Under the pieces are notes generated by a model. It ran no database searches. It worked only from the letters and a program-made list of their open reading frames with translations, and was not told where the DNA came from. Below, piece by piece: positions 1 to 13,085 of a DNA stretch of 13,085 nt. A program made the position numbers and the translations under genes. Within the stretch, counting starts at the first letter, position 1. The number at the start of each line of letters is the position of its first letter. This DNA comes from Candidatus Methylomirabilia bacterium (GTDB taxonomy: Bacteria; Methylomirabilota; Methylomirabilia; Rokubacteriales; CSP1-6): assembly GCA_041497895.1 (NCBI GenBank), contig JBGQHJ010000134.1, positions 1 through 13,085 of the forward strand. The letters run 5' to 3'.

Positions 1-1
1 C

Positions 2-943
2 GCCTTCATGGGCTACGCGCTCGCGCACACCTACGGGACGGTGCTGCTGCTGCGGGTGGCGCAGGGCCTGGGGGGCGGCCTCGTCTACGGCACCGCGCCC
101 GCGCTGGTGACCCTGTCGCTGCCGCGCGAGCGTCACGGCCGAGGGCTCGGGCTGATGAGCCTGGGCCTGGGCGTGGGGCTCGGGATCGGGCCGCTGGTGG
201 GCGGCGCGCTGCTGGACGGCTTCGGATGGTCGGCCGCCTTCGTCTTCCGCGCGCCGCTCTTCCTGGCGCTCGGGGTGCTGGCCCAGACCCGGTTCCGGCG
301 CCTGGGTGGCGCCGCGCCGGTCCGGCGCCGCGTCGCGCTCGCGGATCTCCTGCGGCTGCCCGTCCTGCGGGCCGCGCTGCTCGCGTTCCTGTCGAACCAC
401 GCGCAGTTCTCGGTGTGGCTGCTGATGCCGTTCTTCCTGGTGGGCCCCCTCGGTCTCACGCCCACCGTGGGCGGGCTCGTGTTCGCGCTCACCCCGCTCG
501 CCAACGCGCTGGTCGCTCCGCTCGGCGGCTGGGCCACCGACCGCGTCGGGCCGCGCGGGCCGCTCGCGTGCGGCCTCGCGCTCGAGGTGGCGGGCCTCCT
601 CACCATCGGGACGCTCTCCGGCGCTCCGTCGCTCGTCCTGGTCGGCGTCGCGATGGCGCTCGTGGGGCTGGGCGTCGGCCTGTTCCAGGTGCCGAACCTG
701 GCCCTGATGATGGCGTCCTTCCCGCCGGCGCAGCAGGGCGTGGCGGGCGGGCTCGCGTTCCTGAGCCGTACCCTCGGCAGCGCGGTGGGGGTGCAGGTGA
801 CCGCCGCGCTGTTCGACGCGCGCCTCGGCCGCGACGGCTTCCTGCCCGCGTTCCACGGCGCGTTCCTCGCCGCGGGGGCGGTGTGCGCGCTCGCGGTCGC
901 GCTCTCGCTGCTCCCCGGGGGCGCGCCTCCCCGGCCGCGATGA
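2..943 (+). CDS. MFS transporter (drug:H+ antiporter-like), 5'-truncated by the window edge
   Basis: Frame is open from the window start. Many hydrophobic helices, the MFS loop motif GWATDRVGPR, and the antiporter-like segments LRVAQGLGGG and GPLVGGALL. Ends at TGA 941-943. Confidence 0.9.
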   Translation, partial: AFMGYALAHTYGTVLLLRVAQGLGGGLVYGTAPALVTLSLPRERHGRGLGLMSLGLGVGLGIGPLVGGALLDGFGWSAAFVFRAPLFLALGVLAQTRFRRLGGAAPVRRRVALADLLRLPVLRAALLAFLSNHAQFSVWLLMPFFLVGPLGLTPTVGGLVFALTPLANALVAPLGGWATDRVGPRGPLACGLALEVAGLLTIGTLSGAPSLVLVGVAMALVGLGVGLFQVPNLALMMASFPPAQQGVAGGLAFLSRTLGSAVGVQVTAALFDARLGRDGFLPAFHGAFLAAGAVCALAVALSLLPGGAPPRPR

Positions 944-1162
944 CCGCGGAGGCCAGACCCTCTCGCTGGGCCATCCTCGCGGAACCTCTTCTGCTTCGTG
1001 GGCGGTCTCGTGGTGCCGGTGGTGCTCGGCTACGCCCTCGACCTGACCGGCAGCTTCCGCGCCGCCTTCACCGCCTGCGCGGTCTTCGAGGCGGTGGCCC
1101 TCGCCATCGCGTGCTTCACGCGGGAGAGCGGCGGCCGGGCCGCTACGGCTTCGGGATCCTGA
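940..1162 (+). pseudogene. Internally deleted remnant of a second MFS transporter
   Basis: ATG 940 overlaps the upstream stop (ATGA) and reads MTAEARPSRWAILA, an MFS-like N-terminus. From 983 a different frame reads NLFCFVGGLVVPVVLGYALDLTGSFRAAFTACAVFEAVALAIACFTRESGGRAATASGS* (TGA 1160-1162), resembling the last two MFS helices. The middle of the gene is absent. Confidence 0.7.
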
Positions 1163-1754
1163 GGGTCTTGCTGATCATCAGGCTGCCGGAGAGCAGGAAC
1201 AGCAGCGTGACCAGGTGCAGCTCGAGGCCGAGCGCGCGCACCGGGTAGAGCGTGCCGTAGTGGAAGGCCAGCATCAGCAGGCCCAGGGGGACGACGCTGG
1301 TCGGGATCGGCGTGCCCTCGAAGTAGGCGACCTTCCCGGTCTCACGGGAGAGGTCGGCGGCGGTGACGTTGTAGCGCGCGAGGCGGCTCACCCCGCACCC
1401 CACGAAGTACATCAGGACGAGCTGGTCGACCATGCGGTCGAGGCCGGCCGCGAACGCGATGCCGGCCGGGGCCACCCCGAAGGAGATCACGTCGGCCAGC
1501 GAGTCGAGCTCGCGTCCCATCGGCGAGCCGCCGTGCCGCCAGCGCGCGATGCGCCCGTCGAGCACGTCGAAGATCAGCGCGAGCGGGACCAGCAGCGCGG
1601 CGCCGTAGAGATACCGGCGGTCGCCGGTGGAGAGAAAGCGCATGGCCGCGAAGAGGGCCGCGACCCCGCAGAACCCGTTCGCGAACGTGAAGAGGTCCGC
1701 GAGGTGGAAGTTCCGCAGCATCGAGAAGTGACGGCGCGGGGCCGGCGCGGCCAC
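1143..1754 (-). CDS. pssA: CDP-diacylglycerol--serine O-phosphatidyltransferase (CDP-alcohol phosphotransferase family)
   Basis: Signature DVLDGRIARWRHGGSPMGRELDSLADVISFGVAPA, plus SRLARYN and FEGTPIP. GGAGG RBS upstream of GTG 1754. Confidence 0.9.
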   Translation of the reverse strand: MAAPAPRRHFSMLRNFHLADLFTFANGFCGVAALFAAMRFLSTGDRRYLYGAALLVPLALIFDVLDGRIARWRHGGSPMGRELDSLADVISFGVAPAGIAFAAGLDRMVDQLVLMYFVGCGVSRLARYNVTAADLSRETGKVAYFEGTPIPTSVVPLGLLMLAFHYGTLYPVRALGLELHLVTLLFLLSGSLMISKTLRIPKP

Positions 1755-1758
1755 GGGG

Positions 1759-2178
1759 CTATTCCTCCCGCGGGCGGCCCGCGGGCGCGCCCAGCACGTA
1801 GGCCGCGAACAGCTCGTCGAGGGCCCGCGCCGGATCGTCGGTGAGCCCGGCGTGGACCGGCGAGCTCTGGAGCACGTCCGAGCGCGGGGCGGTGAGCCAG
1901 TGGAAGCGCTCGGACGGCGGGGCGAGCGCGACCGGGCCCGCGGCGGGGTCGCCCGCGGCGACCGCGCAGCCCGACGCCAGGTAGCGGGCGAGCAGCTCGT
2001 GGTCGATGTCGGGCACCCGCGCGCGCAGGTCGTCCAGCGCGGCGAGGGTCCGCATCCCCAGGTAGCCCGCGGTGCGCGCGTGGAGCACCACCCCGACCGG
2101 CACGAAGGCCCCCAGGTGCACGTGGGGCACCGCGCGGAGCACCGCGAAGTCGTAGGCGATCGGGACCCCGGCGGTCAT
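1759..2178 (-). CDS. DUF3037-like protein, 139 aa (partner of the HipA-like kinase)
   Basis: True start is ATG 2178, overlapping the kinase stop (ATGA); the longer 270-aa ORF call is an N-terminal over-extension. Motifs YDFAVLRAVPHV..GVVL and ERFHWLTAPRSDVLQSSPVHAG match my recollection of DUF3037. Confidence 0.85.
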   Translation of the reverse strand: MTAGVPIAYDFAVLRAVPHVHLGAFVPVGVVLHARTAGYLGMRTLAALDDLRARVPDIDHELLARYLASGCAVAAGDPAAGPVALAPPSERFHWLTAPRSDVLQSSPVHAGLTDDPARALDELFAAYVLGAPAGRPREE

Positions 2179-3020
2179 CGGCGCGCGGAGAGGGGACGCG
2201 GCCGCTCGCGACGCGCCTGCTCTCGCGCGCGGGTCGCCTCGGCCACGAAGACGCGGGGCTCGCGCAGGCGCACCGCCAGGTATTCGAGGTAGCGGGCGCG
2301 GGCGGCCGCCGCGGAGGGAAAGTCGCGCCCGCCCACCGGATCGGTCAGGAGCTCGTCCGGCACCCGCGCGAGGATGCCGGCGAGCACCTCGGGGGAGAGT
2401 GCGCCGGCCAGGGGCGCGTCGACCGCACCCAGGTCGCCGGCCCGATCGAGCAGCACGTGGTCCCGGATGTGCGGGAAGGGGGTCCGGGCTCGCGCCTCGT
2501 CCACCGTGGCCCAGTCGTGATGCGCGTAGAGCGCTCCGCCGTGATCGATCAGCCACGGGCCGCGCCGCCACACGAGCAGGTTGGGATTACGATGGCTGCG
2601 GTCCGGGTTGGTGACGAGCGCGTCGAGCCACACGAGCCGCGTGGCGAAGTCGGTGGAGATCAGCTCCCCCGCGGCGGTGGCGTCGAAGTTGAACGCGCCG
2701 TCGAGGTAGCGCAGCCCCACGTTGACGCCCTGGCTGCCCCGCAGGATGTCCTGGATCTCCGGGTCGGGCTCGCTCCGCCCGAAGGCCGCGGAGAGGTCCA
2801 CGATCGCGAGCTCGGGCACCGGCAGGTCGAGCGCCTGCGCGAGCTGGCCCACCACCAGCTCGGCGATCAGGGCCTTCGGGCCCTGCCCCGCGCCCCGGAA
2901 CTTGACCACGAACAGTCCCCCGGTGGCGGTGTCGACGACCGCGGGCAGCGAGCCGCCCTCCCGCAGCGGCTGCACGTAGCGGGTCGCCGCGTGACGCGCG
3001 AGCGAGTCGGGTGTGGCCAT
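2175..3020 (-). CDS. HipA-like (PI3/4-kinase-fold) kinase, 281 aa
   Basis: Gly loop LREGGSLP, catalytic Lys in VVKFRGAGQG, helix-C Glu in IAELV, catalytic loop NPDRSHRNPNLL and Mg-binding LIDHG. Confidence 0.88.
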   Translation of the reverse strand: MATPDSLARHAATRYVQPLREGGSLPAVVDTATGGLFVVKFRGAGQGPKALIAELVVGQLAQALDLPVPELAIVDLSAAFGRSEPDPEIQDILRGSQGVNVGLRYLDGAFNFDATAAGELISTDFATRLVWLDALVTNPDRSHRNPNLLVWRRGPWLIDHGGALYAHHDWATVDEARARTPFPHIRDHVLLDRAGDLGAVDAPLAGALSPEVLAGILARVPDELLTDPVGGRDFPSAAAARARYLEYLAVRLREPRVFVAEATRAREQARRERPRPLSARR

Positions 3021-3072
3021 CCCCGCTCAGGACTGTACTACACGGGCCCGGGGCCGCGGTATGATGCGGGCC
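3021..3072. promoter_or_regulatory. Compact divergent promoter region (kinase / selenoprotein 1)
   Basis: On +, TATGAT at 3060-3065 lies 7 nt before ATG 3073, with no Shine-Dalgarno. On -, TACAGT at 3037-3032 lies 11 nt upstream of the kinase ATG (3020). No convincing -35 boxes. Confidence 0.55.
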
Positions 3073-4668
3073 ATGGAGATCCTCGACCCGGTCGGCTCGT
3101 CCGCCGCCGCCACGCGCACCGGGGCGCCGCGCCCGGCCTCGCTGCAGGGAGCGGTCATCGGCATCCTCGACAACTCCAAGCCCAACGCGCGCGTCCTGCT
3201 GGAAGGCGTGGCCCGCGCGCTCGCGGCCAAGCTCGGCGCCGCCGAGGTGCGCGTGTGGCGCAAGCCCGGTGCCTCCATCGGCGCGACGCGCGCCGTGCTC
3301 GACGAGATGGCGGCCCACTGCGGGGCCGTCCTGACCGCCTCCGCCGACTGAGGGTCGTGCACGTCGTGGAGTATCCACGACGCCACGGAGCTGGAAGGGC
3401 GGGGGATCGCGACCGTCGTCCTGGGCACGCACGAGTTCCGCCCGCTCGCCCTCGCCGAGGCCCGCGCCAAGGGACTGGCCTCGCTCGGGATCGTCACGGT
3501 GCCACACCCCATCGGCGGCGTGGCGGAGGACCTGGTCGCGAGCAAGGCGGCGGGCGCGGTCGACCAGGTGCTGGCCGCGCTCATCGGCACCGTGGCCGCG
3601 AGCGGAGTGGATGCCGGGGTGGCGGAAGGGCCGGCCCCGCGCCACCGCGCGCCCGACGATCTCCTCGATTTCCAGGCCTTCCTGATGGAGCGCGGCTGGG
3701 GCGACGGGCTGCCCGCCATTCCCGCCACCCCGGAGCGGGTGGCCGCGATGCTCGCGGGCACGCGGCGTGCGGCCGGCGACCCGGTCGCGGTGCTGCCCCC
3801 CCGGCTCGGCCGCGCCACCGTCGAGCGGGTGGCGGTGAACGCGGTGCTGGCGGGCGCGCTGCCCGAGCACCTGCCGGTGATCCTGGCCGTGGTCGAGGCG
3901 GTGAGCCAGCCCGCCTTCAACCTGCAGGCCATCCAGACCACCACCCATCCCTGCTCGCCGCTCGTCATCGTCAACGGCCCGCTCGCGGTCCGGCTCGGCG
4001 TCAACGGGGGCGGCAACGCGCTCGGGCAGGGCCATCGCGCCAACGCGGTCATCGGGCGCGCCCTGCGGCTCGTGCTGCAGAACGTGGGCGGGGCCCGGCC
4101 CGGTCACGAGGATCGCGCGACCCAGGGGCACCCGGGCAAGTACAGCTACTGCGTGGCCGAGAACGAGGCCGCGTCGCCCTGGGAGCCGCTCTCCGTCGAG
4201 CGGGGCTTCGGGCGCGAGGTCAGCACGGTGACGGTCTGCGGCTCGGAGGCCCCGCACAACATCAACGACCACGGCTCCTCCACTCCCGAGGGCATCCTCG
4301 CCACGGTGGCGGGCAGCGTGGCCACGGTGGGGAGCAACAACATCTACCTGGGCGGCGAGCCGCTGGTGATCCTGGGGCCCGAGCACGCGGCCACCGTGGC
4401 CGGCGGGGGCTGGACCAAGGCCCGGTTCAAGCGCGAGCTGTGGGAGCGCGCCCAGGTGCCGCTCTCGCGCTTCGATCCCTCCAACATCGAGCGCTTCGCG
4501 GTGATCCACCCCGCCGGTTTCAAGGACCGCCCGCCCGACACGCTGGCCCCGATCGCGCGCGAGTGGGCCGACATCATGATCGTGGTGGCGGGCGGGGCCG
4601 GAAAGCACTCGGTGTTCGTGCCCACCTTCGGGGCGACGCGCTCGGTCACCCAGCGCATCGAGGTGTGA
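3073..4668 (+). CDS. UGSC-type selenoprotein fused to a large GWxDGLP-motif domain; 531 aa, Sec93 encoded by TGA 3349-3351
   Basis: ORFs 3013..3351 and 3499..4668 share a frame and are separated only by TGA 3349-3351. Readthrough gives AVLTASAD-U-GSCTSWSIHDATELEGRGIATVVLGTHEF..VPHPIGG with no further stop until 4668. A hairpin follows the TGA. The start at 3073 (MEILDP) is supported by the paralog (FEILDP); ATGs at 3061 and 3064 are alternatives. Confidence 0.9.
3352..3388 (+). promoter_or_regulatory. Putative bacterial SECIS element 1
   Basis: Perfect 9-bp stem CGTCGTGGA-GTA-TCCACGACG at 3362-3382, starting 11 nt after the UGA, with the loop G at +20. Possible lower stem CGTG(3356-3359)/CACG(3384-3387). 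Confidence 0.8.
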
Positions 4669-5129
4669 CGGTGCGCGGCCGGGTCCTCACGCTGGTCGGG
4701 CTCCTGGTGCTGGCGGCCGCCGCACCGGCCGCCGCCGAGATGACCCCGACGCCCCCGCCCAGCCGCTTGCCGCCCGTGCCGTCGGCGGAAGGGGAGTACG
4801 CGCGCGGGGTCGCGGCCACGCGCGCGAAGGAGTGGAGCGTGGCCGCGGTCGCCTTCAGCCGGGCGGTGGAGATGAAGCCCGCGTACCCCGAGGCCTGGAA
4901 CGGGCTCGGGTTCGCGCTCCGCAACCAGGGCAAGTACGCCGAAGCGCTCAAGGCCTACGACGAGGCGCTGCGCCTGCGCCCGGACTACCCCGACGCGCTC
5001 GAGTACCTGGGCGAGGCCTACGTGAAGATGGGGCGGCTCGAGGACGCCCGTCGCGTGCTCGAGCGCCTCACCCCGCTCGACCGCGAGCGGGCCAAGGAGC
5101 TGTCCGAGGCTATCGCGCGGGGGAAGTGA
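4665..5129 (+). CDS. Exported tetratricopeptide-repeat protein, 154 aa
   Basis: GTG 4665 overlaps the upstream stop (GTGA). Signal peptide MTVRGRVLTLVGLLVLAAAAPAAA, a Pro-rich linker, then TPR units (AWNGLGFALRNQGKYAEALKAYDEALRLRPDY, ALEYLGEAYVKMGRLEDA). Confidence 0.85.
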   Translation: MTVRGRVLTLVGLLVLAAAAPAAAEMTPTPPPSRLPPVPSAEGEYARGVAATRAKEWSVAAVAFSRAVEMKPAYPEAWNGLGFALRNQGKYAEALKAYDEALRLRPDYPDALEYLGEAYVKMGRLEDARRVLERLTPLDRERAKELSEAIARGK

Positions 5130-6723
5130 CCGAGTAGAGCCGCTCGAAGTACTCCCGGACCATCCGGTCCGAGGAGAAGCGCTCCACCCCCATCCGGATC
5201 GACCCCCGCATCATCCGCGTCCAGCGCGCCCGGTCGGCGAAGGTGGGCAGGACCTCGGTCTCGAGCGTGTCGTAGAGCGCGCGCAGGTCGCGGGGGTCGG
5301 GGTCGCCGCTCACGGTGCCGTCGCCGATGGCCCACCCGGTCACGCCGTGCTCGCAGCCCTCCGGCCACCACCCGTCGAGCACCGAGAGGTTGAGGGTGCC
5401 GTTCATGGCCGCCTTCATGCCGGAGGTGCCGCTCGCCTCCATCGGGCGCCGCGGGGTGTTCAGCCAGACGTCGCAGCCGCGCGTGAGCACGCGGCCGAGC
5501 GCCATGTCGTAGTCCTCGAGGAAGGCCACGCTGTCGGGCCACTGGCGCAGCCCCTCGACGAGCCGCGCGATGACCGCCTTGCCCTCGTGATCGGCCGGAT
5601 GGGCCTTGCCCGCGAAGAGGAGCTGGACCCGGTGGCGCTTGATCAAGGTCGCGAAGCGGCCCGGGTCGCGCAGCAGCAGGTCCGGCCGCTTGTAGGTGGC
5701 GGCCCGCCGGGCGAACCCGATGGTGAGCGCGTCGGGATCGAGACGGGTGCCGGTCCGCGCGCGCACCTCGGCCAGGAGCTCGCCCTTGAGCGCGCGCTTG
5801 GCCGCGAGCAGCCGCTCGTCGCTGCCGTGCGCCGCCGCGATGCGCGGGTCCTGCCAGGTGCCCGTGTGCACCCCGTTGGTGATCGCGATGATCGGCGCCG
5901 CGTCCTCCACGTGGGCCCACATCGCGCGGGCGGTCTCGCCGTGCAGATGGGCCACCGCGTTGGCCGCGTGGGCGAGCCGCAGCCCCGCCACCGTCATGTT
6001 GAACGGATCGCCGCCGATCTCGGCCAGCTCGCTCGCCACCAGCTCGCAGCCCGCGCCGAGCCGCCGCAGCTCGGCGAGCGCGTGGACCTCGTTGCCGGCC
6101 GGCACCGGGGTGTGGGTGGTGAACACGATGGACCGGCGCGCCTTGCGCCACGCGTCGTGGAAGCGGCTGCCGGTCTCCATCCGGTCCGCGATCAGCTCGA
6201 TCCCGGCGAAGACCGCGTGCCCCTCGTTGAAGTGGTAGAGCTCGACCGGGAGGTGCAGCGCCCGGAGCGCGCGCACCCCCCCGATGCCGAGCAGCATCTC
6301 CTGGGCGACCCGGCAGTCCGGTCGCGGGTCGTAGAGGCGGCGGGTGATCCACAGATCGCGCGGGTCGGTGGGCTCGAGCAGGTAGAGGGGGGCGATGGCG
6401 TAGCGGCCCACGCGCCACACGCGGCACTCCACCTCGCGCGCCGCGACCCGCACGCGCACGCGCGCCCCGGTGTCGGAGAGCACGTCGGTCTTCTGCTGGG
6501 CCCACTCGTCGTAGGGATACCCGTCGGAGCCGATGTGCTGCGAGGTGTAGCCCTGGCCCCAGCGGAGCCCCACGCCCACGACCGGCATTCCGAGATCCCC
6601 GGCCGACTTCATGAAGTCGCCCGCGAGCACTCCCAGGCCGCCCGCGTACGAGTGGAACTCCTCGTGCAGCCCGTACTCCATCGAGAAGTACGCGACCAGC
6701 GGCAACCGACTCTCCGAGTTCAC
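5110..6723 (-). CDS. glgP: Alpha-glucan (glycogen/maltodextrin) phosphorylase, compact form
   Basis: AYFSMEYGL, YAGGLGVLAGD, NEGH, FTTHTPVPAG, FARRAATYKR, GKAHPAD, PLP-lysine motif EASGTSGMKAAMNG and LDGWW. The start is uncertain: GTG 6723 (just before the conserved core) or ATG 6786. Confidence 0.92.
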   Translation of the reverse strand: MNSESRLPLVAYFSMEYGLHEEFHSYAGGLGVLAGDFMKSAGDLGMPVVGVGLRWGQGYTSQHIGSDGYPYDEWAQQKTDVLSDTGARVRVRVAAREVECRVWRVGRYAIAPLYLLEPTDPRDLWITRRLYDPRPDCRVAQEMLLGIGGVRALRALHLPVELYHFNEGHAVFAGIELIADRMETGSRFHDAWRKARRSIVFTTHTPVPAGNEVHALAELRRLGAGCELVASELAEIGGDPFNMTVAGLRLAHAANAVAHLHGETARAMWAHVEDAAPIIAITNGVHTGTWQDPRIAAAHGSDERLLAAKRALKGELLAEVRARTGTRLDPDALTIGFARRAATYKRPDLLLRDPGRFATLIKRHRVQLLFAGKAHPADHEGKAVIARLVEGLRQWPDSVAFLEDYDMALGRVLTRGCDVWLNTPRRPMEASGTSGMKAAMNGTLNLSVLDGWWPEGCEHGVTGWAIGDGTVSGDPDPRDLRALYDTLETEVLPTFADRARWTRMMRGSIRMGVERFSSDRMVREYFERLYSVTSPAR

Positions 6724-6814
6724 GGCGCGAGTGCCCGTGTCGTGATCAGCCGCAGATAGGTGCTCACCGGATCGAGCATAGGCCATGCGTCCAGCAACGC
6801 AAAGCCCCGGGAGG

Positions 6815-6872
6815 CGCGGCGGTGGGGCGGGGGCGGCGGGGGCCCTCCCGCCGCCCCCACCCCACCGCCGCG
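6815..6872 (-). repeat. Long GC-rich inverted repeat (26-bp arms, 6-nt loop) directly after the ndh stop
   Basis: Arms 6815-6840 and 6847-6872 pair at 25 of 26 positions. The single C/A mismatch (6828/6859) becomes a G-U wobble in minus-strand RNA. No adjacent U-tract. Confidence 0.85.
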
Positions 6873-6879
6873 GACACCG

Positions 6880-8145
6880 TCAGCGTCGTGAGCGCCAGGG
6901 CCCGGTGATCAGGCGCGCGCCGCGCTGCCAGCTGATGTACGCCCACGCCCATTCGAACAGCACCAGGAAGCGGTTGCGGAAGCCGATCAGGAACGCGATG
7001 TGCACGAAGAGCCACGCGAGCCAGGCCGGCAGGCCGGAGAGGCGGAGGCGCCCGACCACCGCGACCGCGGCCGCGCGGCCGATGGTGGCCATGCTGCCGC
7101 GGTCGCGGTAGCGGAACGCGTCGGTCGGCTCTCCGGCCAGATGGTGCAGCACGTTGCGGGCCGTCGCGCGCCCCTGCTGCAAGGCGACCGGCGCCAGCCC
7201 GGGTAACGGTCGGCCGTCGGCCCCGGTGAAGGAGCACAGGTCGCCGATGGCGAAGGCCTCGGGGTGGCCGGGGATCGAGAGGTCGCGCTCGACCAGCACG
7301 CGCCCGGCCCGGTCGAGCGGCACGCCCAGCGTGCGGGTGAGCGGCGCGGCGGCGACGCCGGCCGCCCACAGCACGGTGCGCGCGCGGATCTGCTCCCCGC
7401 CCAGCCAGACCGCGTCGGGGGTTACCCGCGTGACGGTGGCGCCGGTGCGCACCTCGACCCCGATGCGCGCGAGCGCGGCGGCGGCGCGCGCGGGCAGGGG
7501 ATCGGGGAAGGCGGCCAGGACGCGGGGGCTGCCCTCGAGCAGCACGATCCGCGCCTTGGTGGGGTCGATCAGGCGGAAGTCGCGCGCGATGGTCTCGCGC
7601 GAGATCTCGGCCAGGGCCCCGGCCAGCTCCACCCCGGTCGGGCCGCCGCCGATCACCACCGAGGTGAGCAGCGCGCGCTGCTCGGCGCCGTCCTGCTCCC
7701 GCTCGGCCTCCTCGTAGGCCAGCAGCACGCGGCGCCGGATCTCGAGCGCGTCCTCCAGGGTCTTGAGGCTCGGGGCCAGCGGCTCCCAGTCGTCGTGGCC
7801 GAAGTAGGAGTGGCCGGCGCCCGCGGCGAGCACGAGCGCGTCGTAGGGCATCGCGCCCTCGTCGAGGACGAGGCGTCGGCCGGCCAGGTCCACCGACACG
7901 ACCTCGGCCAGGAACACGGTGACGTTCGGGGCGCGGCGCAGGATGGAGCGAAGCGGGGTCGCGATGTCGGACGGGTTGAGGGCCGCGGTGGCCACCTGGT
8001 AGAGCAGGGGCTGGAAGAGATGATGGTTGCGCCGGTCGAGGAGGGTGACGCGGACCGGCCGGTTCGCGAGCGCGCGGGCCGCGTAGAGCCCGCCGAATCC
8101 GCCGCCCACGATGACCACGTGCGGATGCCCGTCGCGGTCGCTCAC
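6880..8145 (-). CDS. ndh: Type II NADH:quinone oxidoreductase (FAD-dependent), about 421 aa
   Basis: Two Rossmann motifs (VVIVGGGFGG, VVIGGGPTGVELAG), HLFQPLLYQVAT, WAAGV, AIGD, APVALQQG, FRYRDRGSMATIGR and C-terminal AWLAWLFVH. Start placed at GTG 8145, just before the first Rossmann strand. Confidence 0.92.
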   Translation of the reverse strand: MSDRDGHPHVVIVGGGFGGLYAARALANRPVRVTLLDRRNHHLFQPLLYQVATAALNPSDIATPLRSILRRAPNVTVFLAEVVSVDLAGRRLVLDEGAMPYDALVLAAGAGHSYFGHDDWEPLAPSLKTLEDALEIRRRVLLAYEEAEREQDGAEQRALLTSVVIGGGPTGVELAGALAEISRETIARDFRLIDPTKARIVLLEGSPRVLAAFPDPLPARAAAALARIGVEVRTGATVTRVTPDAVWLGGEQIRARTVLWAAGVAAAPLTRTLGVPLDRAGRVLVERDLSIPGHPEAFAIGDLCSFTGADGRPLPGLAPVALQQGRATARNVLHHLAGEPTDAFRYRDRGSMATIGRAAAVAVVGRLRLSGLPAWLAWLFVHIAFLIGFRNRFLVLFEWAWAYISWQRGARLITGPWRSRR

Positions 8146-8151
8146 GGACTC

Positions 8152-8180
8152 ATCTTCCGGGGGACCTCGGACGGTGTCAA
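8152..8180 (-). promoter_or_regulatory. Possible divergent promoter for ndh
   Basis: TTGACA on the minus strand (8180-8175), a 17-nt spacer, then a weak -10 GAAGAT (8157-8152) ending 6 nt before GTG 8145. Confidence 0.4.
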
Positions 8181-8202
8181 CCGAGCGCGAGCCGCGGCCG
8201 GC

Positions 8203-8247
8203 TTGACAGGACGCGGGCTTCGCCCTAGGGTGAGCGCACACAGGAGG
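8203..8247 (+). promoter_or_regulatory. Sigma70-type promoter and RBS of the selenoprotein-2 operon
   Basis: TTGACA 8203-8208, a 17-nt spacer, TAGGGT 8226-8231, AGGAGG 8242-8247 and ATG 8256. Confidence 0.75.
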
Positions 8248-8255
8248 AGTCGCTC

Positions 8256-9302
8256 ATGACCGCGAGGATCTCGTCACAGCGCTACGCCGTCGAGGGTTTC
8301 CAGGAGGCGCTCGACCTCTGCTACAGCCGGGGATGGACCGACGGCCTGCCGGTGGTGCCGCCGACCGAGCCGGCGGTGCGGGCCATGCTCGACGCGGTCG
8401 CGCTCGAGCCCGACGCGCAGGTCGCCTTCATCACCAACCGACAGGTGGCGATCTCCGCCGAGAAGGTCGCGATCAACGCGGTGATGGCGGGCTGCCGGCC
8501 CGAGTACATGCCGGTGGTGGTGGCCGCGATCGAGGGCATCGCCGATCCCCGGTGGGGCTATCACGGGCCGGCCACGTCCACCGGGAGCGCGGCGGTCCTC
8601 ACGATCGTCAACGGGCCCGTCGCCAAGCGGCTCGACTTCAACTCGGGCGACAATCTCTTCGCGCCGGGCTGGCGGGCGAACGCCACCGTCGGGCGCGCGG
8701 TGCGGCTGGTGATGCGCAACGTGATCGGGACGATGCCCGGACGGCTCGACCGCGGGACTTTCGGCCATCCGGGCCGCTACACGTACGTGATGGCCGAGAA
8801 CGAGGCGGAGAGCCCGTGGACACCGCTGCACGTCGAGCGGGCCGGCTGCCGGCCCACCGACAGCGCGGTCACGGTCATGGCCGCGCTGGCCCCGATCCAG
8901 TTCTACAACCAGCTCTCGAGCACCGCGGCCGGCGTGCTCGGCACGCTCTGCGACACGATGCGGTATCCCGGGCAGATCGGACAGCCCAACTACTGCGTGG
9001 TGCTGGCCGGCGAGCACATGCGCACGATCGCGGCCGACGGCTGGTCCAAGGCCGACATCCGCAAGTTCATCTTCGAGAACTCCACGAACACGGTGGCGCA
9101 CTTCAAGCGGACCGCGCGGATGCCCGGCGGGGTGAAGCCGGAGGACGAGGCCACGAGCCGGCCGATCGTGCAGTCGCCGGACGACATCCTGGTGGTGGCG
9201 GCGGGGGGGCGCGCCGGCTCCTTCTCGTGCTTCATCCCGGGCTGGGCGAGCCGCACCTCGTCGGAAGCAGTGACGGTGGTCATCAAAGAGAGGAGCGCAT
9301 GA
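8256..9302 (+). CDS. Stand-alone GWxDGLP-motif protein (UGSC-selenoprotein partner), 348 aa, function unknown
   Basis: Strong RBS. Colinear paralog of the C-terminal domain of 3073..4668: GWTDGLPVVPPT/GWGDGLPAIPAT, EKVAINAVMAG/ERVAVNAVLAG, IVNGP, RANATVGRA/RANAVIGRA, GHPGRYTY/GHPGKYSY, AENE..SPW.PL.VER, GWSKA/GWTKA, DILVVAAGG/DIMIVVAGG. Confidence 0.9.
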   Translation: MTARISSQRYAVEGFQEALDLCYSRGWTDGLPVVPPTEPAVRAMLDAVALEPDAQVAFITNRQVAISAEKVAINAVMAGCRPEYMPVVVAAIEGIADPRWGYHGPATSTGSAAVLTIVNGPVAKRLDFNSGDNLFAPGWRANATVGRAVRLVMRNVIGTMPGRLDRGTFGHPGRYTYVMAENEAESPWTPLHVERAGCRPTDSAVTVMAALAPIQFYNQLSSTAAGVLGTLCDTMRYPGQIGQPNYCVVLAGEHMRTIAADGWSKADIRKFIFENSTNTVAHFKRTARMPGGVKPEDEATSRPIVQSPDDILVVAAGGRAGSFSCFIPGWASRTSSEAVTVVIKERSA

Positions 9303-9841
9303 TGGCGGGATTCGAGATCCTCGACCCCACGGTCGAGCCGCGGCGACAGCCGCTCACGTACGTGCCGCGCCCGGATTCGCTCAAGGGCAAGCGCATCGGA
9401 CTGGTGGAGAACACCAAGTTCAACTCGGACAAGCTGCTGCAGAAGATCGGGGTCATCCTCAAGACCGAGTACGGCGCCGCCGAGGCGCGGATGTGGCGCA
9501 AGCACAACTCGAGCGTGCCGGCCCACAAGGAGATCATCGACGACGCCAAGCAGACCGTGGACGTCGTCGTCGCCGGCATCGGCGACTGAGGGTCCTGCTC
9601 GTCGGGCAGTGTGCTCGACGGAATCCTGTTCGAGAAGATCGGCGTCCCCGCCGCGTCCATCGTGACCGACGTCTTCGAGGCCACCGGGCACGCCATGGCC
9701 CAGTCGTGGGGCGTCCCGGAGTACAGGTTCCTCTCGGTGCCGCATCCGATCGCGAACCTCACCGACGCCGAGCTGGACGCGCGGGCCCGCACGATCGCCC
9801 CCGAGGTCGTGCGACTGCTGCTGAAGGGCCAGGAAGGCTAG
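9299..9841 (+). CDS. Stand-alone UGSC-type selenoprotein; 180 aa, Sec97 encoded by TGA 9587-9589
   Basis: ATG 9299 (ATGA overlap, AGGAG RBS; ATG 9302 is an alternative) reads MMAGFEILDP..VVVAGIGD-U-GSCSSGSVLDGILFEKIGVPAASIVTDVF..VPHPIAN..KGQEG* and is in frame with ORF 9611..9841. It is colinear with locus 1 on both sides of the TGA. Confidence 0.9.
9590..9626 (+). promoter_or_regulatory. Putative bacterial SECIS element 2
   Basis: 9-bp stem CGTCGGGCA-GTG-TGCTCGACG at 9600-9620 (one G-U pair), starting 11 nt after the UGA with the loop G at +20, the same geometry as element 1. Confidence 0.8.
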
Positions 9842-9871
9842 AACACAAACAAACACAACACGGCCCGCCGC

Positions 9872-10849
9872 ATGCCAGACGACTCCGCCTACCGTCCGCC
9901 GTTCTGGTACCGGGGCCGGCACCTCCAGACGCTGTGGGGGCCGCTGGTGCGCCACTGGCGGCGGCCCCCGCTGCGGCGCGAGCGGCTCGAGACGCCCGAC
10001 GGCGACTTCGTCGATCTCGACTGGCTCGCCGGCGCCCCCGAGTCCGGCCCCGTGGTCCTGATCCTCCACGGCCTCGAGGGATCGTCGAATTCTCACTACG
10101 CGCGCGGCCTGCTGCGCGGAGCGGGGCGGCTCGGCTGGCGCCCCGCCGTGCTCCACTTCCGCTCGTGTAGCGGCGAGGTGAACCGGCTCCCGCGGCTGTA
10201 CCACTCGGGCGACACCCGCGATCTCGAGTGGGTGCTCGAGCGGCTGCAGAAGCGCGAGGCCGATCCCCGGATCGGCCTGATCGGGATCTCGCTGGGCGGC
10301 AACGTGGTGCTGAAGTGGCTCGGGGAGCAGGGCGAGGCCGCGCCCGCCGCGGTGGTGGGCTCGGTCGCGATCTCGACCCCGTTCGACCTGGCCGCGTGCG
10401 CGGAGGTGCTGGACCGCGGCTTCAACCGCGCGGTCTACACCGGGAGCTTCCTGCGCACCATGAAGGCCAAGGTGCGGGCCAAGACCCATCTCTACGACGG
10501 CCGGATCGACGTGCCCGCGGTGCTGCGCTCGCGCACCTTCGCGGAGTACGACCGGTGGTTCACCGCGCCGCTGAACGGCTTCGCCGACGAGCGCGACTAC
10601 TGGAGCCGGGCGAGCTGCGGGCCCTTTCTCGAGCGCGTCCGGCGCCCCACGTTGCTGATCAACGCGACCAACGATCCGTTCCTGCCCGGGGAGCGCCTTC
10701 CCGCGGCGGCGGTCGCGCGATCGCACTGGCTCGAGGCGGCCTTCGTGGAGCAGGGCGGGCACGTGGGATTTCTGGACGGTCCGCTCGGGGGCTCGTCGTG
10801 GGCGGAGCGGCGCGCCCTCGCGTTCCTCCGGCGCCTTCTGCTACCATGA
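9872..10849 (+). CDS. YheT-family alpha/beta hydrolase (putative esterase), 325 aa
   Basis: GRHLQTLW, TPDGDFVDLDW, LHGLEGSS, FRSCSGE, YHSGDT, nucleophile elbow GISLGG, NDPF (Asp) and GGHVGF (His). Confidence 0.9.
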   Translation: MPDDSAYRPPFWYRGRHLQTLWGPLVRHWRRPPLRRERLETPDGDFVDLDWLAGAPESGPVVLILHGLEGSSNSHYARGLLRGAGRLGWRPAVLHFRSCSGEVNRLPRLYHSGDTRDLEWVLERLQKREADPRIGLIGISLGGNVVLKWLGEQGEAAPAAVVGSVAISTPFDLAACAEVLDRGFNRAVYTGSFLRTMKAKVRAKTHLYDGRIDVPAVLRSRTFAEYDRWFTAPLNGFADERDYWSRASCGPFLERVRRPTLLINATNDPFLPGERLPAAAVARSHWLEAAFVEQGGHVGFLDGPLGGSSWAERRALAFLRRLLLP

Positions 10850-12147
10850 CCGCCGTGCTGCGCGACGCGTACGGCCTGGCCGTCTCGACCTCGTCCCGCC
10901 CCGCGGTCGACGCCCACGACCGGGGCGTGCGCGCGCTCCTGGGCTTCGGGGCCGACACCGTGGAGTGCTTCCGCCAGGCGCTCGCCGCCGACCCCGACTT
11001 CGTGCTGGCCCGCGCCGCCCTCGCGGTCGCGCTCTACCTGGACGAGCAGATCCCGGCGGCCCGGACCGAGATGGAGCGGGCGATCGCGGACGGGACCGCC
11101 CAGGCCGCGTCGCTCACCGCTCGCGAGCGCCGGCACCTGGAGGCCCTGCGCCTCTTCGTGGGCGGGCGCGGCAACGACGCCATCGCGGTGATGCAGGAGA
11201 TCCTGGGTGAGTTCCCGCGCGACGTGCTGCTGATGCAGCGCCTCTACTACATCTACTTCTGGCAGGGGCGCTCGGCCGAGATGCTCGAGGTGACCCGCGC
11301 GGTGCTGCCGGCCCTGGCCGACGACGGCTACGCCCTCGGCTATCACGCCTTCGCGCTCGAGGAGAATCGGCGCTTCGACGAGGCGTTGCCGCTCGCCGAG
11401 CGGGCGGTCGCGCTGAACCCGCGGGACGCCTGGGCGGTGCACGCCATCGCCCACGTGCACTACGAGCGGGGCGACAATCGTCGCGGGATCGAGAGCCTGC
11501 CGGGGCGGATCCGTCCCTGCGATCACCTGGGCTACTTCCGGAACCACCTGCTCTGGCACCTGGCCCTGCTCCACCTGGCCGAGGGCGACTACGAGCGCGG
11601 CGGGCGGCTGTTCGAGAGCGTGTTCGGCCGCATCCCGATCGCGATCGCCTCCGACCTGCAAGACTCGGTGGCCCTGGCGTGGCGTCTCGATCTCTTCGGC
11701 CGTCCGGATCCACGCCGCTGGGCCAAGCTCGGCGAGGCGGCGCGGCGGTGGCTCGACATGCCGTTGCTGCTCTTCCACGACCTGCACGTGGGGATGGCGC
11801 TCGCGGCGGCGGGCGACTGGAGCAGTGCGTCGCTCCAGCTCGACCGGCTCCGGCAGCGCGGGGCCAGGTCGAAGAACCCCACGCTCGCCGGGGTGGTGGT
11901 GCCGCTCATGGAGGGGCTGCACGCCTTCGCCCGCGGCGACTACGCGGCCGCGGTGACGCGCATCGAGCCCGTCGAGGCGCGCATCGTCGAGGTGGGCGGC
12001 AGCCACGCTCAGCGCGAGGTCTTCCACGACACGCTCCTCGCGGCGGCCCTGCGCGGATCCGAGCCGCGCGCGGTGGCCCTGCTCGAGCGGCGCCTGGCCA
12101 AGCGCCCCAACCCCGGTCGCTTCTGGGAGCAGGCGCGCGCGTCATGA
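10846..12147 (+). CDS. TTC38-like tetratricopeptide-repeat protein
   Basis: ATG 10846 overlaps the hydrolase stop; GTG 10855 is an alternative start. Motifs ALAADPDF, DAWAVHAIAHVHYE, NHLLWHLAL and GGSHAQREVF are typical of TTC38 homologues. Confidence 0.85.
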   Translation: MTAVLRDAYGLAVSTSSRPAVDAHDRGVRALLGFGADTVECFRQALAADPDFVLARAALAVALYLDEQIPAARTEMERAIADGTAQAASLTARERRHLEALRLFVGGRGNDAIAVMQEILGEFPRDVLLMQRLYYIYFWQGRSAEMLEVTRAVLPALADDGYALGYHAFALEENRRFDEALPLAERAVALNPRDAWAVHAIAHVHYERGDNRRGIESLPGRIRPCDHLGYFRNHLLWHLALLHLAEGDYERGGRLFESVFGRIPIAIASDLQDSVALAWRLDLFGRPDPRRWAKLGEAARRWLDMPLLLFHDLHVGMALAAAGDWSSASLQLDRLRQRGARSKNPTLAGVVVPLMEGLHAFARGDYAAAVTRIEPVEARIVEVGGSHAQREVFHDTLLAAALRGSEPRAVALLERRLAKRPNPGRFWEQARAS

Positions 12148-13085
12148 ACTGGGACGCCCTCGGGCGCGAGACCGTCGAGCTGCTCCGGCAGTACCTGACG
12201 CTCGACACGACCAATCCGCCCGGCAACGAGACCCTCGGGGCGCGCTTCCTCGAGGAGGTGCTGCGGCGGGAGGGCATCGCGAGCGAGACCGTGGAGTCCG
12301 CCCCCGGCCGCGGCAACCTGGTGGCACGCCTGCGGGGCGACGGGTCCGAGGGCGGCATCGTGCTCCACCACCACATCGACGTGGTCTACGCGGACCCGCG
12401 CTACTGGACGGTGGATCCGTTCGGCGGCGTGATCCAGGACGGCTTCCTCTACGGCCGCGGCGCGCTCGACATGAAGTCCACCGGCATCCTCCACCTGGCC
12501 GGGGTGCTGGCGATCAAGCGGGCGGGGGTGCGGCTCAAGCGCGACCTGATCCTGCTCGCGACCGCCGACGAGGAGGCGGGGAGCCGCTTCGGCGCTCAGT
12601 GGGTGGCCGACCAGCGGCGGGAGTGGCTGGCGGGCGCCGAGTACGCGCTGTCGGAGCTGGGCGGCATCTATCCGGAGAGCGGGCCGGCCGGGGGCCGCCG
12701 GGCGCCGTTCGGCAGCATCGTGACCTCCGAGAAGACGGGCCTGCCGCTCCGCCTCACCGCGCGGAGCCAGCCCGGGCACGGCTCGATGCCGTGGCCCGAC
12801 ACCGCGCCGAACCACCTGATCCGCGCCCTCGGCCGCCTGCTCGAGGCGGAGCGGCCGCTCCGGGTGCTGGCGGAGGTGCAGGAGTACTTCGAGCGGCTTG
12901 GCTCGGTGATGCCGGGCGACACCGGGAAGGGATACGACGACCTTCCCCGGTCGCTGGGCGACCCCGCTTTCCGCCGCGCCTTCCTCGCCGACCGGCACCA
13001 GGCCGCGATGCTGCGCACCACCTTCGCGGTCACCATGCTCCGGGGCAGCGAGAAGCGCAACGTGATCCCGCCCGAGGCGAGCGCG
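12144..13085 (+). CDS. M20/M25/M40-family metallohydrolase (ArgE/DapE/Acy1-like), 3'-truncated by the window edge
   Basis: Absent from the ORF track because no stop lies in the window. ATG 12144 (ATGA overlap) reads MNWDALGRETVELLRQYLTLDTTNPPGNE..PGRGNLVARLRG..HHHIDVV..GRGALDMKS..ADEEAG..GHGSMP..NVIP. Confidence 0.92.
   Translation, partial: MNWDALGRETVELLRQYLTLDTTNPPGNETLGARFLEEVLRREGIASETVESAPGRGNLVARLRGDGSEGGIVLHHHIDVVYADPRYWTVDPFGGVIQDGFLYGRGALDMKSTGILHLAGVLAIKRAGVRLKRDLILLATADEEAGSRFGAQWVADQRREWLAGAEYALSELGGIYPESGPAGGRRAPFGSIVTSEKTGLPLRLTARSQPGHGSMPWPDTAPNHLIRALGRLLEAERPLRVLAEVQEYFERLGSVMPGDTGKGYDDLPRSLGDPAFRRAFLADRHQAAMLRTTFAVTMLRGSEKRNVIPPEASA

What the first reader, a model, noticed from the sequence alone, without database searches (positions are those of the whole stretch)
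3073..4668. Hidden 531-aa selenoprotein: a UxxC domain fused through a recoded TGA to a large uncharacterised domain
Seen: TGA 3349-3351 sits in GAC-TGA-GGG-TCG-TGC (D-U-G-S-C), the frame stays open to 4668, and a perfect hairpin starts 11 nt downstream. Established: bacterial Sec insertion uses UGA plus an immediately 3' SECIS hairpin read by SelB, and UxxC is a redox motif; 'UGSC'-motif proteins are, to my recollection, a predicted but functionally uncharacterised selenoprotein family. Inference: gene callers would split this into two hypothetical proteins, but it is a single selenoenzyme.
Basis: partly seen in the sequence, partly recalled or inferred. Interest (0 to 1): 0.9.

Follow-up and report, generated by a model that had tools for sequence, protein, structure and literature searches.

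The report
UGSC selenoprotein fused to its partner enzyme
This is a real selenocysteine-containing gene that gene callers cut in two: a member of the known but functionally unexplained UGSC selenoprotein family, fused to the unnamed enzyme-like domain it nearly always accompanies.

Summary
ORF 3073-4668 (+) is open apart from TGA 3349-3351, which lies in D-U-G-S-C. A 9-bp hairpin with a GUA loop follows it.

- The Pfam UGSC model (PF24696) and the NCBIfam model NF041046 match residues 2-171, straight across the TGA.
- Full-length homologues carry Cys at that column.
- The codon is TGA in 76 of 81 related domains.
- selA, selB, selC and selD are present in the genome.
- Public databases hold close relatives only as 386-426 aa "hypothetical proteins" that start after the TGA.

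It is not new as a kind. The family has been in print since 2007-2008, and Zhang and Gladyshev 2008 describe the "UGSC/Unknown_1" fusion. Earlier notes of this scan report the same pair on other DNA.

- All 7 UGSC genes of this genome carry TGA and lie beside or fused to an Unknown_1 gene. One split pair is at 8256-9841 in this window.
- Unknown_1 is elsewhere fused to thioredoxin-reductase-like and ferredoxin:thioredoxin-reductase modules.
- Unknown_1 has no solved structural relative.
- This ortholog group has Ala at the family's near-invariant Cys.

Function is inferred to be a selenol/thiol redox relay.

The parts
3073..4668 (+). Whole gene: 531-codon UGSC-Unknown_1 fusion selenoprotein plus its stop TGA at 4666-4668
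   Evidence: translation; orthologues spanning residues 1-530 with '1 TGA'. ATG 3073 is the start conserved among orthologues.
3349..3351 (+). In-frame UGA read as selenocysteine (residue 93) in the motif D-U-G-S-C
   Evidence: The same column is TGA in 76, TGC in 4 and TCG in 1 of 81 related domains. It is TGA in 30 of 30 loci L021-L050.
3355..3388 (+). SECIS-like hairpin: core 9-bp stem 3362-3370 / 3374-3382, loop GUA 3371-3373, and a predicted lower stem 3355-3359 / 3384-3388
   Evidence: -20.8 kcal/mol, z = -2.4; 95.7% of cells paired over 44 sequences, 3 of 9 pairs changed on both sides, loop G and U invariant; rare AGT codon in the loop. The lower stem is predicted for this sequence only.
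3076..3585 (+). UGSC domain (residues 2-171), modelled as five beta-alpha units with Sec93 at the N-terminus of helix 94-109
   Evidence: PF24696, 166.1 bits, E 1.1e-48. NF041046, 127.8 bits against cut-off 125. AF2 model and fold matches of Z 9-11 to flavodoxin- or Rossmann-like domains.
3586..3639 (+). Linker (residues about 172-189). It has no stop here, whereas paralogues that are split genes have their stop at this place.
   Evidence: pLDDT 78-80 in blocks 171-190; the second stop falls at residues 172-180 in split paralogues.
3640..4665 (+). Unknown_1 domain (residues about 190-531), with no Pfam or NCBIfam model. Family-conserved residues include R329, E363 and C360. The near-invariant Cys column is Ala262 here, and Cys294 is present instead.
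   Evidence: no Pfam match; 4503 and 5267 homologues; matches the Unknown_1 block of Fig. S1A; conserved columns; confident model with no strong PDB match.
3060..3065 (+). TATGAT, a possible -10 box 7 nt before the ATG with no Shine-Dalgarno sequence. A leaderless mRNA is inferred.
   Evidence: TATGAT, TATCAT or TATACT sits just upstream of the start in many orthologues. No promoter scan was run and no transcript 5' end is available, so this is inference only.
8256..9302 (+). Stand-alone Unknown_1 paralogue (348 aa). Its stop TGA 9300-9302 overlaps the ATG 9299-9301 of the next gene.
   Evidence: 40% identity to residues 185-531, E 1e-70. ATGA overlap.
9299..9841 (+). Stand-alone UGSC selenoprotein (180 aa), with Sec codon TGA at 9587-9589 in G-D-U-G-S-C and stop TAG at 9839-9841
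   Evidence: PF24696, 199.5 bits across the TGA; 32% identity to the N-domain, E 1e-28..
9600..9620 (+). Second SECIS-like hairpin, in the same register after its UGA. Its 9-bp stem carries two compensated pairs relative to the first hairpin, and its loop is GUG.
   Evidence: U-A to G-U and G-C to C-G.

Best explanation
SHOWN BY SEQUENCE AND COMPARISON. 3073-4668 is one gene for a 531-residue protein. Its N-terminal 171 residues are a UGSC-family domain in which UGA 3349-3351 stands at the column where relatives have Cys. Its C-terminal ~340 residues are the 'Unknown_1' domain. A hairpin 10 nt after the UGA, with a conserved GU in its loop, has the position and form of a bacterial SECIS. The genome has tRNA-Sec, SelA, SelB and SelD.

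INFERRED FROM ESTABLISHED KNOWLEDGE OF BACTERIAL SEC DECODING. SelB with Sec-tRNA(Sec) binds the hairpin and inserts Sec93. Without selenium, translation would stop after 92 residues.

INFERRED MECHANISM (my odds about 0.45). The U93-x-x-C96 pair sits at a helix N-terminus of a flavodoxin-like module and cycles between selenol/thiol and selenylsulfide. It passes reducing equivalents to the Unknown_1 domain, which is the catalytic part and has conserved R329, E363, D211, D347, C360 and, in most members, a Cys at column 262. The electrons come from a thioredoxin-reductase-type donor. The substrate is unknown; gene neighbourhoods give only a weak hint of small organic acids.

The confidence figure below is for the identity of the gene, not for the mechanism.
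For: Identity:
- PF24696 matches residues 2-171 (E 1.1e-48), and NF041046 scores above its cut-off; both span the TGA.
- Cys forms exist. The codon counts are TGA 76, TGC 4, TCG 1 of 81.
- 30 of 30 loci L021-L050 keep ADUGSCTSWS. Listed full-length matches in the phylum all carry a TGA.
- GC3 is continuous across the TGA.
- The hairpin is conserved and covaries.
- selC, selA, selB and selD are present, and selA is in 18 of 21 genomes of the genus.

One polypeptide:
- There is no stop in the linker.
- One-frame fusions occur in 28 hits from many phyla.
- The AF2 model has pTM 0.95 over both domains.

Functional coupling:
- 7 of 7 UGSC genes of this genome are fused to or 18-84 nt from an Unknown_1 gene, in either order, several with ATGA overlaps.
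- The same holds in Natrialba asiatica for a Cys form.
- Reverse-order fusions exist: P0125, P0141, P0147 and P0233.

Redox relay:
- Unknown_1 is fused to a Pyr_redox_2 flavoprotein in P0148 and to the FeThRed_B catalytic chain in P0216.
- Pyr_redox_2 genes are nearest neighbours in 5 of 77 loci.
Against: - No experiment shows Sec insertion or a full-length product.
- RNA-library contigs cover the gene, but none bridges the TGA by 31 nt on both sides. DNA carry-over in those libraries cannot be excluded.
- The genome is a MAG, 86.8% complete and 7.2% contaminated, and the Sec genes lie on other contigs.
- For the mechanism, model coordinates could not be read, so the distance between Sec93 and the Unknown_1 cysteines is unknown. 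The complex predictor was unavailable.
- The reductase fusions are 2 of 28 proteins scanned.
- The family's near-invariant Cys is Ala262 in all 30 loci of this ortholog group. A relay onto that Cys cannot work here as in the rest of the family, unless Cys294 or Cys360 takes the role.
- Variants of the UGSC motif that lack the second Cys (UGTS, UGSS) fit a simple UxxC redox couple poorly.
- 6 of 13 Unknown_1 genes in this genome have no UGSC neighbour on their contig.
Confidence: 0.88

Rival explanations
1. The gene is a real Sec-containing fusion, but Sec93 is not an electron shuttle. It is part of a composite active site at the domain interface. It could act as a nucleophile on the substrate, as is held for the selenoprotein B subunits of glycine and D-proline reductases, or as a ligand of a metal or Fe-S centre together with the Unknown_1 cysteines.
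For: - UGSC variants keep U or C at the first position but lose the second Cys: UGTS, UGSS and CGTS in L089, L105, L116, L124 and L147. So the first residue matters more than a UxxC couple.
- The pairing is obligate and fusions occur in either order, as expected for subunits of one enzyme.
- pTM 0.95 suggests a fixed interface.
- There are weak fold matches to Fe-S hydro-lyases: class I fumarate hydratase 7xky_A (Z 4.8, 185 residues aligned, rmsd 5.2), L-serine dehydratase (Z 3.9) and CyuA (Z 3.9).
Against: - The fold matches lie below the level the tool calls meaningful (Z under 8).
- Profile-profile comparison with 13 class I fumarate hydratase alpha domains gives probability 0.4%.
- Only two Cys columns are near-invariant in Unknown_1, and one of them is Ala here.
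Confidence: 0.3
2. TGA 3349-3351 is an ordinary stop. On this reading there are two genes: a 92-residue N-terminal product and a separate downstream protein that starts at an internal GTG (for example 3499), which is how public gene calls treat it.
For: Public gene calls of close relatives begin after the TGA. In this G+C-rich DNA long open frames arise by chance.
Against: - The UGSC domain model needs both sides of the TGA, at positions 1-171 of 172. A 92-residue product would be half a domain.
- Cys occupies this column in homologues.
- The TGA is kept in 76 of 81 domains across phyla.
- A conserved hairpin with covariation follows it.
- The Sec machinery is present.
Confidence: 0.03
3. The in-frame TGA is a sequencing or assembly error, or the gene is a pseudogene.
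For: The source is a fragmented MAG of 280 contigs with 7.2% contamination.
Against: - The same codon is at the same column in 30 of 30 loci L021-L050, which come from 30 assemblies.
- It is there in all 7 UGSC paralogues of this genome.
- GC3 of 0.95-0.97 and 84-95% protein identity among close relatives show purifying selection.
Confidence: 0.01
4. The fusion is read through as described, but the Unknown_1 part is also made on its own from an internal start in the linker. Its supply would then not depend on selenium, as in the split paralogues.
For: - 6 of the 7 pairs in this genome are split genes.
- An in-frame GTG lies at 3607-3609, preceded by GAGCGGA.
- The stretch 3073-3349 has no ribosome-stalling safeguard that I can see.
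Against: - The purine-rich stretch abuts the GTG with no spacer, which is poor for a ribosome binding site (read).
- Orthologues keep the linker open in 30 of 30 loci, which argues that the fused form is selected.
- No transcript or protein data bear on this.
Confidence: 0.1

Closest known systems
UGSC-containing (seleno)protein family (Pfam PF24696; NCBIfam NF041046; Zhang and Gladyshev 2007, 2008)
   Same: The domain match lies above both curated cut-offs, and the U-G-S-C motif is at the same column. Cys homologues exist. The family's function is stated as unknown in the passages read from PMC1976440, PMC2398784 and PMC13188914.
   Different: The literature passages call it likely thioredoxin-like in fold. 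The model here is five parallel beta-alpha units whose best matches are flavodoxin- or Rossmann-like domains (Z 9-11). This genome carries seven Sec paralogues.
UGSC/Unknown_1 fusion of the Global Ocean Sampling selenoproteome (Zhang and Gladyshev 2008, section 9 and Fig. S1A)
   Same: The architecture is the same: UGSC at the N-terminus and Unknown_1 at the C-terminus. Residues 254-310 align by eye with the printed block AVNGVMAGCRPEYMP...IVNGP. That block is the pattern the locus scan used.
   Different: The Cys printed as conserved in Unknown_1 (AGC) is Ala262 in this ortholog group, which has Cys294 instead. The paper shows only a 60-column block from reads. It does not report the adjacency in either order, the reductase fusions or a fold, as far as the passages and Fig. 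S1 that I read show.
Selenoprotein B systems: glycine/sarcosine/betaine reductase GrdB with GrdE, and D-proline reductase PrdB with PrdA
   Same: It works alike in outline. A UxxC selenoprotein module is always encoded with a larger partner, it takes electrons from the thioredoxin system, and the family has many substrate-specific paralogues.
   Different: No sequence or fold comparison with GrdB or PrdB was run here. Pfam GRDB did not match at E up to 10. There is no sign of a pyruvoyl proprotein. Membership is not claimed.
Class I (Fe-S) fumarate hydratase, L-serine dehydratase and CyuA hydro-lyases
   Same: These are the only recurring full-domain fold matches of Unknown_1: 7xky_A with Foldseek E 1.4e-3 and VIA Z 4.8 over 185 residues, and 6mso_A with Z 4.3.
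   Different: The scores are in the range of chance arrangements. hhalign probability is 0.4%. The three invariant cluster cysteines of the fumarate hydratase alignment have no demonstrated counterparts.
Enzymes fused to their own thioredoxin-type reductant (recalled examples: Trx-fused methionine sulfoxide reductases, Prx-Grx hybrids)
   Same: A small redox module is fused or adjacent to the enzyme it reduces, and alternative fusions to upstream reductases occur (P0148 Pyr_redox_2, P0216 FeThRed_B).
   Different: The module is not a thioredoxin fold in the model. The reduced enzyme has no known chemistry.

Membership tests
UGSC family (seleno)protein (PF24696 / NF041046) | Match to the family models above their curated cut-offs over the whole domain | tested here: met
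   PF24696 scores 166.1 bits against 25, residues 2-171 on profile positions 1-171 of 172. NF041046 scores 127.8 bits against 125.
UGSC family (seleno)protein (PF24696 / NF041046) | U (or C)-G-S-C motif at the conserved column | tested here: met
   D-U-G-S-C at residues 92-96. The column is aligned with DCGSC of Cys homologues.
Bacterial selenoprotein gene | In-frame UGA aligned with Cys in homologues, with conserved coding sequence on both sides | tested here: met
   (TGA 76, TGC 4, TCG 1 of 81). (GC3 0.967 before and 0.948 after).
Bacterial selenoprotein gene | Stem-loop immediately 3' of the UGA with a conserved G in the apical loop (bacterial SECIS) | tested here: met
   A 9-bp stem starts 10 nt after the UGA, with loop GUA. 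Conservation, covariation and invariant G and U are shown. The numeric rules of the bSECIS model are recalled, not checked with that program. Rfam has no matching family.
Bacterial selenoprotein gene | selA, selB, selC and selD in the same genome | tested here: met
   On C167: selC 71.3 bits, selA 565.7 bits, selB 359.9 bits. selD is on C142 (itself with a TGA) and on C2. selA is in 18 of 21 genomes of the genus.
Bacterial selenoprotein gene | Selenium actually incorporated at the UGA | not testable with these tools
   This needs 75Se labelling or mass spectrometry.
UGSC/Unknown_1 fusion (Zhang and Gladyshev 2008) | C-terminal domain homologous to the Unknown_1 block, in one frame with UGSC | tested here: met
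   By eye against Fig. S1A. The printed motif is the scan pattern that retrieved 601 relatives. There is no stop in the linker.
UGSC/Unknown_1 fusion (Zhang and Gladyshev 2008) | Conserved Cys of Unknown_1 (AGC) | tested here: not met
   It is Ala262 here and in 30 of 30 loci L021-L050. The column is Cys in at least 90% of 134 aligned sequences. This is a departure within the family, not grounds for exclusion.
Thioredoxin-fold proteins (as the UGSC domain is described in the literature) | Thioredoxin-like fold around the UxxC motif | tested here: inconclusive
   The AF2 model shows five beta-alpha units. The top 50 VIA matches are flavodoxin- or Rossmann-like, and no entry in that list is titled as a thioredoxin. 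An absence from the list does not exclude the fold.
Class I fumarate hydratase / Fe-S hydro-lyase superfamily | Shared fold and three cluster-binding cysteines | tested here: inconclusive
   VIA Z 4.8 and 4.3, Foldseek E 1.4e-3. hhalign probability 0.4%.
GrdB/PrdB selenoprotein B family (PF07355) | Sequence or fold similarity to GRDB | not tested
   The only check was a Pfam scan at E up to 10, which listed nothing but UGSC. No profile or structure comparison was run.

The most novel reading that the evidence does not exclude
UGSC plus Unknown_1 is a two-part selenoenzyme with a catalytic fold that has no solved relative. It is fed by thioredoxin-reductase- or ferredoxin:thioredoxin-reductase-type donors and carries out a reductive step on small organic substrates. 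It has diversified into many substrate-specific paralogues (13 Unknown_1 and 7 Sec-UGSC genes in this genome alone). In the ortholog group of this window the active-site Cys has moved from column 262 to 294, marking a sub-family with altered chemistry.
Probability: 0.35. Interest if true: 0.65.

Novelty: new member of a known kind. Interest (0 to 1): 0.35.

Why it matters
UGSC-containing proteins are among the most abundant selenoprotein families in aquatic metagenomes: 255 sequences in the GOS table, and they are the most used family in non-marine samples. A 2026 review still lists them among selenoproteins whose functions are largely uncharacterised.

This gene is a natural single-chain form of UGSC with its constant partner. 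It comes from a lineage in which public annotation truncates it throughout. Correct annotation restores about 135 residues to hundreds of database entries.

The pairing, the fusions in both orders and the fusions of the partner to disulfide reductases give a concrete experiment: purify the pair, supply thioredoxin reductase and NADPH, and screen substrates. The kind itself and the fusion are already described, so the gain is incremental.

Tried and rejected
1. Folding of 81 nt around the TGA was not significant (z = -0.62). Only the 47-nt window was.

2. An Rfam scan of the window found no family at gathering score.

3. Sequence searches of the C-domain and of the 134-row profile against the PDB found nothing useful. 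The only hit was a periplasmic binding protein at E 0.61.

4. Pfam at E up to 10 gave nothing on the C-domain or on its paralogue.

5. Fold searches of the full model matched only the N-domain, and only to generic alpha/beta domains.

6. Fold searches of the C-domain alone gave a best Z of 5.6 (a chorismate-mutase-like piece of 89 residues) and weak class I fumarate hydratase rows. I tested that lead with an alignment of 13 fumarate hydratase alpha domains, and hhalign gave probability 0.4%. It is rejected as evidence of homology.

7. The complex predictor, tried for a natural Cys-form split pair (Natrialba, L137), was not available. The interface is therefore untested.

8. The ESM Atlas returned only unnamed or automatically named clusters ('Thioredoxin family protein', score 0.97). 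This is not evidence of function.

9. Names of 10 representative clusters were all 'hypothetical protein' or absent.

10. RNA-library contigs (X15, X16, X17, X19) cover the gene, but no contig bridges the TGA with 31 nt on both sides, and DNA carry-over cannot be excluded.

11. A survey of nearest-neighbour genes found that TctC receptors dominate (19 of 128), all in betaproteobacterial-type MAGs. That family is known to me to be hugely expanded there, so I do not read it as linkage.

12. One search used a wrong frame. It was corrected.

13. I could not read model coordinates in the script box, so no Sec-to-Cys distances were measured.
Full report
WHAT IS THERE

The + strand from ATG 3073 to TGA 4666-4668 is open for 531 codons. 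The only interruption is TGA 3349-3351, which sits in GAC-TGA-GGG-TCG-TGC, that is D-U-G-S-C. Ten bases after the TGA a perfect 9-bp stem with a GUA loop begins (3362-3382).

IS IT MORE THAN CHANCE?

An open frame by itself means little here. The window is 73.6% G+C. Two other frames across 3073-4665 have no stop at all, and an 890-aa ORF overlaps in another frame. Three kinds of evidence are independent of that.

(a) Coding signal. GC at third codon positions in the proposed frame is 0.967 before the TGA, 0.948 after it, 0.853 in the linker and 0.969 in the C-domain.

(b) Homology.
- The Pfam UGSC model PF24696 matches residues 2-171 on profile positions 1-171 of 172, right across the TGA (E 1.1e-48).
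- NCBIfam NF041046, 'UGSC family (seleno)protein', scores 127.8 bits against a cut-off of 125.

(c) The RNA.
- The 47 nt from the UGA fold to -20.8 kcal/mol (z = -2.4; 2 of 200 shuffles as good). The 81-nt window was not significant.
- I compared 44 distinct UGA-proximal sequences, taken from orthologues, paralogues and the window's second UGSC gene. The stem is paired in 95.7% of cells, against at most 55.8% when the 3' side is slid.
- Three of 9 pairs show changes on both sides: G-C to A-U in 4 sequences, and U-A to G-U and G-C to C-G in 5. The loop's G and U never vary.
- These changes amount to about two independent events, and the stretch is also coding, so the covariation is supportive rather than decisive.
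- The invariant loop U is the third base of an AGT (or TGT) codon. In nine ORFs of the window AGT occurs 3 times against AGC 41, and two of the three AGT codons are the loops of the two hairpins. That points to selection on the RNA.

- Cys homologues. Of 18 full-length (528-570 aa) relatives aligned, 12 have Cys at the Sec column and 10 have CGSC or CGNC.
- In 78 loci from many phyla the codon at that column is TGA in 76, TGC in 4 and TCG in 1 of 81 domain hits.
- Sec machinery. tRNA-Sec (71.3 bits), selA and selB lie together on contig C167. selD is on C142 (itself with an in-frame TGA) and on C2.
- The genome is a MAG, 86.8% complete and 7.2% contaminated, so I also checked the genus: selA is found in 18 of 21 genomes.
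- Within the phylum sample, 164 of 201 genomes have a relative of the protein, and 13 of 13 other genomes of the genus do. Every listed match that spans residues about 1-530 carries a TGA.
- All 30 loci L021-L050 (the window plus 29 relatives) read ADUGSCTSWS.
- One of these loci, L048, comes from an unpublished genome (G029). Without it the counts are 29 of 29. The tallies also include the unpublished G029, G058 and G101.

GENE CALLERS DO SPLIT IT

The closest proteins in the public collections are 386-426 aa 'hypothetical proteins' of Methylomirabilota. They start after the TGA, and some carry the C-terminal third of the UGSC model.

IS THE FUSION REAL, AND IS IT NEW?

The linker (residues about 172-189) has no stop here, nor in the orthologues.

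In several paralogues a second stop lies exactly there, at residues 172-180, so those are two adjacent genes that happen to share a frame. One-frame fusions without such a stop occur in 28 hits from Burkholderiales-type MAGs, Chloroflexi, Smithella, Binatia, a Robertmurraya isolate and others. That locus set was ranked by match to the fused query, so these proportions are biased.

The fusion is in print. [quoted passage not shown] I read the passages and the whole text of Fig. S1. The printed Unknown_1 block (AVNGVMAGCRPEYMP ... IVNGP) corresponds to residues 254-310 here.

The family itself appears in the 2007 Olavius paper as 'a selenoprotein of unknown function' (passage). It also appears in reviews of 2022 and 2026 (passages). 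A full-text search for 'UGSC' with 'selenoprotein' gave 9 papers. I read passages in four of them and saw the other five only in the listing. None of the passages assigns a function.

(1) The pairing is constant in this genome.
- The genome has 7 UGSC domains, all with TGA at the Sec column, and 13 Unknown_1 domains.
- All 7 UGSC domains are fused to an Unknown_1 gene or lie 18-84 nt from one. Six Unknown_1 genes have no UGSC on their contig.
- Only the gene under study is fused. Two pairs are UGSC then Unknown_1, and four are Unknown_1 then UGSC, several with an ATGA stop/start overlap.
- One of the latter is in this window: Unknown_1 at 8256-9302 (40% identical to the C-domain, E 1e-70) followed by a 180-aa UGSC selenoprotein at 9299-9841. 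That second gene has its own TGA (9587-9589) and hairpin.
- The haloarchaeon Natrialba asiatica has a Cys-form pair with the same ATGA overlap.

(2) Fusions run both ways. Four representatives of about 460 aa are Unknown_1 followed by the first 92 positions of UGSC, that is, reverse-order fusions cut by the gene caller at the Sec codon.

(3) Unknown_1 is elsewhere fused to disulfide-reductase modules: a C-terminal Pyr_redox_2 flavoprotein in P0148 and an N-terminal ferredoxin:thioredoxin reductase catalytic chain in P0216. That is 2 of 28 proteins scanned. Pyr_redox_2 genes are nearest neighbours in 5 of 77 loci.

(4) Structure.
- The full-length model is very confident (pLDDT 96.3, pTM 0.95).
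- The UGSC domain is five beta-alpha units with Sec93 at the N-terminus of helix 94-109. Its best matches are generic flavodoxin- or Rossmann-like domains (Z 9-11), not what the literature's 'Trx-like' label would suggest.
- The C-domain modelled alone is equally confident (96.1 / 0.94), but its best match among 48,161 PDB representatives is Z 5.6. Only weak rows appear for class I fumarate hydratase, L-serine dehydratase and CyuA.
- A profile-profile test against fumarate hydratase alpha domains failed (probability 0.4%).

(5) A departure in this ortholog group. The column that is Cys in at least 90% of 134 aligned family members (AGC) is Ala262 in all 30 loci L021-L050. These loci have Cys294 (THPC) instead. 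Some paralogues have both, and others only the first.

HOW IT MOST LIKELY WORKS

Shown: the gene structure, the family membership, the conserved UGA and hairpin, the Sec genes and the genomic coupling of the two modules.

Inferred from the established bacterial mechanism: SelB with Sec-tRNA(Sec) reads the hairpin and inserts Sec93.

Inferred with about even odds: U93/C96 form a selenylsulfide couple that relays electrons from a thioredoxin-reductase-type donor into the Unknown_1 catalytic domain. This rests on Rosetta-stone logic from the reductase fusions.

The main rival (about 0.3) is that Sec93 belongs to a composite active site as a nucleophile or metal ligand. The evidence for it is that motif variants keep U or C but lose the second Cys.

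I could not measure inter-domain distances, because coordinates were not readable, and the complex predictor was unavailable. The substrate is unknown. Neighbours such as MmgE/PrpD (6), luciferase-like monooxygenases (4), Amidohydro_2 (3) and CoA-transferase III (2), out of 128 nearest ORFs, hint only weakly at organic-acid metabolism. The 19 TctC receptors are probably background of betaproteobacterial genomes.

EXPRESSION

Contigs of four RNA libraries from three studies cover the gene. They pile up on 3342-3398, because contigs of other UGSC genes share the roughly 40-nt UGA-hairpin block. None bridges the TGA adequately, and DNA carry-over cannot be excluded.

EARLIER NOTES OF THIS SCAN

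A word search returned 717 notes in at least 440 genomes on UGSC selenoproteins. The eight shown describe the same UGSC-partner pair on other DNA and suggest thioredoxin or TrxR links. I treated them as leads. The pairing was found independently before I read them. The reductase-fusion lead was tested and partly confirmed.

VERDICT

This is a genuine, mis-annotated selenoprotein gene and a new member of a known family in a known fused architecture. Its function is still unknown, and a testable redox-relay hypothesis is on the table. Interest is moderate at 0.35.

Noticed in passing
window 8256-9841 (+): A second, split copy of the same system. It consists of an Unknown_1 paralogue (8256-9302) and a 180-aa UGSC selenoprotein (9299-9841) with Sec TGA at 9587-9589 and hairpin at 9600-9620. 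The two genes are joined by an ATGA stop/start overlap.
   Followed up: yes
window 1759-3020 (-): Divergent from the selenoprotein gene lie a HipA_2-like kinase ORF (2175-3020) and a DUF3037 ORF (within 1759-2571). These two families may form a unit. A CDP-alcohol phosphatidyltransferase ORF lies at 1143-1754.
   Followed up: no
window 3060-3072: TATGAT lies 7 nt before the ATG and there is no Shine-Dalgarno sequence. TATGAT, TATCAT or TATACT is kept just upstream of the start in many orthologues. This is a possible leaderless transcript.
   Followed up: partly
window 3340-3381: In four RNA-library runs the summed contig depth rises about 3- to 40-fold on this roughly 40-nt block. Many contigs of other genes match only here, with loose ends before 3340-3346 and behind 3381. 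The UGA-hairpin block is therefore conserved at the nucleotide level across many UGSC genes in soils and sediments.
   Followed up: partly
window 6880-8241 (-): An NDH-2-type flavoprotein (Pyr_redox_2 plus NDH2_C) lies divergently next to the split Unknown_1/UGSC pair. By its domains it is a respiratory NADH dehydrogenase, not a thioredoxin reductase, so a link is doubtful.
   Followed up: no
G000:C142:378-1313 (-), locus L008: One of the two selD genes of this genome is itself a selenoprotein. It has an in-frame TGA in ACAG-U-ASK, followed by an 8-bp hairpin with loop GAUC.
   Followed up: partly
L082 (Chloroflexi MAG contig JACPQD010000044.1), 1935-7305: Three fused UGSC-Unknown_1 selenoprotein genes stand in tandem, each with one TGA.
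   Followed up: no
proteins P0148, P0216, P0171, P0266: Other architectures of the Unknown_1 domain: fused to a thioredoxin-reductase-like flavoprotein (P0148), fused to the ferredoxin:thioredoxin reductase catalytic chain (P0216), and doubled Unknown_1 proteins of 717 and 741 aa (two matched stretches).
   Followed up: partly
window 3856-3858 (Ala262) and 3952-3954 (Cys294): The family's near-invariant Cys is Ala in this whole ortholog group, which has a Cys 32 residues later. Paralogues L051-L056 have both. Whether the two positions are neighbours in space could not be measured.
   Followed up: partly

Follow-up and report, generated by a model that had tools for sequence, protein, structure and literature searches.

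Hairpins behind the in-frame UGA codons of two UGSC-family genes in a Rokubacteria genome: candidate SECIS elements with a family-specific sequence

The DNA analysed here (the window, 13,085 nucleotides of a Candidatus Methylomirabilia bacterium, GCA_041497895.1 JBGQHJ010000134.1:1-13085) carries two genes with an in-frame UGA, each followed at the same distance by a hairpin of similar sequence. This raises the question of whether the hairpins are selected as RNA or are a by-product of the peptides that they encode, whether they serve the insertion of selenocysteine (Sec) and whether they represent a type of SECIS element particular to this lineage, as a preliminary description of the sequence had proposed. 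The features concerned are the following.

3061..4668, + strand: gene 1, a predicted UGSC-domain selenoprotein with a fused C-terminal domain of about 350 aa without a Pfam family (PF24696, NF041046)
3349-3351, + strand: in-frame UGA of gene 1, predicted selenocysteine, the U of the U-G-S-C motif; the column is Cys in Cys-form homologues and TGA in paralogues and relatives
3355..3388, + strand: lower helix of gene 1, predicted only; 5 bp, UCGUG pairing with CCACG, in the MFE and centroid folds
3362-3382, + strand: candidate SECIS upper hairpin of gene 1, CGTCGTGGA-GTA-TCCACGACG; perfect stem of 9 bp, GUA triloop
8256..9302, + strand: unfused homologue of the gene 1 C-terminal domain, 348 aa, without a Pfam family (BLASTP)
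9299..9841, + strand: gene 2, a predicted stand-alone UGSC family selenoprotein of 180 aa (PF24696 199.5 bits, NF041046 145.5 bits)
9587-9589, + strand: in-frame UGA of gene 2, predicted selenocysteine; 16 distinct Cys forms have TGC at this position
9589..9627, + strand: lower helix around the upper hairpin of gene 2, predicted only; AGGGU pairing with AAUCCU in the MFE fold
9600-9620, + strand: candidate SECIS upper hairpin of gene 2, CGTCGGGCA-GTG-TGCTCGACG; stem of 9 bp including one G.U, GUG triloop

Both genes belong to the UGSC family, as they contain the U-G-S-C motif and exceed the curated profile cut-offs (125 bits for NF041046, 25 bits for PF24696); for gene 1, residues 6-175 score 166 bits with PF24696 and 127.8 bits with NF041046. 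The frame of gene 1 is open from 3013 to 4668 with one TGA inside, and its product would be 535 aa long if translation starts at the ATG at 3061, a start codon that we regard as provisional. The two genes differ in architecture, the domain of about 350 aa being fused in gene 1, whereas gene 2 has its counterpart as a separate upstream gene, the stop of which overlaps the gene 2 start by 4 nt. The product of that upstream gene is 40% identical to the protein encoded by window positions 3640-4665 (BLASTP, E = 7e-71); it gave no match in Pfam or NCBIfam profile scans and no relative in a sequence comparison with the PDB (best E = 0.38). The Atlas clusters that match it are either unnamed or ‘hypothetical’, or are automatically called ‘Thioredoxin family protein’. 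Since genes 1 and 2 are paralogous, part of the likeness between the two hairpins has to be put down to common descent and a common peptide.

The genome from which the window comes is a Rokubacteria/Methylomirabilota MAG of 5.1 Mb. Matches to PF24696 identify nine UGSC paralogues in it, all nine with one in-frame TGA, and the genome also encodes Sec machinery, with selB (359.9 bits), tRNA-Sec (selC, 71.3 bits) and selA (565.7 bits) all above curated cut-offs and two copies of selD above theirs, one of them with a TGA; selA, selB and selC are on contig C167, with selB at C167:7975-9858. A Methylomirabilota MAG with 63 predicted selenoprotein genes is already in print, according to PMC13188914. 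On a practical matter, gene callers halt at TGA, so that automatic annotation of this MAG would break up or cut short both genes, as well as the other seven UGSC paralogues and some 18 additional selenoprotein candidates.

The geometry of the hairpins given in the preliminary description is exact: at both sites the stem starts at +11 from the UGA and a GU-initiated triloop at +20. Indeed, the differences between the two stems preserve pairing as claimed (U-A to G.U and G-C to C-G), and the translations agree with the peptides named, TSWSIHD in gene 1 and SSGSVLD in gene 2. The folding check suggested at the same time gave a divided answer. The hairpins do appear in the predicted folds, with an MFE of the 21-mer of -13.5 kcal/mol for gene 1 and -12.6 kcal/mol for gene 2, but the folding-energy z-scores over 52 nt (-2.1 and -0.78) are unexceptional at 73.6% GC. 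We discarded such weak z-scores as a test of function because coding DNA of this GC content folds strongly regardless. For a test against chance, synonymous codons were resampled 5000 times per site for the unchanged peptides. The peptides alone yielded on average 6.4 and 5.7 of the nine pairs at the two sites; all nine in-register pairs arose with P = 0.036 and 0.022, and nine pairs together with a GU-initiated loop with P = 0.0014 and 0.0012. The MFE of the 48-mers was unexceptional against the synonymous resamples (P = 0.07 and 0.43), and Rfam, searched with the entire window at E <= 10, returned zero matches at either hairpin and only chance, miRNA-like matches elsewhere.

Comparison with relatives that encode either Sec or Cys at the UGA position was more telling. 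Relatives of the two genes were gathered with an alignment of Cys-form homologues; one locus (L192, genome G270) was left out of the sequence counts, and the locus tallies include genomes G029 and G270, from which no conclusion at the sequence level is drawn. In the 156 distinct Sec orthologues encoding SSGSVLD, the six codons TCG GGC AGT GTG CTC GAC (+5 to +10) are identical in every case, while the third positions of the flanking codons have an entropy of 0.2-1.6 bits. The same six codons are invariant between variable flanks in the Sec forms of Burkholderiales too. Conversely, in 16 distinct Cys forms that share this peptide, the six codons have an entropy of 0.67-1.5 bits. The serine codon illustrates the difference: AGT, which makes up 1.4% of the Ser codons in 1816 long ORFs of the source genome, is used by all hairpin-type Sec forms, whereas the Cys forms have TCG in 10/10 cases and AGT in none. 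The GU-initiated triloop is present in 218/220 distinct Sec forms versus 2/16 Cys forms, and the mean MFE of the 21-mer is -11.7 versus -4.7 kcal/mol. The Cys forms nevertheless retain the peptide SSG[STG]VLD, and some of them a partial hairpin (L210, for example, with -15.5 kcal/mol over 28 nt). In a FastTree tree they form one clade nested among the Sec forms, so the contrast between Sec and Cys amounts to a single evolutionary event.

These observations bear out the earlier proposal that RNA structure is selected inside the coding sequence, with synonymous sites frozen in Sec forms and free in Cys forms. Equal conservation of the hairpin in Cys homologues had been named as an outcome that would count against it; what we found is that the Cys codons vary and the hairpin is lost. 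Selection at the RNA level is well supported, the decisive support being this comparison of synonymous sites between Sec and Cys sequences.

The stem itself also covaries. An alignment of 111 distinct homologous sequences, from which the paralogues on contigs C114 (C114:9371) and C193 were excluded (in these two of the nine paralogues there is no hairpin in the common register and the folds are ambiguous), contains compensatory changes at two stem pairs, with none of the sequences unpaired at either. Pair 19-29 is G.U in 61 sequences, U-A in 43 and A-U in 7; pair 21-27 is C-G in 95 and G-C in 16. The covariation score of 0.163 compares with 0.076 in shuffles and was reached in 0/500 of them, and RNAalifold independently recovers the same core helix. 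On the FastTree tree these counts reduce to few events, namely three changes at pair 19-29, two of them double-sided, and two at pair 21-27. Furthermore, the covariation reaches synonymous third bases: the Val or Leu of the eighth codon ends in C wherever the sixth codon is TGG (12/12) and in G otherwise (195/195). The predicted lower helices behave differently from this core; that of gene 1 (3355..3388) has no covariation support, and for that of gene 2 (9589..9627; alignment columns 3-7 x 37-41) 72% of cells are paired with zero compensatory changes among the 111 sequences.

It could be argued that the hairpins have no function as RNA, their complementarity arising incidentally when a conserved active-site peptide is encoded with GC-rich codons, and their likeness from paralogy. 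The 5.7-6.4 of nine pairs that the peptide yields by itself, the persistence of SSG[STG]VLD and of occasional partial hairpins in Cys forms and the weak folding z-scores all lend this some credit. It does not explain, however, why synonymous variation is absent from six codons in 156/156 Sec forms right beside variable flanks, why so rare a serine codon recurs in every hairpin-type Sec form and at 0/10 Cys-form Ser positions, or why third bases covary without exception (12/12 and 195/195), and we regard it as very improbable. Selection on the RNA could also serve a purpose other than delivery of Sec, such as pausing of the ribosome while the active-site segment folds, control of mRNA stability or regulation through a SelB-binding site. 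Conservation alone names no function, and the hairpins lack the bulged U that the E. coli element has (PMC8659212); yet the constraint is tied to the UGA and disappears in the Cys clade nested among Sec forms, and position and loop agree with the bacterial SECIS (bSECIS) model in every respect, which leaves such functions with only a slim chance.

A further possibility, put forward in the preliminary description, is that Rokubacteria use a distinct type of SECIS, with the consensus UGA-N10-CGUCGnGnA-GUR-UnCnCGACG, which is common to their selenoprotein genes and could be used to find more of them. The consensus does match 152/220 distinct Sec-form UGSC sequences and 0/16 Cys forms, and most of the sequences compared come from Rokubacteria/Methylomirabilota records. 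Nonetheless, identical hairpin cores occur in UGSC genes of Burkholderiales (the order holding a MAG titled Janthinobacterium lividum), so the element is not confined to the lineage. Within the 5.1 Mb genome the strict consensus matches only the two sites in the window and misses 7/9 UGSC paralogues, contrary to the expectation that it could reveal additional selenoproteins. A covariance model built from the 111 homologues and run against the same genome, a scan that had also been suggested, found seven UGSC paralogues at 55-74 bits (63.6 bits for the gene 1 hairpin, 74 bits for that of gene 2) and nothing else real; the next match, at 25.5 bits (C1:44929-44978, E = 0.016), was rejected, its TGA lying outside the coding frame. 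SelD, an FdhA-like gene and 15 other Pfam-supported TGA genes have hairpins unrelated in sequence, with loops of 3-7 nt that start 16-25 nt after the UGA. A lineage-specific SECIS model is therefore not supported and is contradicted by the present evidence, and we give it hardly any credence. The consensus is instead the signature of two UGSC subfamilies, and the hairpins mark this gene family in several bacterial groups. The consensus detects these subfamilies well and is of no use for finding selenoproteins of the lineage in general, for which the general bSECIS model is the right tool.

We consider it likely, with a probability of roughly 85%, that the two hairpins are the bSECIS elements of their UGSC-family selenoprotein genes, in a form of the general bSECIS that is specific to this family. 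Judging from the sequences, SelB would bind both hairpins and Sec would actually be inserted in both genes. With the UGA in the ribosomal A site, about 11 nt of downstream mRNA would be occluded, a value given in PMC4513850, so that the 9 bp hairpin would stand at the mRNA entrance with the G-U of its triloop exposed. The SelB of this lineage, together with Sec-tRNA(Sec) and GTP, may then bind the apical part of the hairpin and deliver selenocysteine, competing with release factor 2. As part of the reading frame, the SECIS would freeze codons +4 to +11 at their synonymous positions, impose the rare serine codon AGT as the source of the closing A and of the loop G-U, and couple residues across the stem (Trp or Cys with His, Gly or Ser with Leu). 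The hairpin sequence would have been inherited with the UGSC gene family across phyla. That a SECIS is present will not surprise a selenoprotein specialist, as the UGSC family is known.

The SECIS may in addition have shaped the protein, a suggestion to which we would give even odds. Pairing across the stem would force residue pairs three positions apart, Trp or Cys (UGG/UGC) with His (CAC) and Gly or Ser (GGC/AGC) with Leu (CUC), and would impose a serine encoded by the rare AGU. In the nested Cys clade, the peptide that the SECIS had shaped would then survive as a fossil while the codons for it drift, marking a replacement of Sec by Cys. If this is true, UGSC genes would be a clear-cut natural example of amino-acid covariation driven by RNA structure, and a family-specific covariance model would find UGSC selenoproteins across phyla with almost no false matches. 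The contrast between Sec and Cys forms could serve as a compact example of an in-frame RNA element that freezes synonymous sites and shapes a peptide.

The family has been described before. PMC2398784 counts UGSC among the major selenoprotein families and reports that its Cys homologues are few (255 Sec versus 21 Cys in GOS data), and PMC1976440 states that UGSC members ‘possess strong predicted SECIS elements’. In the literature text searched, figures aside, we found no published consensus or covariation analysis of the UGSC SECIS, although one may exist.

In the E. coli fdhF SECIS, the G and U of the loop are the contacts of SelB. Its upper stem-loop starts 11 nt after the UGA (PMC8659212), in agreement with the spacing quoted in the preliminary description, and both hairpins studied here share this distance. 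They differ from it in that the 5' arm of their uninterrupted upper stem has no bulged U, in having a triloop where fdhF has a larger loop, and in sequence; the cognate SelB proteins also come from different phyla. Under the bSECIS model of Zhang and Gladyshev, in the summary given by PMC13188914, the loop has 3-9 nt and the upper stem 4-16 bp, the MFE is <= -7.5 kcal/mol, G stands at one of the first two loop nucleotides, in most cases with G or U after it, and 16-37 nt separate UGA and loop. Both hairpins directly follow an in-frame UGA, matched by Cys in homologues, and fit the model with a 9 bp stem, a loop of 3 nt, at the lower end of the range, that starts with GU (GUA and GUG), a distance of 19 nt from UGA to loop and folding energies of -13.5 and -12.6 kcal/mol, in a genome that encodes selA, selB, selC and selD. 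No feature of either hairpin falls outside the model, and what sets them apart is the unusual invariance of their sequence, a result of its link to a single gene family.

The two hairpins in the window have the geometry given in the preliminary description, with the stem at +11 from the UGA and a loop starting with GU at +20, and reading the sequence confirmed that the stem differences between them (U-A to G.U and G-C to C-G) preserve pairing. The genes and sites are as follows.

3061-4668, plus strand: gene 1, UGSC plus a C-terminal domain (about 350 aa) with no stop between them
3349-3351, plus strand: TGA of gene 1
3362-3382, plus strand: hairpin of gene 1, CGTCGTGGA-GTA-TCCACGACG, nine pairs, perfect
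9299-9841, plus strand: gene 2, stand-alone, 180 aa
9587-9589, plus strand: TGA of gene 2
9600-9620, plus strand: hairpin of gene 2, CGTCGGGCA-GTG-TGCTCGACG, nine pairs, one of them G.U

With the TGA read as U, the frames are ...SAD-U-GSCTSWSIHD... (gene 1) and ...IGD-U-GSCSSGSVLD... (gene 2). Profile scores place both products in the UGSC family: the NCBIfam model NF041046, ‘UGSC family (seleno)protein’, gave 127.8 bits for gene 1 and 145.5 for gene 2 (cut-off 125), and Pfam PF24696 gave 166 and 199.5 bits.

Folding energy by itself says little about either hairpin. GC content is 73.6% over the 13,085 bases of the window, and 52-nt segments reached folding z-scores of -2.1 (gene 1) and -0.78 (gene 2) against dinucleotide shuffles. 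We also resampled synonymous codons for the same peptides using the codon usage of the own genome (5000 times per site). The peptide alone yielded 6.4 (gene 1) and 5.7 (gene 2) of 9 pairs in register; all nine pairs were reached in 3.6% and 2.2% of resamples, respectively, and nine pairs together with a GU-initiated loop in 0.14% and 0.12%, while the MFE of the 48-mers was not exceptional among the synonymous resamples (P = 0.07 and 0.43). A single hairpin on its own is only moderately unusual, and the strong evidence is comparative.

PF24696 matches were present in 61/61 genomes (the own genome and 60 relatives up to order level, including one unpublished, G029), and all 150 matches listed among them carry the TGA, with 191 further matches beyond those listed. 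Homologous sites were pooled from four sources: these relatives, species genomes (75 TGA, 5 TGC), metagenome contigs (69 TGA, 11 TGC) and the order of a MAG titled Janthinobacterium lividum. The 278 located sites gave 236 distinct 180-nt regions, 220 of them Sec forms and 16 Cys forms, with TGC in place of TGA.

Codons +5 to +10 read TCG GGC AGT GTG CTC GAC in all 156 distinct Sec sequences encoding SSGSVLD, flanked by codons with a third-position entropy of 0.2 to 1.6 bits; AGT is rare in the own genome, at 1.4% of the Ser codons counted over 1816 long ORFs chosen for high GC3. The Cys forms share the peptide SSG[S/T/G]VLD, with an entropy of 0.67-1.5 bits at the same codons, and use TCG at the AGT position in 10/10 cases with Ser. 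The GU triloop occurs in 2/16 Cys forms vs 218/220 Sec forms, and the mean MFE of the 21-mer is -4.7 vs -11.7 kcal/mol. Equal conservation of the hairpin in Cys homologues had been named as grounds for rejecting a selected structure, and the varying codons and rare GU triloop of the Cys forms show the opposite. The proposal that RNA structure is under selection within the coding sequence is well supported, with codons frozen in Sec forms and free in Cys forms. In a FastTree phylogeny with hairpin residues masked, all Cys forms group in one clade (support 99) that sits within the Sec SSGSVLD sequences, and the contrast therefore represents one evolutionary event, though an informative one. Part of the hairpin persists in some Cys forms, because self-complementarity is built into the peptide.

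Covariation was assessed on 111 distinct 48-nt Sec sequences, with the divergent paralogue types described below left out. All 111 form the six inner pairs, apart from the closing A-U pair, which five sequences lack. Pair 19-29 appears as G.U (61 sequences), U-A (43) or A-U (7) and pair 21-27 as C-G (95) or G-C (16), and neither is ever unpaired. The covariation score was 0.163 vs 0.076 in shuffles, none of 500 being as high, and 0.023-0.079 in slid registers; RNAalifold recovered the same core helix. The changes at these pairs lie in codons. Column 19 (U, G or A) opens the codon for Trp/Cys, Gly or Ser, and its partner is the second base of the His (CAC) or Leu (CUC) codon; the protein therefore couples Trp/Cys with His, and Gly/Ser with Leu. 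A cause at the protein level cannot explain the purely synonymous part of the covariation: the eighth codon (Val/Leu) ends in C in 12/12 sequences where the sixth codon is TGG, and otherwise in G (195/195, one being of a divergent type, from contig C114). Independent events are few: on the tree, pair 19-29 changes three times (twice on both sides of the stem) and pair 21-27 twice. What is most interesting in this comparison is that the peptide appears to have been shaped by the SECIS, a shape still carried by the Cys clade. As to the sequence around the gene 2 hairpin, codon +11 (9620-9627) is GGA, which is rare for Gly (5% usage in the genome), in 128/156 Sec orthologues, and codon +1 (9590-9592) is GGG (26% usage) in 131/156. 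These positions border the upper hairpin and might pair as a lower helix, for which the Sec alignment holds no compensatory change.

The own assembly (5.11 Mb in 280 contigs, 86.8% complete, 7.2% contamination; the window is contig C134) encodes complete Sec machinery, including two selD genes, one with an in-frame TGA, and a cluster in the order tRNA-Sec, selA, selB.

C167:5069-5162: tRNA-Sec, 71.3 bits
C167:6589-7941: selA, 565.7 bits
C167:7975-9858: selB, 359.9 bits

A candidate AhpD-like (CMD) selenoprotein with its TGA at C167:3077 lies directly upstream of this cluster (C167:3077-9858). PF24696 matches nine genes in this genome, each with a single in-frame TGA. Two divergent paralogues, at C114:9371 and on C193 (L008 and L009), read U-GSCTPAV and U-STCAPAV, are both fused to the partner domain of gene 1, and lack the family hairpin in register.

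The preliminary description took the hairpins for a lineage-specific SECIS model whose consensus could find further selenoproteins. Over 5,113,851 bases of the own genome, on both strands, that consensus matched only the two window sites and missed 7/9 UGSC paralogues. R1, a covariance model built from the 111 Sec sequences, found the seven hairpin-type UGSC paralogues (55-74 bits), and neither the two divergent ones nor any other selenoprotein gene; its next match, at 25.5 bits, has its TGA out of frame. In the order of the Janthinobacterium-titled MAG (Burkholderiales), PF24696 matched in 42/401 genomes, including one unpublished (G270), with TGA in 148 of the 150 matches listed. The UGSC hairpins there are the same as in the window (e.g. 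...CUCGGGCAGUGUGCUCGAC... and ...CGUCGUGGAGUGUCCACGAC...) and likewise invariant beside variable flanks; the element thus accompanies the gene family from one phylum to another. Other candidate selenoprotein genes of the own genome carry unrelated hairpins. These results refute the proposed lineage-specific model, and no such model is needed.

These other genes include SelD (C142:378-1313, minus strand) and an FdhA-like gene (C53:10546-12033, plus strand; ...HQARV-U-HSAT...), both with in-frame TGAs. Further candidates came from a filter requiring that open frames of high GC3 flank the TGA and that a hairpin follow it, the hairpin here being a selection criterion and not a finding. Fifteen of the 16 non-UGSC candidates taken have a Pfam match spanning the TGA (CMD/AhpD-like 5, AhpC-TSA/Redoxin 6, Thioredoxin_3 1, Rhodanese 1, MerB 2). 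The hairpins of these 15, SelD and the FdhA-like gene are unrelated in sequence to the UGSC ones. Loops of the non-UGSC candidates have 3-7 nt, start 16-25 nt after the UGA and have G first or second, a pattern described by the general bSECIS model (PMC13188914). An ORF of 258 aa at C29:15607 (L290) contains a TGA and matches no Pfam family. In the motif it encodes, ...VVLVPS-U-PVCHQ...GLPTV..., the arrangement around the UxxC resembles UGSC. With about 27 candidates (9 UGSC, 15 Pfam-supported, one without a Pfam family, the Sec-type SelD and the FdhA-like gene) in an 87%-complete assembly, the MAG looks selenoprotein-rich; example sites are C2:53029-, C10:10072+, C16:9699+, C47:18322-, C104:15525+, C114:2329+ and C198:3192+. 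For a Methylomirabilota MAG, a 2026 review mentions 63 selenoprotein genes as predicted (PMC13188914).

The C-terminal domain of gene 1 (3640-4665) is 40% identical to the product of the gene at 8256-9302 (E = 7e-71), and the two-part unit is therefore a single gene at the first locus and a pair of genes at the second. This partner domain (about 350 aa, motif ...GW.DGLP..P.T...) matches no Pfam family and is also C-terminally fused to UGSC in the C114 and C193 paralogues. The gene at 8256-9302 lies directly upstream of gene 2, its stop overlapping the gene 2 start by 4 nt. Minus-strand neighbours upstream of gene 1 encode a DUF3037 protein and a HipA_2-like kinase, and those between the two UGSC loci a carbohydrate-phosphorylase-like protein and an NDH-2-type pyridine nucleotide-disulphide oxidoreductase (ORFs at 1762-3020, 5113-6786 and 6883-8241, all minus strand). 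Downstream, overlapping plus-strand ORFs at 9872-10849 and 10228-12147 have Pfam matches to alpha/beta hydrolase and TPR repeats; the TPR gene probably starts later than 10228.

An in-frame UGA aligned with Cys, a UGA-tied constraint at the RNA level on a conserved hairpin and complete Sec machinery are established here. According to PMC4513850, the ribosome encloses about 11 nt of mRNA when the UGA occupies the A site; the hairpin base at +11 would then stand at the ribosome entrance, and SelB carrying Sec-tRNA(Sec) would bind the apical G-U. UGSC-containing proteins have been published as a functionally uncharacterised selenoprotein family, reported to be abundant and to occur mainly as Sec forms (255 Sec vs 21 Cys homologues in GOS; PMC2398784), said to have strong predicted SECIS elements (PMC1976440) and placed under NF041046 by the 2026 review (PMC13188914). 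A search of text passages in the literature yielded neither a consensus nor a covariation analysis in print for the UGSC SECIS. The window hairpins add two members to a known element type within an established family, and the preliminary description spotted them rightly. Both agree with every feature of the general bSECIS model (PMC13188914), and they share with E. coli fdhF an upper stem-loop 11 nt from the UGA (PMC8659212) but differ from it in having no bulged U.

Follow-up and report, generated by a model that had tools for sequence, protein, structure and literature searches.

Protein B of the glycine, sarcosine and betaine reductases pairs the selenoprotein GrdB with GrdE, a pyruvoyl proprotein; the corresponding proteins of D-proline reductase are PrdB and PrdA. 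The Grd reductases need thiol-based reduction. The UGSC family of selenoproteins was published in 2008, together with a fusion protein, "UGSC/Unknown_1", in the metagenome of Global Ocean Sampling (GOS) (Zhang and Gladyshev, PLoS Genet, Fig. S1A; PMC2398784). That paper counts 255 UGSC selenoprotein sequences in 37 GOS samples (Table 2; PMC2398784) and lists the family as one of the commonest selenoprotein families in aquatic metagenomes. In its accessible parts, only the fusion is described, the functions of both domains are called unclear, and a thioredoxin-like fold is suggested for UGSC; stand-alone homologues of Unknown_1 are named from Sulfitobacter, Hyphomonas, Mycobacterium leprae, Sphingomonas and Methanothermobacter (PMC2398784). 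A 2026 review, in its accessible text, still counts UGSC among the selenoproteins with largely uncharacterised biological functions (PMC13188914).

The stretch of DNA analyzed here (hereafter the window; 13,085 nucleotides from a Candidatus Methylomirabilia bacterium) contains two loci, which are a fused and a split copy of one widespread two-part system. Both consist of the same small domain and the same large domain as the GOS protein (printed alignment "AVNGVMAGCRPEYMP..."; PMC2398784, accessible part), and another copy in the same genome, C114, is a nearly word-for-word match to the GOS type. The original prediction had put the pair forward as the best candidate for an undescribed system. 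Since both UGSC as a family and its fusion to Unknown_1 have been in print since 2008 (PMC2398784), that description has to be given up.

The fused gene lies at 3061..4668 on the plus strand, as do all features given below. The frame 3013..4668 is open when TGA is read as selenocysteine (Sec); its sole internal TGA, at 3349..3351, is the in-frame Sec codon of the motif D-U-G-S-C, and the stop codon is the TGA at 4666-4668. Counted from the ATG at 3061, the product has about 536 residues. The start is probably this ATG or the one at 3064, because the resulting "MMRAMEILDP" resembles the "MMAGFEILDP" of the free gene; position 3073, the start given originally, is the next ATG and a possible alternative, albeit a less likely one. 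The UGSC domain occupies 3076..3585 (PF24696, 162.4 bits, with the one TGA inside), and the N-terminal part as a whole scores 166 bits with PF24696 (cut-off 25) and 127.7 bits with NF041046 (cut-off 125). It is followed by an Ala/Gly/Pro-rich linker at 3586..3678 (residues 192-222 of the translation of 3013..4668), which is outside both the UGSC and the BLASTP matches, and by the large partner domain of the Unknown_1 type at 3679..4665, which carries the motif GWGDGLP.

The split locus consists of a stand-alone gene for the large partner (8256..9302, 348 residues, motifs GWTDGLP and NAVMAGC), preceded by the Shine-Dalgarno sequence AGGAGG at 8243-8248, and a free UGSC selenoprotein gene (9299..9841, 180 residues) with an in-frame Sec codon, TGA at 9587..9589, for U97 in D-U-G-S-C. 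The free UGSC protein scores 199.5 bits with PF24696 and 145.5 bits with NF041046, so that the UGSC parts of both loci exceed the curated cut-offs of these two models of the UGSC family. As had been noted, the start codon of the UGSC gene overlaps the stop codon of the large gene in ATGA at 9299-9302, with GAGAGGAG just 5' of the overlap. In BLASTP, residues 223-551 of the fused protein (3679-4665) match residues 21-341 of the 348-residue product of 8256 with 133 of 333 identities (40%, E 2e-68), and the fused N-terminal part matches the product of 9299 with 57 of 175 (33%, E 6e-30). Translation and BLASTP thus bear out the prediction that the same two domains occur fused, Sec domain before large domain, and split in the reverse order, with 8256..9302 as a paralog of the C-terminal part of the fused gene; its boundary of about 3660-4668 was correct, as the BLASTP coverage shows. 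Both loci lie in a high-GC3 frame (0.945-0.948; 0.947 in the fused gene).

The two features by which bacterial selenoproteins are recognized, a stem-loop 3' of the UGA and the Sec machinery, are both present. A SECIS-like hairpin at 3355..3388 in the fused gene has a GUA loop and a 9-bp inner stem (3362-3382) that starts 13 nt past the UGA; its folding energy is -22.0 kcal/mol (ViennaRNA, z -1.5 against mononucleotide shuffles). The hairpin of the free UGSC gene (9589..9627, 10-bp inner stem 9599-9621, GUG loop; -17.7 kcal/mol, z -0.5) is weak alone; its position and loop are those of the paralogs. Seven of the nine UGSC copies of this genome, both window copies included, have a hairpin with a GUN triloop at a distance of 13-15 nt past the UGA, and the stem sequences differ among the seven. 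The genome encodes tRNA-SeC, selB (359.9 bits, cut-off 242) and selD (333.3 bits). On these sequence grounds, we count the encoding of Sec by both window copies as shown and predict its incorporation. It would still be conceivable that the association of the two domains is incidental and that the TGAs are genuine stop codons or stem from assembly errors or from lesions in pseudogenes. The genome is a metagenome-assembled one with 86.8% completeness and 7.2% contamination, and the z-scores of the hairpins across its copies are weak (-2.1 to +1.6). However, a TGA stands at the same motif position in all nine UGSC copies of the genome and at the U position in 63 of 66 full-length UGSC matches from 79 loci of other lineages, homologues of the Cys form read D-C-G-S-C in the same columns, with Cys exactly at the Sec position, and both the coding signal and the Pfam homology run on beyond the TGA. 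With tRNA-SeC, selB and selD in the genome as well, this explanation is hardly credible.

The two domains are functionally linked. Each of the nine UGSC copies in the genome adjoins, or is fused to, one of 13 copies of the large domain (three fused with UGSC first, two separate with UGSC first, and four separate with the large domain first). The fourth arrangement, a fusion with the large domain first, completes the set across the data; it is represented by four Sec-truncated proteins. In the genome, the identity matrices of the paired domains correlate with r 0.91 (0 of 5000 permutations), or r 0.74 (1 of 5000) when the near-duplicate C250 locus is left out, and the trees of the two domains recover the same clades. 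Among 151 genomes of the phylum, 123 have both domains, 27 have neither and one has UGSC only (UGSC in 124, the large domain in 123); family by family, the tallies are identical save for one family (2/3 versus 1/3). In other phyla, a same-strand UGSC is found at 64 of 79 large-domain loci. The large domain stands without UGSC in four of the 13 own copies and at 15 of the 79 foreign loci. Up to 13 diverged paralogs occur per genome, and they diversify together with their partners. The pattern of a Rosetta-stone pair, fused here, neighbours there and co-occurring across genomes, is therefore what the data show, as had been proposed; the near-perfect co-occurrence across genomes, with a single exception in 151, is the outcome of the check that had been suggested for it. 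We further infer that the large and UGSC proteins bind each other physically.

The UGSC domain was then compared with known families and folds. An hhalign comparison of the UGSC alignment with 15 GrdB-like proteins aligned residues 76-177 of UGSC to the Sec-bearing C-terminus of the latter with a probability of 89.6% (E 1.9e-6, 94 columns), a signal that came only with the 15-sequence alignment; the reversed control gave 0.3%. In this alignment Sec falls on Sec, ExxG[IV]P on ExxGIP and HP on HP, and Cys falls on Cys where the GrdB-like protein reads UGTC, others reading UGTS. When UGSC was compared by hhalign with just one short GrdB-like fragment of this genome, the result was an insignificant 4%, and the free UGSC protein had no match even at E 10 to PF07355 (GRDB), a profile of about 347 N-terminal positions. 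Judged from these profiles, UGSC is a remote homologue of one region of GrdB, at a probability below 95%, and not a member of that family. It differs from GrdB in having 180 residues and in lacking the approximately 320 N-terminal residues. Related genomes contain true GrdB/GrdE-like genes as separate systems. The AF2 model of the 9299 product (pLDDT 92.4) has five beta-alpha units, with Sec97 between the strand 89-95 and the helix 98-113, and according to this model UGSC is a five-stranded flavodoxin-like alpha/beta domain, whereas a thioredoxin-like fold had been suggested for the GOS family (PMC2398784, accessible part). The structural neighbours are generic alpha/beta domains (flavodoxin-like, CheY-like, Rossmann-like and periplasmic-binding-protein domains); thioredoxin is absent among the matches listed, which does not exclude a thioredoxin fold. 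Apart from a single entry with the automatic name "Thioredoxin family protein", the protein atlas returned unnamed clusters only.

The large domain comprises about 330-340 residues with the motifs GW[TG]DGLP, N-A-V-M-A-G-C, R-A-N...G-R and E-N-E. Its sequences number 5073 representatives at E 1e-3. It has no family in Pfam or NCBIfam, where the 8256 product had no match even at E 10, and searches of PDB sequences with single proteins and profiles gave nothing meaningful. Its AF2 model is of high confidence (8256 product, pLDDT 95.6, pTM 0.94). Foldseek and VIA-align found only weak and mutually unrelated neighbours; the comparison bears mainly on the part after residue 133, and for this reason we do not call the fold new. 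The nearest folds listed are the class I (Fe-S) fumarate hydratase alpha subunit, YjgF/chorismate-mutase-like and "Toblerone" folds (PDB 7xky, 6uqn, 5t13, 1fnk). Strongly conserved polar residues include D29, N74, R140, N142, R147 and E181. Gly79 is invariant and Cys80 nearly so; this Cys is absent in the fused window copy, which has Ala instead (LAGA), and in one other fused copy. The segments originally taken as candidate pocket positions (QTTTHPC versus ATSTGSA, and EAPHNIND versus LAPIQFYN) are indeed variable, at the 62nd and 88th percentiles of column entropy, but a pocket-lining position found no support. Comparison with GrdB by hhalign gave 5.5% and no signal; against an alignment of 15 PF09338 (GrdE/PrdA-like) proteins the probability was 0.1%, and the large protein had no Pfam match to PF09338 at E 10. 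Since the partner resembles neither GrdB nor GrdE/PrdA, homology accounts for only one half of the analogy with protein B.

Around the 13 own copies and the 79 foreign loci, there is no fixed third gene for an electron donor or transporter, and genes for thioredoxin or thioredoxin reductase are missing immediately beside the copies in the genome and from the 143 ORFs that flank the 79 loci. The neighbours are varied small-molecule and catabolic enzymes. The commonest at the 79 loci are luciferase-like monooxygenases (5), NHL-repeat proteins (4), Amidohydro_2 (3) and CoA-transferase III (2), together with short-chain dehydrogenases; amidase, amidohydrolase, hydantoinase and peptidase genes are frequent beside the copies. 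Many flanking ORFs of high-GC loci have no family, probably because the simple ORF picker took wrong frames. Gene callers truncate UGSC genes at the Sec codon, which leaves many "hypothetical proteins" of 410-470 residues. In the window, an alpha/beta hydrolase gene (9872..10849, PRK10985-like; NF008218, 246.1 bits, under the cut-off of 267) follows the split pair, and its homologues lie directly 3' of UGSC at four other loci (L033, L034, L035 and L036; 58-65% identity). It is probably an operon member in this orthologue group. An NDH-2-like flavoprotein gene divergent from 8256 was considered as a dedicated reductase and rejected, as it is kept only in the closest locus, L032. Among 53 long relatives, three carry an AhpC-TSA/Redoxin domain, N-terminal in each, and two carry FeThRed_B, the catalytic chain of ferredoxin:thioredoxin reductase. 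These fusions and the match to the Sec region of GrdB lend support to the earlier description of UGSC as a Sec-bearing redox subunit.

We put the probability at roughly 0.55 that the window loci are paralogous copies of a two-part selenoenzyme, composed of a GrdB-like UGSC part and a substrate-binding large part. Most likely, the pair is a Sec-dependent reductase that thiols recycle and whose paralogs differ in substrate. It would resemble protein B in the motifs U-G-[ST]-C, ExxG[IV]P and HP and in its two-part build, a selenoprotein with a larger partner that presumably binds the substrate, and it would share the need for thiol-based reduction. The large domain would bind and position the substrate, and UGSC would contribute the U-x-x-C pair, which lies where a beta-strand passes into the next helix. 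With the substrate bound to the large domain, the selenolate would attack and reductively cleave it. The neighbouring cysteine in U-G-S-C, or else the large domain's conserved Cys, would then enter into a selenenylsulfide, which a thioredoxin-type donor would reduce again. Both the type of reaction and such a donor in this genome are putative, and the many paralogs may act on different small molecules. Against the reductase stand the missing thioredoxin genes next to the copies, the two fused copies without the Cys, the large domain that sometimes occurs alone, and the limited kinship with protein B, where UGSC misses the GRDB model and aligns over 94 C-terminal columns only and the large domain is unlike GrdB and GrdE/PrdA.

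It is worth noting that the same observations permit other interpretations. The pair could serve in the redox chemistry of protein thiols or peroxides, as a peroxiredoxin-like device or as a relay of disulfides, with the large domain as a scaffold or sensor instead of an enzyme for small molecules. The three relatives with an N-terminal AhpC-TSA/Redoxin domain would agree with this, as would the U-x-x-C at the N-terminus of a helix in the model, an arrangement predicted as in many thiol oxidoreductases, and the published view of UGSC as a generic redox protein (PMC2398784, accessible part). Such fusions, however, are seen in only three of 53 relatives, and the conserved polar residues of the large domain are as expected of an active site. 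Since up to 13 diverged and co-diversifying paralogs per genome lie amid catabolic enzymes, substrate diversity fits better than one housekeeping redox task, and a redox device of this kind is unlikely. In a different picture, the large domain would be distantly related to Fe-S hydro-lyases of the class I fumarate hydratase type, and Sec97 and Cys100 of UGSC would ligate, together with Cys80 of the large domain, a metal or Fe-S cluster at the interface, for hydration/dehydration or metal handling instead of reduction. We regard this as improbable.

Less probable still is a proposal that builds on Gly79 and Cys80. Self-cleavage at "M-A-G|C" would generate a pyruvoyl group that forms Schiff bases with amines, and the UGSC selenol would cleave the C-N bond; the large domain would then do the work of GrdE/PrdA without being homologous to them. 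If it were true, the pair would be an overlooked large family of Stickland-type reductive deaminases of aerobic bacteria from soil and ocean, in which each amine substrate has its own paralog, fed by the neighbouring amidases, amidohydrolases, hydantoinases and peptidases.

For the thiol-recycled reductase preferred here, the comparison with earlier work is as follows. The accessible parts of the UGSC literature (PMC2398784, PMC13188914, PMC9312934, PMC1976440) make no mention of split operons in both orders, and near-obligate co-occurrence, co-diversifying paralog expansion and a link to GrdB are likewise absent from them. The connection of UGSC with the Sec-bearing C-terminus of GrdB-like proteins, as read from the aligned profiles, thus appears to be new here. 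UGSC is almost always accompanied by a single partner domain whose family is uncatalogued, which gives an experimental handle on an old question. In Methylomirabilota from soil, as many as 13 co-evolving pairs occur, and their UGSC domain has its kin in the Sec-bearing catalytic region of GrdB. The finding is also relevant to annotation, as truncation at the Sec codon by gene callers hides UGSC genes as "hypothetical proteins".

Translation, profile searches, pairwise identity and the gene overlap together confirmed the original prediction that the same two domains occur both fused and, in reverse order, split in the window. The fusion of the small selenoprotein domain UGSC with a large domain of about 340 residues lies at 3061-4668 (+). 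Its frame is open from 3013 to 4668 with TGA read as selenocysteine (Sec), and its single internal TGA (3349-3351) falls within D-U-G-S-C. Because the free UGSC gene begins 'MMAGFEILDP', translation probably starts at ATG 3061 or 3064 ('MMRAMEILDP'); the start chosen earlier, 3073, is the next ATG. The N-terminal 190 residues exceeded the curated cut-offs of PF24696 (166 bits) and NF041046 (127.7 bits, cut-off 125), as did the free UGSC gene at 9299-9841 (+) with 199.5 and 145.5 bits. The C-terminal part of the fusion (nt 3679-4665) was 40% identical over 333 columns (E 2e-68) to the 348-residue product of the large-domain gene at 8256-9302 (+), and the two UGSC parts were 33% identical (E 6e-30). 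The ATGA overlap at 9299-9302 is present, good Shine-Dalgarno sequences precede both 8256 and 9299, and each of the three genes occupies the frame whose GC3 is about 0.95 (genome G+C 74%).

The window begins with an MFS transporter (2-943, +) and a phosphatidylserine synthase (1143-1754, -). A HipA_2-like kinase (PF20613; 2175-3020, -) and then a DUF3037 protein (1759 to about 2170, -) form a two-gene unit (1759-3020, -) divergent from the fused gene. Between the fusion and the split pair are a small TPR protein whose N-terminus is signal-like (ending at 5129, +), an alpha-glucan phosphorylase (5110-6786, -) and an NDH-2-like flavoprotein (6880-8241, -). The top NCBIfam match of the flavoprotein is the 'N-terminal to SelD' oxidoreductase TIGR03169, at 95 bits far under the cut-off of 310. 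Its true start is probably near 8130, since the annotated start would overlap the Shine-Dalgarno sequence of 8256; only in L032, the closest locus, is it kept in this upstream position. An alpha/beta hydrolase (9872-10849, +; PRK10985-like, 246 bits, cut-off 267), a TPR protein (ending at 12147, +) and an M20 peptidase (from about 12144, +) follow the split pair. Since the hydrolase also stands 3' of UGSC in four orthologous loci (L033-L036, 58-65% identity), the large domain, UGSC and hydrolase likely form an operon in the orthologue group of the split pair, the hydrolase being a member in that group only.

The source genome of the window is a MAG (5.1 Mb, 280 contigs, completeness 86.8%, contamination 7.2%) with 13 large-domain and nine UGSC matches. 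The proposed pairing held in its gene neighbourhoods: all nine UGSC copies adjoin or are fused to a large domain. Three are UGSC-large fusions (the window contig C134, C114 and C193), two are separate genes with UGSC leading (C50, C54), and four are separate genes with the large domain leading (C134, C144, C22, C250). Four large-domain copies lack UGSC (C87, C34, C231 and a second copy on C114). The loci C22:33353-37923 and C250:1-4134 are nearly identical (amino-acid identity 91% for the large domain, 96% for UGSC), share DUF3047, VWA-CoxE and ChsH2-like OB protein neighbours, and may represent two strains in the bin. Trees of both domains gave the same clades, namely (C114a, C193), (C134b, C144), (C22, C250) and (C50, C54, C134a), and the identity matrices of the two domains were correlated (r 0.91, reached in 0 of 5000 permutations; r 0.74 and 1 of 5000 without C250). 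The pairs thus duplicated and diverged as units. The window fusion falls in the clade of split pairs with UGSC leading and the window split pair in a different one, and the two copies are thus old paralogs and not the result of a recent rearrangement.

Co-occurrence extended across the phylum. Of 151 genomes, the source genome among them, 124 had UGSC and 123 had the large domain (profile A1, E <= 1e-10, at most the best 13 scored candidates per genome); these tallies include related, non-independent genomes and three flagged as unpublished (G029, G058, G101). Family tallies were identical except in one family (2/3 versus 1/3), and one entire family of 18 genomes had neither domain. The genome with UGSC and no large-domain match is 76% complete, and its UGSC lies at a contig end. 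In other lineages, with one genome per species, the large-domain profile matched at least 614 stretches, of which the best 79 loci, being nearest to the query and hence no random sample of the family, were analysed. They came from Methylomirabilota, Burkholderiales, Dehalococcoidia and other Chloroflexota, Binatia, Acidobacteriota, Poribacteria, SAR324, a Rhodospirillaceae MAG and the archaeon Natrialba. An HMM from our UGSC alignment found a same-strand UGSC in 64 of them; the other 15 comprised six from Poribacteria, three cut by contig ends, one with an opposite-strand match only and five others. In the six Poribacteria loci (L045, L048, L049, L050, L052, L107) the large domain is shortened, without profile positions about 280-310, and no UGSC was found within 3 kb; this variant could represent a branch that functions without Sec. 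The 66 full-length UGSC matches were arranged as large then UGSC in separate genes (52) or in one frame (1), and as UGSC then large in separate genes (10) or fused (3).

An exhaustive search gave 5073 representative clusters of the large domain (50% identity, E up to 1e-3). Pfam annotation covered 53 of 150 listed representatives, picked as longer than a single domain. Of these, 19 start with the C-terminal half of UGSC, which marks them as fusions cut at the Sec codon by gene callers; four finish with its N-terminal half and are, on the same reading, reverse-order fusions likewise cut. A whole UGSC precedes the large domain in eight. AhpC-TSA/Redoxin stands at the N-terminus in three, and the ferredoxin:thioredoxin reductase catalytic beta chain occurs in two, one of them also among the 19. 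Eighteen matched no family, and six or seven of these are tandem doubles some 710 residues long (P0130, P0142, P0146, P0152, P0205 and P0211 have two large domains). Tandem arrays were also seen in L054 and L079: three successive large domains on one Chloroflexota contig, and three consecutive UGSC-large units on another.

A reading of the pairing as incidental, or of the TGAs as artefacts, is very unlikely and is contradicted by the counts. Every UGSC match in the source genome contains one TGA, and the U position of the 66 matches was TGA in 63 and Cys in one, the motif being absent from two. In Burkholderiales and other lineages, homologues of the Cys form carry Cys in exactly the Sec column. 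The source genome encodes tRNA-SeC, selB (359.9 bits) and selD (333.3 bits). The best selD match (C142:378-1313, -) itself contains an in-frame TGA, and SelD is probably a selenoprotein here. A hairpin with a GUN triloop starts 13-15 nt past the UGA in seven of the nine UGSC copies, including both in the window; its stem sequence varies among paralogs. Since folding energies were ordinary for such a G+C content (z -2.1 to +1.6), the hairpins by themselves are weak evidence for Sec.

A short GrdB-like piece with an in-frame TGA ('VVLVPS-U-PVC') was found at C29:15614-16027 (-), equivalent to L111:1381-2094 (-). It matches PF07355 at 24.4 bits, adjoins an ORF with an HdrB/CCG-like N-terminus, and may represent a further GrdB-type Sec module of small size. 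Because it resembles the local pattern of UGSC, 15 full-length GrdB-like sequences from same-family genomes (PF07355, about 383-475 bits) were gathered and read through the Sec codon. Their motif 'T-U-G-T-[CS]...E-R-x-G-I-P-T...H-P-L-G' compares with 'G-D-U-G-S-C...E-K-x-G-V-P-A...H-P-I-A' in UGSC. In hhalign, UGSC 76-177 aligned with GrdB-like 327-425 over 94 columns with Sec on Sec (probability 89.6%, E 1.9e-6; reversed-alignment control 0.3%). In our reading, the Sec-bearing regions are remotely homologous. UGSC is not a GrdB family member, since the first two thirds of GrdB have no counterpart in it and it gave no PF07355 match in the Pfam search. Many same-family genomes (loci L112-L124, L139-L156) have more than one full-length GrdB-like gene (PF07355, up to seven matches) and GrdE/PrdA-like gene (PF09338, up to six matches), and PF07355 was matched in 28 of 41 genomes. 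Several glycine/betaine-reductase-like systems in soil Methylomirabilota were unexpected.

Even at E 10 the large domain matched neither a Pfam nor an NCBIfam family, and a profile search gave no PDB sequence match. It resembles neither GrdB (hhalign probability 5.5%) nor GrdE/PrdA-like proteins (0.1%). Its model was confident (pLDDT 95.6, pTM 0.94), with weak structural neighbours, 'Toblerone'-fold cyclic amide hydrolases being among the best. In 71 diverse members D29, P32, A72, G79, G120, G146, R147 and G317 are invariant, and C80, N74, R140, N142, N155, E181 and W188 are at least 90% conserved. Cys80 is present in 11 of the 13 source-genome copies and is Ala in two fusions, one of them that of the window. 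Two segments had been proposed as candidate pocket positions; their variability was average (62nd percentile) and above average (88th percentile). The first encloses a conserved [ST]-T pair.

UGSC was counted among the major GOS selenoprotein families by Zhang and Gladyshev (PMC2398784). They show a 'UGSC/Unknown_1' fusion whose function they call unclear, and by its alignment Unknown_1 is the present large domain; contrary to what had been supposed, the system is thus not undescribed. UGSC is 'a selenoprotein of unknown function' in the relevant passage of a 2007 paper (PMC1976440) and is merely listed in passages of reviews of 2022 and 2026 (PMC9312934, PMC13188914). The excerpts naming both UGSC and GrdB treat them as separate families. 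Searches of full-text literature, with subscription journals outside coverage, returned no functional study of UGSC or of Rokubacteria selenoproteins.

Neighbours of the source-genome copies include short-chain dehydrogenases, luciferase-like monooxygenases, an amidohydrolase, an amidase with hydantoinase A/B, PhyH dioxygenase, CoA ligases, alpha/beta hydrolases, ArsC-like phosphatase and SBP56. The C50 pair (L027:4853-10527) has a short-chain dehydrogenase and a low-molecular-weight phosphatase/ArsC-like gene upstream, and an SBP56 (selenium-binding protein/methanethiol-oxidase family) and an SCO1/SenC gene downstream. Around the 79 foreign loci, the 143 nearest ORFs, called crudely at high-GC loci, were equally varied, and no fixed third gene was found around either set. 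Such variety would be consistent with diverse substrates. Neither thioredoxin nor thioredoxin reductase was found around the source-genome copies.

The analysis establishes the linkage of the two domains, the use of Sec, the relationship to GrdB and the redox-domain fusions; binding, reaction type, electron donor and diversity of substrates are inferred. Less probably, the pair is a protein-thiol or peroxide device, or a hydro-lyase whose Fe-S or metal centre has Sec and Cys as ligands. The best-supported reading is that UGSC and the large domain form a two-part Sec-dependent reductase, and the comparative evidence suggests that they bind each other. In such a reductase the large domain would hold the substrate, and the GrdB-like selenol of UGSC would attack it. 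A selenenylsulfide would then form with Cys100 (or Cys80), to be reduced again by a thioredoxin-type donor. In some relatives this donor may be built in, as a Redoxin or ferredoxin:thioredoxin-reductase domain.
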